Source: Octopus vulgaris (lineage: Eukaryota). Taken from it: a stretch of DNA of 64,000 nucleotides. Every line of letters starts with the position of its first letter. Positions within the stretch are counted from its first letter, which is position 1. The position numbers were made by a program, and so were the translations under genes. The DNA lies in contig OX597814.1 of NCBI GenBank assembly GCA_951406725.2, forward strand, positions 172,236,001 through 172,300,000, in the 5' to 3' direction. The notes under the pieces are model-generated. The model saw nothing but the letters and a program-made list of their open reading frames with translations, was not told where the DNA came from and searched no databases. Below, piece by piece: positions 1-64,000 of this stretch.

Positions 1-144
1 ACTGAAATTTTAAAAAGTTTCCAAAACGTATAAAAGAGAATTAAAAACCAAAATTTTAATACATTTACTTTAGACGTATTAATCAAAACAATATTGTACA
101 TTTGATCAAGTACTTAGTAGAAAACGTAATAAGAAAATATCATC

Positions 145-231
<87 letters not shown>

Positions 232-688
232 AACACACATATATATGTAAGGAGACAAGTAGTAATGAATAAATATTGAAAGAACAGACATTGACGGGAG
301 AGGGAGAGAGGTAGAGACAGACAAAGAAAGAGAAGGGAGACAGATAGATAGATAGATAGATGTAGAGAGAGAGAGAGGGGGGAGAGACGGGGACAGAGAA
401 AGATAGAAAGAGAGAAAGGAGACACAGAGAGAAAGATAAACAGAAAAGTAAGCTGTTTGTAAATCTTATGGAATTATTTATTTAGAAGTTTCTGGTGTAA
501 TGTTGAACAATTAAAAATATGAAATAAGTTTGTTGTTTTTGTTCAGCTTCAAGTTATCTGCAATGAAGCGGAACTGTAATCAAGCATGCTCTTGTCTTGA
601 CGATCCAGTTCATATATACATACATACATACATACATACATACATACATACATACATACATACATTAATACATACATATATATATATA

Positions 689-727
<39 letters not shown>

Positions 728-741
728 TTATTATATAGAAG

Positions 742-841
742 GAGCTTCTACAGGACTAGTACTGTTTCATTCAAGAGAAATCTTCAGGAAGCTTCTACAG
801 GACTAGTACTGTTTCATTCAAGAGAAATCTTCAGGAAGCTC
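742..841 (-). ncRNA. Two tandem type I hammerhead ribozymes (742-794, 789-841)
   Basis: Minus strand reads gagcttc CUGAAGA uuuc-ucuu-gaau GAAA cag-uacuaguc-cug UA gaagcuu, repeated at a 47-nt period. Confidence 0.75.
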
Positions 842-842
842 T

Positions 843-897
843 GGAGCTTCCTGAAGATTTCTCTTGAATGAAACAGTTCTAGTCCTGTAGAAGCTCC
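843..897 (+). ncRNA. Type I hammerhead ribozyme
   Basis: Stem I ggagcttc/gaagctcc, core CTGAAGA, stem II tttc/gaat (U.U first pair), GAAA, stem III cag/ctg, GUA cleavage triplet. Confidence 0.8.
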
Positions 898-977
898 TTC
901 TATATAATAAATTATTTTACTCTGCTATGTATTGAGTACCTTACTTACTGTGGTTAACCCCGAATCAACCCGGGACC

Positions 978-1011
<34 letters not shown>

Positions 1012-1342
1012 TAGTAAATTTTATTGACTTTTATAGGTTTATAATTTTATGAACTGAACTGTGTGTTTTTTAATTATTTTTTATGTATATGTCTGATTTA
1101 AATTTAAATATGAGTGTGCATATATTTTCCTGTAGGTTAGTTTTGGAACTAGTAGCCCAATATGTAGAATAACTGTGTTTGTTAATATATATTGATATAT
1201 TTTGTTTTGTTTATTTTGTATTATTGTATTAATGAGTATATATATATGTGTAGTATTATGAGTGTCTATGCACACGTTTTTATATTTTATATTTTTATAT
1301 TTATATGTATTAAAAATTTTTTCACACTTATAATAAATTAAA

Positions 1343-1455
1343 ATCTCTGAAGAGGCCGTGGGGCATTTTTGTTAATGTCTCATTTATACCTGCCTTATAT
1401 GGCTTATAGGTTAAATGAGGCATACTTGCCCTTACGGCCGAAACAGCTGTCAGAT
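1343..1455 (+). ncRNA. Type I minimal hammerhead ribozyme with long stem II
   Basis: atct CTGAAGA GGCCGT...(extended hairpin gggca/tgccc, tgtctcattta/taaatgaggca)...ACGGCC GAAA C-agct-G TC agat. GUC site and palindromic stem III loop. It lies in an AT-rich element (~1009-1640) bounded by (TA)n. Confidence 0.88.
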
Positions 1456-1710
1456 ATGATATAATTATATATTATATTTTATATTTTATATTTCTATTTC
1501 CTTGTCTAATTATATTTACAATATATTTTGTATAATGCCTTTGCTGTTATGTAATGGTGTAATAAAGTATTGATTGGGTATCATCTGATGGTTGATGTTT
1601 GATTGATTTAAGTATGTTTCTCCATTTTCTAATTTTGTAGTATATATATGTATATATATATGCCCCAGCATGGCCACAGCTCATGAGCTGAAACTAGAAT
1701 CAATCAATCA

Positions 1711-1745
<35 letters not shown>

Positions 1746-1750
1746 GTATG

Positions 1751-1852
<102 letters not shown>

Positions 1853-1855
1853 CAT

Positions 1856-2190
1856 GTATCTGCCGCTACGTTCTGAGTTCAAATTCCACCGATGTCGACT
1901 TTGCCTTTCATTCTTTCGGGGTCGATTAAATAAGTACCAGTTACGCACTGGGGTCGATATAATCGACTTAATCCGTTTCTCTGTCCTTGTTTGCCCCTTC
2001 TGTGTTTAGCCCTTTGTGGGTAGTAAAGAAATAGGTATTTCAACCGTCGCTACGTTCTGAGTTGAAATTCCGCCGAGCGCGATTTTACGGTTCTTCATTT
2101 TGGGCTCGATAAAATAAGTACCAGTTGAACACTGGTACCGATGTAATCGACTCATCACCCCACCCCAAAAATGCTGTCGTGTGGCAAAGT
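1856..2190 (+). mobile_element. tRNA-derived SINE family B (tandem 184-nt units)
   Basis: B-box-like GAGTTCAAATTCC and the central GCCTTTCAT..TTCGGGGTCGAT.AAATAAGTACC motif, with many copies in the window. Confidence 0.8.
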
Positions 2191-2439
2191 TTGAAGCCAT
2201 TATTATTATTATTATTGTCGAGTGAGTCGCATATTCCTTTGAGTTTTCTGAGATTCACCTGCTCTAAGTTGCCTGAAGACCAAAACATTGAATACTCTCA
2301 AGCTAGACTTCGAGTTTGCTACTCGAAGTCTAACGCGATCAAAATAAAAATATGAATCTCAACTGTAATATCGAGTACTTTTATCCCAAGGTGCACCCCC
2401 CCACACACACACATAATATATACATACAACTATGTGAAG

Positions 2440-2583
2440 TGGAGGCGCAATGGCCCTGTAGTTACGGCAGCGGACTCGCGGTCGTTGGATCGCGGTTTCG
2501 ATTCCCAGACCAAGCGTTATGAATGTTTATTGAGCGAAAACACCTAAATCTCGGTCTGGGAATCGAAACCGCGATCCTACGAC
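2440..2583 (+). mobile_element. tRNA-derived SINE family C, 5' part with inverted duplication
   Basis: GGAGGCGCAATGGCC...GGTTTCGATTCCC tRNA-like head. 2553-2583 is the reverse complement of 2481-2511. Related copies at 44828, 37918 and 12160-12394(-). Confidence 0.7.
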
Positions 2584-2584
2584 A

Positions 2585-2618
<34 letters not shown>

Positions 2619-2778
2619 TGCTTGTCTTGTTTTCCATTTGTTTCTTTCATTGTTCGCCAAAAAAAAATTCGTATTCCATGCTTTCACATTTCGTATTTCA
2701 AGTTGTTTACGTTTTGTGACGTCCTGTGCTCATATATGCATATGTATATACAACTATATGTAAGTACGTACATACATG

Positions 2779-2837
<59 letters not shown>

Positions 2838-3138
2838 TTTCTGAAGTTGCAGTGAAGTCGGAGCGGGAACCACACGATCTCACAAGTAAATTTTTTAACC
2901 ATACGGCACTTGATATATAATACTGCAAGAAGTCAATATTATATGTATTAAATAATTTACTACTCAAGTATCTAGCTTCTAGTGAAGTTTTCAATATATC
3001 TTTCTTACTATTCGTGCTCTACAGAACAGCGATCCAAAACATTCTGGACTTCTTCTTCGTGACTTTGGGCGGTGTGTGCTGCCTGCTGGATGAGAAGCGT
3101 TTGCAAAACTCTTGTTCAAGCACGCTCCTTCCTTTTTA

Positions 3139-3564
3139 TACTCTTTTACTCTTTTACTTGTTTCAGTCATTTGACTGCGGCCATGCTGGAGCACCGCCTT
3201 TAGTCGAGCAAATCGACCCCGGGACTTATTCTTTGTAAGCCCAGTACTTATTCTATCGGTCTCTTTTGCCGAACCGCTAAGTGACGGGGACGTAAACACA
3301 CCAGCATCGGTTGTCAAACAATGCTAGGGGGACAAACACAGACACACAAACATATACACACAAACATATACACACACACTTATATATATATATAAATACA
3401 TATATACGACAGGCTTCTTTCAGTTTCCGTCTACCAAATCCACTCACAAGGCATTGGTCGGCCCGGGGCTATAGCAGAAGACACTTGCCCAAGATGCCAC
3501 GCAGTGGGACTGAACCCGGAACCATGTGGTTGGTTAGCAAGCTACTTACCACACAGCCACTCCT
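3139..3564 (-). mobile_element. tRNA-derived SINE family A, near full length
   Basis: Reverse complement of the copy at 33365: A/B-box head, central microsatellite and (AGAGTAAA)-like tail. Confidence 0.88.
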
Positions 3565-3847
3565 CCTTCCTTTTTATCTTTATTTTTGTTGAGGAAACGG
3601 AGACGGAGTCCCGCCCCAAGACTGTCTCACTGATCAGTTTTGCTGATTCTGAGAAAGTAACATATGAATCGATTTTATATATCTGAGATAGGGAATTTAT
3701 ATTATGTATTTCCATTCGTCTTCACCTTGGCTGTTGTTTCCGCTACATTTCGGCTTCTTCAGGAGACATTTTTCTCTTCAGTTGAATTTGCTTTTTGTTT
3801 CTTTTTTGTTTGTTTTTTACCTTGGATTGAACTCAGAACCCTCTAGG

Positions 3848-4030
3848 TCAGTGCCTCGCAATCTTTTTTCATTTGTGGTACACTTATATTCTTTTCAAAA
3901 TTCAGCGGCACACTTGAACTAAAAATATAAGTAAAAGTATAGGGGGAAAATTATTCAGGTTACACAGCGGCACACCTAGCATCGTCTCGTGGCACTTCAG
4001 TGTGCAACAGCTTACGGATTGCGGGGCAGT
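3848..4030. mobile_element. Possible degenerate hAT/Charlie-like MITE
   Basis: Imperfect termini cagtgcctcgcaatc ... gattgcggggcagta, with ctctagg flanking both ends. Confidence 0.35.
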
Positions 4031-4380
4031 ACTCTAGGTGACTGCACTGCATTAACCAACGTCTTTCTCTATAACGCTATGTCCATAGGCAGTTGCAGAG
4101 TGTATTTTTACGGCTTATAAAGCTAATGTCGCCAATGATGTCTTATGTCGGCTCCGTTATCCAATCGGTACGACTTATGTAAATGCATAAGAATCAATTC
4201 CAATATTGGCTGCTGGACAGATAAAAAGCAAACCTGACGTCTGTGGGATTTGTACACAATGTACAAAGAACCGAAAGAGGTATTGCAAGGCATTTGTCTG
4301 ATTAATGCCTCTGACAACTCTGCCATTCAACCACCTTTCTTGTACTTCTCAAATTGTATTGCTGTTACTTTTGTAGATCA

Positions 4381-6175
4381 CTAGCAGAGATACCCGGCGT
4401 TGCTCGGGATTAAAATGACAGTTTGTATATATATATATATATATATATATATTACAGTCATGTTGAAACATGTGATACGGCAAAGTGCAACATTGACAAC
4501 GAAACATTTGTGAAGTAAATGATGGGATAATTCGACTAAGCGATAGATCATGCGTCCGTTTGAAGGATTTCAGCCCCTAACCTGTCGTAGAAAATTGGGT
4601 GGATGGGTGGGTATATGATTTTTGAACGCACTGAAAAGCTGTCAGTGGGTATAGTTTAGTTTCTTTTGCGGTGGTTGGCGCTGCGTCTAATACGACCTGT
4701 CGTATGGTTGATAGTCGAATGAATATAGGTGTAATGGAGATATAGTACATAAATGGCTACATTCTGGAAAGGGGCTGCAATGGGATACGGTAAAGGGGAA
4801 GTGAACTGTTGAAATGTTGCAAAAGGCAAAGGGTTGACATTGGATTGCTAGTATGGCTGAGCCTATACATCACCTAAGAATATGTAGAAATGAATTACTT
4901 GAAAAAGTAAGGCGCAATGGCTTACCACGTGCTGGTGAGAGTAACTGGAGAATATGCTTTCATACTGAAGTCCATGCAGGAAACTGCTTTGCTGGTGCAG
5001 TTTTCGGGTTTGTCGGAAATGGTATTCATGCCGAAATGGTATCAGTCTTTACTATTCACAAAGAGCAGTGGATATTGGAGCGCATCATAAGATGTAATAC
5101 TTCCTATAAAACCTCTTGGTAAACAATATTCTTTATTTTTTTGTTGTGGAACAAATGCGAATAGATTTTTTTTTGCTTCCCTCTCTAGAGCATCCAACAT
5201 ACAAGTGCCCGTATGAGAAGCACGACTCTTCCAAGTGGAGTCCTATCACAGCGTCTGACCCTGGGATTTATTGATAGACATCGTGAAGTTGATACGAATA
5301 AGAAATTGCAGTCTTCTGAATTAAAAAGGAGTTTCTGTTCCGATGGAATTGGAGGAATCCTAGGTATGAAAACATCCTCTTCTTTTTCACATCCAGAAAG
5401 AATGGTAGTCTCAATAACATGAGACTACCATCATCTTCTTTACCACCAGGCCTATCCCATTGCAGAGGTTTGGTGAATCCAAATTCTTCAATAACATTAC
5501 TGGAGTTCCCACTTAAAGTTCCAATCTGTGGGAAGCTAGTCCTGGAGGCTCCAATGAATTGAGAAATTCTTTTGGATAATTTATTACCACTTCTGGATCT
5601 GGGATTGTATCAACTGACTTATAGATATGAGAACTTCCAGAAAGATACTGCAGTAACTGCTCGTTAATTTTACTTACAGTGCTGTCTTTTGGAGGAGCCA
5701 GTATTGGTCTTTCACGCAGCCAATTGACATTGTGACAATTTTTCGACCAATGGAGGATCTCCCTTTTGGAAACATTATGTCAAGAAATGCTGATGCAATA
5801 AAATAACATGAAGATTGTACGTTAATCTTAGCAAATTTCAAGAAATACATTCAATGAACTGAGATGCCACTGTTACGTTTGTAATTAAATGTCAATGGAA
5901 AACATTAATTGTTATCAATAATTTAAAACGATGAAAAATTTTCAGCGAATTAATCGAGCTGGATGTAAAGGAGAAAATCAATTTCTGAAAGTTACCTCCC
6001 TTCTCCACGTAACTCAGGAAAGAGTGTCTTCTGTTCCCAGAGGGCCCGTTATTTATTATGGGAAAAATTTTAAGAGTCTAAAGCCATCTTTGGAATATAA
6101 GCAATGTGTGCTCCCGGTTTGGAGAAAATCAGTTGGGAACTTCAGAAGATATGCAGGTTTACACACACACACACT

Positions 6176-6243
<68 letters not shown>
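4381..6243 (-). mobile_element. Helitron, internally deleted
   Basis: The minus-strand 3' end has the hairpin CCCGAGCAACGCCGGG followed by CTAG|T. It contains a PIF1-type helicase relic, and its 5' end lies in a TC/TA/TG microsatellite-rich segment. Confidence 0.8.
5104..5750 (-). pseudogene. Helitron RepHel PIF1-like helicase C-terminus (frameshifted)
   Basis: Manual translation gives EFLNSLEPPG, GTPVMLLKNL, LCNG, VFIPRIP, FTMSINKSQGQTL, CFSYGHLYVGCSR and NIVYQEVL*. Confidence 0.9.
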
Positions 6244-8344
6244 TTAATTATTCTTTGTCTTAATTTTCATTTATCTCACTGTCTATCTTTCTGCCTTTCC
6301 TTCCTCCATTCTTTTTCTCCTCCTTTCTTTCGTTTCTTCAACTCTCCTCTTATCTCTTCTATTCTTTTATGATATTCTTCTAAATTCGCTTATTTTTCTC
6401 TCAGTATAGTTTTGAATCTCTGACCATTCCTTTTCATATCTCTTTCTCTTTATATTTTTATTATTTCCGCCTTAAGTCATCTCTCTTTCTTTATCTACTT
6501 ATCTTCTCTCTATATACATTGATATATTATTCACACTCGCTCACTATTTCTCATTCTCTCTTTCTCCCTCTCCCTCTCTATTTCCCCTTTTAAAGTGCTC
6601 TAGCTTTTCTACATATCACTCTTTTTGTTCGTCTCCCGTCCAGTCTCTATTCATCTCTAATTCGTTTTTCATGTAATTTTTATTCTCATTTTTACATTTT
6701 TACTTTCGTTAATTTTCTTCTAGTCTATCCCTATCTTTTTCTACCAGCATTTCCTTTTTCCGTTTCATTCCTAACACCACCACTAACATCAACAACAACA
6801 ACAACAACAAAATCACATTACCACTCTCAAGCAACGCCTTTTATTGCTTCATATCTGACCTTTTCTTCTTTATGTGACTGATCTCTAATCATTGCTGGTC
6901 AGTCCCAGAGGACAGTAGAGGTCATCGAACAACTGAAAAAAAAAAGAGAAGGAAAAAAAGAAGATAAAAAAATGCTGGGTACGGGGTGGAGGCTTAAGTC
7001 CAGAGAAGTAGCAGCAGAAGACCATTATACTGAGTAATGTTACTGTCAAACAGTTAAACAGATAGTGGCCACTACTCGCCCAGATGATAAACATCAACAA
7101 AGAACAGTATCATGCTATCCCATCCATAGCCCTTTCAATCGTTGCTTCACTCGCCATTACCACCTCCTGCTCCCCTTCTTCATTCGACCCTTACCTCTTT
7201 TACCTTCTCCTTTACAAGACCACTGTAACCGTGTAATGATTTCTCGCTCAGAAAGAGGAAGGAAGAAGAAAAATAGCGCCGCCTTCTTATTCGTCTTCTC
7301 AATGACCCTGTCTTCTTATATGTCTTATATTGTAGAAATCACGTACAAAATAACATTTTCGTCCGTTAGATATCATTCACGGGTCAGTGCTGGGCTGAAT
7401 ATGTGTTACTACATACAGAAAGAGTTCTTCTAATCATTCAACAGTTCATTTCTTATCTTGTCTTGCTGACAACAACAGCAATAACAACAATAACATCCTT
7501 TTGTCTGAAGCTGTCCGAGACTGTGCTGTGTATAAATTTCCATCATGAAGATACATTCCGATAAAAATATAGAATAATGGTACATGTGTCCGTGGGAAGG
7601 CGGGTATTGTCGAGTATAATATATATATTCTTTACTTTATAAAAACGAACAGATGAGAGACCCTTAGATGAAACCTCGCATTCTTAAATAAAAATAAAGA
7701 AAAATGAAAGCTATATACAAGTCAATAAAACCCTGGTCAAATCGTTAAGAGCAAAAATGTTATTCATTCAGGTTCTTCAGGCCCTGAGTTCAAATCCTGT
7801 GACGGTCAGCTTTGAGATTCATGGTTTATAAACAAAAAGCGTGTCCTAGGTGGTGAACTGGCGGAATTATTGTAAAGTGTTTCGTGGTACTTGTTCCTAT
7901 CCTTTGTGTTCTGAGCGGCCATTAGATGTGACAAAGTAGTTTGCATCTACGAGTCAGCAGAATGATGTAGATCAATTACAGAAGCAATGCGACGGGAATC
8001 CACTTTTGAATTATCCTCTGAAAACTCTTATCATTTCGTATAATACTTGTCAAGGAAATCGCGAGATGTCCTTAGTCTACCTGATGGCAGAGGAAGGAGG
8101 AGATCCCTAATCTATACAAAAATATGGTAACCATGGCTAAAACGTCTTTGATCACAGGTTTTCCTTGACGTTGTGCATTGAGTGACTGTTGGAAGGGAAG
8201 ACCAGATCTTTATGAGACAACAAGTATTGTTGTATAACGTTCATGATTTTCTTTAAGAACTTTTTGTGGAATGAGATTTGAAATGATTGCAACTGAAGAT
8301 CGACATTAAAAATTATTTTTTCTCTGCCATATTCATAACGTGTA

Positions 8345-8399
<55 letters not shown>

Positions 8400-9443
8400 A
8401 TGAGCTGGCTATTGTAGTTCTGGATATACAAAATAATTACGCCTGCAAATTATTTCATCCTAAGTTTGCTCGATCACAGGTAACACGGAACTAAATTCCG
8501 CCTTTCAGAACTGAGATAAAGTAGCAACTGGTAATTTATCGACCTCGAAAGGATGACAAATAAAGTGACGTGGTCGGGTTTTGAACTCAGGGCGAAATGA
8601 ACCGAAATAAATACCATGGAACATTCTCTCCTGTGCAATAACGACTCTGTTGAATCGCCGTTTTACAAAGGAACAGAAGACATAATAAATAAAGCAAAAA
8701 GGTGCACAAACATACTTCAAACACTTACAAGCTTTACATTTGTTGAACAGAAAGAAACAATAATAGTGGTCTACAAACAATACGTTATATTAATCACGGA
8801 TTATGACAGCTCCGCTTGGTAACTTCATCTACGCCAACACACCACAATAAATTACAAACAACACGAAATAACACTCTGTACAACATCATAGGTTGCATAC
8901 ACTCACATACACACACACAAATACGCACAAACACACAGAGTCATACTCACACACACACACCTTACAACAGCCATAAACTCCTTAAAAACAAGCAAATGGG
9001 GAATCATCTACGTGGTCGCTCGTCCTGCTAGAAACAGTAGCAAACTTCATTCAAATAACATTTTAATGTCTTAAGAAGGGACGACGAACTGGATAATGTA
9101 GTTTCCGGTCCTTTATCTTGTATTTGTTTCAGTCATTAGACCGCGGCGATGCTGGGGCACCGACTTGAAGAATTATATTCGAACGAATCGACACCAGTAC
9201 TTAATTTTATTAGACCTGGTACTTATTCTAGCGGTCTCTCATGCCAAACCGTTAGGTTACGAGACGAAGCACATCAACACCGGTTGTCAAGCGATGCAGA
9301 GTTATGCGCACACATATATATAATATATTGCTTGACTCCTTGGGCAAGTGTTTTCTGATATAGTCTTTGGCTGACCAAAGCCTTGTGAGTTGATTTGGCA
9401 GACAGAAACCGAAAGAAGCCCATCCTATGTATATATATATATT

Positions 9444-9667
9444 TCTTTATTGCCCACAAGGGGCTCAATATAGAGGGGACAAACAAGGACAGACAAAGGG
9501 ATTAAGTCGATTACATCGACCCCAGTGCGTAAGTGGTACTTAATTTATCGACCCGGAAAGGATGACAGGCAAAGTCGACCTCGGCGGAATTTGAACTCAT
9601 AACGTAACGGTAGACGAAATACGGCTACGCATTTCGCCCGGCGCGCAAACGTTTCTGCCAGCTCGCC
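9444..9667 (-). mobile_element. SINE family B
   Basis: Reverse complement of the family B head GGCGAGCTGGCAGAAACG plus central domain. Confidence 0.8.
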
Positions 9668-9712
9668 ATACATACATACATACATACATACATACATACA
9701 TACATGCATACA

Positions 9713-9747
<35 letters not shown>

Positions 9748-10123
9748 GGATGTATATATACATATAGATGTAGGTACGTACATATATATATGTATGTATG
9801 CATATATTTTATTTATTAAATTGTTATTATATGACTGAGCGCCCTCGCGTCGTTTCGTTTCTTTCCTCCAAGTAAGTTTATATATATATATGTATTATGT
9901 ATTTGTGTCTCTCTGTGTCCCCACATTATCGCTTGACAACCTATGTTGGTGTGTTTACGTCCAGGTAACTTAGCGGTTCAGCAAAAGAGACCGATAGAAT
10001 AAGTACTAGGCTTACAAAGAATAAGTCCCGGGGTCGATTTGTTCGATTAAAGGCGGTACTCTAATATGCCCGCTGTCAAATGAATGAAACAAGTAAAATA
10101 ATAAAATAGTACACCCCCCACAC

Positions 10124-10201
<78 letters not shown>

Positions 10202-10204
<3 letters not shown>

Positions 10205-10570
10205 GGTATGTAGAAAAATACAACATGGACAAGAACGTATAACTCTTAGAAGACGATACAATAAACACGGACAGGACATTCGAAACCCTCAGTCTTCAGT
10301 CAAGAACCGGATCATCGTAGTAATTTCGGCTGATTAATCTTGAGATTACTAGATCACGGCCAGTCCTCCAAGAAAAACTAAGCAACGAGCATTAGAAAAA
10401 CTAAGCTGGGAGCGTAGATTTCCTGGAAGAAGGATCGAATGCATACGGACACCAGGACAGCAAAAGGGACGAATATAAAAAAACAAAAAAATAATGGAAT
10501 ACAGAAACATGAAATACAGAAGCATTAACGGTGAAAACAACAACAAGTGTCTTACGACTGATAACAAGCA
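10202..10570 (-). mobile_element. (TA)n-anchored repeat family (second copy at 28140-28500 +)
   Basis: Shares gtaatctcaagattaatcagccgaaatt..gatgatccggttcttga with 28318-28366. Both copies abut (TA)n at the same end. Confidence 0.6.
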
Positions 10571-11138
10571 AACAAATTTTTTCTCTGGCGCAAGGAAAGG
10601 AGCCTTATCGGCGATGCCTATAGCGGCGGACGAAAAACAACGATGTTAACACGACGCTGGTCAGAAGCTGAAAGGCAGATTTCGGCCAGCAGTCACGTGA
10701 CAGAGAAGAGAGAAAAGAAAAGAAAGAGAAGCAACGGAAGAGAGAGAGAGAGGAGAGAGAGAGAGCGGAGAGACAAACGCAACAAAGAGAGAGAAGAGAG
10801 AGAAAGAAGGAATCAGAGAGGAGAAGGGATGGGTGTCGAAGATTGACCTGTGAGTGCAGAGCGAGACAAAGAATTAGGAGGGTAGTGGAAGATTAGACCA
10901 AAGAATAAATATTAGACGGGCTTCTTTCAGTTTCCGTCCATCAAATACATTCACAAGGCTTTGGTCGGACCGAAGCTACAGTAGAAGGTATCTGCCTAAG
11001 GTGTCACGTAGTGAGGCTGAACCTGGAACCATGTGGTTGGGATGAAAACGTCTTACTACACAGTCACGCCCATGCTTCGACACATCCACACCTAACCAAA
11101 AATATATACACGATGATCGAGTCCGGAGCGTTTTGGAT

Positions 11139-11537
11139 CAGAGGTCTTTTCGATGAAGTTTGGCCTGGGAGTTAAAGTAAAACAATACCAACCCTTGAAA
11201 AATTGAACAAAATGACAAAATATGAAAGTCCACACGGGCATGAAAATTTTGTTGACTTATCACATTCTAACCCACACTAAACTCTGCTACCATATGAACG
11301 ATCACACGCAAAACGACAATACACGTCTATAAAAACTCAGAGGTCTGTTCGATGAAGTTTGACTTGGGAGTTAAAGTAAAACAATATCAACCCCTGAAAA
11401 ATCGAACAAAATGACAAAATATGAAAGTCCACACGGGCATGAAAATTTTGTTGACTTATCACATTCTAACCCACACTAAACTTTGCTACCATATGAACGA
11501 TCACACTCAAAACGACAATACACGTCTATAAAAACTA
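11139..11537 (+). repeat. 199-bp direct tandem duplication
   Basis: 11139-11337 is repeated at 11338-11537 with few substitutions. Confidence 0.85.
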
Positions 11538-13209
11538 TATATGTCTAGAAAACTCTTGCACGCTTTCTACGTGGCAACATTCAAAGAACTAACAAATCCC
11601 ACTTAGTCTACACAAGCACAAAATTACAAACTCAAACATCGCTACAGATTCATGAAATTTAGTTGTATCACGAACACTATTAACAGAAGACAAAGAGGCA
11701 AAGGTATGTGCAAAAGAATGGTAACTGTTACATCATGATCAAGGACATTTTGTTGGCAAACAACCTGGCTTAGTGTGGGACTTTATTATTTTGAATAACT
11801 TCAGGTTCCAGTTTATCCTTTTTTTGTTTCTGATGTTAATAAGATAGTATCATTGACTATAGTATCATTAGACTATACACCACCTCCCAAAATCTGAAAC
11901 CTTGTACGTATATGTGGCATCATTACTTATATTAGATGAAGGCGACGAACTAGCAGAATCTTTAATACCCTGAACAAAATGCTCAGCGGCATTTCGTCCG
12001 TCTTTACGTTCTAAGTTCAATTTCCACTGAGGTCGACTTCACCTTTCATCCTTAAGGGACTGATGAAATAAGTACCAGTCAAATATACTAGGGTCGTTGT
12101 AATCGACTGGCCCTTCTTCTTGAACATTTGACGTTGAAAAAAAAGTAAAGTTTTCTTCTCGAATTCATGCCGGCTCATAAGGGCCGGTTTTCCGGTTTCA
12201 AGGCGTATATATTCCCCACCTGGACGCGACGCCAGTCCCCCACAGGATCACTCGTTTTTGCCACTTGTGTGCACTGGAGCAACGTGATATGAAGTGTTTT
12301 GCTCAAGAACACAACGCGTTGTCCGGTCCCGAAACCGAAACCACAATGTAACGATCATAAGTCCAACACCGAAACCACTAAGCCACGTGCCTCCACTTGC
12401 TGGTCTTCTGCCAAAATTTGAAACCATCGATGGCAATCTAGCAGAATCGTTAGAGTTTCGGATAAAAATTCCTTGCGGCATTTCTACATTCTGAGTTCAA
12501 ATCCCGTCGAGGCTAACTTTACCTTTTATCCCTCCGAGATCGATAAAGTAGAGTATCAACTCAAGCTCTGGGATAGATGGTATCGACTAACACACGAACT
12601 AAAAACTGCTGTTTTTGTGCTCTAAATAAGAAGTTATTTTTATGCTAGATCACATATTGCTTAGTCTTTATTCTCACATGATATATTTACGATTAACTGG
12701 AGTTAATTTACGAATCTTACAGAAGAGTAAGTCATTCGCGTATTACGTTTGAAAAGATTCTAACAAAACTGGACAACAGCAATAGTTTAGTCTCTGCTCG
12801 CATATATTCACAACTGTCACATACATTTATGAAAAAGAAAATTATCTTCACAGTAAGTCTGAGTAAATCTGCATACAGAATATGGATTATGTCACATGCA
12901 GTGTGGAGATAAGGAATTAATTTTACATTGAAAATCTTAACACTTAAATTATTCACTTAGAGCTTGTATACATTATCAGATAAGATTTAGTTAGTGTGCT
13001 GATGCTTAGTCGAAAATAATATAATTTGATTAAAGATTATCTAACGCATTACAAGCATCAAGTTGAAATATGAAAATCAACAGAACTACTGATAAGTCAC
13101 TAACCATGTATCGATTGCTTTTTAAAGAAAAGGTTACGATGGCTGACGAATTACAAAATGAAGATAAAAAGTAGACTTAAAATAGCTAATGATAATAATA
13201 ATAATAATG

Positions 13210-13272
<63 letters not shown>

Positions 13273-13282
13273 TAATAATAAT

Positions 13283-14617
13283 AAACAGAGCTCAATGCTA
13301 AAAACAAGATAATAGGTATTAACACTTCAGCTGTCCCAGTTATAAGTTACAGCTACAATATCCTTAACTGGACACTAAATGAACTGACCAAAATAGATAG
13401 GAAAACAAGAAAAATAATGACAGGATCTAGGATGCATCACCCAAAATCTGACATAGAAAGACTATATATACAACGTATAGAAGGTGGTAGAGGCCTTATA
13501 CAGCTGGAAAACTACTATAAAATAACCACCATAGGACTGCAAAAATATCTACTTCAGAAGGAAGGAAAACTGATACAAATAACGGCAAAACACGAGCAAA
13601 ACAAAAAACTGTTCTCAGTATTTAAGGAAGCTGACAAATACAAACAAGAAATCATACCACCTAATAAATATGATGAAGAAGAAGAAGAAGAAGAAGAAGA
13701 AGAAGAAGAAGAAGAAGAAGAAGAAGAAGAAGAAGAAGAAGAAGAAGAAGAAGAAGAAGAAGAAGAAGAAGAAGAAGAAGAAGCAGAACAACAACAACAA
13801 CAACAAAGAAATAGACAAAGAAAAATCCCAGCAATGGTTGAGAAGCTCAGGACTCAAAAGCAGAAACAGAGGGATTTTTAATTGCAACTCAAGACCAAAG
13901 CCTCCCCACCAGAAATTACCAAAAACATGTAATGAAAAGAAATATAACAAGTAACTGCAGAATATGTGGAGATGGACAAGAAACAATAAATCATATCTCT
14001 AGCTGCCCAATCCTGGCTAAGAAGGAATATATTTACAGACATGACAGAGTTGGAACCTACATACATTGGAAGCTATGCCAACATTATGGAATAACAACAG
14101 AAAAAAGATGGTATAGGCACACACTAGAAAAGGTCACAGAAAACGAGAAAGCAACCATACTCTGGGATATGCCGATACACACAGATAGAGAAATTAAGGC
14201 CAACAGACCAGATACAGTTGTCAGAGATCATGAAGAAAAAAAATGCATTCTAATTGATGTATCAATACCGGCAGATGACAACGTGTCTCTAAAAGAAATG
14301 GAGAAACTTTCAAAATACAAAGACCTGGAAATAGAGGTAACCAGAATGTGGAATCTAAAAACAGAAACAATTCCATATCATAGTAGGTGCATTAGGCATG
14401 ATAAAAACATATTCAGACAAATACATAACAAAAACACCAGGACTTACAAACACATATAACATACAGAAAATTGCACTACTAGGCACTGCACACATCCTAC
14501 GCAGAACAATTTCCATACAATAACCATCAGAGCATCACAACAAATCACAGCACATACCCAAGGCACACAGAGCTGCGCTCGGTAGTGAAGTGAAAGCACG
14601 CTATAAAAATAAAACTA

Positions 14618-14621
<4 letters not shown>
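13283..14621 (+). mobile_element. R4/Dong-like non-LTR retrotransposon 3' fragment (restriction-like endonuclease), in (TAA)n
   Basis: RLYIQRIEGGRGL, zinc knuckle CRICGDGQETINHISSC, RHD, RPD, IDVSIP and KLSKYKDL motifs. It is frameshifted, has an internal (GAA)n expansion, and is flanked by (TAA)n on both sides. Confidence 0.88.
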
Positions 14622-14702
<81 letters not shown>

Positions 14703-14903
14703 TAAGGCCCAAATGGAAAGGGACTTTACTGATATATTACTGGGCTTAGAAGATTCTTCGAAGAGAAATTGTTAATGTCTAGTTGCTGGAAGTATCTTTT
14801 CATATAATAGCAGAAGAACATTTAATACGTTTAGAGCATATATTTGTAAGAATGTAGTTGATGACACCCAGGAATCTATGTGAGAATGCATACATAAATT
14901 ATA

Positions 14904-15414
14904 TGAAGCTATACATTAGCGTTGTATTTATTACGTTCGCTATTTTCCAGTAAATATCGATACTTCGTTGTATTATTTATGTACTTTTATGTATAATTTA
15001 CCTTCACGGGCTATTCTTTACTGGAAAGCAATACTCTAGTATTGCATTACTATTTTCATTGAAACTTCTTCAGTTCTCGCTCTGTTAACGCTTTGGCGTT
15101 CAGACGAGTGTACTGGCATAGATGGCAACATTTGAAATGTTGTTGAGGTATATGTGGCTGATGAAGATAAATCAATTATACGATTGGCATTCGTATTTTG
15201 AAAAATCCGAAACCGGTACTGCATTATCCTTATCTAGGTTTTTCATTTTTCAGATGTTCTTCCTAGAGGTAAGACAATTTTTCATGTTTGTTGCACATAC
15301 GCATCTTTACTAGTACATACGCAGTGAAGCTATACATTAGCGTCGTATTTATTACGTTCGCTATTTTCCAGTAAATATCGATACTTCGTTGTATCATTTA
15401 TTTACTTTTATATA
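14904..15414 (+). mobile_element. Retrozyme-like element, 421-nt unit, ~1.2 copies
   Basis: 14904-14994 recurs at 15325-15414. One HHR lies inside and a TA-rich run follows. Confidence 0.7.
15152..15224 (+). ncRNA. Type I hammerhead ribozyme
   Basis: atgtgg CTGATGA agat...atcc GAAA ccgg TA ctgcat. Stem I has two G.U pairs, the first stem II pair is A.C, and stem III is the palindrome ACCGGU. Confidence 0.7.
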
Positions 15415-15540
15415 AATTATATTATATATATATAACGTATAATATACATATATGCATATATATATGAATTATATATATAAACATATGTATACACCAATAT
15501 TTACATATACACATACATGCACACGCACGCACGCGCACGC

Positions 15541-15589
<49 letters not shown>

Positions 15590-15839
15590 CGCACACACAC
15601 AGCCACACATGTTTTCGTACCAATGAAACTCAGATTTCGAACCCTCAGTAGTTGATTTGGTATGATGGTTAAAACTGCTGTCATGCTCACAGAAGATGTT
15701 GGTTTCGAGTAGTCGAATATTCTGTTATTATTTATAGCTTTATCTGTACCGTCGTGTTCCATCGTCAAAAAAAAAGATTTTCTTTATATAGGCGCAGTAG
15801 TGGCTGTGTGGCAAGTAGCTTGCTTACGCATGCGCGTTT

Positions 15840-17545
15840 GTTAGTTGCTTATTGGAATGAACACTGTCAAGACTTGCGTTGGTGGCCGTCTTGAATCAAA
15901 GAACTGTTGAAGAGGCACGACTGCAAGGTAGGCGCTTGTTTTTTTAAGGGACTTAGTAGGGAATTTGCTGTATGACATTGTTTTTCCTTTTTTCATATAA
16001 GAAATCCCCACTGGGTCTCGAACATTTGTCTGCTGCAGTCGCGCTGAGTAACTCACTTAGCGGTGAGAATTGTTTTGTTTTGGTGGGCGTGTCTCGCTAC
16101 CAAAATTTGAAAAGTTTATAAAAATTCGACCCATTCGTAGAGGAATTTTTTTCCTGCTACGGTGAACTGGACTGCCTGTATGAAGCAATATTCTGGAGGA
16201 TTACCTGTGGAATATTTGTGGATTACCTGTGGACCCGGATTACCTAAGTGGGGAAATTGTGTTGCTGGGCTGGAACTGTCTTCCTTCGTTCTTTTCTCTG
16301 CTCTGTCTTTCTGCTGTTTCCTTGTGTTTCTTTGGGCTTTCATTTGAATATTCTGAACTTATTTTGAAAATTTTCCTCTGTTTTTTTTTTTTTTGCAAAG
16401 CATGGCAAAAAATAAAAACACTGTCTTGGAGTGGGAAGTTGTGTCCCCCAAGCAGTGGGTAAAGGACCATAATGGGAGAACGGTGGTGTTGAGGACATAT
16501 TCTAAGTCCCTCGACACCATCACTGTGTTCTCTCAAGTAAATATTGAGAAGAAGTTGGCAGAATACCTGCCAACCACCAAGTTTATTGCAAGGGGTGTCA
16601 AATATGCAACATTGTGGTTGCTATTTGATACCCCTGAGGAGGCTCGCATTTTTGCGAGCCAGCCCCTGGAAGGGGAGAAAATCCTGTTTCTACCTACATA
16701 TCGTGGGAAGAAATTGACAAAAGCTTGGGTGTGTGGGCTGCCACTCAAAATAGAACTCGAGTGGATAGAGGACACTATCCGCCGGGGTCTGGGTGGCAGT
16801 GAAGCCAAGCTCTTGAATATTAAAATGATGCCTGCGGCTGATTGGGTGGGATCAAACGAAGTTTTGACCCTGTGGACTCAATCAGCCGATGATCTGGTGT
16901 TCCCAGATTTTTTGAGGATGGCCGGGTCCAAGTATCCTGTGATTCTTAAGGGACGCCTCTTCCAAGTGTCATCAGTGCCTGGAGCCTGGCCACATTAAGA
17001 AGAACTGTCCCAAGGACCAGAGCAGGGTCCTAGAGCAGTTAGTTGTGGAAGAACCCCCTTCCCCTCCTCCTCCGAAAAGAGAGATGGAGGAGGAGAGAGT
17101 GACCTCTCCCGAAAAAAAGGAGAGAAAAAGAAAGAAAGGGAGCAACAATGGTTGTTCTCTGAGGGATCCCGGGATTGCGGGAGGAAGCGAGGTTCCTGCG
17201 GTTATGGCAATGGAGCCATCCTCTCCCTCACCAAAGATAAAAAAGAAAAGAGAAAAAGAACCGGACAGTGCCGGGGGTATGCAGTGTACTGCTGGAATGT
17301 CCCTAGCCCTCTTCGGTGGGAATCGTGTCACCGACAGAGGAAGCTGTAACTTCGTTGGTTGTGCCACCGGCAGAGGAAGAGACACCGTTGGCGGGAATTG
17401 TGCTGCCAACGGTAGAATTGAATACCTCGACCCCGGAGGAAAACAAATTATTGCTCTTCTTCTACAGAGGTGGAGAGGTAGAAAAGGTGGTGGAAAATCA
17501 CTATAAGGGAATACCTTTAACTTTCACACGGGAACCCGAATGGCC
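15840..17545 (+). mobile_element. LINE 5' region (UTR plus ORF1 with CCHC knuckle; L1/Tx1-like), 3'-truncated
   Basis: ATG at 16402 opens a ~200-codon frame. A frameshifted continuation gives CHQCLEPGHIKKNC (CX2CX4HX4C, 16967-17008) followed by a low-complexity K/E/P tail. It interrupts a SINE A head at ~15791-15827. Confidence 0.65.
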
Positions 17546-17591
17546 TCTGCAGATTGCTTGACAACCGATGCTGGTGTGCAATACTTTAGGT

Positions 17592-18245
17592 GCAGGCGTG
17601 GCTGTATGGTAAGTAGCTTGCTTCCCAGCCACATGGCTCCATGTATAATCCCACTGCGTGGCACCTTGGGCAAATGTCTTCATCTATAACCTCAGGCCGA
17701 CCAAAGCCATGTGAGTGGATTTGGTAGGCAGAAACCGAGGGAACACCGTCATATATAATATATATGTATGTATCTGTGTGTGTTTATTCCCTTACCATCG
17801 CTTGACAACCTATATTGGTGAGTTTTGGCGGAGGGGGCCAGTCGATTAGATCCACCCCAGTACGCAGCTGGTACTTAATTTACCGACCCCGAAAGGATGA
17901 AAGGTAACGTCGACCTCGGCGGAATTTGAACTCAGAACGTAGCGGCAGACGAAATACATATTTCTTTACTACCCACAAGGGGCTAAACACAGAGGGGACA
18001 AACAAAGACAGACAAACGGATTAAGTCGATTATTACCATCGCTTGACAACCTATATTAGTGAGTTTTGGGGGAGGGGGCCAGTCGATTAGATCCACCCCA
18101 GTGCGTAACTGGTACTTAATTTATCGACCCCGAAAGGATGAAAGGCAAAGTCGACTTCGGCGGAATTTGAACTCAGAACGTAACGGCAGACGAAATACGG
18201 CTACGTATTTCGCCCGGCGTGCAAACGTTTATGCCAACTCGCCGC
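17592..18245. mobile_element. Nested SINE A (+) and SINE B (-) cluster
   Basis: Family A head at 17592-17750 and family B units at 17822-18245. Confidence 0.75.
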
Positions 18246-19794
18246 TTTACTGCTGTTGTAGAGGATATTCTTTTCTACTCTAGGCAGAAGATCCAAAATT
18301 TGGGGGAAGAGGACCAATCGTTTCTGCCAGTTCGCCGCCTTGCTGTTAGTGTTGATGATATTGTAACATCAACGTTACAATGATAACGAAATAAATATTG
18401 TGTCCTTAAAAAGATACTTTATGTTATTAGAGATATTCCGAAAGCACTTAAGAGATTTATCAATACTTCGGAATCAATGTACTTAACAGTTTTACATTTT
18501 TAAAAAAGCAGAAAGAAAATCCATAAATATAGTTTTCGGAATGAAAACTACAGACGCAATATAATTGTGCTAAACTGAAATATATAAATAAATAAAGTTT
18601 GCAAAATTGCTATAACAAACTAAATTAATTGGCATAAATATCGTTGCCGCCTAAATAATTGTTTGTAAAAAAGAAGAAAAGGGCTTGAAATTTCGATGAG
18701 AGACTAGTCGTTTAAATCGATTTCAGTGCATAACTAGAACAATTTCATGAACTTGAGCAAGACGAAAGGCAAAAATGTATCGCGGCAAGATTGAACACAC
18801 ATTGTAAAGGACCAGAAAAATTAGAAAGGATTTTTTTACGATGCTCTAATTTTTGTATGATGCTATATTAACACCTAAAAGCTTTGTCGTCAACAAAATT
18901 ATTGACTTAGTAAAACAATATAGGAGGCTAGAAAGAAAACAAATGAAAGTAACTTACAAACAATTCAGCATATAAAAGGTGATCAGAAACATAGTATTTG
19001 TATTTTATACTACGGAAAAAGGTATCATTGCATATCGTTCTCAAATATAAAATGATGTGCTATCTAATAATAACAAATAGCTACAATCATTGAAAACCAA
19101 GTGTCATTGACATGGAGACAGCCTAGCGCATTTGAAACTCATACTAAGAAAAAATACTGCATGCACTCTATCGATAGAGTTCATATATGCATACACTCTA
19201 TCGATTGTGCATGCATATATGTATATTGATGCATGCATACATGTATGCATGTATGTATATATATACAAATTATATGCGTTAATATTATTTTTTGCAATTT
19301 ACTTAATCATTGACATTTTATTGTTATTTTAAATGTTAATATTTCTATTATATGTAATTTTCTAGATGGTGTAATTTAATGGTTCATTTTGAATTAATAA
19401 AAGGTGTTTTTTTTTTCTAATTTTTTATATAAATTATATTGTGTGAAATTTGATTTAGTATATCTAAATTGAATTTTTTTCCTTGTAAGTTTTGGATTTT
19501 ATTCCCTCAAATAATAATAATTTTATATATGTATGTATATATGCAAGGGTGCTTGTATGTATGTTATGTTTGTATGCGTGTGTCTAGGTATGTATGTATG
19601 TATGTGTGCATACATGCATGCATGTATGTATGTATATATGTATGTGTGCATACATGCATGCATGTATGTATGTATGTATGTACGTATGCATACATGCAAG
19701 CATGTATGTATGTATGTATGTATGTATGTATGTATGTGTGCATACATGCATGTATGTATGTATGTGTGCATAGATGCATGCATGTATGTATGTA

Positions 19795-19828
<34 letters not shown>

Positions 19829-20253
19829 CTATTATGGATAGCTGAGCCCCAGAAACCGCTGTTGGACTTATAACACCTTTCTACCATTATTTTAATTTTC
19901 TCTGTTGTTTATACTCTGTGTAAGTTGGACCTATTGATATAAATGTCTATATACTTATACTTTAAGATTCATCATGTATATGAGTTGTTTATCGCCATAA
20001 TTGTTTCTATGTATCTGTGTGTATGTATGTATGCATGTATGTATGTATGTACGTATGTTTGTATGTATGTATGTATGTATGTATGTATGTATGTATGTAT
20101 GTATGTATGTATGTATGCATGCACGTACGTTTGTATGTATGTATGTATGTATGTATTTTTGTATGTATGCATGTATATGTCTCTTCTGTATTTTAATTAT
20201 TATAAATCTTCCACTGAGGAGGGAACCGGTTTCCAACAAAGATTCAAGGCTCC

Positions 20254-20284
<31 letters not shown>

Positions 20285-20388
20285 TGTATGTATGTATGTA
20301 TGTATGTATGTATGTATGTATGTATGTATGTATGTATGTATGTATGTATGTATGTATGCTCTCTTCTGTTTATATGCTCTCTTCTATT

Positions 20389-20422
<34 letters not shown>

Positions 20423-20529
20423 TGTATGTATGTATGTATGTGTCTATGTATGTATGTATGCTCTTTTCTGTTTATATTCATCTAAATCCTTCCCCTGTGA
20501 AAGAGCTGGTTTCTAACACAGATACAAAG

Positions 20530-20800
20530 CTACGTCATTGGAATGTAGATAACAAAAACACTGTGCCATTTTAAACTTGAGCAAAGTCTTGCATACTTTT
20601 ATTGTTCAACTTACAGGTTATATTTGTAATGATGAGTTGGTTGCTTTCTTTTTCTGAAAGCTTGTGCTTACCCAGATTGTCATTGAGGCCTTTACTCACA
20701 AAACTAAGTGCACCAGTTATCATTGGTATAAATGTAAGTTTATAATATGCATATAGAAGCTTGAGGTTGAACATGTTGTTCATTTCTCTGAGAATCTGTT
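20530..20800 (-). mobile_element. Degenerate RLE-LINE 3' end
   Basis: Minus-frame FIPMITGALSFVSKGLNDNL resembles the RLE C-terminal P.V.GALG motif. Confidence 0.4.
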
Positions 20801-21021
20801 GCTTTACCTACCTTCAGTTTTATAAGGTTCTCGCTCACCTGGCACGTTTCTGTTTATACATTTATACATGTTCATATATATATACACACGGACACATACG
20901 CATGTGTGTGTGTGTGTGTTTGTGTGTGTGTGTGAGTATACACATATTTATAAACAAACTTAGATACTTATACACACCTATACACGTATATTGATAGTTA
21001 TGTAGATTGATAGATATATTT

Positions 21022-21086
<65 letters not shown>

Positions 21087-21109
21087 TATATATTATATGT
21101 ATATATATA

Positions 21110-21134
<25 letters not shown>

Positions 21135-21148
<14 letters not shown>

Positions 21149-21293
21149 ATATAAATTCATGTATACATATATATATATATATATATATAAGATAAATAGA
21201 GAAATATAGCTATCAATCAATATGACTACATACATGTGTATAGATATGTATGTGTATACGTAAATATATATGTGTATACGTAAATATATAGAT

Positions 21294-21381
<88 letters not shown>

Positions 21382-21516
21382 CTATATATTTACGTATACA
21401 CATATATATTTACGTATACACATACATATCTATACACATGTATGTAGTCATATTGATTGATAGCTATATTTCTCTATTTATCTTATATATATATATATGT
21501 ATACATGTATTTATAT

Positions 21517-21525
<9 letters not shown>
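21135..21525. repeat. Near-perfect fold-back inverted repeat centred on (TA)n
   Basis: 21187-21300 is the exact reverse complement of 21373-21486, and the arms extend outward with one mismatch. Confidence 0.85.
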
Positions 21526-21597
<72 letters not shown>

Positions 21598-22142
21598 CAT
21601 ATATATATATATATATGATTGTCTATTAAATGTATATACTTTTTGTATTTATTTGGCTCTATATATATTTATGTGTGTATGTGTACATATTGAAATAATG
21701 GCTCTTGCAGACTTATACATACATATATGTAGCGTCCTCTTTCACCTAAAATTCTAAGTGAAGAAAACAAGACTAGTCTTGTAGGAGTCATTATTTTTTT
21801 ATTGATACGTGTATCCACTCTACTCTGTGCTTTGAATTTATGGAAAAACACACACAGAGACCTATAATCTTACATAAATACAGACTTATAATCGTACACA
21901 TCGCACACACACACACACATATATACGCACGCATATGCACAGATGATTTTTCTTTTAGAAGCAACTTGTGTAAATTGTTTCAAAAAGAAAAGTTGTTTTC
22001 CAACAATTACATCTCGTTTCTAGTAAAGAGGCTGTTGCATTTTTTATTGATTCATTTTTTGTTTATATTTCTATTCGCATTATTTCTTTGTAATTGAAGC
22101 AAAAGGAAAAACAAGAGACGCATAGCAATATCATTATTATTA

Positions 22143-22185
<43 letters not shown>

Positions 22186-22198
22186 CATCATCATCATC

Positions 22199-22263
<65 letters not shown>

Positions 22264-22973
22264 TAATAATAATAATAATATATAAACATGTTTCTTACGA
22301 CAACGCTGGCACTAAATGTTGTAGTTTTTCAAATGTATTTTAAAAAACGGGAAATGCAGATTAAAATTTAAGACTGTCAACATAAAATATTTCCAACATT
22401 TATCAACAACTTAAAAAGCAAGTTTTATAATTGGTATTTTTTTTACTTGTATAACCTTACAAAATACCATTGTTTATAAAATAGTATGAAAAAGAAAGCA
22501 AAAAGAAAAAAAAAACAACTGACAAAAATTGAATAAGGAAAATAAAACAAACAAAAAGAAAATAAAGGGAAGAAATATACCATAGATGTTTGCAGGAAAG
22601 AAATTTGCTTTTTGCAAGACATTAGAATGAAAAATATATGAGAATTTTGAAAACAAATGTTCATACCACGTGAAAAAAATTTTTTCAAACAGAAAACAGT
22701 AACAAAAATAAATGAAAAAAAAAAACTTTACTAGTAGCAATAAAAGAATTCAGAAGATATATTGGGAGCAAGAATACAGGTATGTGAAAATTATTTCAAG
22801 AGAAGATACGATATAAAATAAATGGAGAGCCATTAACGAAATAAAAAAAAAAAACATATATACCAAAATATATAAATGACAAAATGAATGTAAAATGCTA
22901 ATATTGATAGTAACATTATTAAGAAAGAAACAAAGAAGTTTATAAGAAAATTCAAACTAACATAATAATGATG

Positions 22974-23037
<64 letters not shown>

Positions 23038-23586
23038 TAATAATAATGATAATAATATTTCTTTCAAATACAGACACAAAGTCAGTAATTTTAAGTGGGT
23101 TAAATCGTTACTATCAACCGTTACTGTACTTGATTGGCAAGTTATTTTATCGATATCATGAGGATGAAGGCAAATTTGACCTCGGCCGGGTTTGAACTCA
23201 GAATGTAAAAGAACCGGAATTAGCATCGCATAACATTTTGTCCCATGCTTCTATAATTTTGTAAATCCAAAGCCAGTTACAGTAATGAGAGAGCAACCAT
23301 ACACTGGGATATGCCGATACACAGAAACAAAGAAATTAAGGCCAATACGCTGGATATAGTCGTCAGAGGTCACCAAGAAAAAAATGCTTTCTAACTGATG
23401 TATCAATACCAACAGATGACAATTTTTCTCTAAAAGATAGGGAGAAATTTTTCAAAATACAAAGATCTGGAAATAGCGATTACTCGAATATGGAGTATAA
23501 AATTCCTATCATAGTGGACGCATTAGGTATGATGAAAAAATATCCAACAAATACATAACAAAAACACCAGAACTAACAAGTATAAA

Positions 23587-24852
23587 CAAGGGTTGGACAA
23601 AATAATGGAAACACCTAGTATCAAAGCATCATAATTTTGAAGTATCTATAAAACAGTCAAAAGCTTATTTATTTTTATCTTTTTTATTTATTATTACTGT
23701 TGCTTAATATGTTTTTCTAAAATTGCTGTTTATTTTCAGATATCATCAGAAAATATAGAATTAACATTCATTAAAGGGACAGATCTATCGGAGTTTCAAA
23801 GAGGTCAAATTGTTGGTACTCGTATGGCAGGCGCTAGCGTAACGAAAACAGCCGAAATATTTGGTGTATCAAGAAGTACTGTCTCGAAAATAATGACAGC
23901 CTTTGAGAAAGAGGGAAAACCTCGTCGAAACAAAAACTCCAGAAAACAACAACTTTCAGATAGGAACCGTCGGACTCTTACGCGAATTGTTAGAAAGGAT
24001 CACAAAACTGCAACTCACAAAATTACTGCAGAACTTAATGACCACCTCGAGAACCCAGTTTCCACAAAAACTGTTCGCCGGGAGCAGCACAAAGCTGGAT
24101 TTCACGGGAGGGCTACAATCAGAAAACCACTACTTTCAAAAACAAACGTTGCAAATGCGTTTAGAATGGAGTAAAAACCTGCAGAATTGGTCCCTAGAGC
24201 AGTGGAAGAATGTTATTTTCTCGGACGAGTCCTCCTTTACCTTATTTCCGACCACCGGCCGAGTATACGCGTGGAGACAGCCAAAAGAAGCTTTTGACCA
24301 AGACTGCATTCTTCCAACTGTTAAACAGGGTGGAGGATTTGTAATGATCTGGGGAGCTATATCTTGGAAATCCGCTTGCCCAATGATTTCCCTTCATGGC
24401 AGAATCAATAGTCAAGACTATCTAAGCATTTTATCTGATTAATTTCATCCTATGTTGCGAACTGTTTCCGGAAGGAAACGCAATCTTTCAGGATGATAAT
24501 GCAGATGATAATGCACCAATTCACGCAGCTAAAGTTGTTACTGAATGGCACAAGGAACATTCTAGTGAAGTTGAACATCTTATCTGGCCACCATAGACCC
24601 CAGATCTAAATAATATTAAACATTTATGGAGGATTTTAGAAAAACAAATAAGGAGTAAATATTGTCCACCATCATCACTACAAGAACTGGAGACTGTTTT
24701 AGCTGAAGAATGGAAAAATTCCTTTGGAAACAATTCCAACTTTGTACGAGTCTATACCTCGTAGAATTCAAGCTACAAAGACGGTCCTACTCCATATTAA
24801 AATTAATTTGTTTGAAATTTTAAGGTGTTTCCATTATTTTGTCTAACCTCTG
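23587..24852 (+). mobile_element. Tc1-family DNA transposon, near full length
   Basis: TIRs CAAGGGTTGGACAAAATAATGGAAACACCT / AGGTGTTTCCATTATTTTGTCTAACCTCTG, with TA at the right junction. Confidence 0.92.
23775..24800 (+). pseudogene. Tc1 transposase (frameshifts and stops)
   Basis: HTH GASVTKTAEIFGVSRSTVSKI, RKPLL, WKNVIFSDES, VMIWGAI, FQDDNA..PIH and WPP*TPDLNNI. Confidence 0.9.
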
Positions 24853-25012
24853 TATAACACAGAGAATAGCACCACTAGGCACCGCAAACTTCCTACGTGA
24901 AACACTTTCAATAGAGTAAAAATAAGAGCATCACAACAACCGCAGCACAAGCCCAAGGCACACAGAGCTGGGCTCATTAGTGCAGTGAAAGCACGTGATA
25001 AAAGTAAGACTT

Positions 25013-25102
<90 letters not shown>

Positions 25103-25124
25103 TATGATGATGGTGATAATAATA

Positions 25125-25850
25125 AGACGAATGTACACAAGCTCTGCATGAAGAGGGGTAAATGTGGACGTGAGCTGATTAGCATATCGGTGTACCTCAA
25201 CCGTGAAAGAAGGAACGTGGCAGTATATTTGGTAAACAGCAAACAAGACCTGCTACAGTATGCTGCTAATACAGAAGGATTTATCAAAAATGGACGTGAG
25301 AGTGCTCATGAATTCCGATCACCAACAGCCAACGAGAGAGAAAGAACCTTACTCCGCATGGATTTACATGGTCAGTTCCACCGTGAGACTAGCAATTTAA
25401 AAGACCAGGAAGCATCATGGAGGTGGATCAGCAAGGGTGACATAAAAAAGAATACTAAAAGTCCAATCATCACTGCTCAAGATCAGGCATTGAATACCAA
25501 CTCAGTGAAAAAGGATATATACCACTCAAGTGCATCGGACCTCTGCAGAATGTGTGGGAAGAGGGTCGAAAACGGGACTCACATTGTTAGTGCTTGTGAA
25601 AGTCTTGTGCAGAAAGAGTACAAGCGCAGACATGATAAGGTAGCCCAAAACCTTTATTGGCTACTATGCCAGAAGTATGGATACGCGGTTATGGGTGCTC
25701 GGTGCAACATACACCGGAAAAGGTAATGGACGAAAAGGGAAAGGCGAAAGTCCTCTGGGACTTTGACTTCCAGACAGTCAAAACGTTAGAATACCGAAGG
25801 CGGATATAATAACATTTAGGAGGACAAACAAGAGTACCTAATAATTGATG
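25125..25850 (+). mobile_element. Second RLE-type (R4-like) LINE fragment
   Basis: LHGQF, AQDQALNT, CRMCGKRVENGTHIVSAC, RRHDKVA and LWDF motifs. It begins right after (TAA)n. Confidence 0.82.
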
Positions 25851-25914
25851 ACAGATAGGCGTCCACTACACTCACGATCTTCAAAGATCAGGTCTCAGCT
25901 GCAAAATCGTTTAA

Positions 25915-26104
25915 ATTACTGGTCATTTCCTCTGCAAACGTTTCGTTGATATCGTGCGCAGTATGAGCTCGTTTAAATCCTTTTTTGAAGCTGAATTGCA
26001 AAATTGCTCGAATATGGCGTTTTGACAGTTCCATTTCAGATGATTGTAACAACGGGGGAAAAAATATCAATGTTAATTTATTGGTCAAGTCTATGTCTGT
26101 ATTA
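25915..26104 (-). mobile_element. mariner 5' fragment (TIR-like end plus N-terminal HTH)
   Basis: MELSKRHIRAILQFSFKKGFKRAHTAHDINETFAE resembles a mariner transposase N-terminus. Confidence 0.7.
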
Positions 26105-26424
26105 TAACCTTGTGAGTGGGTTTGGTAGACGGAAACTGAAAGAAGCCCTAGGTATATATATGTGTGTGTATTTGTGTGTGTGTGTGTGTTTGTCCCCCCC
26201 CCCAACATCGCTTGACAAACGATGTTGGTGTGTTTACGTCCCCGTAACATAGCGGTTCTGCAAAAGAGGCCGATAGAATAAGTACTAGGCTTACAAAGAA
26301 GTCCTGGGGTCGATTTGTTCGACTAAAGGCGGTGCTCCAGCATAGCTGCAGTCAAATGACTGAAACAAATAAAAGAATATATATATACATACATACATAT
26401 ATATATACATAAATATATATATAA

Positions 26425-26507
<83 letters not shown>

Positions 26508-26512
<5 letters not shown>

Positions 26513-26831
26513 TTAGAGACAAAACCACTATTATGCAAATCAAACAAAGAAAGACTTAATCCAATACATCAAATAATTTATATAAATTAAAATTTAACAA
26601 TTATAAATAACCACTACGATCGTTTCGTGTCAGCACATCTTGGAGACATTCTTCAGGTGGTTTCAAAACCTAAAATATAATCAATTTTTTTAAGACATAA
26701 ATATCTATATAATCTAAATAATAGTCGTTTTGTCTCTAATTTAATATAATATTATTTTACTATAAAATTGGATTCAATCCTAAATCTGATTTTTCCCTGT
26801 AAATTTGGATTTATTCCCTAATATTTATTAT

Positions 26832-26836
<5 letters not shown>
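26508..26836. mobile_element. HHR-bearing element with short inverted arms, in (TA)n
   Basis: ttaaattagagacaaaac (26508) is inverted at 26727-26744, with (TA)n on both sides. The right arm resembles 19440-19520. Confidence 0.65.
26609..26662 (-). ncRNA. Type I minimal hammerhead ribozyme
   Basis: aaccac CUGAAGA auguc...gacac GAAA C-gauc-G UA gugguu. Confidence 0.82.
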
Positions 26837-26896
<60 letters not shown>

Positions 26897-27015
26897 TACT
26901 TGGAGGATAAGAAACGACGCGAGGCGCTCAGTCATATAATAACAATTTAACAAATAAAACATATGCATACCTACATACATATATGTACATACCTACATCT
27001 ATATGTATATATACA

Positions 27016-27071
<56 letters not shown>

Positions 27072-27228
27072 TACAGGACACCACAAATAAACGTAGAACA
27101 CAACGAGAAACGAAAACATAAAAACAAACAAGGAAACGGACTTTTTTTAACAACGAAAAAACAGAGTACAAGACAAACAATACAAGGAATATTTCCCGTC
27201 ATCAGCTGCCCCTGGTTCGACTCAATGC

Positions 27229-27282
<54 letters not shown>

Positions 27283-28496
27283 ATGGAGAGAGAGAGAGAG
27301 AAGAGAAAGAGATGAAGAGAGGAAGATATATAGTTTGGCCAGTGGCCTGTATTTGAACAGCACATACAAATGCGGTTATATAAAATAACATACATCATGA
27401 TTTATTCAAACTTTGTCCACCTTCAGAGGATGTATCATTATTGTCCAATAACAAAAAGAGGATAGGATTTGGAATTGTAGAGCACATTATATTATTTATT
27501 TAATGATTGTTATAGAGTCTCCAATAGAAAAGAATATGACAAACACAGAAATAAGAGATTCATAATTTGTGTCTGGTGTCTGTGGTCAGAATAGGTTATA
27601 GATATATTGAAGACCGATGTGGACGTGGTTACCAAAGACACGAGGATGGTGTCGATGGTATGTTGGAGCTGGAGCGGCATGGACAACCGATTGAGACCCT
27701 AGGCAACTCCCTTTAACCTCCAATAATACACTGAGAATGAAGATGTTCACCGGAAATAGAAATGCGAACTCAAAACGAAACAAAACAAATATCAGAATGG
27801 AAAGACAACACACGACAAATAAATACATTCATGCCTGAAGAAAACTGAGTCTTGCCACCGTACTTTCCATCCAACTCAGCAACACTCAACCTAAGAGAAG
27901 GAAGAATATATACATAAAGGTAGGAATTGATAACCAAATGCCAAATTACGCCCCCTCTTTTTCTCTCCCCCTTCCTGAATCAACTTCTATCTATCAATCT
28001 TGCTCTCTCTCTTTTTCTGTATATATGTGTGTATATGTGTGTATGTGTGTGTGTGAATCTATATAACATTCAAATGATAATTATTATTATTATTAATATA
28101 GCATATTTGTGTGCGTATAGCAAATACATACACATCGAAAGACGCCTGTTGTTATGTCATGTTATTATCATCATTATTGTTTTTTTGTATTATTTTTGAA
28201 TTTATATTCGTGTAACATCGTCCGTTTTTCCGTCCTTCTTTCGTATACATTCGATGCTTTTTTCCAAGGAATTTAATGCTCTTAGCTTAGTTTTTCCTTG
28301 GGGCTGTCCAGACTGGAGTAATCTCAAGATTAATCAGCCGAAATTGCGAGGATGATCCGGTTCTTGATTGAAGATAAAAGGCTTTGAATGACCCGGCCGT
28401 GTTTTTTTGTATCGTCTATCTAGATGTTTTGATATCCCTTTTAGTATCACCTAGTTGTCCGGATGTTTTGCGTTCTTGTCCCATTTTGTATTTTAT

Positions 28497-28588
<92 letters not shown>

Positions 28589-28601
28589 ATATATATACAC
28601 T

Positions 28602-28642
<41 letters not shown>

Positions 28643-29752
28643 TTATAAATATATATATATATACACTTATAAATATATATATATATATATATATTGTATG
28701 TTAAAACACATGAATGACACACACACATAAGCATATATATGTGTTTGTAAAATTGTATATATGTATGTATGTGTGTGTGTGTGCATATACATAGTGCATT
28801 CTCTCTGTGCATAATGTTTCTCTCATCCTAAGTTTCTCTTTTGTTTCTCATTCTCTCTTTTTACTCTTTAGTCTCTCCCTAATGTCATGTTTACATTATT
28901 CATCGCTCTATCACATTCATTTCTCTTTTCTTCCCAGTTTCGTTATCTCTCTCTCTCTCTCTCTCGCCTCTTTCTCTGTGTGTTTGTCTGACCCTTACTC
29001 TCTCTCTCTCTCTCCTCTTTCTCTGTCTGTCTGTCTGTCTGTCTCTCTCTTTAATCCCTCACCCTTTCACCCCGCTTCCTCTACCACTACACGCCACAAA
29101 CTTGAAATAGATGTTGTGGCTATTTCAACATGTCATTCAATAGAGTTTCAGTCAGACCTGAACGTATCTCCCTGGCGTCCAACTGTCCAAACTGCTCCAA
29201 GATGGTACTAAAAAAAAAAAATACCAATAAATAAATAAATAAATATGTAAACAAACATACAAACAAACAATTAGATATATATATATAAAAAATATAAAAA
29301 GTGAAAAAAGTGAAAGAAATACAATATAATATACAATAAGAAAAGGAATACAATAAAATTTGCGGAGACGAAACTTAGGCAAACTTTAAACAAGTCTTTT
29401 TTATGGTGGCTGGTTGATTGGTGGTGTTGGTGGAGGAGATTGTCAGTACGATGGTGGTAATGGACGTGGTAATAGTGGCAGTGGCGATAGTGGTGGCGAG
29501 GTTGCTGTAAGTGGTGGTGATATAGAGGTGATGAGAAGGTGATGTTGGAGGGAACTAAGTCGACCGGAGACATCTCCCACCTGGGTTCTCGTGATAATTG
29601 TTCTGTTGTTGTTGTTGTTGTTGTTCTTGCTGTCGTTTTTTTTTATTGTTGTTCTTTTGCCGTAGTGATAATGGTGATAATGATGACGATGATGATCCTG
29701 ATGATAAAGACGATGCTGAAGATGATGATGAACGTAATGATGATGATGATGT

Positions 29753-29786
<34 letters not shown>

Positions 29787-30001
29787 AAAAAAAGGGGTAG
29801 GAAAATGTGGGAGAGTCAAGCGAAGAGATAAAAGAATGTCTGTTGCGTTCATATACACACAAAATAATATATCTAAACACCCACCCACCCACCCATCCAT
29901 CCATCCATCACTCCATCCATCCATCCATCTATCCATCAAACCAGCAATCCATCCATCCATCCATCCATCCATCCATTCATCCATCCATATATACATACAT
30001 T

Positions 30002-30041
<40 letters not shown>

Positions 30042-30137
30042 CATGTATGCATGCATACACACAGACAAACAGACATAGATAGATAGATAGATAGATAGAA
30101 CATCTATATGCATATACGCAGAGACATAGGTATAGTA

Positions 30138-30191
<54 letters not shown>

Positions 30192-30575
30192 CACAGAGAA
30201 ACAGACGCTAATACAGATATATGAAGACTTATTTACATGTATATGTGTGTGTATATATATAAATGTATATGATATATATCATTATAAGTGTATTGATATC
30301 TATGCGTGTATAAAAATGTACTTTCTGTGACCACGAATATATGTACATATAAATACAGTTGAATGAATACATAGATATACATATTTTTTGTGTTGGTGTG
30401 CCTTTTTTCTCTGTCTGCCGAGAATACGTTTGTATACCAGACACTCACTCATGCGCAGTCTCAGACACATATATGTACGCATGTATGTGTACGTATATAT
30501 ATAGATATATATATATATACATACATATATATAAAATATATATATATATACATACATATATATATCTGTGTATAT

Positions 30576-30624
<49 letters not shown>

Positions 30625-31579
30625 TACAACACACACATATATATATATATACAAACACATATATACATATACATACATACGCACACATATCTGCATACAA
30701 ACGTACAAAACTACGTTCATAATATTTAGTTATAGATTGTGTGGGATGTCTTCGCAAAGAGAAGCACAGCGCATAAGCAGATGCGTGTGACAACATGACA
30801 GACTGATGAATAAAACTCACATTTGATTTTCTTGCCAATATTTGATATTTTAATTCCTATGTGGGTTTGAGCAAAAAGGTATTTTTGCTGCGTGGTCAAT
30901 CTTGTTCTGTTTCTAAACATTTTAGCTTTAACCCGTCAAATCTCTTGCGGCAGTTTCCAACGTAATCCTCGTTTTACACCTTGTCACAAACAACTATGTC
31001 TTTCTATATATGGAGCCAACGAGGGAGCCAGTACAAGGACGTCAGTCCTACTAGAAGCGGCTCCAAATTTTCCTCAAACCAGAAGTCTGATCTCTTAAAA
31101 AAAAAGGGAAGGTTTCTTTGGTTGATGTATTTCCAGAAATAGAATAATATTTATAATTAAGAACTAAATATTTTAATATCTTTTTACACTGTTGATTTAA
31201 AAATCAATCGCAGTTTTTCTGCCGTCTCCTTCCTGACAGGTTTTTCAATTTATTCTCGATCAGTGTATAAACGTTTCCATATGAATAAAAAAAAAAAAAC
31301 TCATGTGAGCTGGTTATCTGCGAAGAGGAAAAAAAATTTCATGATTCGGAGAATAGTCTTTCTTCAAGGAAAATATGTAGCGGCTGATACCACGGTTATT
31401 AAAGGACAAATGAAAAAAGGGAGAGCGATGAGGAAAGAGATGGGCGAGAAAAATAAAATATGAGTAATGTCGAACAGGGGCATAACTGTCTTAGGTTCAG
31501 TCTCACTTTGGTCAAGTGTCATCTTTTATAGCCCTGAGCTGACCAATACCTTCATAGTCAATTTGGTAGACGGAACGGG

Positions 31580-31624
<45 letters not shown>

Positions 31625-31626
<2 letters not shown>

Positions 31627-31957
31627 TACGGAGATGTACTTGCATAGCAAGTGATTTGATCTGAGATCGTGTGCTGAAACGAAAACAATTGCAGCGTGGA
31701 AGGTGTTTGTAAGCCATTTAAGAAACACACAAAGCCGTTCGATTCACTTCAACATTTAAGTTTAATTTGTCAAAATATTTTCGTCGCTATAAGACCGCGA
31801 CCTGTTCATCGAGATGCAGCACGGATTTTTGTCAGTGAACAGGTCGCGGTCTTAAAGCGACGAAAATATTTTGACAAATTGAACTTAAATGTTGAAGTGA
31901 ACTGAACGGCTTTTGTGTGTTTCTTAAATGGCTTACAAACACCTTCCACGTTGCAAT
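31625..31957. mobile_element. Inverted-arm element in (TA)n with an HHR-like fold
   Basis: 31688-31808 is inverted at 31836-31957, with (TA)n on both sides. Confidence 0.7.
31828..31878 (+). ncRNA. Candidate variant hammerhead (G3-C8 core)
   Basis: tttgtca GTGAACA g gtcgc..gcgac GAAA a-ta-t TT tgacaaa. Stems I and II are perfect, but the cleavage triplet would be UUU. Confidence 0.45.
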
Positions 31958-32038
31958 AATATATATATATATATATATACTCTCTCTCTCTCTTTTACTT
32001 GTTTCAGTCATTTGACTGCGGCCATGCTGGAGCACCGC

Positions 32039-32095
<57 letters not shown>

Positions 32096-32208
32096 CATTA
32101 CAAAATATTTTTATGTTAAAATACCATAATAAAAAAAGTGAAAACCAGACTATGTTTTAACTTTATTCAACTGATATATTATTCTATACACATTCACACA
32201 AATTCAGA

Positions 32209-32255
<47 letters not shown>

Positions 32256-32297
32256 CATATGTATGTATCTAGGTATACATGTATATATATGCATATG

Positions 32298-32329
<32 letters not shown>

Positions 32330-32377
32330 AATGTGTGTGTGTTATGTATATATGTATGTATGTATACATATGTGTAT

Positions 32378-32409
<32 letters not shown>

Positions 32410-32446
32410 GTGTGTGTGTATGTATATATGTATGAATACATATGTG

Positions 32447-32501
<55 letters not shown>

Positions 32502-32978
32502 GGGGAGGATGTATCTTTGCGCCTGTATTTGTCTCCCTACTGCTAGACAAATGGTGTTGATTTGCTTGTATCATCGTAACTTTGTGATTTGGCAAAAGAG
32601 GGTCGATAGAATAAGTATTAGACTTTATTTATAAACCAAAACGACTTAGGCCCTGGCGTGGCTGTGTGGTAAGAAGCTTTCTTACCAACACCATGATTCC
32701 TGATTGTGTCCCACTGCGTTGCACCTTGGGCAAGTGTCTTCTACTATAGTCTCGGGCCGACCAAAGCCTTGTAAGTGAATTTGGTAGACGGAAACTGCTA
32801 GATGGAATACGTCGTATATAATATATATACATATATACAGTATGATATCAAGGGCTATTTCTATAAGTAAAGCCAACGCTGGAAGGGGACTCTTAAGTCA
32901 AACTACTTCAATGAATATACACAGGCACCGAATTCGTGGGAATGAACAGAGGAGAAATTCCTTTTAAAAAGGTTTAGT

Positions 32979-33040
32979 CGTGTATCATTAATGATTTCAT
33001 GGTCTGCATGTACAATATATGCTCTCCGTTCATCAGTACG
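32979..33040 (-). ncRNA. Type I hammerhead ribozyme, slightly decayed
   Basis: cgua CUGAUGA acgg..ccau GAAA ucau-ua-auga UA cacg. Stem III is palindromic, with single A.C mismatches in stems I and II. Confidence 0.68.
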
Positions 33041-33364
33041 TGCATAACCAGGAACTATAAGCATCTATACATACCATGCGAACAACAACGCATCCAGCAG
33101 AGCATATACAAATAATGTTCACACTTAAATATACATGAAAGGGGCTTCTCTTTCTTGTTCATCTCGGCCGTATGTTTCGGTCGAGCGCCCTGTATCTAGT
33201 TCTGGAAATTGTATTTCGTAAACCACAGACTACGCCGATGATCTTGCAGATTTTTGCGTATACATATACGTAAATATTAACCGAAATAACTCTGAATATA
33301 TTCCGGTTTAATTTTTAAATAAACTATAAATTTTTAAATAAACTATCAAGATAAAATCTACATA

Positions 33365-33736
33365 GGCGTAGGAGTGGCTGTGTGGTAAGTAGCTTGTTTA
33401 CTAACCACATGGTTCCGGGTTCAGTCCCACTGCGTGGCACCTTGGGCAAGTGTCTTCTACTATAGCCTCGGGCCGACCAAAGCCTTGTGAGTGGATTTGG
33501 TAGACGGAAACTGAAAGAAGCCCGTCGTATATATGTATATGCGTGGGTGTGTTTGTGTCTGTGTTTGTCCCCCTAGCATTGCTTGACAACCGATGCTGGT
33601 GTGTTTACGTCCCCGTTACCTAGCGGTTCGGCAAAAGAGACTAAGTCCCGGGGTCGAGTTGCTCGATTAAAAAAGGCGGTGCTCCAGCATGGCCGCAGTC
33701 AAATGACTGAAACAAGTAAATGAGAGTAAATGAGTA
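33365..33736 (+). mobile_element. SINE family A, full length
   Basis: GGCGTAGGAGTGGCTGTGTGG (A box), GGGTTCAGTCCC (B box), CACCTTGGGCAAGTG, central microsatellite and GAGTAAA tail. Confidence 0.9.
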
Positions 33737-34176
33737 TAAGATTTTATCTAGTAGCCATCGAAAAGAAAAAAACTAATACAAACTATATAGTATTTTTTCC
33801 TTATATATAAAATACATAATTATATCAAGGGCTATCACTATGAGTAACGCCAACGCTTTAAGGGGACTACTTCAATAAATATACACAAGCACCTAATTCG
33901 GGGGTATGAACATAAGAGAACTTCTCTTAAAAAATGGTTTAGTCAGGTTTTATCCTTGTATATATATACTCTCTTTTACTCTTTTACTTGTTTCAGTCAT
34001 TTGACTGCGGCCATGCTGGAGCACCGCCTTTAGTCGAGCAAATCGACCCCGGCACTTATTCTTTGTAAGCCCAGTACTTATTCTATCGGTCTCTTTTGCC
34101 GAACCGCTAAGTCACGGGGACGTAAACACACCAGCATCGGTTGTCAAGCAATGCTAGGAGGACAAACACAGACACA

Positions 34177-34244
<68 letters not shown>

Positions 34245-34251
34245 AATATAT

Positions 34252-34794
34252 CTTTGCAAGATAGAGGACGCCGTGATGGCGTCAGGCCTATCTGGTGACG
34301 TTGATGTTCGCCTGGGGCTAAATGCAACAGTGACACCCCCACCACCCTGCCCTGTCCCTAGCCATATTCGGTTGGCTAATATCCCTTATATTACGGAGAA
34401 GTCACTGTCTATATCTCATTTAGAGAATTATTATTGCTGTCGAACAGATTTTCGAAATCAGTAAATGTATTTACTTGAAAATCCTTATATATATCTTGCA
34501 AAGTTGGTCGTTCATCGAGAAGCGATGCCTACCACACGTTGATAATAGGCAATACACCTTGAAACCTAGGTCCGTGTGTGGTATCGGCTTCTTGGTGAGT
34601 GATCTCCCTTTGCAAGATAGAGGACGCCGTGATGGCGTCAGGCCTATCTGGTGACGTTGATGTTCGCCTGGGGCTAAATGCAACAGTGACACCCCCACCA
34701 CCCTGCCCTGTCCCTAGCCATATTCGGTTGGCTAATATCCCTTATATTACGGAGCAGTCACTGTCTATATCTCATTTAGAGAATTATTATTGCT
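34252..34794 (+). mobile_element. Retrozyme-like element, 356-nt unit, ~1.5 copies
   Basis: 34252-34438 repeats at 34608-34794 with one substitution seen. It is non-coding and highly structured, has a single HHR, and has TA runs on both sides. Confidence 0.82.
34533..34578 (+). ncRNA. Type I hammerhead ribozyme, U3-A8 core variant
   Basis: cacacg TTGATAA tagg-caataca-cctt GAAA C-ctag-G TC cgtgtg. Predicted cleavage after C34572. Confidence 0.8.
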
Positions 34795-35100
34795 ATATAT
34801 ATATATATATACATATATACGACAGGCTTCTTTCAGTTTCCGTCTGCCAAATCCACTCACAAGGCATTGGTCGGCCCGGGGCTATAGCAGAAGACACTTG
34901 CCCAAGATGCCACGCAGTGGGACTGAACCCGGAACCATGTGGTTGTTTAGCAAGCTACTTACCACACAGCCACTCCTATATATATATAGTGGTCATTCCT
35001 CTTAATTTTGTATGTATAAAATTTTTAATCTTCGGATTTTTTAAAAATATGCTAGGCCACTGGTTTTAATTGATTAATATTAATTTCTACCCTTATTTAA

Positions 35101-35495
35101 TCTTTATATATAAAAGTCAAGTTGTGTGTCTGTCTCCTACGATTTAGATTCCTAGCCACTCCCACATTTTGCGGTGCAGTGTAACCAAAAGCGGGTATCT
35201 TATAGTCGTGATTCATATCGAGCCCTTCTGGGTATTAGCGCGCGTCTACGATGAGTCTACGATTAAAAAAAAAAATTACCATCATTTTTTCCCATTTTTA
35301 ATGCATTTTTTTGCTATTATATAAGGGAAGTAACTCTCTAAAAATGTATTATTAAATCTCAGAACGTAAAAAGCTACAGTAACACCCCTCTTTGTGGTTA
35401 GCCATATTGAGATGGCTATTATACTTTACATATCTAAAAATGCTTATATAGTTATTTCCCTTACAAACCCGAGCAACGCCGTGCGATACTGCTAG
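35101..35495 (+). mobile_element. Non-autonomous Helitron
   Basis: A|TC 5' end, subterminal CCCGAGCAACGCCG.G matching the 4381 element, and a CTAG|T 3' end. Confidence 0.85.
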
Positions 35496-35700
35496 TTTTA
35501 TATAAAAAATGTTCTCTAGCCGGTAAATTAACTGCTGTAGTTTCTTACCTGCAGAGTAATTTCCGACCTCAGCGCGCCAAAGTGAAGGCATTTGAAGGCA
35601 TTATATACACATAAATATAATTTGTAGGACTTTATGCATGCTGGATTTCGGTCGAGCGCCCTGTATCTAGTTCTGGAAATTGTATTTCTTAAACGACAGA

Positions 35701-35775
35701 CTACGCCGATGATCTTGCAGATTTTTGCGTATCCATATACGTAAATATTGACAAGTGAAACTAATTAGTACGTAG
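35701..35775 (+). ncRNA. Type I hammerhead-like fold with U4C core
   Basis: ctacg CCGATGA tcttg...caagt GAAA cta-at-tag TA cgtag. Confidence 0.65.
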
Positions 35776-35943
35776 GTAATGGTTTTTTTTTTTATTTACG
35801 TATATTTTCATTTGTCTTATTTTTAAACTTTAGTTTTTGCTGAATTTTGTTATTGAGAACACATTCTTCGTGGTAAATGACGAGATTGACGTCTATATCT
35901 AGCATACAGGCTGTCCACTATTAATGGTCATTCCTCTTAATTT

Positions 35944-35997
<54 letters not shown>

Positions 35998-36507
35998 GGT
36001 ATGTATGTATGTATGTATATGTTTGTACGTCTGTTTTTGTCCCCTCACCTTTGCTTGACAACCGATGTTGGTGTGTTTAATGTCCCCGTAACATAACGGT
36101 TCGGCAAAAGATCCTGATAGAGTAAGTATTAGGCTTAGAAAGAATAAGTCCTGGGGGTGATTTCTTCCACTAAAGGCGGTGCTCCAGCATGGCTGCAGTC
36201 AAATGACTGAAACAAGTAAATGACTACAAGAATAAAAGAATAGATACAAGAGTCGTAAATTTTTTTTGATGGTCCAAATAAAGGTTTTGACACTTATTTC
36301 TAGCAGGTAGACACTTTAATGTGTCCTTATGATTAATATAATTTTAATTCTTTAAGTATATCTTGCTATTTTTTAGGCCTGCAACCACCTATTTTAATGT
36401 TTCTGTTATTATCAGCTATTTATATTGCCTTCGATAATAATAGAAATATTAATATCTTATAAATATTCACTTCCGAATATTTTTGCTGCTGATATATATT
36501 CATATAT

Positions 36508-36568
<61 letters not shown>

Positions 36569-36651
36569 GTGAGGGAAGAAATGGAGCTGAACGAAGATTT
36601 TACAAAATTCCTTTTTATTATTTTCTACATATGTTTCAAAGGCTGCAAAGT

Positions 36652-36697
<46 letters not shown>

Positions 36698-36880
36698 GTA
36701 TGTATACATGTGTGTGTGTATATGTATGTATGTATGTATGTATGTATACATGTGTGTGTGTATATGTATGTGTGTATGTATGTATACATGTGTGTGTGTA
36801 TATGTATGTATGTATGTATACATGTGTGTGTGTATATGTATATATATATATATGTATGTATGTATGTATACATGTGTGTG

Positions 36881-36928
<48 letters not shown>

Positions 36929-37079
36929 TATACATGTGTGTATGTATACGTATGCAGGTATATACGTATATATATTTACACGTGTGTATGTGTGTATGTA
37001 TACGTATGCAGGTATATACGTATATATATTTACACGTGTGTATGTGTGTTTATGTATGTATGTCTATAATTGTATATAT

Positions 37080-37118
<39 letters not shown>

Positions 37119-40025
37119 AGAAAGACAGACGAACAGACAGATGGATAGATACACGCCGACAGATATATAGATAGACTTATGATTATGTGTATATACAGTA
37201 GTTATGGTTATTTTGCTCTGAAATGTTGAAAGTTTGAATGATTGCTTTAAGGAAGCCATATTTTATAATAATAATAATAATAACAACAACAATGATAATA
37301 ATAATAATAATAATAATTTAAATGTTAAATATTATATTCAACAACAAATACTTTCTTATAAGGTACAATAAATAAATAATATTTATAAACGAAAAAAAGT
37401 TTGAACAAGTGATTTATATTAGATCAGTATTCATATATGAATTGATAATCTCAGAGATAAAAACAAAATATTTTTTTCAAACGCTTACGAAGTATTTATC
37501 TTGTGTAAAACACATTCTATTCATTTAAAATATTCATTTCTTTCAACTTGTTTGAATCTATCTCATTAAAAAAGAATTGCCATTCTGTTTTGGATGTCAT
37601 AAAGCATTTTATAGACTTACAGACCTCTTCATTTCTGTCACACGAGGTCATATTTTTCTTTTTTGAAGTAAAATTCTTTACTTGTTAGGCTGTTTGTTAA
37701 AATATACTGAATGGCCAAAATTCGATCGAACACACTAAAACCACTATGTCACAGAGATATTGTTTCTTCTTTCCATGTTCTCCTCAACCCCAATTCTCTT
37801 TCTCTCCTCCTCTTTACACTAATACTCTCTGATTCTTTGCTTTTACTAGATGCATACTCCAGTCAAATATGATAGCCAGGTCTCTTCATTTCTCTTCTTC
37901 TAATAGCACTATTTAGTGGAGGCGCATAGCTTAGTGGTTAGGGGTGTTGAACTCATGAGCATAAGATTGTGATTTCGATTCCTGGACCGGACGACGCGTT
38001 GTATTCTTGACCGAAACACTTCATTTCACGTTGATCCAGTCCACTCAGCTGGGAAAAATGAGTAGTCCTACGTCAGACCGGCCTCCCGTCCAGATGGGAA
38101 ATATATATATGCGATGGAAACCGGCCCTCACGTTTTCAATCCCACTGGTTATACCTTAAAGCTTAGGACATTCACTATACATATTAGAAAGCGAAATCCA
38201 TTAAGCCCCACAACAGCTAATCTCAAGAATCGAAGCATAATTGTATCTTCTATGTTGATGTGTAAAAGGCGACCAAATTTCTCTCAAATCACACCATACT
38301 ATCTTAAATAGAGCGGTGCTGGATAATGAAGTTCTAGATGAATTTAAACTGTTGAGTTAAGTACAGTCTGAATGTTTCTAATCATAGGTCTGATTTATTG
38401 ACCTTTAGCACACTACATTTTCTCTAGATTTGTTTCCCTTGGCACCGCTTTGTTACTACAAGGGAGAAAATTCATAGGGTGACAAGATGCACCTACAGTG
38501 TGCTAAAGGTTAAGTCTGGCTTCGACGATTTAATAACGACAACGCAGAACACCACCACCACCACCACTACTACTTTTTTATCAGTACCACTGTTTTTTGT
38601 GTACAAATTTAAAAGATGCACACATTTTTCTATCAACAAGATTTTATTCTTCTCTCTCTCTCTCCGACAATGCTGTTATAAGTTTTGTTAGAAAGTTTTC
38701 TATAAAAAAAAAGGAAGTACAGCCTGCCGACTTTTGCGAGCAAATGTCGTTTCGAAGAGTGTACCATATTTTCGCTAATAGTTTTTGGTGCCTATGTAAT
38801 CGTGTGCAGTCATAGACACCCGCTCGATCCTTTTAATCGTGACCCAGCGAAACATGCAGGAAGTGAAGACTGGAGAAAATGTGTGCTGTGCTAACACCCA
38901 GTTGGTTATTGACTGCCTGTCGCCTCTATATTCTCCTCTCAACCACGTGGAAACAGAAATAAAATTATTTGGTGGCGCTATTTTATCAAAATATTTCTGT
39001 GAACTGCACTACCCAATTCGGAAGGATCCCAAATATGCTCACTTAGAAGTTTTCTTTAAATTTGTCACACTCTGGTGTCGTACATCTGAAGATGCAGTCG
39101 CTCATTTACATGTATAATGTGAAACTGAATCAATATGTTGGTAAATACTGATAACTGGAGGCTGCTTTCTTCTTTTTGTTCACCCATGTGCGCGCGCATG
39201 TGTGTGCCTGTGTATAAATGGCTAACATTATAACGCCGTGCCTTTCTTGGATTCTGATCAGTTATATTTCGTTTTGGATTTGGTTTGCAAGATTCTTTAT
39301 ATGAGTTCGTGTGTTGAAGCATATTCTGTTGTGTCTAGGGAGAGTCATTTTCTTTTTGTGCCTTATAATATAACACACTCACCGGTAACATTTCCACACA
39401 CACACACACACACACTGATTCACACACATGCGCACAAACAACAAAAGGGAACGCAGTGTAAATAACGGACAGAGTCAAAACTATTGAAAAGGTTGCAAGA
39501 CGCAACGAAAATTTTAGGAAAATAAAAATAAGAAAAAAGTGGAAATTTTACCGCTGAGTGTGTGTTATATTATAAGGCACAAAAAGAAAATAATTCTCCT
39601 CAGACAACAGAAGATCAGTTATATGTTATATTCAACAATATACTACACGACAATATATAAAATTTAGCACCCTTTTTATTAGTATTAAGCGTGCATGTTG
39701 ATAACTGATCGGCAACTAACTTATATATTCATCTATACTGGAACACAAAGTTGACAACATGCTACGGGTGAACCTCCTTGTCAATGCACCTAGCCGTTTC
39801 CTTCGTGTTTTTCTACCCGCCAATACTGGAACAAAAATGTTTTAGTGGAAGAATATCTCAGTCTTTGTTTGGCTAAGTGGCCTGGCCTGTAAACATAGCA
39901 GATATGCTCAATCAAGAGAATTTCTCCTGATATTTCATGGAGTTCTTCTGGCTATTTTCTATTTGGGAAGCAGGGGAAACCCCTAAAGCACAAATAATTT
40001 TAAATGACAAGTGAAAAGGAAATGA

Positions 40026-40267
40026 GGAAAGCTTCTAACAATGCAGAGATGAAAGTTGAAAAACCTTTATATACTTCGGGCGCAAAAGCCCTTCTTCTGA
40101 AGTGTATAGCCTAAGAGATGTGTATCTACGTAGATCTGGCCAGCTATCCAAATGGCAGGAACTACGTAGACACACATTAGACTGTACACTTCTGAATGTG
40201 GGCCTTTGCGCCCGGAAATATACAAAGGGTTTTTCAACCGTCATCTCTGCATTGTTTAAAGTTTTCC
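40026..40267. repeat. Long imperfect hairpin (~100-bp arms), MITE-like
   Basis: aacaatgcagagatga...ctacgtag pairs with ctacgtag...tcatctctgcattgtt. Confidence 0.8.
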
Positions 40268-40751
40268 TAATTTCTCTTTTTCATTAATTATTCTGCTTCT
40301 CTACTACGATGCTTCAAACGAATACAACGCTTTTCTTACAAACTACTTGGATTATATCCTGCTAAGAGACACAGTCTCGCTTGATATACTTATCCCAGCC
40401 AACGCTTTTTTCAACCTGTAAAATACAGAGCAAGTACTGCTTTCCTTCCCCACTTGTCAAACCCCAAATCTGTAGAATGACAGAAGTAAAACTGGCTCTT
40501 TTACCACTGCTGTTTTATTCATTATCTTTTCCGTAATGTTATAGTAGCAATTGTTGTCGCTATTGATGTTACTGGTGGTGGTATCGCTTTAAATATTTGT
40601 CAGACTCTTCGAAATTCTCTCTTTTCCAATTAGACGGTGATTTAAATCAACATTTTTTTCATTGGATATGTTTATTCTGCTATGCAATTGATTTTTGCTC
40701 AGCTTTGTATGTTGGTATATTATTTTCCATTTCTTTTTCTTGAGAGATGTA

Positions 40752-41505
40752 TTCTTTTTACTCTTTTAATTGTTTCAGTCATTTGACTGTGACCATGCAG
40801 AAGTACCATCTTTAGTTGAACAAATCGATCCAAGGACTTATTCTTTGTAAGCCTAGTACTGATTCTATCGATCTCTTTGGCCGAACCGCTATGTTATGGA
40901 GACGTAAACACACCAGCATCGGTTGCCAAGCGATGTTGGGGGGACAAACATATACACACACACACATATATATATATATACATAGAGACGACGGGCTTCT
41001 TTCAGTTTCCGTCTAGCAAATTCAATCGCAAGGCTTTGGTCGCTCAGAATTTTGACCGGTGTGCTAACGATTCTGCCAGCTCACCGCTTTGATAATGATA
41101 ATAATAATAATCCTTTCTACTGGAAGAATATGGCCACGAACGTGGCGGAGGAATTAAGTCGATTACATCGACCCAAGTGAGTGACTGGTATTTATTTAAT
41201 CGACCCCGAAAGAATGAAAGGCAAAGTCGACCTCGGCGGAATTTGAACTTAGAACGTAGCGGCAGACGAAATACCTATTTCTTTACTACCCACAAGGGGC
41301 TAAACACAGAGAGGACAAACAAGGACAGACAATGGTTTAAGTCGATTATATCGACCACAGTGCGTAACTGGTACTTAATTTGCTTCCCAATCACATGGTT
41401 CCGGGTTCAGTCGCATCTTAGGCAAGTTTCTTCTACTATAACCTCAGACCAACCAAAAGCTTTGTGAGTGGATCTGGTAGACGGAAACTGAAAGAAGCCC
41501 TCATG
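40752..41505. mobile_element. Cluster of SINE A and SINE B fragments
   Basis: Matches the family A and B copies elsewhere in the window. Confidence 0.75.
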
Positions 41506-41517
41506 TATATATATATT

Positions 41518-42137
41518 TTCAATGTTAAATGGCAAGATCGTGTTCGAAATAGTGAGTTACTGGAGAGGTGTGAGATCACTGGTATTGAAACATTTTTGAT
41601 TAAGATACAAATGCGGTGGTCTGGTCATCTTGTAAGAATGGATGACTCAAGAGTTCCAAAGCAGCTCTTTTATGGGCAATTGACAAATTCTTCCCGTCCA
41701 ACAGGGCGTCCTCTTCTTCGTTACAAGGACAAACTAAAAGATAATCTGAAGCGTTGTGACATTGCTCTGAGCTCCTGGGAGAGTGCAGCAGGGGATCGCA
41801 GCAAATGGAGGAAAATGTGTTCTCTAAAGACTAGAGAATTTGAAAGTAACCGTCTTCGTCATAGGGACGCCCTTCGTGCAAATTTGAAAGCAATGTATCA
41901 TCAGCAAAATCCACCAAACAATGACTGTGTGTGTCACTGTGGGTTTAAAGCACGAAGCAAAGCTGGGTTAGCTGTCCACTCGAGAAGACATTTTGAACCA
42001 CCGAATACATGCAGGTGTATCATTTGCGAGAAAGTGTGCAAGACATCTGCTGGATTGAAGGTACACATGCGGTGTCACAAGGCTTAGGAATTGTTGAAGG
42101 TTTATTTACTGAACCCTCATTCATCGTCTTCGATGAT
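41518..42137 (+). mobile_element. RTE-clade LINE 3' fragment with two C2H2-like fingers
   Basis: WQDRVRNSELL, MRWSGHLVRMDDSRVPKQLFYG, RPTGRP..RYKD, C.CGF...H..H and CIICEKVC..H..H. Confidence 0.88.
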
Positions 42138-42774
42138 ATATATATACCATATATATATATATATACCCCACCTCTAACCCCACCCTCCACCTACCCACAA
42201 CCCCCACTCTACCCCAACCCCCAGCCGAATCCACACCCACCTGTGCTTTCCCCTTTGTCGCCTCCCCCACCTCCCCACAACATCACACCACACTACACTA
42301 CACCATACAACATTACACATCACGTCACAACACACCACCCACACACCCATCCCCACATCTCCACACCCACACATACATACACACACACGTCCAGACCACC
42401 AGCCCTCTTTCACACGCACATACATACTCTCTTATACACACACGCACCTTTGTATTGGGGGGCACCTTCGTACTGGAAGTCACTTGACCCTCTTATCTCC
42501 CCTACTGTCCCCCGCGTGTCTGACCACTGTCCGAAGTCAGGACGCCATGATAGATCGTTAGCTCCTACACGCATTTTTTTCTCTCCTTGTTTCTCTCCTT
42601 GTTTTTCTTTTTTGTATCTTTCTGTAGAAGAGCGTAGGCTCGAAACGTAAAATACTTTTTCTATTTCTATTCCTGAGCGCTATACTAATACATTTGTTTG
42701 TTTGTACTCCACCTCCCTTCGTCTTTTGTTTATTTTCGTAAACTTTCCCTTTATATATATATATATATATATAT

Positions 42775-43680
42775 ATTTATCAATATAGGGTAGCAAAAAA
42801 ATTCAAGAAGAATTCAAGAAAAATTTTCTGCAACCAGCGGTCAAGTGAGAAAATAGAAATAGTCACAGACTATATAATATATTCAACAAAGTATTAAGGA
42901 ATGACCCTAACAGGTCTTTCAACTCACTTGAAAAGAGCAGCCAAACTCAAACCGCAAAAATAGTAGTAATTCTGAAAGCTAAAGGAGAAATAAAAACAAT
43001 TTAATTTAATTTAATTAAGTTCGATTGCGTAAAAATTGTTGAAACCTTGCAGGGTACAAAGTTGAAAGGGATAAATGTTTTTATTTCTCCTTTAGCTTTC
43101 AGAATTACTACTATTTTTGCGGTTTGAGTTTGGCTGCTCTTTTCAAGTGAGTTGAAAGACCTGTTAGGGTCGTTCCTTAATACTTTGTTGAATATATTAT
43201 ATAGTCTGTGACTATTTCTATTTTCTCACTTGACCGCTGGTTGCAGAAAATTTTTCTTGAATTTTTCTTGAATTTTTTTGCTACCCTATATTGATAAATT
43301 AATAATTTTTGACTAATTCTGAAATTGTATCAGCAGTTTATATTTGCTGCTGAGTAGTTGGCGCGGTTACGTTGGATTTCGAAAAATTAGGATATATACA
43401 CTCGGGACTTCAGTGGTGTCGCCTCGTGGGTATATGTTCTCCTTTTCTTTTGGTGACTTTGCTGATGAAACAAGCTAATCGCAAACGGATTTAATTTAAT
43501 TTAATTAAGTTCGATTGCGTAAAAATTGTTGAAACCTTGCAGGGTACAAAGTTGAAAGGGATAAATGTTTTTATTTCTCCTTTAGCTTTCAGAATTACTA
43601 CTATTTTTGCGGTTTGAGTTTGGCTGCTCTTTTCAAGTGAGTTGAAAGACCTGTTAGGGTCATTCCTTAATACTTTGTTG
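42775..43680. mobile_element. Retrozyme/pLTR-like element: 490-nt unit, ~1.4 copies, plus inverted 5' arm, in (TA)n
   Basis: 42999-43190 repeats at 43489-43680, and 42775-42998 is the reverse complement of ~43077-43299. Confidence 0.8.
43456..43552 (+). ncRNA. Canonical type I hammerhead ribozyme spanning the repeat junction
   Basis: actttg CTGATGA aacaa...ttgtt GAAA cct-tgca-ggg TA caaagt. Confidence 0.85.
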
Positions 43681-44290
43681 TATATATATATATATGTATC
43701 AGTTTGTGTCTTTGTGTTTGCTCCCCACCCCACCGCTCGATAACCGCTGCTGGTGTGTACGCATCTCCGTAACATAGCGGTTCGGCAATTAAGAGCGATA
43801 GAATAAGTACCAGACTTAAACAAAAAAAAAAAGAAAGAAAGAAAAAAGAAAAAAGAAAATGTAAGTACTGGGAACGATTCATTTAACTAATGATTCAAGT
43901 CCAATGACTGAAACAGATAAAAGAATAGCTGACCTTGACACGGCTTTGAACTCAGAACATGAAAACCTGGAATTAAATATTGAAACGCATATTTCCAACA
44001 TGTTAAGGATTCCGCCAGCTTACCCACCCCGAATTAGTAATAGCAATTGGCGTCGGCAGCAGTGGTAGCGTCTCTATAAGTGAACTGTTGCTTTGAATGG
44101 AAGTGTTCTTTGGGTAATTTCTTTGTCGACCTTAGAAATGCCTTCGTTGACCTTTGGTATCTGCCTACACCCACTCCTACCACTGACATCACCACCACCA
44201 CCACCACCACCACCATCACCACCACCACAACTTCCAACATAGCTACCCATAATCCACCCCCTCACCGTTACCATAGACATAAAAGCTAGA

Positions 44291-44361
<71 letters not shown>

Positions 44362-44827
44362 CGCCGCCGCCACCACCGCCACCACCATTACTACTACTAG
44401 AATATTAAGCATGCAGGTCAGCATGTCGCTAATGATGGATATTGTATCTAATGATAGTCACACATCATTATAAAGCTATTCCCTCTCATTACGAGCCCCG
44501 ACCAGAAGCATGTAGAGTCAAAGTCCACATCAGCATCGTATGAAGATCAATTGACGTCAACTCCCCACATTACCATTCCATTGCTGCCACCACTTAATTA
44601 TTGCGACATTTTCGAAAATTCCAACGAACCAGTCTCCAAATGGCTGTTCAACTGACAAGAAATAACAATCAAATATCTCTAAGAGAACACCAAGTCATCT
44701 TAAAACGGGAAGGACATTTAGGTTAGTGTAGCTCTCTATATCTAGAGAAAATAGATAAAATGGTTGTAGCCGGAATTCCTTTCATCATACCCCTGCTTTA
44801 ATCGTGGGGTCGAACAGTAGCAGCAGT

Positions 44828-45185
44828 GGAGGCGCCATGGCCCAATGGTTAGGGCAGCGGACTCGCGGTCGGAGGATCGCGGTTTCGATTCCCAGACCGG
44901 GCGTTATTGAGCGAAAACACCTAAAGGTCCACGAGGCTCCGACAGGGGTGGTGGCGACCCCTGTTGTACTCTTTCGCTCCAACTTTCTCTCACTCTTTCT
45001 TCCTGTTTCTTGTCCCCGACTTCCTACGCAACCGCTGAGCTTGGATGCGTATTCATTCATCCGTCGATGCTCTCGGCGTCGGGGGTTGACCTGCTTTCTC
45101 TTCTGCTGCGGATCTTACGAATAGCAAAGGACCACGTTTCGGACTTCTACCATCTTGCGAGCTCTGGGACGAAGACCGTTCGCTC
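44828..45185 (+). mobile_element. SINE family C
   Basis: tRNA-like head GGAGGCGCCATGGCCCAATGG...GGTTTCGATTCCC, shared with the copy at 2440. Confidence 0.7.
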
Positions 45186-45667
45186 AACTGCAACAGCAAC
45201 AGCAGCAGTAACAATGACGACGACGTTAATAGCGACTCTGTTCGACCGTATTATCACAATAATGCCCGACGAGTATGAGTAAAGAGATGTCCGAATGCAA
45301 CTGAAATATGTCCGTTTGCTTTAAGCGATAAGCGACAAGAATCACTCCAATCTGTTTTGTCTTTATTTTGCACAAGTTTTAAGTACCTAAGGGCATTCCT
45401 TCGATATAACTCAACAAAATCAAAGCATTTCAATTCGGGTATTTCCGTGGGTTGTGGAGTATATATATAACGAATTATGCCAGCAATGTTTCATTTTAAA
45501 CTTGAAGAAAAAAGCCTTGCATATTTGTTCTTACCTGTTTGATGTGTGTATGTAAAATCCGCAAATTTCCAAGCAGAAAATTTCCAAGCCGAAGTGAAAT
45601 GTTTTGATTTTGTCGAGTTATATCGAAGGAATGTCCACCTAAGTTTATGAGACTTAGCTCCCTTGCT

Positions 45668-45720
<53 letters not shown>

Positions 45721-45799
45721 GAGTCCGAGCAGCCCCAAAGGAGGCTTTCTTATAACATTTGCATCAATAAGCTTAGTTAAGTGAAGATTTTTCAGTTCA

Positions 45800-46292
45800 T
45801 TAATTAAATCTGCATGAAGACGAGTAACCTAGTGGTTAAGGGATTTTTCAGCATATCCTCTAAGATTGTCAAGAAGGCTGAGAGTATCCTAGTTTCAATT
45901 TGTTAGCCGCTCACCAGCTATCTATTTAAAATTTTATATGACAATGGTACGTTTACACTTAAAATTTGCATCATCAGTCTGGTGCCCCTATCTTGCACAG
46001 CATATAAATCTGGAAACTGTTCAGAAACGTGCAACAAAACGAGTACCCGCCGTCAGGAAGCTACCATACTCTGAACGTCTTGCTCCCCGGGACATGGATA
46101 CATTTAAGCTCAGACGTCTGGCAACTGAGTTGGTAGACACCCACAAGAATTCCATATGCCAAACACTCGAGGACAAGCTCACGAAATCAAAAAACAACAC
46201 AGTACCCTGACTTTCGGACACAATTTTTCACGCTCAGAATTGTTGAAGCGTGGAATAAACTACCCGTATCAGTTGAGACACTACATCCTTCA
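45800..46292 (+). mobile_element. Degenerate CR1/L2-like LINE 3' fragment
   Basis: LKFASSVWCPY, LETVQKRATK, LPYSERL, TRGQ and AWNKLP motifs. Confidence 0.75.
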
Positions 46293-46502
46293 AAACACGC
46301 ACATGTGTATGTGTGTGTGTGCGACGGGCTTCTTTCAGTTTCCGTGTACCTAAATCCACTCACAAAGCTTTGGTTGACTCGAAGCTATAGCAGAAGATAC
46401 TTGCCCATGGTGCCACGCAGTAGGACTGAACCCGGAACCATGTGGTTGGAAACCAAACTTTCTACCACACAGCTACACTTGCGCCTATGTATATATTGAG
46501 AG

Positions 46503-46689
<187 letters not shown>

Positions 46690-46871
46690 ATTAGGGCTTA
46701 GTAAAATAAAATTACTTTGCCACATACTGAACTTAGTAGAAATAGCAGCCCAAAAAATTTTTTTTTAGCATTTCTACTACTTAAAGAAAATTTCTCTCAG
46801 ATAATGTTTACTCCAGACAGCTCACGAAGGTTTGGGGTAAATACAGAAAAATATCACAAGTACATAGATCG

Positions 46872-46934
46872 TTTGAGTACGTCAACGTTTCAAGATTAGC
46901 CAAATAAAATCAGCATTTCTTTCGTCAGCTCAAA
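46872..46934 (-). ncRNA. Canonical type I hammerhead ribozyme (left arm)
   Basis: Reverse complement of 47692-47754. Confidence 0.85.
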
Positions 46935-47691
46935 ATTTCTTAATTTGGATTTGGAAACACTAAAAGAAGGAACTTTACCTATCAGCGAACTTGTCGTTTC
47001 AGATGAACCACTCCAACTAAACAGTGTCAACAAATTCAAAATGCGCAGGCGTAAAATTCTGCACTCCCCATTCCACCCACGTGGTCTATCTAGCAAACAT
47101 TATATTTTAACCGCGAGAACCGAGGCAGTATGACCGAGAGAAATGAATTATAATATCAACAATTGAGGGTAAAATTAATTAATTAATCAATTTCACCAAG
47201 TGTTCAGTATGTAAAAGGACCATTTAAGGCGAATTCAAAATATTACATTATATAATTAGGGCTAAGTAAAATAAAATTACTTTGCCACATACTGAACTTA
47301 GTAGAAATAGCAGCCAAAAAAAATTTTTCTTAGCATTTCTACTACTTAAAGAAAATTTCTCTCAGATAAGCCCTAATTATATAATTTTGAATTCGCCTTA
47401 AATTATCCTTTTACATACTGAACACTTGGTGAAATTGATTAATTAATTAATTTTACCCTCAATTGTTGATATTATAATTAATTTCTCTCGGTCATACTGC
47501 CTCGGTTCTCGCGGTTAAAATATAATGTTTGCTAGATAGACCACGTGGGTGGAATGGGGAGTGCAGAATTTTACGCCTGCGCATTTTGAATTTGTTGACA
47601 CTGTTTAGTTGGAGTGGTTCATCTGAAACGACAAGTTCGCTGATAGGTAAAGTTCCTTCTTTTTAGTGTTTCCAAATCCAAATTAAGAAAT

Positions 47692-47754
47692 TTTGAGCTG
47701 ACGAAAGAAATGCTGATTTTATTTGGCTAATCTTGAAACGTTGACGTACTCAAA
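47692..47754 (+). ncRNA. Canonical type I hammerhead ribozyme (right arm)
   Basis: tttgag CTGACGA aaga...tctt GAAA cgt-tg-acg TA ctcaaa. Confidence 0.87.
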
Positions 47755-48034
47755 CGATCTATGTACTTGTGATATTTTTCTGTATTTACCCCCAAACCTT
47801 CGTGAGCTGTCTGGAGTAAACATTATTTGAGAGAAATTTTCTTTAAGTAGTAGAAATGCTAAGAAAAAATTTTTTTTGGCTGCTATTTCTACTAAGTTCA
47901 GTATGTGGCAAAGTAATTTTATTTTACTAAGCCCTAATTATATAATGTAATATTTTGAATTCGCCTTAAATGGTCCTTTTACATACTGAACACTTGGTGA
48001 AATTGATTAATTAATTAATTTTACCCTCAATTGT

Positions 48035-48173
<139 letters not shown>

Positions 48174-49304
48174 TATATACATAGGTTTATATATAATGTT
48201 ATGGGACACATTCACATAAGCAGTTCTTACTTCTATAAAAATGCAAGTTAGACTAATACATAAATGGATTTACACAGGTAGATAGAAACAACGAAATATA
48301 GATATATATGTACAGATGATGCAAATATATTAATGCTGATATAGAATATAAAATTATCGTCATATCGATGAAACTTAAGGAAGTAGAAGAAAAGGGAGAA
48401 GAAAAAAATACAATTCAATAATCATTTATACTTTCTGCTTTATTTTCATCTTTACTTATCTTTTCGTATTTTTATGTATGTTTTTATTTCGCTTTTACGT
48501 TTGCTTGCTGGCATTTTCTCGACCGGTGAGAGAATACTGGAGTAGAACTATGCTTCGCTGATGGACTTTTCACGGTTCACTTCCTAGCCGTCTGGGAGCA
48601 GCTAGCGTTAAAATGAAGGCACTCGTTCTAATCAAAGTTAAGCGAAGCTATTTCACGGTATTGCTTAGATTAGATTGATATTTTCGGTATTGCAGTATTT
48701 TAAAAATATATGAATTCAAGCGAGTTGTGGGGAAAGAAAGCATTACTTGCTCTGTATTGAAATGAATAAGCTAAAGAATATATAGATAAACAAATAAATC
48801 AGTAAATAAATAAACAAATATATAAAATATATTACAGGATCTATAGAATTCTTAGTATGATATTGTATCATTGAAATAGTAATTTTAGCTTTGGCACGAG
48901 TAAACAAATTTGGAGGAGGGTGGATATAGACGATTAGATTGATCTCAGCATTTGCAGACTGGCACTCGTATTATTGACCTCTTCCACCTCCCACTGGAAG
49001 GATTGGTTATAGAATTTGTAATGACAGAATATGAACATAGATCGTAAACGGACGTAAATAAATAACACAAAATATACCGTCAAGCTCTCTGGTGAATTCT
49101 ACCTATGTACCGGAGTTTGTTTCGCCTTTCTACTAATTCCATAATTTTTCCACCATTTTCCTACCAGTTCTGCCAAGCTACCGTTACCTTGTGCATCGTT
49201 CTACCAAGTCTATCAATCCACCGCCGTTTTTTCGTTGCTCTAGCAATATTGCAAACCTTACCGCATGAATAACAGTAACAGTAATGGTTTACAATATGTT
49301 GTTG

Positions 49305-49520
49305 GTTGGCATCTTTTTTGTGTCGGGAGACAATGGAGTTGCGCATAAAGTAGTCTAGTCCGGCTTTTACATTTCATGTCCTGATACATTTCTTGCTGTG
49401 GCTGTATAGTCCTAACCTGGACAAACACTCCCTCTGGCAGGTACCGCAAATGTAGCGAAGACTGTTCGTGGCTGGTTGTAATGCCATAGTTTCTTGATGA
49501 CGTCTTTTCTTGTCTTTCCA
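49305..49520 (-). mobile_element. RTE-clade LINE extreme 3' end
   Basis: A minus-strand frame reads YICGTCQRECLSRLGLYSHSKKC, the RTE C-terminal finger motif. Confidence 0.7.
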
Positions 49521-50029
49521 TTTCTCCTTACTCTCTGTCACTCCTTTGTATTCCCTCTCTTACGGTACGTCGCCAGTCTCCAGTCTCCAGTTTACAATAT
49601 ATGGTCATAGTTACTACATTTTAGGGTGGAAGTGCAGAATTAGTAGGGGTAGTGTGAAATAATTAATTAGATCTACGTTGCACAAGGAAGTACACTATGG
49701 TACAGAAATTGCTCATTCAAAATTTTAAATAGACCACAGTGATATTTGCGTTTATCTCTCTCTCTCACCTTCCTTGTGTATGCATGTATGCATGTATGTA
49801 TGTACGAATGTATGTATATACCTATGTATATGTACACACACACGCGTGCGCAAGCATACACATATGTGTGTGTGAAAGAACACAAATTAAGTTTAAAAAT
49901 TACTACAGTTGTTTCGGTACAACTTTATTGATGTATTCATGCATTACATCCAAACATATAATCTACCATCGTGAGGTGAAATTTCAAACAGTTATCAAAC
50001 AGGTGGGACAATAACTTGATAGTGACAAT

Positions 50030-50420
50030 TCTTATTTTTTTATTGCCCATAAGGGGCTAAACATAGAGAGAACAAATAAGGATAGACAAAGGGATTAAGT
50101 GGATTACATCGACCCCAGTGCCCCGAAAGGATGAAAGGCAAAGTCGACCTCGGCGGAATTTGAACTCAGAACGTAACAGCAGACGAAATACCTATTTCTT
50201 TACTACCCACAAGGCGCTAAACATAGAGGGGGCAAAAATGGACAGACAAACGGATTAAGTCGATTATATCGACCCCAATGCGTAACTGGTACGTAATTTA
50301 TCAACCCCGAAAGGATGAAAGGCAAAGTCGACCTCGGCGGAATTTGAACTCAGAGCGTAACGGCAGACGAAATTCCGTAAGCATTTCGCCCGGCGCGCTA
50401 ACGTTTCTACCAGCTCGTCG
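50030..50420 (-). mobile_element. SINE family B, tandem 184-nt units
   Basis: tgaactcaga occurs at 50161 and 50345. Confidence 0.82.
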
Positions 50421-51132
50421 CGCTTGTAACGAAAGTAAAATTGGCAAGACTGAGACAAGGTGGGTGGGTGGGGGGAACAAAAAACAATCAGATGAAGGTT
50501 AACAATAGCAATATCTAAATCATCTTAAACAAAGAAATATAAAAATAATACAAAATAAAACAAAATAAAACAAAATAACGATCTGTAAACTAACATTTGT
50601 GTTTATGGAACAATTCAAAACATAAATTGGACCACTTAAAGTAGAAAACAGGAAAAAACGTCTTTTATTTGTTCTTAGAAAACCTCCCCTCCCACCTCTG
50701 TCTTACTCTTCTATTAGCCATTACCCCTCTTTAGTCCTCGTCTTCTTTGAATTTCTTTATTCACAATATGATTATCTGCAATAAAATATCCACTCCCATA
50801 TGCTATCATCCCTTGTTGCTTCTTCTCCTTTTTCTTACCCCTCCGCCTCTCTCTCTCTCTCCTTTGTGTGTGTATGTGCATGTGCGTACCTGTATCTGTG
50901 TTTATGTACACACACACACAAACACACACATATATATACACATATATGCAAGTACTTAGATTTGCATATACGCATAAACAGACAGATTACGTAGGTGGGT
51001 ACATATACACACACAAACACACATATATACGCACATATATATATACACATATATGCAAGTACATACATATGCGTAAACAGACAGATTACGTTGGTGGGTA
51101 TCTATTTTCGCAAGTTAGATTTGTACATGGGC

Positions 51133-51167
<35 letters not shown>

Positions 51168-51523
51168 TGTGTGTGTGTATGTGTGTGCGCGCGCGCGAGT
51201 GTGTGTTTGTATATGCTCATATGTGAGTGTATATGCTTGTATGTTTATTTTTGTATTTACTTCGCAAGATTTTTGAAGTCAGATGACCCTTGCAAAGTAC
51301 AATTATCATATATGCATGTATGTATGTGTATATGCATGTATATATGTATATGCATCTATGTATACATGTATGCGTAAACAAATATTAGTACTTTACACTG
51401 ACAGGCATACACACATGCATGCATACATCTGTATGTACGTGAGTGTGTGTGTGAGTGTTTATGTGTGCATGTACGTCAGAATGCATGTGTTTGTGTGCTT
51501 GCTTGTGTGTTTGTGTGATGTGA

Positions 51524-51581
<58 letters not shown>

Positions 51582-52328
51582 GAAGAAGAAAAACAGTAAA
51601 AATATTCATCAGAACGGCAAGAATTGGAAAAGAATAAAGCAAAGAAGGAAAAATTATATATGAATGAAAGTAAAATAAAAAACTACACAAAAAGAGAAAA
51701 GAATTAAAGGGGAAAAGAAAAGAAAAAAAAAAAGAAAGGAGGAAAAGGAAGTTAAGAAAGAAGTAAGAAATATTATTAAAGACAAAAATGAATGAATAAC
51801 AACAAGAACAAAAAAAAACAATGTAAGAAGAGAAACAATAGATGCAAATAGGGTAAATTTCTCGTCATTCCGATGCAGGCACAATACAAAGTATGTGAGA
51901 TTGTTTGACAGCCGTCAGAAGCTATTTACATTTGTACAATTAAGAAAAGATTTTTGAAAAAATAGGAAGAAAGTCTAAAGACTGACATCAAAGTCAGGTG
52001 GGGGCAAAAGCAAAAAAAAATAAATAAAAACCAACAAAAAAATGCAGAAAAATAAGGGAGAAAGAAAGAAATAGAGAGAAGGGGAGAGGGAAAGAGGGAG
52101 GGAGTGGAAGGAGTATATGGAAGCATATACAGATATAAAATAAAATTCATAAATGAAAACAATGCAAGGGAAAACAAAAAAAAAGAAACAAAAAAAAAAC
52201 AATTCTTCACAGACGTAAATAACGATAGAACAGGTAAGGTTAAGATTTGATTTTGGCTTTTTATTAATATGTTTTTTTAGAACACGCATGCGTACATACA
52301 CAAACTGATATGTATGAACGTCTGTCTG

Positions 52329-52359
<31 letters not shown>

Positions 52360-52615
52360 ATTAAGTGTGTGTGTGTGTATCTATATATGTATGTATATAT
52401 ATATATATATGTGTGTGTGTGTGAGTGTATTTTGCTGTTATCATTTAAACATAGGAACGAATTATATCTCACTTTTGATTTGCTCTCCAAAATATTTTGC
52501 TCCTTTTAATGAGCCTTTCGACGTTAGGGTTTTCTATCCTTATATTTCGTGTCTTAATATTGACATATAAGAAAGTATAACCGAAAGTAATGAATAAGTG
52601 GGTATAACTTATTTA

Positions 52616-53158
52616 TCTATTATATAAAATCGTTCTGTTTGTCTGTGTGTGTGTCTTCTAGGATCTCGGGCATCCTCCATCCGATTGCACTCAAATTTGA
52701 TATGTAGATACCGACGGTATCAGGGCGTGTATAAGTCTTGAAATAATTACAAAAATCGATTCCAGGTGAGAATGCGATCGTAAAGCCGTTTTTGTCTTGC
52801 TTTTCTTCCGTCAACCTGTACATAACTGCACCTTCTATTTTTTTGTTGTTTTTGTACTGCTTAAAGGCACGTTTCTTTCCTGCCAAGTTTACTGTTTATA
52901 CCATGTTTGTGTTCTCCCAGTCAACAGCCTTATAATTACTGGCACTTTAAATTCTTCGCTTGCTTATTTGTGTGAATAAAATCGTTTTTCTTTGGAATAG
53001 AAAAAAAGTCTATCTTTATTTCTTCTTTTGCTGGTGTCTCAAATTTAGGTTAAATCAGTGTTTTTCAAATGGGAGGACAAGTTGTTTTGAGAAATTTTGG
53101 TTTAAATGTTTAACAACTCAGCACCGTCCATTGGGTGGGTGGGGGTCGTTTTGCTCGT
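52616..53158 (+). mobile_element. Probable non-autonomous Helitron
   Basis: A|TCTATTATATAAAA..gtctgtgtgtgtgtc 5' end resembles 35101. The 3' end is degenerate (gggtcgttttgctcgt). Confidence 0.5.
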
Positions 53159-53224
53159 AATCTAATATAGTCCGTTCAAACTGCACATAAAGTTAGACTA
53201 AGTGACTATTCTTCGATAAAAAGG

Positions 53225-53790
53225 TTCTACTCAGCAAGGTCTCCGTGACAAACAATGCATTTGTGCCATCGTTGAACTCAAATTTCGAATCCTCTGTGAA
53301 AACTTCTGGTGTGCATTTTCATACACACTTCTTAACATCCACATTTACTCCGTTTGTACCATCAAACGGGTTTTTACTGGAAACAGATCTTCATTTGACC
53401 GAACAGGTGGATGTTGGAAGGCGCCAAATCCAGACTATACAGAGGTTGATGAACCAGTGGCCAGTCCATTTTGTCGATTGCCTTATTTGTTGCCAAACGT
53501 ACGTGTGGCCATGCACTATTATGGTGAATGTAGATCATTTTCAGATTCTAGTTCGATCGTTTCTCCTAATGGTTTCTCTAAGCTATTTGAGTGTTCCCGA
53601 TTGTTGTTCATGGTACAGCTACGTTTTAGAAAATGAAGGAAAAAGATGCCCTTGTCACAGAAAAAAAAAACTTCATCATAACTGTCTGTGCTGCTCATGG
53701 CTCTTGAACCCTTAGGGCCTGGAGATGAGGTATAACAACTTCCATGGACTGTTTCTTCGTTTCCGGATCATAAAGATATATCCACATTTC
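53225..53790 (-). pseudogene. mariner transposase C-terminal relic
   Basis: Minus frames give HHNSAWPH (HDNARPH-like), SLDLAPSNIHLFGQMK (YSPDLAP-like) and VQRWHKCIVCHGD. A mariner-like TIR start tacgaggtctgatcaataagt lies at 53813. Confidence 0.78.
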
Positions 53791-55345
53791 ACTCACTTCA
53801 CTATATCTGATATACGAGGTCTGATCAATAAGTATCCGGACTGTTGCTATAGTAACAAAGCTATAAAGTACGCAGAGTGAAGCCGCTGGGCAAAGATTAA
53901 CCTTGTACTCTGCTATGTATGTGCACTAAGTCTTAACGTTCTAGCTCACTTACGCTGTTTACAGTAGTTGGCTGGAACCTGCTTTTATTAGCTTCGGAAG
54001 TATGAAGGTAAAAGTGGACCTCGGTATAGTTTAAATCCAGTTTGTAAAAGGGTGGAACAAATACTAGAAAACCCGTTTTTTCCACGTTCTAATGATTCTG
54101 CCTACTTATCCCGTTTTCACACAAACATACACACACACAGACACACATATGGTTAAATGTGTTTATGTGTTGTGTGAGTATTTGATGGCTAATTCTATCA
54201 ATGACTTTTACAAGAACAAATGTAAACAATATCTACGATTCCTTCCAAATGTCAACGTCACATTCGTATTCGTTAAATGGTTGCAAAGAAATTGACTGGA
54301 TCGCATCAACGTGCTACAGACGAAAAGCAGTACATTTGAATGGATATAGTTTACGTTGTTTTCATCCGAAAGAGTTAACACTACTTATAACAATAATACA
54401 TTTCGTGTGTTACCGGATCGATGACATAAGTGCCGGCTAAAGTACTGAGGGCGATATCGTCAACAAAATCTTCTGAAAGACTGTACCACAGCAAAATTGT
54501 GGGGTTAACAACGAAATAAAAAACAATATAAGTAACATTCACCATAACATTTCTATAACTATAATCATAGAAAATAACTGTACCTATTCTTGAAATTTAA
54601 TAGTGCATCTACTCCGAAGAAATAAATTCTGATTTGATATAGTGGATTAAATATTGAAAGGTTAATTAATACTAAATGGGAGGTCTTATAATCGCCTTAA
54701 TGGATTTAACAACTTCAGATGAGATTAAGAGTAAAGACGCAGAGAGTTCTACTTGCATACATATATGCATCCTTACGTTTATGTATATATGTATGTAGCG
54801 TTACGGACATGAATTGTTTATATAGTGAGAATTAAAAACTTATAAATATAATCGTAATTAAGAGAATGTTCTAAGAATTAATATGCAAACGATTCTGACT
54901 AGAAATCGGTGTTTGTAACTTAACTAAAAGGAAGCCAGTTGAAAACTAGGGTATTAGGGTATTAGAACCGTATGCAACCTAAAGAGTTTTATTTTTCTTA
55001 CGATAGGAAATCATATGATAACTGAAGATCTGTTTCACACACACACACACACACATGCACACACACACACACACGCACAAACACTCACACACAAACACAC
55101 ACATGCACGCACGCACTCTCTTAGCTTGTTTGTTTGTTTGTTTCTCTCTCTCCCTTTCTCTCTCTCCCTCTCTCTAACACATGCACACACACATATGCAC
55201 ATGTGTGTGTGTGTGTGTGTGAGTGGTACCTCATTAACTACTTAGCAGGCCTAGATACCTTTGTTAAATGAAGGTTATAATTTAGTCAAGGTATCCCAAG
55301 CTAACTCGCAGGCGATGTGACTTCGAGATGTATACATACGTACAA

Positions 55346-55392
<47 letters not shown>

Positions 55393-55397
<5 letters not shown>

Positions 55398-55752
55398 ATT
55401 AGGGCTAATTGCAACAAGTTGCTCAAAACCACATACCGAAAATATTAGAAATAGCAGCCAAATAGATCACTATTTCTACTACTAGTAAAAAAGTCTCCAG
55501 AAACAAACAGAATTTGTAACCCGTATATGGTAAAGAGAAAGAAGACAACGAAATCCCAGCCTATTGGATTAATTATAGACGAATCCGTTTCTGGATTAGA
55601 ACCGAAAGTCCATTTCCTTGTCAATATAATATTTCCTATAAATCTAGAAATGCTAGGAAGAAAAACTCACCCATTACACCAACTCGATCAGGCGACATCG
55701 AACGATATAACGGTCCGCTAGCATCTCTACATTTATATAGACAGGCAAATTC
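55393..55752 (-). mobile_element. HHR-bearing element in (TA)n, distant relative of the 46.7-kb element
   Basis: Shares ataattagggct, ccacatac, tagaaatagcagccaaa and atttctactact in the same order as 46687-46781. Confidence 0.72.
55572..55630 (-). ncRNA. Type I hammerhead ribozyme, U3-A8 core variant with a 5-nt insertion before stem II
   Basis: auuaua UUGACAA ggaaa ugga..ucca GAAA cg-gauu-cg UC uauaau. Confidence 0.68.
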
Positions 55753-55825
<73 letters not shown>

Positions 55826-55826
<1 letters not shown>

Positions 55827-56020
55827 AGTAATCCCTCGACTGTTGCGAGTGTTACGTTCCCAACCCCCCGCAATAGGTGAAAATCCGCGAAGTAGAAACA
55901 GTATTCTATAATTTGTATATAATTATTTTATTATAAATGCAAAACAACACCACGGAAGAAATGATGTAAGCTTAAAAAATAAACCACGATAGGTAAACCC
56001 GATATGGCGAGGGATTATTG
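55826..56020. mobile_element. pogo/Tigger-like MITE
   Basis: TA|CAGTAATCCCTCG ... CGAGGGATTATTG|TA termini with a TA target duplication. Confidence 0.78.
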
Positions 56021-56039
56021 TATTTATACATATATCTGA

Positions 56040-56362
56040 TACCCCTCTCGGTCATGACTGACCGCGGGATTGCACCTAGAAAGTTACCCTCCCAAGCACA
56101 AGTCCGGACAAGGTTGTTTATGGAAGACCAGCAGTCGCCCAGGCATACCGGCCTCCCCTCTCCACGCCACCAGTTTTATCCAAGGGAAAGGCAAAGGCCG
56201 ATACAGCTTGGCACCTGTGACGTCGCAACTCATTTCTACAGCTGGAGCAACGTGAAATAAAGTGTCTTGCTCAAGAACACAACACGCAGCCCGGTCCGGG
56301 ATTCCAACTCACAACCTCACGATCGTAAGTTGGACACTCTAACCACTGAGCCATGCGCCTTC
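56040..56362 (-). mobile_element. tRNA-derived SINE (family C-related head)
   Basis: Minus strand GGCGCATGGCTCAGTGG...GAGTTGGAATCCC...TGTTCTTGAGCAAGACACTT. Confidence 0.75.
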
Positions 56363-56366
56363 ACAT

Positions 56367-56426
<60 letters not shown>

Positions 56427-56441
56427 ACATACATACATACA

Positions 56442-56473
<32 letters not shown>

Positions 56474-58174
56474 ACCCGGAACCATTTTGTCGGGAAGGAA
56501 GCTCAGATTAGCAATGTGTGTTCTGAGACTGGTGGGGATCTCTAGAGCAAGTGCTCAATGACTCCATGCTTTAAGGTAAGCATGGACTGTGTTTTTCTCG
56601 AGAAGCAGGCCGCAAGAGACATGGATAATCATCAGACAGGTCGCACTATTACAAGCGTGGCATTCAGAAATCCAGGTGATGGATTTACATTCTCAGAGAA
56701 ACACAAATGAATGTAAAATTTACGCTGATATTTTCTTCTGCACAAAAATATACACGAAACAAACAAATGCAAACGTTAATAGTCTTTAAATAATATTATC
56801 TTTCTTTCATAGAATAATTGGATCCTGCAAGAGCTTTTTAATGGTATAAGCATTGAAATAACATTCAACAGCTTAGCTATTAATATTCATGTAGATGGCG
56901 CCTTAGAATTACTAAATTTATTAAGAATCTTTAAAAATGGCTCAATCAAATTAGACGAATTGCCGCCAATCTCAGCGTTAAAAATAAAAATAAAAGTCCA
57001 CAACGTAAATTCGAGTCAAAATCGAAACTGTTAAGGAGTAAATGTGCATGTGTGTGTGTGTGTGTGTTTATATATATATACACACACATTAACGTACGTA
57101 TATAAGCACACATAAATGCATGGATGTGTGCGTACGTGTGTGTGTGCGCGCGTGCGTGCATATATTTGTGTGTATATGTGTGTGTTTGATTGTGTACTCA
57201 TAAAATATGCCCAATATTTTGTCTCTTCGTTCTGTCCAACATTAACAAGTTGATACAAACACACTCCTATTAATTTCATTTCTTTTCCCTTTCTCTCTCG
57301 CTCTTTATCTATTTTTCTTTCTTCCCCCCACTCTCTCAAACTCACACTCTTCCTACTCGCTCCCCCTCTCTCTCCGTCCTCTCTCTCTCTCTTTATCCTC
57401 TCTCTATCTCTCTATCCGTCTGTGTCCCTTGTTTCATCTGTAAGCACTTTAAAGACGTGCACTCAAGAGTACATATTTTATGGAAGTCAGCCAAACAGCG
57501 AGTTGGCAGAATCGTTAGCACGCCGGACAAAATGCTCGGCAGCATATTTTCGGGTACTACATTCTGAGTTCAAACCTCACTGAGGTTTACTTTACTTTTA
57601 CTTTCATTTCATGTTCGATAAAATAAGTACCTATTTCTTTACTACTCACAAGGGGCTAAACACAGAGAGGACAAACAAGGACAGACAAACAAATTAAGTC
57701 GATTATGTCGACCCCAGTGCGTAAGTTGTACTTATTTAATCGACACCGAAATGATAAAAGGCAAAGTCGACCTCGGCGGAATAATAATTCCACGAGCTAC
57801 TTGTAACGCAGTGGAACTCGGTATCACGAATATCCTACAACTCTACGACTGTCAAAGTAGCTCGCTAGTTCAATAAAATAAGTACCGTCTGATTATTGAC
57901 GTCAATGTAGCCGACTAGCCCTTTCCCTAAAATTTAAGGCCTTGTGCTTATAGTAGAAAGAATATGGTGATCAGTGCACCAGAAGATCACATCGTCCATA
58001 CACCTTTCATTGAGGTTAAACTATATTTCATTAAATGATATATTAATTAGTTATTCATAAGAAACAATGTATAACGACAAAGCATTTGATACAAACGACC
58101 GGAACATCGAATAATGTTATGTAACAACACCATATTCGCTTTTTTAATCTGAATGGTAAATACATAGAAATACA

Positions 58175-58222
<48 letters not shown>

Positions 58223-58692
58223 CACACATATATAGTATGTATAGTCAATTCGAGGATGTTATATCCTCATTGGGGATTACACAATCCAAGATATTGCATT
58301 AGTTAATCTCTAACATATAATGCGAAAAGTCACTGGTATATGTTAGGGATTATTGTAATTATATATATTATTAATATTGAAGGAAAGAAAATGAAGAAAA
58401 AAAATGGATGTATGAATAATTCATTTATATGTTATAATATGTTGAAAATATATTTTAAAAAACATAACAATGCAAATAAATTGATTATAAGTTGCGAAGC
58501 TAAAATAAATAAATAAATAAATAACCTACATATATGTTTCTGTACTTCCGCTTGTTGATCAGAGATTCTAAGATAAAGCTCATAATAACTCTGAAGAAGT
58601 GCTACCCTGTATATTTAGAATATGATACCTTTCTTAGCATTTAACCAAATGCTTAGAATTTCTGACAATTAGGGGATAATCCTGAACGATAT

Positions 58693-58879
58693 TCTTTTAT
58701 TATTTTACTTGTTCCAGTCATTTGAGTGCAGCCATGCTGGAGCACCACCTTTAGTTGAGCAAATCGACCCCAGGACTTATTCTTTGTAAGTCTAGTACTT
58801 ATTCTATCGGTCTCTTTTGCCGAACCGTTAAGTTACGGGGATGGAAACACACTAGCATCAAGTGATGTTGGGTGGGACA

Positions 58880-58913
<34 letters not shown>

Positions 58914-59097
58914 GAGATATATACATATATACGACGGGATTCTTTCAGTTTCCGTCTACTAAATCCACTCACAAGGCTTTGGTCGACCAGAGGCTATAGT
59001 AAAAGACACTTGCTCAAGGTGCCACGCAGTGGGACTGAACCCGGAACCATGTGGCTGGTAAGCAGGCTTCTTACCACACAGCCACTCCTACGCCTAC
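58693..59097 (-). mobile_element. SINE family A
   Basis: Reverse complement of the 33365 copy. Confidence 0.85.
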
Positions 59098-59561
59098 GCG
59101 TATATTTCTTTTACTTAGTCTATAAAAGATTTGTTCTTGCAATGAATTATAGGTTCGTATTGCTTGAAAGTTAAGATAACCGGGATAGTTATGATTGGAA
59201 AGCATTTTATGAGGGCTGGCCTAGGATGAGCAGTAGCAACATCAAGCAACATATTTTAACAAAAACATTTCTCTATCCCTGCTTTTGCACTTTCTCCCTC
59301 TTATATTCACAACACAAAGTCTTTCGTACTCATTCCTTCTCAGTATCTCTCACTAATTCTCCTTCTCCCTCTCACTCACTCTCTCAGATTCTCATATGCA
59401 CTTTTATACATGGATACATACATGCATGCTTGCATACAACAATTAGGCATAACACAAACAGATGTGTACATTACATTACATTTCATTCCATTTCCAATAT
59501 ATCCAAACCAAACGGCCTTCTAATCTATATCTAAAGACGGATAGACCAAGCTAGCATAAAC

Positions 59562-59594
<33 letters not shown>

Positions 59595-59806
59595 CTCACT
59601 CACTCACACACACATACACACACACGCACATACACACCACATTAGTATATATACGAAGAATATATGTATAAATGAAATAATAAAAATAATACAGTATTTA
59701 TTATAAATAACCACTATAACAAAAATGGAGCGAATGCAAACTATCAAATGAATACATGTTTGAGTGTATTCGTATTTGCATATATGTACGTGTATACATA
59801 CATACA

Positions 59807-59840
<34 letters not shown>

Positions 59841-59876
59841 CATACATATATACATATACATACACACACACACATA

Positions 59877-59983
<107 letters not shown>

Positions 59984-60051
59984 CATATATATATATATAT
60001 ATGTGTATATATATATGTGTATATATATATGTATATATATATATGTATATA

Positions 60052-60100
<49 letters not shown>

Positions 60101-60574
60101 GTATGTATATAAATATATATATATATGTATATATATGTAAGCGCTTGTTTTCTCTTTGATACTATGGCGCTGTGTTTGAGAAGAAACTTAAACGTTAATG
60201 TAGTGTTTGTGCAAATAATTTTGTGTCTGATCAACCGTTGGTAAGCATTCTTGACAGATAAAGTGAGAAACACGCGTACGAAAGGGATTAAGACTACAGC
60301 AACAACAGCCACAACCGGCATTATAGTCATCATCATCATAATCATCATCATGCACAGCAATAGCAATAACAGCAAAAACGAAAACATCACCAGCAGCAGC
60401 AACAGCAACAGCAACAACAATAACCACAACAGTAAAACCGAAAACAGCCGAAATAACAATCAGCAATTGATGCAACAATGCAACAATGCAACAATAGCAT
60501 AGACAGCAGTTGCACTTGTAGGAGAAATATCACAGCGTCACACCAAGTCATAACACCACCACTGCCGCCGCAAC

Positions 60575-61013
60575 CATGGTTCATGGTCTCAAAAATTTGT
60601 CTTATGAAGAAAGGCTGAGGACGCTCGACCTTTATTCTCTTGAAAAACGCCGCCGCCGTGGGGATCTCATTCTCGCCCACAACATCATAAGCGGAAAGTG
60701 TAACCTCTCGAAAGAGCTGTTCTTCACTCCTGCTCCAGAGCGTCGGCTGCGGGGTCATTCCGAAAAGCTCTACCTACGACGATTTCATCTCAATCGAAGG
60801 AGAGGAGCTTTCTCCGTCCGGGTTGCGGATCCGTGGAACAAGCTGCCAGACGAGATGGTGAAGATGCCGACGACCGCTTTGTTCAAAGCCTCCCTGGACC
60901 TCAAGTGGCCTGAACTCTTTACATGAACACCACCCTGTACTTAACTCCATGTCCCCCTACATGGCCTTGCTATTTGCTTTTGAGCCAAATTAACTAACTA
61001 ACTAACTAACTAA
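60575..61013 (+). mobile_element. CR1-like LINE 3' fragment with (TAAC)n tail
   Basis: LKNLSYEERLRTLDLYSLEKRRRRGDLI, RLRGH and FSVRVADPWNKLP, then a short 3' UTR and taactaactaac. Confidence 0.88.
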
Positions 61014-61109
61014 CCATTATTGCCACCACCATTACAACCAAGCCCAAACCGATACCCTCTGTTACACAACTACGTTACTGAGTAGTGCTTGAAATCCCTT
61101 AAAGATCAC

Positions 61110-61500
61110 ATGATCTCCTTTCCACTATAGGCAAAAAGGCCGGGAATTCTGGAGGAAAGGGGTTAGTCGATTGATCCCCATTGATCCCCAGTGCTTAACT
61201 GGTACTTGTTTCATCGACTCCTGAAAGAATGAATGTCAAAATCAACTTTGGTGGAATTTGGACTCAGAACGTGAAGACGGACGAAATACCTATTTCTTTG
61301 CTACCCACAAGGGGCTAAACATAGAGAGGACAAACAAGGACAGACAAACGGATTAAGTCGATTATATTGACCCCAGTGCGCAACTGGTACTTATTTAATC
61401 GACCCCGGAAGGATGAAAGGCAAAGTCGACCTCGGCGTAATTTGAACTCAGAACGTAGCGGCAGACGAAATACCGCTAAGCATGTCGTCCGGCGTGCAAA
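61110..61500 (-). mobile_element. SINE family B, tandem units
   Basis: 184-nt period (actcag at 61262 and 61446). Confidence 0.8.
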
Positions 61501-61994
61501 CGACGACGACAAGTTGACAACAACAACAACAACAATATTTTGATATAGGCACAAGGTCTGAATTTGGTAGGGGTGGGTCAGTTGTTTGGTAATTTATCGT
61601 CACTACCGTGATAAAAGCCAAATTTGACTCCGAGAGGATTTGAACGTAAAACGTCATTCTGTGTCTTCAGAGTTTATCTTAAATCAACCATTCTCCATTG
61701 TAGCTCTACCAAAACAAGGATATCTGGATGTTATCTTTCATGCTGCAGTTCTTCCGCCGATCTTCATTGATACTCAGAGGACATCTCTTACCCACCATTA
61801 ATCCTCTATAGTAGAGGTTCCCAACCTGTTTTGCATCACAGACCAGTTTCATGCATGTCGACCTTTACATGGATCAGAAGATCAGGCGCATAAAATAATT
61901 TATCGGAGCCTGAAAAAAAAATTGTGAGTGAAGCAAGTACTGGAATATGGTCCTGGAGGAGGTGGTAACTTTTCAAGATAAAACACTCTTCCGA

Positions 61995-62212
61995 CTCTCT
62001 TTACTCTTTTACTCTTTTACTTGTTTCAGTCATTTGACTGCGGCCATGCTGGAGCACCGCCTCTAGTCGAGCAAATCGACCTCGCGACTTATTCTTTGTA
62101 AGCCCAGTACTTATTCTATCGGTCTCTTTTGCCGAACCGCTAAGTGACGGGGACGTAAACACACCAGCATCGGTTGTCAAGCAATGCTAGGGGGACAAAC
62201 ACAGACACACAA

Positions 62213-62257
<45 letters not shown>

Positions 62258-62422
62258 TACGACAGGCTTCTTTCAGTTTCCGTCTACCAAATCCACTCAC
62301 AAGGCATTGGTCAGCCCGGGGCTATAGCAGAAGACACTTGCCCAAGATGCCACGCAGTGGGACTGAACCCGGAACCATGTGGTTGGTTAGCAAGCTACTT
62401 ACCACACAGCCACTCCTGCGCC
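61995..62422 (-). mobile_element. SINE family A, full length
   Basis: Near-identical to 3139-3564. Confidence 0.9.
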
Positions 62423-63728
62423 TATTTTACTGATAGTAAAATAGAAATAAATTTTTTAAAATTTATTCTTTCTGTCCACCCGGTATCAAATGACTAATAA
62501 CCCCGTGCTGGAACCCCGCTCAAAAAGAATGTAATGGTTGAAGTACCACTGGACAATATTGCTCGACTAGTAAAGACCTGTGAATGTTTGACTTCCAAAT
62601 GTCAAGTGCCCAATCTATTTCTTCGCGTCAGCCTGGAATACATCTCCGCCAAAGAGACGAATTGTAAAAGAAACAGCCTGATGAGGCCATCCTACATACA
62701 CTCGCCGTCTAGGAATCGATGATGAGCATTCAGTTTTCGCTCAAACAACTGAATTCCTTCACGTAAAATATGCGTAAGTGGCTAATTATTCCACGGACAA
62801 TTGAACTCTTAAGATAATCCATTAGGTTGAAACAGCGTGACATAAAGCGGCTTGAAACTGGAATACCACCTTTGCTGTCTTTAATGCTTGCTGCAACATG
62901 AAAATAATCCGGACCTATGTTTCACGCACATAATCCAGTCGGGAAGAGAAAGAGAGAAAAAGAGAAGGTGGAATTGAAAATGTTTTTCTAAAATAAGAAA
63001 TAATAAAAGGTGGAAAGTATTCGATAATGACTGTAAAGTAGCCAATAGTGTGTTAACTAACTAAATACTATAAAATAACGTGTGATGAAAAATTGTTGAA
63101 TCGCTGTGGATATAAGCAAGTAGGAGAAATAAACGAGTCACTGATTGCACACAGCTTATTTTCTGTTATTTAATCAAATTTATGTAGCCTTGTGCATTTC
63201 ATAGCGATAACATTCAACATTCATTGAAAAATATTAGGTCTGTTCATTATTTCTAATAAAAAGAAGCATGAACTTGAGTAATATTGTAAATATATTTATT
63301 ACATGCATTTGTCCTTTCTACTGGAAAATAAATAAAGCCATCACTTTCCGCCCAGGAAAATACTTCCACATTCTTCACTTACTGTTATTTATCTGTTAAT
63401 ATATTTATCTTTATTTAAAAAATTTTTTTTTGTGGTGGAAGGTACAAAACATTTTCATTTTTTTTAAACTTTCAATTCGTATTTTTTAATTTCCATTGAA
63501 GCATAGCATATGAACCGCATACCGTAATCAGTAGAATTACATTATGTCATCGTTGATACCAATAATCTTAGTGATAGTAAAATAATTAACATCAAAATAA
63601 ACGAGACAACGTAGAAGTTTTTACGTGATCAATCGACTTTCTTCATTGGAAAATTTATCTGATGCACAAAATTATGTGATTGTCTCTCGGCTGCGACATC
63701 TTTGATCGGAGATCTTATTTAGAGCTCA

Positions 63729-64000
63729 CCTATTTCTTTACTACCCACGAGGGGCTAAACACAGAGATAACAAACAAGGACAGACGAACGGATTAAGTCG
63801 ATTATATCGACTCCAGTGCGTAACTGGTACTTATTTAATCGAACGTAACTGGTACTTATTTAATCGAACTTATTTAATGAAACGTAGCGGCAGACGAAAT
63901 ACCTGTCCTATATAACAAGGACAGACAAACGGATTAAGTCGATTATATCGACCCTAGTGCGTAACTGGTACTTAATTTAACGACCCCGAAAGGATGAAAG
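63729..64000 (-). mobile_element. Rearranged SINE family B units
   Basis: Repeated gtaactggtacttatttaatcga and kin, running off the window end. Confidence 0.75.

What the first reader, a model, noticed from the sequence alone, without database searches (positions are those of the whole stretch)
10289..10349. All hammerhead parts present but in scrambled (non type I/II/III) order
Seen on the minus strand: guaa-UC-ucaaga, a 4-nt linker, ucagcc-GAAA-uuac, a linker, then ucuuga-CUGAAGA-cuga. Stem I (ucaaga/ucuuga), stem III (A-uuac/guaa-U, AUC site) and stem II (cuga/ucag, with a CC bulge) can all pair. The segment order is the reverse of the cyclic order in known HHR types, which would need a pseudoknotted fold linking the ends of stems I and II. 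Established: these stems lie side by side in the active HHR fold. The second copy (28318-28374+) keeps stems I and III (auugc, G.U-compatible) but has UUGAAGA and has lost stem II. Inference: possibly an undescribed hammerhead topology or a trans-assembling multimer. Standard searches would miss it.
Basis: inference. Interest (0 to 1): 0.75.

Follow-up and report, generated by a model that had tools for sequence, protein, structure and literature searches.

The report
Split-core hammerhead in Penelope-like retroelement
A young, very common jumping repeat in this animal genome ends in a predicted self-cutting RNA (a hammerhead) whose parts come in a knotted order and whose catalytic core appears to be opened and re-closed by two extra helices, a layout also visible in the tails of Naiad retrotransposons that were reported to lack such an RNA; cutting has not been tested.

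Summary
Site-GAAA-CUGAnGA is the published type-SGC order (Eckert 2023), reported only from metatranscriptomes. Here the strand before GAAA pairs not with bases after CUGAAGA but with a strand 20-23 nt upstream of the cleavage site. This holds in five repeat subfamilies of this genome: 14 of 14 positions of stems I-III pair in all five, and 13 change pair type. The core is therefore opened between A9 and G10.1, a link Eckert assumed unbreakable, and is likely re-closed by two extra helices (P4, P5). The host is a young non-coding ~870-nt Penelope-like unit (tandem copies, (TA)n tail). By eye, 10 of 54 published Naiad consensus sequences show this fold and 8 show type CSG (lower bounds), although Naiads were reported to lack canonical hammerheads. 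The window copy has a private stem II mismatch; copy 2 keeps stem II. Cleavage, RNA strand and the mobilising enzyme are not shown. This scan reached the same reading earlier on other DNA (8 notes, unchecked, seen only after my analysis).

The parts
10201..10906 (-). 5'-truncated copy (~705 nt of a ~870-nt unit) of a young non-coding Penelope-like repeat, subfamily A; 3' end at 10201 followed by (TA)n
   Evidence: no ORF over 76 aa in the unit
10429..10441 (-). P4 5' strand; pairs with the tail that follows A9
   Evidence: duplex -17.1 kcal/mol in A, -16.3 in B1, -11.1 in B2, -8.5 in D, only -4.5 in C; coordinates
10366..10428 (-). P5 hairpin (arms 10428-10419 and 10375-10366), ending directly before G10.1
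   Evidence: MFE of the leader ends 0-1 nt before G10.1 in A, B1, B2, D; not recovered by MFE in C
10360..10365 (-). stem II 5' strand, G10.1 = 10365; private mismatch at 10364 in this copy
10352..10359 (-). 5' strand of the stem I-stem II interaction helix (equivalent of helix 'I' of type SGC/CSG)
   Evidence: duplex -7.6 kcal/mol in A
10344..10351 (-). stem III 3' strand with U16.1 (10345) and C17 (10344); predicted cut between 10344 and 10343
   Evidence: cut site by analogy with the hammerhead core
10338..10343 (-). stem I strand after the site
10328..10333 (-). stem II 3' strand, C11.1 = 10328, reached by a 4-nt linker from stem I
10318..10327 (-). GAAA (10327-10324) and stem III 5' strand
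10307..10313 (-). 3' strand of the interaction helix
10293..10305 (-). stem I 5' strand (10305-10300) and CUGAAGA core (10299-10293)
10277..10290 (-). P4 3' strand (tail after A9)
28122..28510 (+). second copy, older subfamily B1; stem II 5' strand 28302-28306 intact, core with private C3-to-U change at 28368
27122..27232 (-). 5'-truncated copy of family D (same fold, unrelated sequence); keeps only the 3' half of the ribozyme
   Evidence: E 1.5e-31

Best explanation
This is a predicted self-cleaving hammerhead ribozyme at the 3' end of a non-coding Penelope-like repeat, likely a non-autonomous Naiad-type element, whose strands run stem II 5' strand - site - GAAA - CUGAAGA, so that the core appears opened between A9 and G10.1 and is likely re-closed by a junction of two extra helices (P4, P5). 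Shown by sequence comparison: the core letters, stems I, II and III with pair-type changes across subfamilies, the I-II interaction helix, P4 and P5, tandem units, a fixed 3' end with (TA)n and variable 5' truncation. Inferred: transcripts of head-to-tail units would be cut after AUC (between 10344 and 10343) into unit-length RNAs. These would have to be re-ligated into circles, or stay partly uncut, because genomic copies start about 143 nt downstream of the site, run through it, and reach four units in a row. A Penelope-like reverse transcriptase and GIY-YIG nuclease acting in trans would insert the copies into (TA)n. The fold can only close after the last strand (core plus P4 tail) is transcribed. 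The window copy is probably impaired by its stem II mismatch; the subfamily master is intact.
For: Five subfamily majorities (A 29, B1 29, B2 16, C 30, D 24 copies): 5 of 5 stem II, 5 of 5 stem I and 4 of 4 stem III positions pair in all five; 13 of 14 show two or three pair types and only G10.1-C11.1 is invariant. G10.1-to-U16.1 spacing is 20, 20, 20, 20, 23 nt. Upstream stem II stacks at -12.4, -10.0, -14.2, -10.3, -8.7 kcal/mol against best downstream options of -6.4, -8.8, none, none, -4.1. A split-core descriptor gave 4 hits in 664 kb (window plus 60 unselected 10-kb stretches) and 0 per shuffled set at score >=14 (0.2 at >=12; 5 shuffles); 3 of the 4 were a sequence-unrelated family, D. 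Family C was found from a published Naiad 3' end by block order alone and still has the upstream helix. The young subfamily keeps the core in 29 of 29 copies. Head-to-tail junctions occur in 20 of 30 A loci. By eye, 10 of 54 published Naiad consensus sequences show the same fold, most with P4 starting right after A9 and a hairpin right before G10.1.
Against: No cleavage data. Helix registers were chosen by script as the best pairing, so counts lean towards the structure; only three lineages (A/B, C, D) are independent, and D was found with a descriptor that demands the upstream helix. Per copy, the chance of an equally stable upstream helix is only 0.02-0.11 in shuffles, and 0.57 for the window copy. 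P4 and P5 are weak or not recovered by folding in family C. Stems I, II and III cross each other, so no folding program here could score the whole fold; plain MFE folds of the region show other structures, including one that sequesters the core. A, B and D share no sequence with the Naiad-linked family C beyond the fold. No intact Naiad frame was found (longest open frame 263 aa among 150 hits; 174 aa among 44 hits), so the enzyme that moved the very young subfamily A is unidentified. Subfamily A lacks the kink-turn pattern seen in B, C and D (0 of 29).
Confidence: 0.78

Rival explanations
1. The fold is real and conserved but does not cut on its own: it needs the element's protein, or serves as a binding or packaging signal derived from a hammerhead.
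For: The hammerhead of an anole Penelope-like element cut only with the element's protein and was not needed for insertion in vitro (PMC11167929, passages). Genomic copies run through the site. No nicked A9/G10.1 precedent was found.
Against: CUGAnGA, GAAA and UH (H = C, A or U, never G in the majorities) are kept across lineages whose stems share no sequence. Five type-SGC and two type-CSG RNAs with the same strand cycle cut without protein.
Confidence: 0.13
2. It is an ordinary type-SGC hammerhead whose stem II forms downstream, after a 5-nt insert behind A9 (AGCC with GGYU), or in the reader's bulged register.
For: The downstream 4-bp helix exists in A and B1 and may stand in for the damaged upstream strand in the window copy. 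HRIMA-1 has a 1-nt insert at this place.
Against: No downstream partner of 3 bp or more in B2 or C; weaker than the upstream helix in A, B1 and D; the same bases form P4.
Confidence: 0.07
3. Chance arrangement or decayed remnant of a canonical type I hammerhead in a repeat.
For: A GAAU follows the core by 11 nt, which looks like a decayed type I core; the genome holds canonical type I motifs in other Penelope-like families.
Against: 0 descriptor hits in shuffles; compensatory changes in all three stems; no stem I partner lies downstream of the core.
Confidence: 0.02

Closest known systems
Type-SGC hammerhead (HRIMA-1 and SGC variants; Eckert et al. 2023, PMC10085705; read parts 3-5 of 8 of the main text, keyword passages, supplement parts 1 and 8 of 42)
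   Same: Order site - GAAA - CUGAnGA; short linker (4 nt here, typically 3) from stem I to stem II; three mutually crossing stems; a helix joining the far sides of stems I and II.
   Different: In SGC the stem II strand follows CUGAnGA within 0-2 nt; here it lies 5' of the whole ribozyme, with P4 and P5 at the gap. SGC was reported only from metatranscriptomes, none in genomes of known organisms. Their search pattern demanded CUGAUGA(U)G and a linker of at most 15 nt, which this motif fails.
Type-CSG hammerhead (Eckert et al. 2023; two metagenome sequences)
   Same: Same reversed strand cycle; stem II 5' strand precedes the site block, as here.
   Different: In CSG the CUGAnGA strand is joined directly in front of the stem II strand; here it is moved to the 3' end. 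By eye, 8 published Naiad consensus sequences, mostly from nematodes, are plain CSG.
Naiad Penelope-like elements (Craig et al. 2021, PMC8557442; keyword passages, supplement part 1 of 59 and keyword hits)
   Same: (TA)n targets, tandem and inverted insertions, 3'-terminal position of the motif; family C of this genome matches the published octopus Naiad 3' end by eye.
   Different: The paper reports no canonical hammerhead in Naiads, only 10 'HHR_core' and 8 'HHR_half_core' labels. The window element has no ORF and no sequence likeness to family C beyond the fold.
Animal non-LTR retrozymes (bioRxiv 10.64898/2026.07.22.740005, read part 1 of 5; PMC7229834 seen as search listing only)
   Same: Non-coding tandem units with one hammerhead each, proposed to be non-autonomous derivatives of Penelope-like elements.
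   Different: Retrozymes are defined and searched for by type I hammerheads; this unit carries none of that order.

Membership tests
Hammerhead ribozyme | CUGAnGA, GAAA and UH core letters | tested here: met
   intact in 29/29 A, 23/29 B1, 14/16 B2, 26/30 C (C copies were picked by a pattern holding part of the core), 21/24 D
Hammerhead ribozyme | Stems I, II, III around the core, with G10.1-C11.1 and covariation | tested here: met
   14 of 14 positions paired in five majorities, 13 with changed pair type; not an R-scape test
Hammerhead ribozyme | Site-specific self-cleavage | not testable with these tools
   only assembled contigs were served
Hammerhead types I/II/III | Cyclic order C-G-S without pseudoknot | tested here: not met
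   order is S-G-C; no Rfam match
Type-SGC hammerhead | Block order S-G-C with short stem I-stem II linker | tested here: met
Type-SGC hammerhead | Helix joining the far sides of stems I and II | tested here: met
   duplexes of -4.6 to -11.4 kcal/mol in the seven copies examined
Type-SGC hammerhead | Block C uninterrupted: stem II strand follows CUGAnGA within 0-2 nt | tested here: not met
   best partner lies 20-23 nt upstream of the site; no downstream partner in B2 or C
Penelope-like element, non-autonomous | Tandem or partial-tandem units, fixed 3' end, 5' truncation, (TA)n target | tested here: met
   20 of 30 A loci with head-to-tail junction
Naiad clade | ORF with N-terminal GIY-YIG and C-terminal reverse transcriptase | tested here: not met
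   no ORF in units A, B, D; no intact Naiad frame found
Naiad clade | Descent of the window element from a Naiad 3' end | tested here: inconclusive
   shared fold only; family C lies downstream of decayed coding fragments in 16 of 30 loci, which Pfam did not name, and matches the published consensus by eye
Non-LTR retrozyme | Type I hammerhead in every tandem unit | tested here: not met
Non-LTR retrozyme | Circular RNA expressed | not testable with these tools
   contigs only

The most novel reading that the evidence does not exclude
A seventh, active hammerhead wiring exists in which the A9-G10.1 backbone link is replaced by a four-way junction (P4, P5, stem II, core). It is the resident ribozyme of Naiad retrotransposons from ctenophores to cephalopods, with nematode Naiads using type CSG, and sits in tens of thousands of copies in this genome. 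Naiads would then not lack hammerheads, and the reversed-cycle hammerheads would be common in animal genomes.
Probability: 0.65. Interest if true: 0.82.

Novelty: new variant of a known kind. Interest (0 to 1): 0.7.

Why it matters
It would overturn two statements in print. Eckert et al. 2023 assumed that the CUGAnGA block cannot be interrupted and found no SGC or CSG hammerhead in the genome of a known organism. Craig et al. 2021 concluded that Naiads lack canonical hammerheads and that this absence does not hinder, and may help, their spread. If the fold cuts, a ribozyme is kept across nearly all nuclease-bearing Penelope-like clades, which argues for a role in their life cycle. It also gives a natural opening at A9/G10.1 for ribozyme engineering and a cheap, decisive gel test. 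Nine family members in 400 kb of distant unselected stretches extrapolate to tens of thousands of copies in this genome.

Tried and rejected
Rfam: no hammerhead call; the 150 listed of 328 window matches were microsatellite hairpins, and 0 matches in 10200-10520. Plain MFE folding of 68-121 nt gave z-scores of -0.63 to 0.40, uninformative for three crossing stems. A MAFFT alignment of 12 copies put stem II strands out of register and two B2 rows began too late, so no covariance model or pair count was built on it. Sequencing runs: 20 of 24 listed runs hold the stretch. Contigs of four runs guessed to be RNA cover much of the unit and some bridge the predicted site, but contigs show no strand, ends, joints or level: no evidence either way on expression or cutting. 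Search for the autonomous partner: the 30 fetched of 150 GIY-YIG loci, mostly a young element with a 781-aa frame, share no sequence with A or B; two Naiad-fragment searches found only decayed frames; Pfam named none of 6 fragments. A 3' splice site just before G10.1 in family D is not conserved in the D2 subfamily or in B and C. A descriptor hit in L081 was dropped because its stems I and II use the same bases. The sequence look-up in earlier findings returned nothing. My recalled expansion of the name HRIMA was wrong and was corrected from the paper. Literature searches that found no description of the split form: (open-licence papers and bioRxiv only; subscription papers and bioRxiv supplements not seen).

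Full report
Observation. A descriptor allowing all six orders of the three hammerhead blocks found this one hit in the window and none in 20 shuffles. Rfam does not see it.

The order is known. Site - GAAA - CUGAnGA is type SGC of Eckert et al. 2023 (PMC10085705), shown there to cut in vitro. That paper found SGC only in metatranscriptomes, none in genomes of known organisms. It states the assumption that CUGAnGA and its adjacent stem II strand must follow each other directly. Its pattern required CUGAUGA(U)G and a linker of at most 15 nt.

The host element. The motif lies in a young repeat: 1699 first-look candidates, the 40 scored being 99-100% identical. Copies have one fixed 3' end followed by (TA)n, variable 5' ends and head-to-tail units of about 850-895 nt, with the junction in 20 of 30 loci and four units in a row at one place. 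The unit has no ORF. This matches descriptions of non-autonomous Penelope-like elements. The second window copy belongs to an older subfamily, B1 (5098 candidates). The host is probably an octopus; this is inferred from the match of family C to published octopus consensus sequences.

The five bases after the core differ between A and B1, so the bulged cuga/ucag helix is not conserved. While looking for the autonomous partner I read Craig et al. 2021 (PMC8557442, passages): Naiad elements lack canonical hammerheads, but 8 are labelled as having core halves 35-50 nt apart. The 3' end of their octopus consensus shows the same S-G-C order. A short pattern from it has 273 exact matches in this genome and 0 for the reversed control (family C). 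In C, and then in A and B, the six bases before GAAA pair with a strand starting 20 nt upstream of U16.1. A descriptor for this split layout found 4 hits in 664 kb of window plus unselected stretches and none in shuffles at score 14 or more; three were a new family, D (2338 candidates). A profile search added subfamily B2 and a D2 subfamily.

Comparative evidence. In the majority sequences of A, B1, B2, C and D, all 14 scored positions of stems I, II and III pair in all five, and 13 change pair type; only G10.1-C11.1 is fixed. Spacing from G10.1 to the site is 20, 20, 20, 20 and 23 nt. The upstream helix is more stable than any downstream option in A, B1 and D, and no downstream option exists in B2 or C. 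The strand after the upstream stem II pairs with the strand before stem I, which is the interaction helix of type SGC. A hairpin, P5, ends 0-1 nt before G10.1 in four of five families, and the tail after A9 pairs with the strand before that hairpin, P4.

The two window copies. Copy 2 keeps stem II but has a private C3-to-U change. Both are likely weakened; the A master is intact.

Published Naiads, by eye only. I saw keyword hits in the supplement of Craig et al.: CTGATGA places 1-58 of 62, CTGAGGA 1-15 of 25, CTGACGA 1-15 of 23, CCGAAAC 1-30 of 30 and the first five places of five other terms; CTGAAGA was not searched alone. Ten of the 54 Naiad records show the split form: one in the ctenophore part of the file, one in the Clytia part, three Acropora (one with mismatches), two in part 12, one in the ostracod part and two Octopus. 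Eight show plain type CSG with an extra pseudoknot helix: two Pristionchus, three Nippostrongylus, two in part 15 and one in part 16. Names of records not followed by a visible header are inferred from file order. Several spider, ostracod, cephalopod and hemichordate hits I could not parse. These counts are lower bounds and were not computed.

How it likely works. SGC, CSG and GCS are openings of one reversed strand cycle; this RNA opens the same cycle inside the core, at A9/G10.1, and P4 with P5 would hold A9 near stem II. Transcripts of tandem units would be cut after AUC into monomers. Because genomic copies begin about 143 nt downstream of the site and run through it, the template is inferred to be circular or partly uncut. 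Internal initiation of reverse transcription and insertion at AT-rich DNA were shown for an anole Penelope-like element, whose hammerhead needed the protein and was dispensable for insertion in vitro (PMC11167929, passages). No intact Naiad was found here; a young C-terminal GIY-YIG element with a 781-aa frame exists but shares no sequence with A, so the mobilising enzyme is open.

Novelty. Eight searches of open-licence papers and bioRxiv found no description of a split-core hammerhead or of permuted hammerheads in Naiads; subscription papers and bioRxiv supplements were not visible. PMC544870 was read in two passages and only shows engineered linkers from A9 to G12. This scan's own notes hold eight similar readings on other DNA; I opened them after stating my reading, and they are not independent support. 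Verdict: a new variant of a known ribozyme class, well supported by sequence comparison, untested for cutting.

Noticed in passing
published Naiad consensus records, supplement of PMC8557442 parts 13-16: Eight records, mostly nematode, show a plain type-CSG hammerhead with an extra pseudoknot helix; type CSG was known from two metagenome sequences only. Read by eye.
   Followed up: partly
window 743-886: A 47-nt tandem and an 88-nt near-perfect palindrome whose arms read, by eye, as a canonical-order minimal type I hammerhead of another Penelope-like family (same motif in L087); Rfam called it only as a microRNA-like hairpin below threshold.
   Followed up: no
L067, L072, L084, L090 and others: Young autonomous Penelope-like element with a 781-aa frame and C-terminal GIY-YIG in many identical copies; its 3' end shows by eye a minimal type I hammerhead with U3 and A8 in place of C3 and G8, after a run of short repeats.
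   Followed up: partly
window 27122-27232 (-) and about 9800-9890: A truncated family D copy, and a fragment resembling the 5' part of the D unit beside the A copy.
   Followed up: partly
L032, L048, L215: Inverted 5'-truncated copies joined to B and D elements, the arrangement described for Penelope-like insertions.
   Followed up: no
window 42770-43304 and 46962-48040: Long inverted repeats of 176-280 nt at 98-99% complementarity next to (TA)n runs.
   Followed up: no
window 11138-11536: Two 199-nt tandem copies, 96% alike.
   Followed up: no
window 10376-10418 (-): Subfamily A has a ~22-nt internal duplication in the loop of P5 relative to B.
   Followed up: no

Follow-up and report, generated by a model that had tools for sequence, protein, structure and literature searches.

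The element at 34252-34794 of the analysed window, a stretch of 64,000 nucleotides of the Octopus vulgaris genome, is a young, retrotransposed, 5'-truncated and one-armed copy of a dispersed non-coding family. With considerable, though not complete, confidence it is explained as an insertion of a 356-nt unit with a predicted dimer-type hammerhead ribozyme, which was made by a Penelope-like enzyme, probably from a circular template. On every sequence-level feature checked the family fits the animal non-LTR retrozymes and would be a new member of this class. The retrozyme class, the U3-A8 core and the Penelope link are already published, and the locus is ordinary for this genome. The return route of animal retrozymes into the genome is so far a proposal, in which a primed circle is copied by a Penelope-type enzyme, and the octopus family offers a countable genomic footprint for both the circle and the enzyme parts of this route.

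The element is composed of a part-unit and a complete unit in tandem (Table 1). Two copies of 187 nt (34252-34438 and 34608-34794) are spaced by 356 nt and differ by a single mismatch at 34399/34755, in agreement with the earlier note, which had described 1.5 tandem 356-nt units with one substitution. The A at 34399 is a private change, as A was found in one and C in 82 of 83 aligned segments. The unit is numbered from q1 (34439) to q356 (34794), and the predicted cut falls after q134. The intact neighbouring repeat at 33369-33734 aligns to 34978-34807 and 34198-33971, i.e., to both flanks, so the element splits one antisense copy of this repeat, which we take to be SINE-like, at an internal CA/TA repeat; the proposed insertion within the TA microsatellite of a SINE is thereby borne out. 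The window copy consists of a single arm that was started at the long 3' end and comprises 1.5 turns. It contains only one hammerhead, its upstream half-unit having none, and no partner ribozyme is present in cis; hence it cannot be cut twice to free a monomer, and it is likely a dead end itself.

Table 1. Parts of the window copy and of the repeat that it interrupts (positions in the window)
Feature	Position	Strand
Upstream part-unit, 5'-truncated, unit positions 170-356, without hammerhead	34252-34438	+
Complete 356-nt unit, 44.7% G+C, terminating at the long 3' end of the family	34439-34794	+
Rod, 36 bp including 6 G.U pairs, running on into hammerhead stem I	34492-34619	+
Type I hammerhead, predicted cut after C34572	34533-34578	+
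Branched 3' domain, kept across branches	34623-34764	+
Helices of the 3' domain	34623-34639, 34641-34675, 34683-34690/34757-34764, 34715-34734	+
Optional 45-nt "tail" from one fixed 3' end (unit position 311) to the other (356)	34750-34794	+
(TA)n target at the 3' junction, target-site duplication unreadable in (TA)n	34795-34820	.
Interrupted SINE-like host repeat, 5' part	34807-34978	-
Interrupted SINE-like host repeat, 3' part	33971-34198	-

The window unit is multi-copy: at least 136 matches with 92-100% identity were obtained from the 40 candidates scored of 1427, and the U3-A8/CCUAGG motif occurs 237 times genome-wide (control 0). Besides this check of the copy number, the recent retrotransposition proposed in the earlier note was supported in the form of a young, multi-copy, retrotransposed element of the retrozyme type. 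A 17-mer of the window's own sub-lineage has 27 occurrences, 2 as tandem pairs. Two or more ribozymes in tandem on one strand are present in 11 of 42 family loci, including L002 (99.7-100% identity). When an "active" copy is defined by two consecutive ribozyme-bearing units, the window copy has one, which lowers the probability that this copy is active and does not touch its family membership.

The sister branch has a 360-nt unit which is 83-86% identical to that of the window and carries the core CCGAUGA (C3-C4-G8) and the palindrome CCAUGG, with 975 motifs counted (control 7). This branch is younger than the U3-A8 branch, because identical units lie on many contigs and its arms reach 14.7 units, compared with at most 2.7 units in the U3-A8 branch (49 loci). 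One of its two-armed arrays (L170, 172226364-172228877), with 3.2 and 3.8 units that are all identical, is located some 7 kb ahead of the window. Among older relatives, at roughly 60% identity, the cores are CUGAUGA or CUGAGGA and the palindromes mostly differ, and in some old copies the palindrome is lost. A look-up for expression listed no RNA entry with this sequence, entry types being guessed. Contigs from sequencing runs presumed to be RNA also cover the unit; those of 391 and 390 nt match one sister turn plus an overlap, and a 162-nt piece is identical to the window unit. Such contigs do not distinguish a circle from a tandem array, nor an RNA from a DNA origin, and the flank intended as a silent control was a very abundant repeat, so they carry no weight here. 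At L155:1930-2520 another repeat with a unit of about 360 nt makes 1.5 turns within TA; it carries a U3-A8 hammerhead with a CAUG palindrome and is invisible to the unit profile.

The hammerhead said to cap the rod, with its UUGAUAA core and GUC site, was found at 34533-34578: the core lies at 34539-34545 (U3, A8), GAAA at 34561-34564, and C17 of the GUC site at 34572. Stem I has 6 bp (34533-34538/34573-34578), stem II has 3 bp (34547-34549/34557-34559) flanked by U.U, and stem III has 2 bp and is closed by the palindrome CCUAGG at 34565-34570; an Rfam scan at the gathering score did not detect the hammerhead of the unit. In the monomer the active fold is 6.2 kcal/mol above the minimum with a probability of about 4e-5 for stem III, and the preferred fold buries the core. 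For this reason and due to its single hammerhead, the window copy does not hold the place of best experimental candidate of the window that it had been given. By energy estimates a two-palindrome dimer duplex reaches -12.8 kcal/mol versus +1.3 kcal/mol for the hairpin, and the ribozyme is predicted to be of the dimer type, needing a dimer partner. The dimer arrangement of minimal hammerheads is described in passages of PMC4209133 and PMC6765202, and 8 of 9 predicted Xenopus retrozyme dimers gave no cleavage in vitro according to sections of 10.64898/2026.07.22.740005.

The fold of the rod has an energy of -61.7 kcal/mol, with z of -7.0 on the plus and -4.4 on the minus strand versus shuffles. 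The rod is thus confirmed on the plus strand, while its description as G.U-rich is only moderately apt with 6 G.U among 36 pairs. As it spans the cleavage site, the rod would clamp both ends of a cut monomer. The 356-nt circle, for which folding against shuffles had been suggested as a check, scored -115.5 (z -5.8) with none of 150 shuffles as good; the circular fold of the minus-strand unit gave z of -2.5 (1 of 150 shuffles). Four relatives gave circular folds with z from -3.0 to -5.2, a fifth row being dropped as its coordinates took in an inversion junction, and the plus strand has no folding advantage in L036, nor in 2 of 3 old relatives. From the five additional helices proposed earlier three are predicted with high probability, gacgcc/ggcgtc (p 0.95), acagtgac/gtcactgt (p 0.93), and tagcca/tggcta (p 0.85), and two are not, caggc/gcctg (p 0.01, an overlapping helix being preferred) and taaatg/cattta (p 0.0).

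Comparison of relatives supports the earlier claim of structural selection at the RNA level by covarying pairs, a covarying palindrome, and fixed core residues. In the alignment of 13 units both sides were changed in 11 of 81 pairs, located in the rod, stem I and 3' domain; this count was reached by 1 of 500 shuffles and slid controls gave 0-5, where the structure was drawn from the very 13 related sequences tested and shuffle counts are not probabilities. Invariant columns among the 13 relatives (mean column identity 49%) include A6, A9, G12, A13, A14, and G16.2. The stem III palindrome is, depending on the branch, CCUAGG, CCAUGG, CCGG, CCCGGG, or CUCGAG. This joint change of core and palindrome across branches implies selection for catalysis. 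In a tree built after masking of core and palindrome, the C3-G8 sister nests inside U3-A8 lineages, next to three U3-A8 copies (support 99/99), and monophyly of U3-A8 was rejected (p-AU 0.03), these values being subject to masking in 20 of 21 rows, retesting of the group after the first tree was viewed, a long outgroup branch, and possible recombination. In the simplest reading the 3:8 core pair appears to have undergone two compensatory flips.

The insertions carry a Penelope footprint, i.e., an optional tail, an inverted truncated partner, and a microsatellite target, and this was missed in the earlier account of the element. It was counted in 42 independent insertions (L001-L060 minus 17 duplicate views and one distant relative), a sample biased to the best-scoring and first-listed copies. 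Among 69 outer 3' ends 33 fall at q349-356 and 31 at q307-311, so that 64 of 69 lie at two fixed sites 45 nt apart; none of the outer ends of the 42 insertions is at the cut site, and (TA)n adjoins 62 of the 69. Back-to-back two-armed loci make up 27 of 42 insertions, and 24 of these 27 have one end of each kind. The junctions of the examined insertions lie within (TA)n, where a target-site duplication (>4 bp criterion) cannot be read. A tail, inversion and TA bias are reported for Penelope-like elements in parts of PMC8557442, and passages of PMC11167929 describe for the Anolis element a tail that equals the stretch between two reverse transcriptase (RT) start sites, with both target strands cut and extended.

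The family itself has no protein-coding capacity for mobilisation by tblastn with two Penelope proteins and by open-frame lists, and the open frames that span the unit, which reach about 160-200 codons in some copies, are unlike any Penelope protein. In L001-L060 and L095-L124 no RT-endonuclease frame proved to belong to the element; the matches in L002/L006 and L057 are in flanks. Likewise, none of 47 stretches around GIY-YIG matches (150 of 6136 candidates scored) had a terminal repeat alignable to the unit, and the 1809 matches of a terminal-motif pattern, partly an unrelated repeat, yielded no helper. The match in L089 was rejected as a helper, being a separate insertion of a distant relative. 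Young elements with RT and GIY-YIG exist in this genome, 16 of 148 matches listed falling in a 781-aa open frame, and they are characterized by a CX4CX2C linker, U3-A8-type motifs, and tails of their own. In the two autonomous families examined the tails are about 35 and about 30 nt versus 45 nt in the unit, and no young RT + GIY-YIG element was found to share sequence with the unit. One young Penelope-like family (L081-L088, e.g., L084:1126-3468) has a tail of about 35 nt and an intact 781-aa RT + GIY-YIG frame, which is overlapped on its upstream side by a frame of at least 400 codons. The branched 3' domain of the unit is likely a recognition part for the putative helper enzyme.

No scar marks q134 where the arms cross it; the template was therefore either ligated or uncut. 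A variant common to all units was seen in six of 43 sister loci, each of the six having at least three full units, and four of these variants were checked genome-wide. Within the assembly T32C (8 matches) and A344G (5 matches) are each restricted to a single locus, where both arms carry them, A74G is confined to 12 consecutive units in one arm of one locus, and A69G is not private, as its 45 matches are spread over 9 loci. Repeated copying of a single monomer from two primers would place a variant on both inverted arms and at no other locus. In the U3-A8 sample 15 of 102 private variants at multiply covered positions were in all covering units of their locus and 10 of 71 were common to both arms, these variants being private within the sample, whereas the genome-wide single-template checks concern the sister, which is 83-86% identical. 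Such locus-confined variants on all units or both arms favour one monomer-length, probably circular, template. Private variants could also originate in a source array absent from the assembly. In L206 haplotypes switch between inner and outer units in both arms, which suggests two templates or a template switch within one insertion; consequently, a single insertion can draw on more than one template. The circular RNA of the earlier note is thus supported indirectly by locus-private variants, mostly in the sister branch, and is weakened by the non-private A69G and the mixed L206.

Cut templates were sought at the arm 5' ends and this candidate signal was rejected in both branches. In the sister 5 of 70 ends lie near the cut site (1.4 expected), but three of these had prompted the test and only 2 came from additional loci; in the U3-A8 branch 0 of 80 lie within 3 nt of it (1.6 expected), and for this branch, therefore, no cut template is visible in the genome. 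RNA editing as a source of the variants was likewise unsupported, with A>G in 4 of 6 sister locus-shared variants, one of them non-private, and 3 A>G versus 4 T>C among 15 in the U3-A8 set.

The strongest competitor, which is nevertheless unlikely, keeps the same Penelope-dependent family and replaces the circle by an uncut linear multimer from source arrays with local growth, the ribozyme being weak or dispensable. Such a template agrees with the lack of U3-A8 arms ending at the cut site, with the disfavoured ribozyme fold of the monomer, and with the mixed haplotypes of L206; moreover, according to passages of PMC11167929, Penelope-type insertion in vitro did not require hammerhead cleavage, and local tandem amplification is a model discussed in sections of Li et al. 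2026. However, local expansion does not explain one-locus variants in both arms with no source array in the assembly, and the covariation of core and palindrome across branches, implying selection for catalysis, is opposed to a dispensable ribozyme.

The preferred reading, a probably circular template for a Penelope-like enzyme, can be drawn as a cycle. A locus with two or more tandem ribozymes would be transcribed, and two ribozymes are predicted to pair via their CCUAGG palindromes, cut after C17, and free a monomer. The rod would then hold the monomer ends for ligation, and the monomer's own fold would hide the core and protect the circle. A putative Penelope-type RT/GIY-YIG protein would nick both (TA)n strands. 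In line with the observed fixed ends and paired arms, each strand would prime copying at its own fixed site, 45 nt from the other, and copying would then pass the ligation site and go round the presumed circle. Stops in copying yield the observed 5' truncation and back-to-back arms. The two start sites, the one cut site, and the loci that have two ribozymes and match the window unit at 99-100% identity are exact points for testing, and the natural matched ribozymes, U3-A8/CCUAGG and C3-C4-G8/CCAUGG, on nearly the same scaffold allow core tolerance and dimer selectivity to be addressed. In a tentative and somewhat doubtful extension of this cycle the RNA circles would partly evolve at the RNA level, and a Penelope enzyme that primes one circle from both strands of a TA nick at the two sites would write source-less variants into the germ line. 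Some source-less variants would then perhaps be A-to-I edits, within this one family the 3:8 pair would have gone from C-G to U-A and back, and the matched change of the palindrome would keep each branch self-pairing.

Quite improbable is the reading of the unit as a pseudo-LTR whose autonomous Penelope-like element is represented in the window by a 5'-truncated end. Autonomous elements do have this kind of tail, inversion and TA targeting, and their pseudo-LTRs hold palindromic type I hammerheads, U3-A8 cores included; against this, the units stand head-to-tail, as many as 14.7 to an arm in the sister, and the 5' ends enter TA, unique flank, or an inverted arm with no shared coding region. 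An integrated viroid-like RNA with RNA-to-RNA replication and only occasional reverse transcription, to which the size, the rod-plus-branch fold, and insertion-wide variants absent elsewhere in the genome (which could arise in an RNA population) would conform, is equally hard to credit in view of a minus strand without hammerhead and of branches that comprise hundreds of genomic copies and grade down to about 60% identity, indicating long residence in the genome.

Hammerhead viroids (Avsunviroidae) are structured circles with hammerhead processing and dimer-dependent cleavage; each polarity has a ribozyme, and a DNA form is not known. The octopus unit resembles them in size and in its predicted structured circle, predicted hammerhead processing, and predicted dimer-dependent cleavage, but differs by hundreds of genome-encoded copies, a one-strand ribozyme, and no sign of RNA-to-RNA replication. 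The epithet "viroid-sized" is therefore true for the size, while viroid identity fails, as the ribozyme is on the plus strand only.

The closest known system is the metazoan non-LTR retrozymes described in passages of PMC7229834 (coral, mussel with 350-390 bp, axolotl with 331/353 nt), with which the octopus family has in common tandem units that are non-coding, measure 150-450 bp, have less than 50% G+C and contain a single type I hammerhead, as well as a strongly self-paired predicted circle and, as in axolotl, a dimer-dependent ribozyme, here predicted. The same passages propose Penelope-like elements as helpers and a primed circle as template. Unlike those retrozymes, the octopus unit has a U3-A8 core, and for them cleavage and circles were shown, which are predictions for the octopus family. 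Neither fixed double 3' ends, paired inverted arms, nor TA targeting appear in these passages, and octopus or cephalopods are unmentioned in the main text. Li, Clavereau, and Pollet 2026 (10.64898/2026.07.22.740005) consider the same class and the same proposed helper; their study is vertebrate-centred and relies on co-occurrence and pseudo-LTR homology, the latter not found for the octopus family in the 47 stretches around GIY-YIG matches, and for arrays they discuss local amplification, whereas the octopus data favour arrays made at insertion.

With endonuclease-bearing Penelope-like elements, as described in portions of PMC8557442, PMC11167929, and PMC4209133, the family shares a tail between two start sites and an inverted 5'-truncated partner, along with (TA)n targets, palindromic stem III, and the U3-A8 variant (Schistosoma) of their minimal hammerheads; the elements compared have a Neptune/Nematis-type linker, and that of Anolis is Poseidon PAc. 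The U3-A8 core was described earlier in Penelope-associated hammerheads in a part of PMC4209133. The differences are the absence of a reading frame, a tail of 45 nt versus 30-40 nt, and a ribozyme set in a long rod with a 6-bp stem I versus the minimal form. A literature search confined to main texts and largely to open-access journals returned no octopus or cephalopod retrozyme and no such footprint in retrozymes.

Several other features were observed in the window. An unrelated two-armed element between long TA runs at 46690-48040 (period about 566 nt, arms 97-99% identical) has one hammerhead-like motif with a CUGACGA core per arm, at 46928 (-) and 47698 (+). The AT-rich segment 26509-26834 (-), also between TA runs, is probably a truncated Penelope pseudo-LTR and has a hammerhead-like motif at 26656 with a CUGAAGA core and the palindrome CGAUCG. 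Weak similarity (E 2.6e-5) between 35369-35430 and positions 238-308 of the unit is an old relic or chance; the segment that holds it ends in a hairpin and CTAGT near 35495 and presumably looks Helitron-like. The open frames at 13285-14459, 16357-17506, 23641-24442, 24989-25726, 41422-42087, and 60522-60926 are taken by us for LINE and Tc1/mariner fragments. A 199-nt tandem duplication with 96% identity lies at 11138-11536, and a 107-nt direct repeat, also 96%, at 33175-33281 and 35646-35752 brackets a 2.5-kb region around the element.

What the first reader, a model, noticed from the sequence alone, without database searches (positions are those of the whole stretch)
42775..43680. Hammerhead formed only across the unit junction of a 490-nt repeat
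Seen: the first unit starts inside loop II, so it has only the GAAA/stem III half. The full canonical HHR appears only where unit 1 runs into unit 2. An inverted partial arm precedes it. Inference: the insertion is a circular permutation of the monomer, as expected from a circular or multimeric template.
Basis: partly seen in the sequence, partly recalled or inferred. Interest (0 to 1): 0.7.

Follow-up and report, generated by a model that had tools for sequence, protein, structure and literature searches.

The report
Truncated retrozyme copy with Penelope-type ends
This is one of several hundred genomic copies of a known kind of small non-coding jumping element with a predicted self-cutting RNA motif; its odd start is ordinary truncation, but the copies' ends suggest that a Penelope-type enzyme likely copied many of them from RNA that had already cut itself.

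Summary
The anatomy is real: (TA)n, a 224-nt inverted arm, 1.4 units of a 490-nt repeat, (TA)n, with one complete type I hammerhead (predicted cut after A43546). "Only across the junction" is a framing effect: unit 1 begins at a random truncation point. The family (639 exact matches to one end motif) is not circularly permuted at both ends. Its 5' ends scatter, but its 3' ends are fixed at two sites about 105 nt apart, and 81 of 84 two-armed insertions use one of each, like the Penelope "tail". No examined locus has a coding body feeding into an arm, so it is a non-autonomous retrozyme, not an ordinary pLTR. 5' ends are about three-fold enriched in the 30 nt after the predicted cut (22 vs 6.8 expected; replicated 18 vs 6.0), which points to self-cleaved linear templates beside read-through ones. 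A circle is neither shown nor excluded. One insertion joins an arm to a young Penelope-like element, a candidate helper. The scan already reported this insertion geometry on other DNA of this genome, including ~490-nt families. Known class; modest interest.

The parts
42752..42774 (.). (TA)n target microsatellite, left part
42775..42998 (-). Inverted arm, u78-u301: outer (3') end at site S2; inner (5') end 19 nt downstream of the predicted hammerhead cut
   Evidence: 2 differences in 224 to 43076-43299
42999..43488 (+). Direct arm, unit 1 (490 nt, 34% GC, non-coding); its start is a 5' truncation point inside hammerhead loop II
43036..43063 (+). Orphan 3' half of the upstream hammerhead (stem II 3' strand, GAAA, stem III, site after A43056, stem I 3' strand)
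43455..43553 (+). Complete type I hammerhead with long helix II and self-complementary 10-nt stem III region; predicted cut after A43546
   Evidence: cleavage untested
43489..43680 (+). Direct arm, partial unit 2 (u1-u192), ending at site S1
43275..43301 (+). Site S2 (u~297-303) as an internal copy: the second fixed 3' end of the family, about 105 nt beyond S1
43681..43695 (.). (TA)n target microsatellite, right part

Best explanation
The locus is a 5'-truncated, two-armed insertion of a non-coding 490-nt hammerhead repeat family, likely pasted into a (TA)n tract by a Penelope-like reverse transcriptase-endonuclease acting in trans, with each cut DNA end likely priming at its own fixed internal site of the RNA. 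Steps: (1) multi-unit donor loci are transcribed (inferred). (2) The hammerhead cuts some junctions, probably as a dimer through its palindromic stem III (inferred), giving RNAs that start at u59 beside uncleaved or re-ligated ones. (3) The helper cuts both strands of (TA)n; one end primes at S1 (u~192-197), the other at S2 (u~297-303). The fixed ends and the one-of-each pairing are shown; the priming is inferred. (4) Each cDNA stops at random or runs out near the cleaved 5' end, and the two cDNAs are joined back to back (junctions shown, joining inferred). Here the S1 arm ran 682 nt through one cut site and stopped in loop II; the S2 arm ran 224 nt and stopped 19 nt short of the cut site.
For: Family: 122 matches in 40 scored candidates; 156 exact matches to the hammerhead 3' half; 639 to the S2 motif, control 0. 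Fixed 3' ends: 134 of 148 arms in 92 loci chosen without an end motif stop at S1 or S2; 196 of 214 such outer ends have (TA)4 within 60 nt. Pairing: 61 of 63 and 20 of 21 new two-armed loci with both ends canonical pair S1 with S2; 18 and 3 loci with a non-canonical end were set aside. Both arms come from one subfamily in 77 of 81 loci and differ by a median 1.7% vs 6.5% to other loci (38 loci). 5' ends in u59-88: 22 vs 6.8 expected among 99 arms; 18 vs 6.0 among 55 arms of 40 newly fetched loci, with 0 vs 3.7 in u29-58; 4 arms start at u59-60. No coding body upstream of an arm in 154 + 40 loci; longest ORF in the unit 14 aa. L043 joins an S1 arm tail-out to a 5'-truncated member of a young Penelope-like family (RT + GIY-YIG, at least 40 copies about 99% identical, (TA)n-targeted, same two-ended geometry). 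Partial tandems, inverted 5' copies, a one-sided tail, (TA)n bias and two RT start sites are described for PLEs (PMC8557442 passages; PMC11167929 main text).
Against: No biochemical or raw-read evidence of cleavage, transcription or priming. The active fold is 9-13.5 kcal/mol above the minimum and Rfam does not call it; 8 of 9 Xenopus retrozyme dimers showed no cleavage in vitro. In the first sample u29-58 was not depleted (5 vs 5.3), and the 30-nt bin was chosen after I had seen that list; only the replication was fixed beforehand. The stops could be RT stalling at hammerhead stem I. The candidate helper shares no sequence with the unit, the chimera is a single event (plus its duplicate on another contig), and a second chimera (L194) involves a different PLE family. 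The tail is about 105 nt, not 30-40. For the anole PLE, hammerhead cleavage was dispensable in vitro. About 190 loci were read; most of the 639 S2 matches were not.
Confidence: 0.8

Rival explanations
1. The template is mainly a covalently closed 490-nt circle copied round and round; the stops after u58 are stalls at the ribozyme or ligation junction, or come from re-cleaved circles.
For: 42 passages through the cut site in the first sample and 16 in the replication, seamless in the aligned copies. Units within an arm lack family polymorphisms: 13 in 10,989 bp after removing 22 end-of-arm sites, vs 1,860 in 109,049 bp between loci. Each of four subfamilies (73-100% alike) has arms of about two units or more. 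Circular folds z = -3.7 to -5.7 against 25 shuffles each. Circles are shown for coral, mussel and axolotl retrozymes (PMC7229834).
Against: Homogeneous young multimer transcripts predict the same. The two longest arrays (L032, L008) have inner units that share private variants, a sign of local duplication rather than rolling. In the replication the excess of 5' ends begins right at the cut site (earliest u62, none in u29-58), as expected of an RNA end.
Confidence: 0.4
2. The copies are only 5'-truncated pLTR ends of an autonomous Penelope-like element that was not sampled (ordinary pLTR debris).
For: All insertion features are those of PLEs; most PLE insertions are heavily 5'-truncated (PMC8557442); median arm 177 nt; only part of the family was read and flanks were limited (median 1.85 kb on the shorter side).
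Against: Upstream of a unit lies another unit, up to 4.4 in a row, never an ORF. 9 of 154 loci and 0 of 40 new loci had a PLE protein hit in the flank, none feeding into an arm's 5' end on the same strand.
Confidence: 0.1
3. The inverted arm is a fold-back copy of the first cDNA (snap-back), or the structure arose by later DNA rearrangement, not by priming from both DNA ends.
For: At this locus the inverted arm is contained in the direct arm. In 17 of 64 simple two-armed loci the two 5' ends lie within 20 nt (8.5 by shuffling, p = 0.003).
Against: In loci such as L038, L070, L071, L074 and L085 neither arm is contained in the other, and the strict S1+S2 pairing is not expected from rearrangement.
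Confidence: 0.1

Closest known systems
Metazoan non-LTR retrozymes (Cervera and de la Pena 2020, PMC7229834: passages and Discussion read; Li, Clavereau and Pollet 2026, bioRxiv 10.64898/2026.07.22.740005: parts 1-3 of 5 read)
   Same: Non-coding tandem unit with a type I hammerhead, low GC, dispersed monomers to multimers, proposed PLE mobilisation and PLE origin.
   Different: Unit of 490 nt (above the 150-450 of the 2020 paper, inside the 51-972 of the 2026 preprint); long helix II; this locus has one complete ribozyme, so it is not 'active' by the 2026 definition. The parts I read do not describe two fixed 3' ends, tail-out arms or 5' ends at the cut site.
EN+ Penelope-like elements and their non-autonomous derivatives (Craig et al. 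2021, PMC8557442: passages read)
   Same: 5' truncation, partial tandems, inverted 5'-truncated copy, tail on one side only, (TA)n preference; non-autonomous head-to-tail forms are known in Chlamys.
   Different: No ORF; tail about 105 nt instead of 30-40; no sequence shared with the candidate helper.
PAc/Poseidon of Anolis in vitro (Frangieh et al. 2024, PMC11167929: parts 1-2 of 4, the main text, read)
   Same: Both DNA strands cut and extended; RT starts at two internal RNA sites that define the tail; AT-rich targets.
   Different: There, no strand preference for the start site, no homology to the target, and no need for or in vivo sign of hammerhead cleavage. Here, one site per DNA end, AU-rich sites resembling the target, and an excess of 5' ends after the cut site.
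Dimeric type I hammerheads with palindromic helix III (Cervera and de la Pena 2014, PMC4209133: passages read)
   Same: Weak, self-complementary helix III/loop 3, kept by two-sided changes across subfamilies.
   Different: The palindrome is 10 nt and helix II carries a 46-63-nt extension.

Membership tests
Non-LTR retrozyme | Type I hammerhead in each unit of a short tandem repeat | tested here: met
   110 complete cores in 154 loci, stems paired in 102-110 of 110 per position; Rfam gives no hit
Non-LTR retrozyme | Non-coding, GC below 45%, unit of a few hundred nt | tested here: met
   474-490 nt, 34-36% GC, longest ORF 14 aa in the window's unit
Non-LTR retrozyme | At least two consecutive complete hammerheads ('active' copy, Li 2026) | tested here: not met
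   This locus has one; 11 of 154 loci have two or more in one arm. Met by the family, not by this copy
Non-LTR retrozyme | RNA self-cleavage | tested here: inconclusive
   Indirect only: excess of 5' ends after the cut site; active fold above the minimum energy
Non-LTR retrozyme | Expressed as monomeric linear and circular RNA | not testable with these tools
   Only assembled contigs of runs guessed to be RNA were served
Autonomous EN+ Penelope-like element | RT + GIY-YIG ORF upstream of the 3' pLTR | tested here: not met
   0 of 154 + 40 loci; flanks limited, family partly sampled
Penelope-type insertion | 5' truncation, partial tandem, inverted 5' copy | tested here: met
Penelope-type insertion | Two 3' ends, tail on one side only | tested here: met
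   81 of 84 two-armed loci pair S1 with S2; length about 105 nt rather than 30-40
Penelope-type insertion | Microsatellite or AT-rich target | tested here: met
   196 of 214 canonical ends next to (TA)n
Penelope-type insertion | Mobilised by a PLE protein | tested here: inconclusive
   One tail-out chimera with a young PLE (L043) and one junction with another PLE (L194); no shared sequence

The most novel reading that the evidence does not exclude
The insertions are a genomic record of the retrozyme cycle in an animal: the hammerhead cuts in the germ line, a Penelope-like enzyme uses the cleaved RNA as template, and each DNA end is bound to its own start site regardless of which RNA it copies (in the chimera L043 the repeat supplies the inner-site end and the helper the outer-site end). 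The young 4,271-bp Neptune/Nematis-type element would be the helper, which gives a defined RNA-protein-target trio to reconstitute.
Probability: 0.45. Interest if true: 0.55.

Novelty: new member of a known kind. Interest (0 to 1): 0.32.

Why it matters
How animal retrozymes are copied, and whether the hammerhead of Penelope-type elements acts in transposition, are open: mobilisation by PLEs is proposed, and the one in vitro PLE did not need cleavage. This family offers countable predictions (start sites S1 and S2, one per DNA end; RNA 5' ends at u59) and a candidate helper.

Tried and rejected
Rfam scan of the window: no match at gathering score. Exact pattern from the window's hammerhead 5' half: 1 match, because this copy has a private base. 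Sequencing runs: no RNA holder listed on record; 11 holders and small shares only guessed to be RNA. Laying contigs of 4 guessed-RNA runs and 4 unlabelled runs showed family variants but cannot show ends, strand, circles or an empty site. Collision of the S2 cDNA with the S1 primer, as in L1 twin priming: no excess of stops in u209-238 (8 vs 9.5), rejected. Loop II as a special start: no excess in u1-28 (6 vs 4.5; 3 vs 3.5), rejected. Sequence link between the unit and the young PLE: best hit a 19-nt AT-rich match. The constrained folds used coordinates off by two and were discarded; one search is the corrected run. A permuted (open stem II) fold from the two halves in unit 1 is only 3 kcal/mol worse than the junction fold, so cleavage at A43056 is not excluded, but the inverted arm would pair with u78-u301 in a read-through transcript. 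Two of the fetched S2 loci (L189, L214) gave no alignment passing the filters and were left out. Earlier findings by sequence and near this place: none. Literature searches for 'retrozyme + cephalopod' and 'retrozyme + truncated + cleavage site + target-primed' listed one paper each, neither on this point; supplements were not read (closed for the bioRxiv preprint) and could hold family lists that include this one.

Full report
Observation. The window at 42775-43680 reads (TA)n, an inverted arm (42775-42998), a direct arm (42999-43680) and (TA)n. I number the 490-nt unit from u1 = 42999. The direct arm is u1-u490 plus u1-u192, with one difference between the overlapping parts. The inverted arm is u78-u301 with two differences, joined bluntly to u1. 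A complete type I hammerhead lies at 43455-43553, with the predicted cut after A43546 (u58); its 3' half recurs at 43036-43063. Rfam does not call it. Free folding gives stems I and II only (z = -3.6), and the full fold lies 9-13.5 kcal/mol above the minimum. Across 110 complete family cores each tested stem position is paired in 102-110, with two-sided changes in stems I-III, and the 10-nt stem III region stays self-complementary. That is the pattern of dimer-type hammerheads (PMC4209133, passages).

The family. The genome (2.8 Gb, 227 contigs) holds 156 exact matches to the hammerhead 3' half and 639 to a motif at u~277-297, with 0 for the control pattern. I read 154 distinct loci and 40 more (one repeats an earlier locus, two look like segmental duplicates). 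Four subfamilies are 73-100% identical to the window's unit, 474-490 nt long and 34-36% GC; the window's unit has no ORF over 14 aa. Only 11 of 154 loci have two or more complete ribozymes in one arm; this locus has one.

The 3' ends are fixed. In 92 loci chosen by whole-unit or hammerhead match, 134 of 148 arms end at S1 (u~192-197) or S2 (u~297-303); both sites are AU-rich and run into the target with a few bases of overlap, and 196 of 214 canonical ends abut (TA)n. Two-armed insertions are tail-out, and 61 of 63 with both ends canonical pair S1 with S2 (binomial p = 2e-16; 18 loci with a non-canonical end set aside); in new loci 20 of 21 do (3 set aside). The arms of one insertion share a subfamily in 77 of 81 cases and differ by a median 1.7% against 6.5% to other loci. 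In several loci neither arm contains the other, so fold-back copying does not explain them. This matches the PLE signature of partial tandems, an inverted 5'-truncated copy, a tail on one side and (TA)n bias (PMC8557442, passages), and the two internal RT start sites with extension of both strands shown for the anole PLE (PMC11167929, main text). The tail here is about 105 nt rather than 30-40.

The 5' ends scatter round the unit, with one exception. In loci chosen only by the S2 motif (72 loci, 99 arms, median 177 nt), 22 arms stop in u59-88, the 30 nt after the predicted cut, against 6.8 expected from a constant stop rate (Poisson p = 3e-6); none of the other 13 bins is enriched, including AT-rich ones. 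I chose that bin after seeing the list, so I repeated the count with the bin fixed on 40 newly fetched loci: 18 against 6.0 (p = 6e-5), none in u29-58 against 3.7, earliest stop u62. In the first sample u29-58 was not depleted (5 vs 5.3). Four arms start at u59-60. Positions come from local alignments and are good to a few bases. One third to one half of the arms that reach u88 stop there; the rest pass the site (42 and 16 passages), without junction indels in the aligned copies. The window's inverted arm belongs to the stopping class; the start of its direct arm in loop II is background (6 vs 4.5 expected). Inference: a good share of templates were ribozyme-cleaved linear RNAs, the rest uncleaved multimers or circles. 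Stalling at stem I is the alternative.

Circle or multimer. Units within an arm almost lack family polymorphisms (13 in 10,989 bp after removing 22 end-of-arm sites, against 1,860 in 109,049 bp between loci), and circular folds are stable (z = -3.7 to -5.7). That fits a circle, but equally a transcript of a young homogeneous array. The two longest arrays (L032, L008) show inner units sharing private variants, which points to local duplication. Public data gave contigs only. The circle stays open at about 0.4.

Coding body and helper. With a full-length PLE protein as query, 9 of 154 loci and 0 of 40 new loci had a hit in the flank, none feeding into an arm's 5' end on the same strand; flanks were limited and most of the family is unread. 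Two hits are direct joins. In L043 an S1-ended arm is joined tail-out to a PLE truncated within the RT. That PLE belongs to a young family (40 of 40 scored matches 99-100% identical) with a 4,271-bp unit, ORFs of 454 and 775 aa, GIY-YIG above and RVT_1 just below the Pfam cut-off, a CX4CxxC motif before the GIY-YIG as in Neptune/Nematis (PMC8557442; clade not tested by tree), (TA)n targets and a tail-out copy with two different ends (L234). It shares no sequence with the unit. In L194 an S2 end runs straight into a different PLE. So a PLE helper is likely, and its identity is a lead.

Comparison and verdict. It works like a Penelope-type insertion and files under metazoan non-LTR retrozymes (PMC7229834, passages and Discussion; Li et al. 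2026 preprint, parts 1-3 of 5), with cleavage and circular RNA untested. My reading was written before the first look-up of earlier notes; those notes report the same geometry for ~360- and ~490-nt families elsewhere in this genome and call the host a cephalopod, which I did not test. What this locus adds is the replicated excess of 5' ends at the cut site and a candidate helper. I did not find that excess in the papers read or in searches. New member of a known kind; interest 0.32.

Noticed in passing
window 46679-48040: A second, unrelated hammerhead family with a ~566-nt unit and the same tail-out geometry inside (TA)n; complete type I cores on both strands (47698 +, 46928 -); 40 of 40 scored candidates about 97-100% identical, with arrays. 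It shares a 21-nt AT-rich stretch near its ends with the S2 site of the 490-nt family.
   Followed up: partly
window 42550-42750: Very high-copy repeat just left of the insertion (far greater contig depth than the 490-nt family) with a degenerate minimal hammerhead-like core near 42624-42650; resemblance to a Penelope pLTR end is recalled, not tested.
   Followed up: no
window 41500-42085: 3' end of a LINE ORF with C2H2-like zinc-finger motifs (translation); RTE-like by recall, not tested.
   Followed up: no
L231:4726-8321: The young PLE has a separate 454-aa upstream ORF without Pfam match overlapping the 775-aa RT-EN ORF, the same in several copies; canonical EN+ PLEs are described with a single ORF, so an intron or frameshift is possible.
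   Followed up: partly
L043:4790-5110: Another small inverted-repeat element with a hammerhead-like core inserted in the (TA)n tract right after the PLE arm; the same start is seen beside L058 and L081.
   Followed up: no
L200, L213 and other subfamily D loci: The most divergent subfamily carries a CCGAUGA core variant in place of CUGAUGA, with stems kept.
   Followed up: partly
window 44830-44910: Short stretch resembling a tRNA-derived SINE head (recalled); ARAGORN finds no tRNA in the window.
   Followed up: partly

What the first reader, a model, noticed from the sequence alone, without database searches (positions are those of the whole stretch)
55393..55752. Related family keeps the hammerhead through compensatory core change (C3-G8 to U3-A8)
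Seen: this element shares collinear motifs with the 46.7-kb element, and its HHR lies in the equivalent position. All three stems differ in sequence yet still pair, and the core is UUGACAA versus CUGACGA. Inference: within-window covariation evidence that the fold is under selection. The GGAAA insertion before stem II is unusual.
Basis: partly seen in the sequence, partly recalled or inferred. Interest (0 to 1): 0.7.

Follow-up and report, generated by a model that had tools for sequence, protein, structure and literature searches.

The report
Hammerhead core swap in tandem retroelement
A short jumping repeat in this animal genome carries a predicted self-cutting RNA with an already published two-letter swap in its core; its relatives show that the RNA's helices are conserved, but half-swapped cores multiplied too, so the swap itself is weak proof of function.

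Summary
The element is real: a 5'-truncated 360-bp copy of a ~555-bp non-coding repeat between (TA)n runs, homologous end to end to the 46.7-kb family (z 8.6). Its minus strand holds a type I hammerhead fold, core UUGACAA, predicted cut after C at 55578. U3-A8 is the family state (98 of 100 listed copies have A8). Two parts of the reading fail. The 'GGAAA insertion' is a mis-registration: GGA/UCC is helix II; the family lost one A after the core, leaving an unopposed A before G12. And U3-A8 is weak evidence of selection: it is one event on the tree, 92 copies carry U3·G8, and position 8 flips about nine times. Better evidence is helix I covariation and a helix III insert that stays self-complementary (18 of 19 positions), which predicts cleavage as a dimer. 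Natural U3-A8 is published (Perreault 2011; Cervera 2014, in Penelope-like elements), and this scan noted it before on other DNA of this genome. Best reading: a non-autonomous Penelope-derived retrozyme with a probably slow, dimer-dependent ribozyme. Cleavage is not shown. Of modest interest: the genome records a natural series C3-G8, U3·G8, U3-A8, shortened core that can be assayed directly.

The parts
55393..55752 (-). 5'-truncated copy (about unit positions 196-566) of a ~555-bp non-coding repeat, family A; fixed 3' end at 55393, variable 5' break at 55752
55349..55394 (.). (TA)n run at the 3' end: likely target site
   Evidence: (TA)n next to the same end in most single copies
55753..55824 (.). 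(AT)n then (TG)n run at the 5' break
55625..55636 (-). helix I, 5' strand: extension GGA (55636-55634), loop AAU, AUUAUA (55630-55625)
55618..55624 (-). core U3-U4-G5-A6-C7-A8-A9 (U3 = 55624, A8 = 55619); one A shorter than sister subfamilies before helix II
55593..55617 (-). helix II: GGA/UCC, 3x3 internal loop AAU/UAA shared with the 46.7-kb family, distal hairpin GGAC/GUUC (GAAC/GUUC in other copies)
55592..55592 (-). unopposed A between helix II and G12
   Evidence: column pair 24/57 unpaired in 83 of 84 rows
55579..55591 (-). G12-A13-A14, then helix III A15.1...U16.1 (55588-55579), a 10-nt self-complementary segment (self-duplex -10.8 kcal/mol)
55577..55578 (-). predicted cleavage site, after C17 (55578) of GUC
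   Evidence: by analogy with known hammerheads, not shown
55566..55577 (-). helix I, 3' strand UAUAAU, loop UAA, extension UCC
55429..55478 (-). 3' motif and hairpin shared by the whole superfamily (3592 exact pattern matches in G000, 0 for the reversed control)
46686..48040 (.). family B insertion: one 565-bp unit, a partial second unit and an inverted copy; C3-G8 hammerheads at 46934-46872 (-) and from 47692 (+)

Best explanation
This is a truncated copy of a non-coding tandem repeat that inserts in (TA)n and likely moves with the enzymes of a Penelope-like retrotransposon; its RNA is predicted to fold into a type I hammerhead with a U3-A8 core that would cut slowly, and mainly when two units pair through their self-complementary helix III. 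Tandem units would be transcribed as one RNA, cut to ~555-nt monomers and probably closed to circles or used uncut as template; reverse transcription would start at the AT-rich unit end primed on (TA)n, giving a fixed 3' end, random 5' breaks and tandem or inverted copies. Selection keeps the helices and the catalytic purines; the 3-8 pair is under weak constraint in this lineage and moved C-G to U.G to U-A, after which one A of the resulting AAA run was lost, twice.
For: Shown: homology and register; tandem and inverted architecture, fixed ends, no ORF of its own; core U4-G5-A6-A9 and G12-A13-A14 intact in 44 of 44 copies picked only by the 3' motif that span the core (45 examined, 1 broken inside the core; 39 of the 44 belong to C3-type subfamilies); H17 never G in 84 rows; 96% of helix I cells pair and 5 of 6 pairs change on both sides; inside the U3 clade three helix I pairs switch between two Watson-Crick types (71 of 80 rows); helix III insert self-complementary at 18 of 19 variable positions in 15 subfamily variants (null mean 9.2), 12 of 13 in the U3 clade (null 6.5); monomer helix III is improbable (P 0.013; the core pairs with GUC instead) whereas the self-duplex is -10.8 kcal/mol; nearest sisters of family A are U3.G8, then full-length U3-A8. 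Known: palindromic helix III and dimer cleavage, low in vitro activity and U3-A8 in PLE hammerheads (PMC4209133); animal retrozymes derive from PLE pLTRs (10.64898/2026.07.22.740005); an intact Hydra-type, (TA)n-targeting PLE with near-identical copies is present in this genome.
Against: No cleavage data. 5' breaks are not enriched at the cut site (2 of 54 within 4 nt, about 1.5 expected), and 50 of 87 copies extend past it. U3.G8 and C3.A8 subfamilies amplified. [quoted passage not shown] The fold is not the minimum-energy structure and z-scores are unremarkable (-0.04 for the window copy). No Rfam match. No sequence link of family A to the one autonomous PLE family tested (0 of 30 loci). Palindromic inserts can also arise by template switching, without selection (my own knowledge).
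Confidence: 0.6

Rival explanations
1. Cleavage has become dispensable in the U3 lineage: the fold is kept as a handle for dimerisation, for the borrowed reverse transcriptase or for RNA stability, and the 3-8 pair simply drifts.
For: About 85 U3.G8 copies in amplified subfamilies, a C3.A8 subfamily, 8-9 flips at position 8, two losses of a core-adjacent A; no 5' ends at the cut site; low activity of such mutants in PMC9901934; a hammerhead-less derivative of family B multiplied, though as a passenger of a PLE.
Against: Catalytic purines and H17 stay unchanged at subfamily level (the U3 clade is thinly sampled without bias, 5 copies); Watson-Crick 3-8 states make up about 86% of 713 matches; the largest U3 expansion is U3-A8.
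Confidence: 0.25
2. One reading: U3-A8 is a fully compensatory swap and the ribozyme is as active as the C3-G8 form; U3.G8 subfamilies rode along by cleavage in mixed dimers.
For: U3-A8 is the state of nearly all family A copies and shows no listed change in laid contigs of organisms C, D and E (8 rows not shown); natural U3-A8 hammerheads are known and such pairs were reported active in vitro (PMC3088659).
Against: One independent contrast only; repeated G/A flips at 8; unopposed A before G12, a mispair class that Perreault et al. used to reject hits.
Confidence: 0.15

Closest known systems
PLE hammerheads, U3-A8 variant of Schistosoma mansoni Cercyon elements (Cervera and De la Pena 2014, PMC4209133; parts 1-2 of 4 of the text read: results, discussion, part of methods; supplements not seen)
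   Same: type I hammerhead in a Penelope-type repeat, U3-A8 core (about 1,300 hits there), palindromic helix III predicting dimers, copies on opposite strands close together
   Different: here helix III is 6-12 nt long, not minimal; helix II is broken by a 3x3 loop; family A lacks the extra nucleotide between 9 and 10.1 that they call conserved and has an unpaired A before G12; U3.G8 subfamilies are not mentioned in the text read
Non-LTR retrozymes of animals (Cervera and De la Pena 2020, PMC7229834, passages; Li et al. 2026, 10.64898/2026.07.22.740005, abstract, introduction, methods part and passages)
   Same: non-coding tandem units, each with a type I hammerhead; proposed non-autonomous derivatives of PLEs
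   Different: unit ~555-565 bp rather than ~300; frequent inverted, 5'-truncated copies and (TA)n targeting; non-canonical core
Natural U3-A8 hammerheads (Perreault et al. 2011, PMC3088659, section 8 and passages)
   Same: same covariation at 3 and 8; mismatch at the base of helix II also reported (U10.1-U11.1)
   Different: no insertion before G12 and no U3.G8 form in the section read; figures and supplements not seen
Hydra clade of Penelope-like elements (Craig et al. 2021, PMC8557442, section 11 and passages)
   Same: (TA)n targeting, hammerhead, tandem and inverted insertions; a Hydra-type ORF family is active in this genome
   Different: family A has no ORF and showed no sequence match to that family's loci

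Membership tests
Hammerhead ribozyme, type I | three helices around the core, helix I open | tested here: met
   90.5% of cells pair, slid controls 26-41%
Hammerhead ribozyme, type I | U4 G5 A6 A9 G12 A13 A14, A15.1-U16.1, H17 | tested here: met
   window copy; unbiased sample 44 of 44; H17 84 of 84, A15.1-U16.1 83 of 84
Hammerhead ribozyme, type I | C3-G8 pair of the consensus | tested here: not met
   U3-A8, a published Watson-Crick variant; relatives also U3.G8 and C3.A8
Hammerhead ribozyme, type I | helix II closes directly on A9 and G12 | tested here: not met
   unopposed A before G12 in family A; A.A, C.A or U.U mismatch in relatives
Hammerhead ribozyme, type I | match to an Rfam hammerhead model | tested here: not met
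   (the C3-G8 family B copy is missed as well)
Hammerhead ribozyme, type I | loop 1 - loop 2 tertiary contact | not tested
   3x3 loops at 6 bp in helix I and 3-4 bp in helix II are conserved and well placed, but no contact was tested
Hammerhead ribozyme, type I | self-cleavage after N17 | not testable with these tools
   no raw reads offered; genomic 5' breaks not enriched at the site
Non-LTR retrozyme | tandem units each with a type I hammerhead | tested here: met
   seven tandem units plus one inverted at G000:C2:84.29 Mb; the window copy itself is single
Non-LTR retrozyme | no protein coding | tested here: met
   no ORF belonging to the unit in loci L001-L170
Non-LTR retrozyme | circular monomer RNA | tested here: inconclusive
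   contigs of X1 and X3 (RNA only by guess, one study) close head to tail on the 559-nt unit; a tandem transcript or DNA gives the same
Non-autonomous Penelope-like element | fixed 3' end, 5' truncation, tandem and inverted copies, (TA)n target | tested here: met
Non-autonomous Penelope-like element | homology to the pLTR of an autonomous PLE | tested here: inconclusive
   one PLE family tested (30 loci): no match to family A; matches to family B are a nested passenger; other PLE families not tested

The most novel reading that the evidence does not exclude
The genome holds a living fossil series of a ribozyme crossing a fitness valley in its catalytic core: C3-G8, amplified U3.G8 wobble subfamilies, U3-A8 reached several times, then a core shortened by one A, twice, with an unpaired A before G12. 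All forms would be active as dimers because the 3x3 loops and the long dimer helix III buffer the core, extending the known hammerhead consensus.
Probability: 0.3. Interest if true: 0.55.

Novelty: new variant of a known kind. Interest (0 to 1): 0.32.

Why it matters
The headline variant is known, so as posed the finding is ordinary. What remains is a ready-made natural test set for an open question, whether hammerhead cleavage is needed for Penelope-like elements and retrozymes to spread (PMC8557442 calls the function unclear). Subfamilies with paired, wobble and mismatched 3-8 cores all left copies; measuring their rates would tell whether weak cleavage suffices or none is needed. Standard descriptors that demand CUGANGA and a closed helix II would miss these copies.

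Tried and rejected
Rejected: private CpG-type decay of one copy (the family carries U3-A8); GGAAA insertion; family B or A as the 3' end of the Hydra-type PLE (the match in 20 of 30 loci is a 200-bp hammerhead-less nested piece 330-490 nt behind the stop, and that PLE has its own hammerhead). Led nowhere: Rfam; minimum-energy folding; independent-pairs test of 3 versus 8, only 1 pair; 5' breaks at the cut site (87 of the 100 listed places examined, 13 lying in earlier loci not re-examined); loose U3-A8 pattern, noisy against its control (618 versus 352); Pfam scan of the PLE ORF gave no passing family. No RNA holder listed and no raw reads; contigs cannot show ends or strand. Papers not held: Lunse 2017, Przybilski 2007, Nelson 2008a/b, Martick 2006, so measured rates for U3-A8 and U3.G8 were not seen and these papers may already describe the variants. 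Searches with no hit: hammerhead with U3-G8/U3G8/C3U, G8A/compensatory, C11.1/G12/extra nucleotide; octopus with Penelope-like and hammerhead gave one paper.

Full report
What is there. Window 55393-55752 is a 360-bp element between (TA)n runs in a 2.8-Gb animal genome, G000; earlier notes of this scan call it an octopus, which fits my recall of its repeats and was not tested. The element (family A) has 1657 first-look candidates in G000, of which 40 were scored; the 46.7-kb element (family B) has 1771. Full units are 555-565 bp, lie in tandem and inverted arrangements, end at fixed points next to (TA)n and break at variable points on the other side. No ORF belongs to the unit. A and B align end to end (z 8.6 against 200 shuffles). 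A 3' motif shared by both has 3592 exact matches, so they are two of many subfamilies.

The hammerhead. On the minus strand: helix I AUUAUA/UAUAAU with a 3x3 loop and a GGA/UCC extension, core UUGACAA (55624-55618), helix II GGA/UCC, internal loop AAU/UAA, a distal hairpin, one A, GAA, helix III 55588-55579, C17 at 55578. Family B has the same layout with CUGACGA in 54 of 54 rows (overlapping loci repeat some copies, one row is a further family). U3 is in 35 of 35 and A8 in 34 of 35 rows of the best family A loci, A8 in 98 of 100 listed pattern matches. Sister subfamilies with UUGAYAA followed by A or C and then GGA have exactly the length of family B, which fixes the register: U3 and A8 are true substitutions, and family A has lost one A of the AAA run, leaving the A before G12 without a partner. 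The opposed position is a mismatch in 83 of 84 rows.

Is the fold under selection? On 84 distinct rows (of 94; rows with truncated 5' flanks and near-duplicates left out) 90.5% of cells pair, 10 of 18 pairs change on both sides, score 0.298 against 0.135 shuffled and at most 0.061 slid. The rows were found with a pattern that fixes most core letters and proximal helix II, so their invariance there is no evidence; copies picked only by the 3' motif keep the core in 44 of 44, though only 5 are of the U3 clade. Inside the U3 clade three helix I pairs switch between Watson-Crick types (71 of 80 rows; one extension pair has an unpaired state in 3 rows). Helix III varies from 6 to 12 nt yet its variable inner part is self-complementary at 18 of 19 positions in 15 variants seen at least twice, 12 of 13 in the U3 clade (variants are related, so the p-values overstate). 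As a monomer the window RNA is predicted to pair its core with GUC instead of forming helix III, while two copies can form a 10-bp helix III. This is the dimer design described for PLE hammerheads (PMC4209133).

Is U3-A8 compensatory evidence? Only weakly. Of the first 100 of 713 matches with positions 3 and 8 left free, I count 28 C3-G8, 59 U3-A8 (18 full length, 41 short), 11 U3.G8, 1 C3.A8, 1 A3.A8 (tallied by eye). Genome-wide there are 92 U3.G8 matches, about 85 in full-length subfamilies with their own helix II sequences, and 9 C3.A8, 4 of them one subfamily; these two patterns lack the first letter of the pattern, so the share of paired cores, about 86%, is approximate. On a tree of 113 of 172 records with core columns removed (family B thinned to 4, the tandem array to 1, 3 duplicates dropped) position 3 changes once, position 8 eight times, the short core twice, and there is one independent pair. 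A second tree of 63 rows rooted on C3-G8 gives 3 and 9 changes and places U3.G8 rows, then a full-length U3-A8 row, as successive sisters of family A; recombination between subfamilies may add to these counts. So unpaired and wobble cores also multiplied. Laboratory data seen are mixed: Perreault 2011 cites activity of covarying 3-8 pairs, Roberts 2023 found only G3:C8 rescued in their construct (PMC9901934, passages).

How it likely moves. Architecture and target match Penelope-like elements, above all the Hydra clade (PMC8557442). An intact ORF with the Hydra marks (RWR, DKT, CxCx5C, CxxC and CxH) has many near-identical copies here, but family A matched none of its 30 loci; it carries its own hammerhead, which is the one at window 735-900. 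The partner is therefore inferred, not identified. Of 87 copies, 50 extend past the cut site and 2 of 54 mapped 5' breaks lie within 4 nt of it, as chance predicts: the template was uncut or re-ligated RNA. Contigs of two runs guessed to be RNA close head to tail on the unit, which a circle, a tandem transcript or DNA would all give. The family is also held by runs labelled organisms C, D and E, with no listed change at 3 or 8.

Known and new. I did not find amplified U3.G8 subfamilies or an unpaired A before G12 in my searches, but five primary papers and all supplements were unavailable.

Noticed in passing
window 735-900: Three hammerhead copies (one +, two -) of another family; the same sequence lies upstream of an intact ~713-aa Hydra-type Penelope-like ORF (L213), so this is a pLTR remnant of an autonomous family.
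   Followed up: partly
L208-L237, 330-490 nt behind the ORF stop: 20 of 30 copies of that PLE carry a 200-bp hammerhead-less inverted derivative of family B as a passenger inside 3' microsatellites.
   Followed up: partly
window 15152-15224 (+) and about 26662-26610 (-): Two more type I hammerhead-like motifs with canonical C3-G8 and an A.C mismatch at the base of helix II; a mismatch there seems common in this genome's hammerheads.
   Followed up: no
window 55566-55636: The same motif GGA-AAU...UAA-UCC forms both the helix I extension and helix II of family A; possible swapped pairing or a repeated tertiary module.
   Followed up: no
window about 47150-47175 and the pLTR end in L213: Family B and the Hydra-type pLTR share a short AT-rich stretch just before their (AT)n junctions, seen by eye; may be a recognition signal or chance.
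   Followed up: no
G000:C2:84288156-84292340 (L072): Seven tandem units plus one inverted unit of a young family A subfamily; its variant dominates contigs of runs X1 and X3.
   Followed up: partly
L238-L241: Four dispersed copies of a subfamily with a C3.A8 mismatch core and intact helices.
   Followed up: partly
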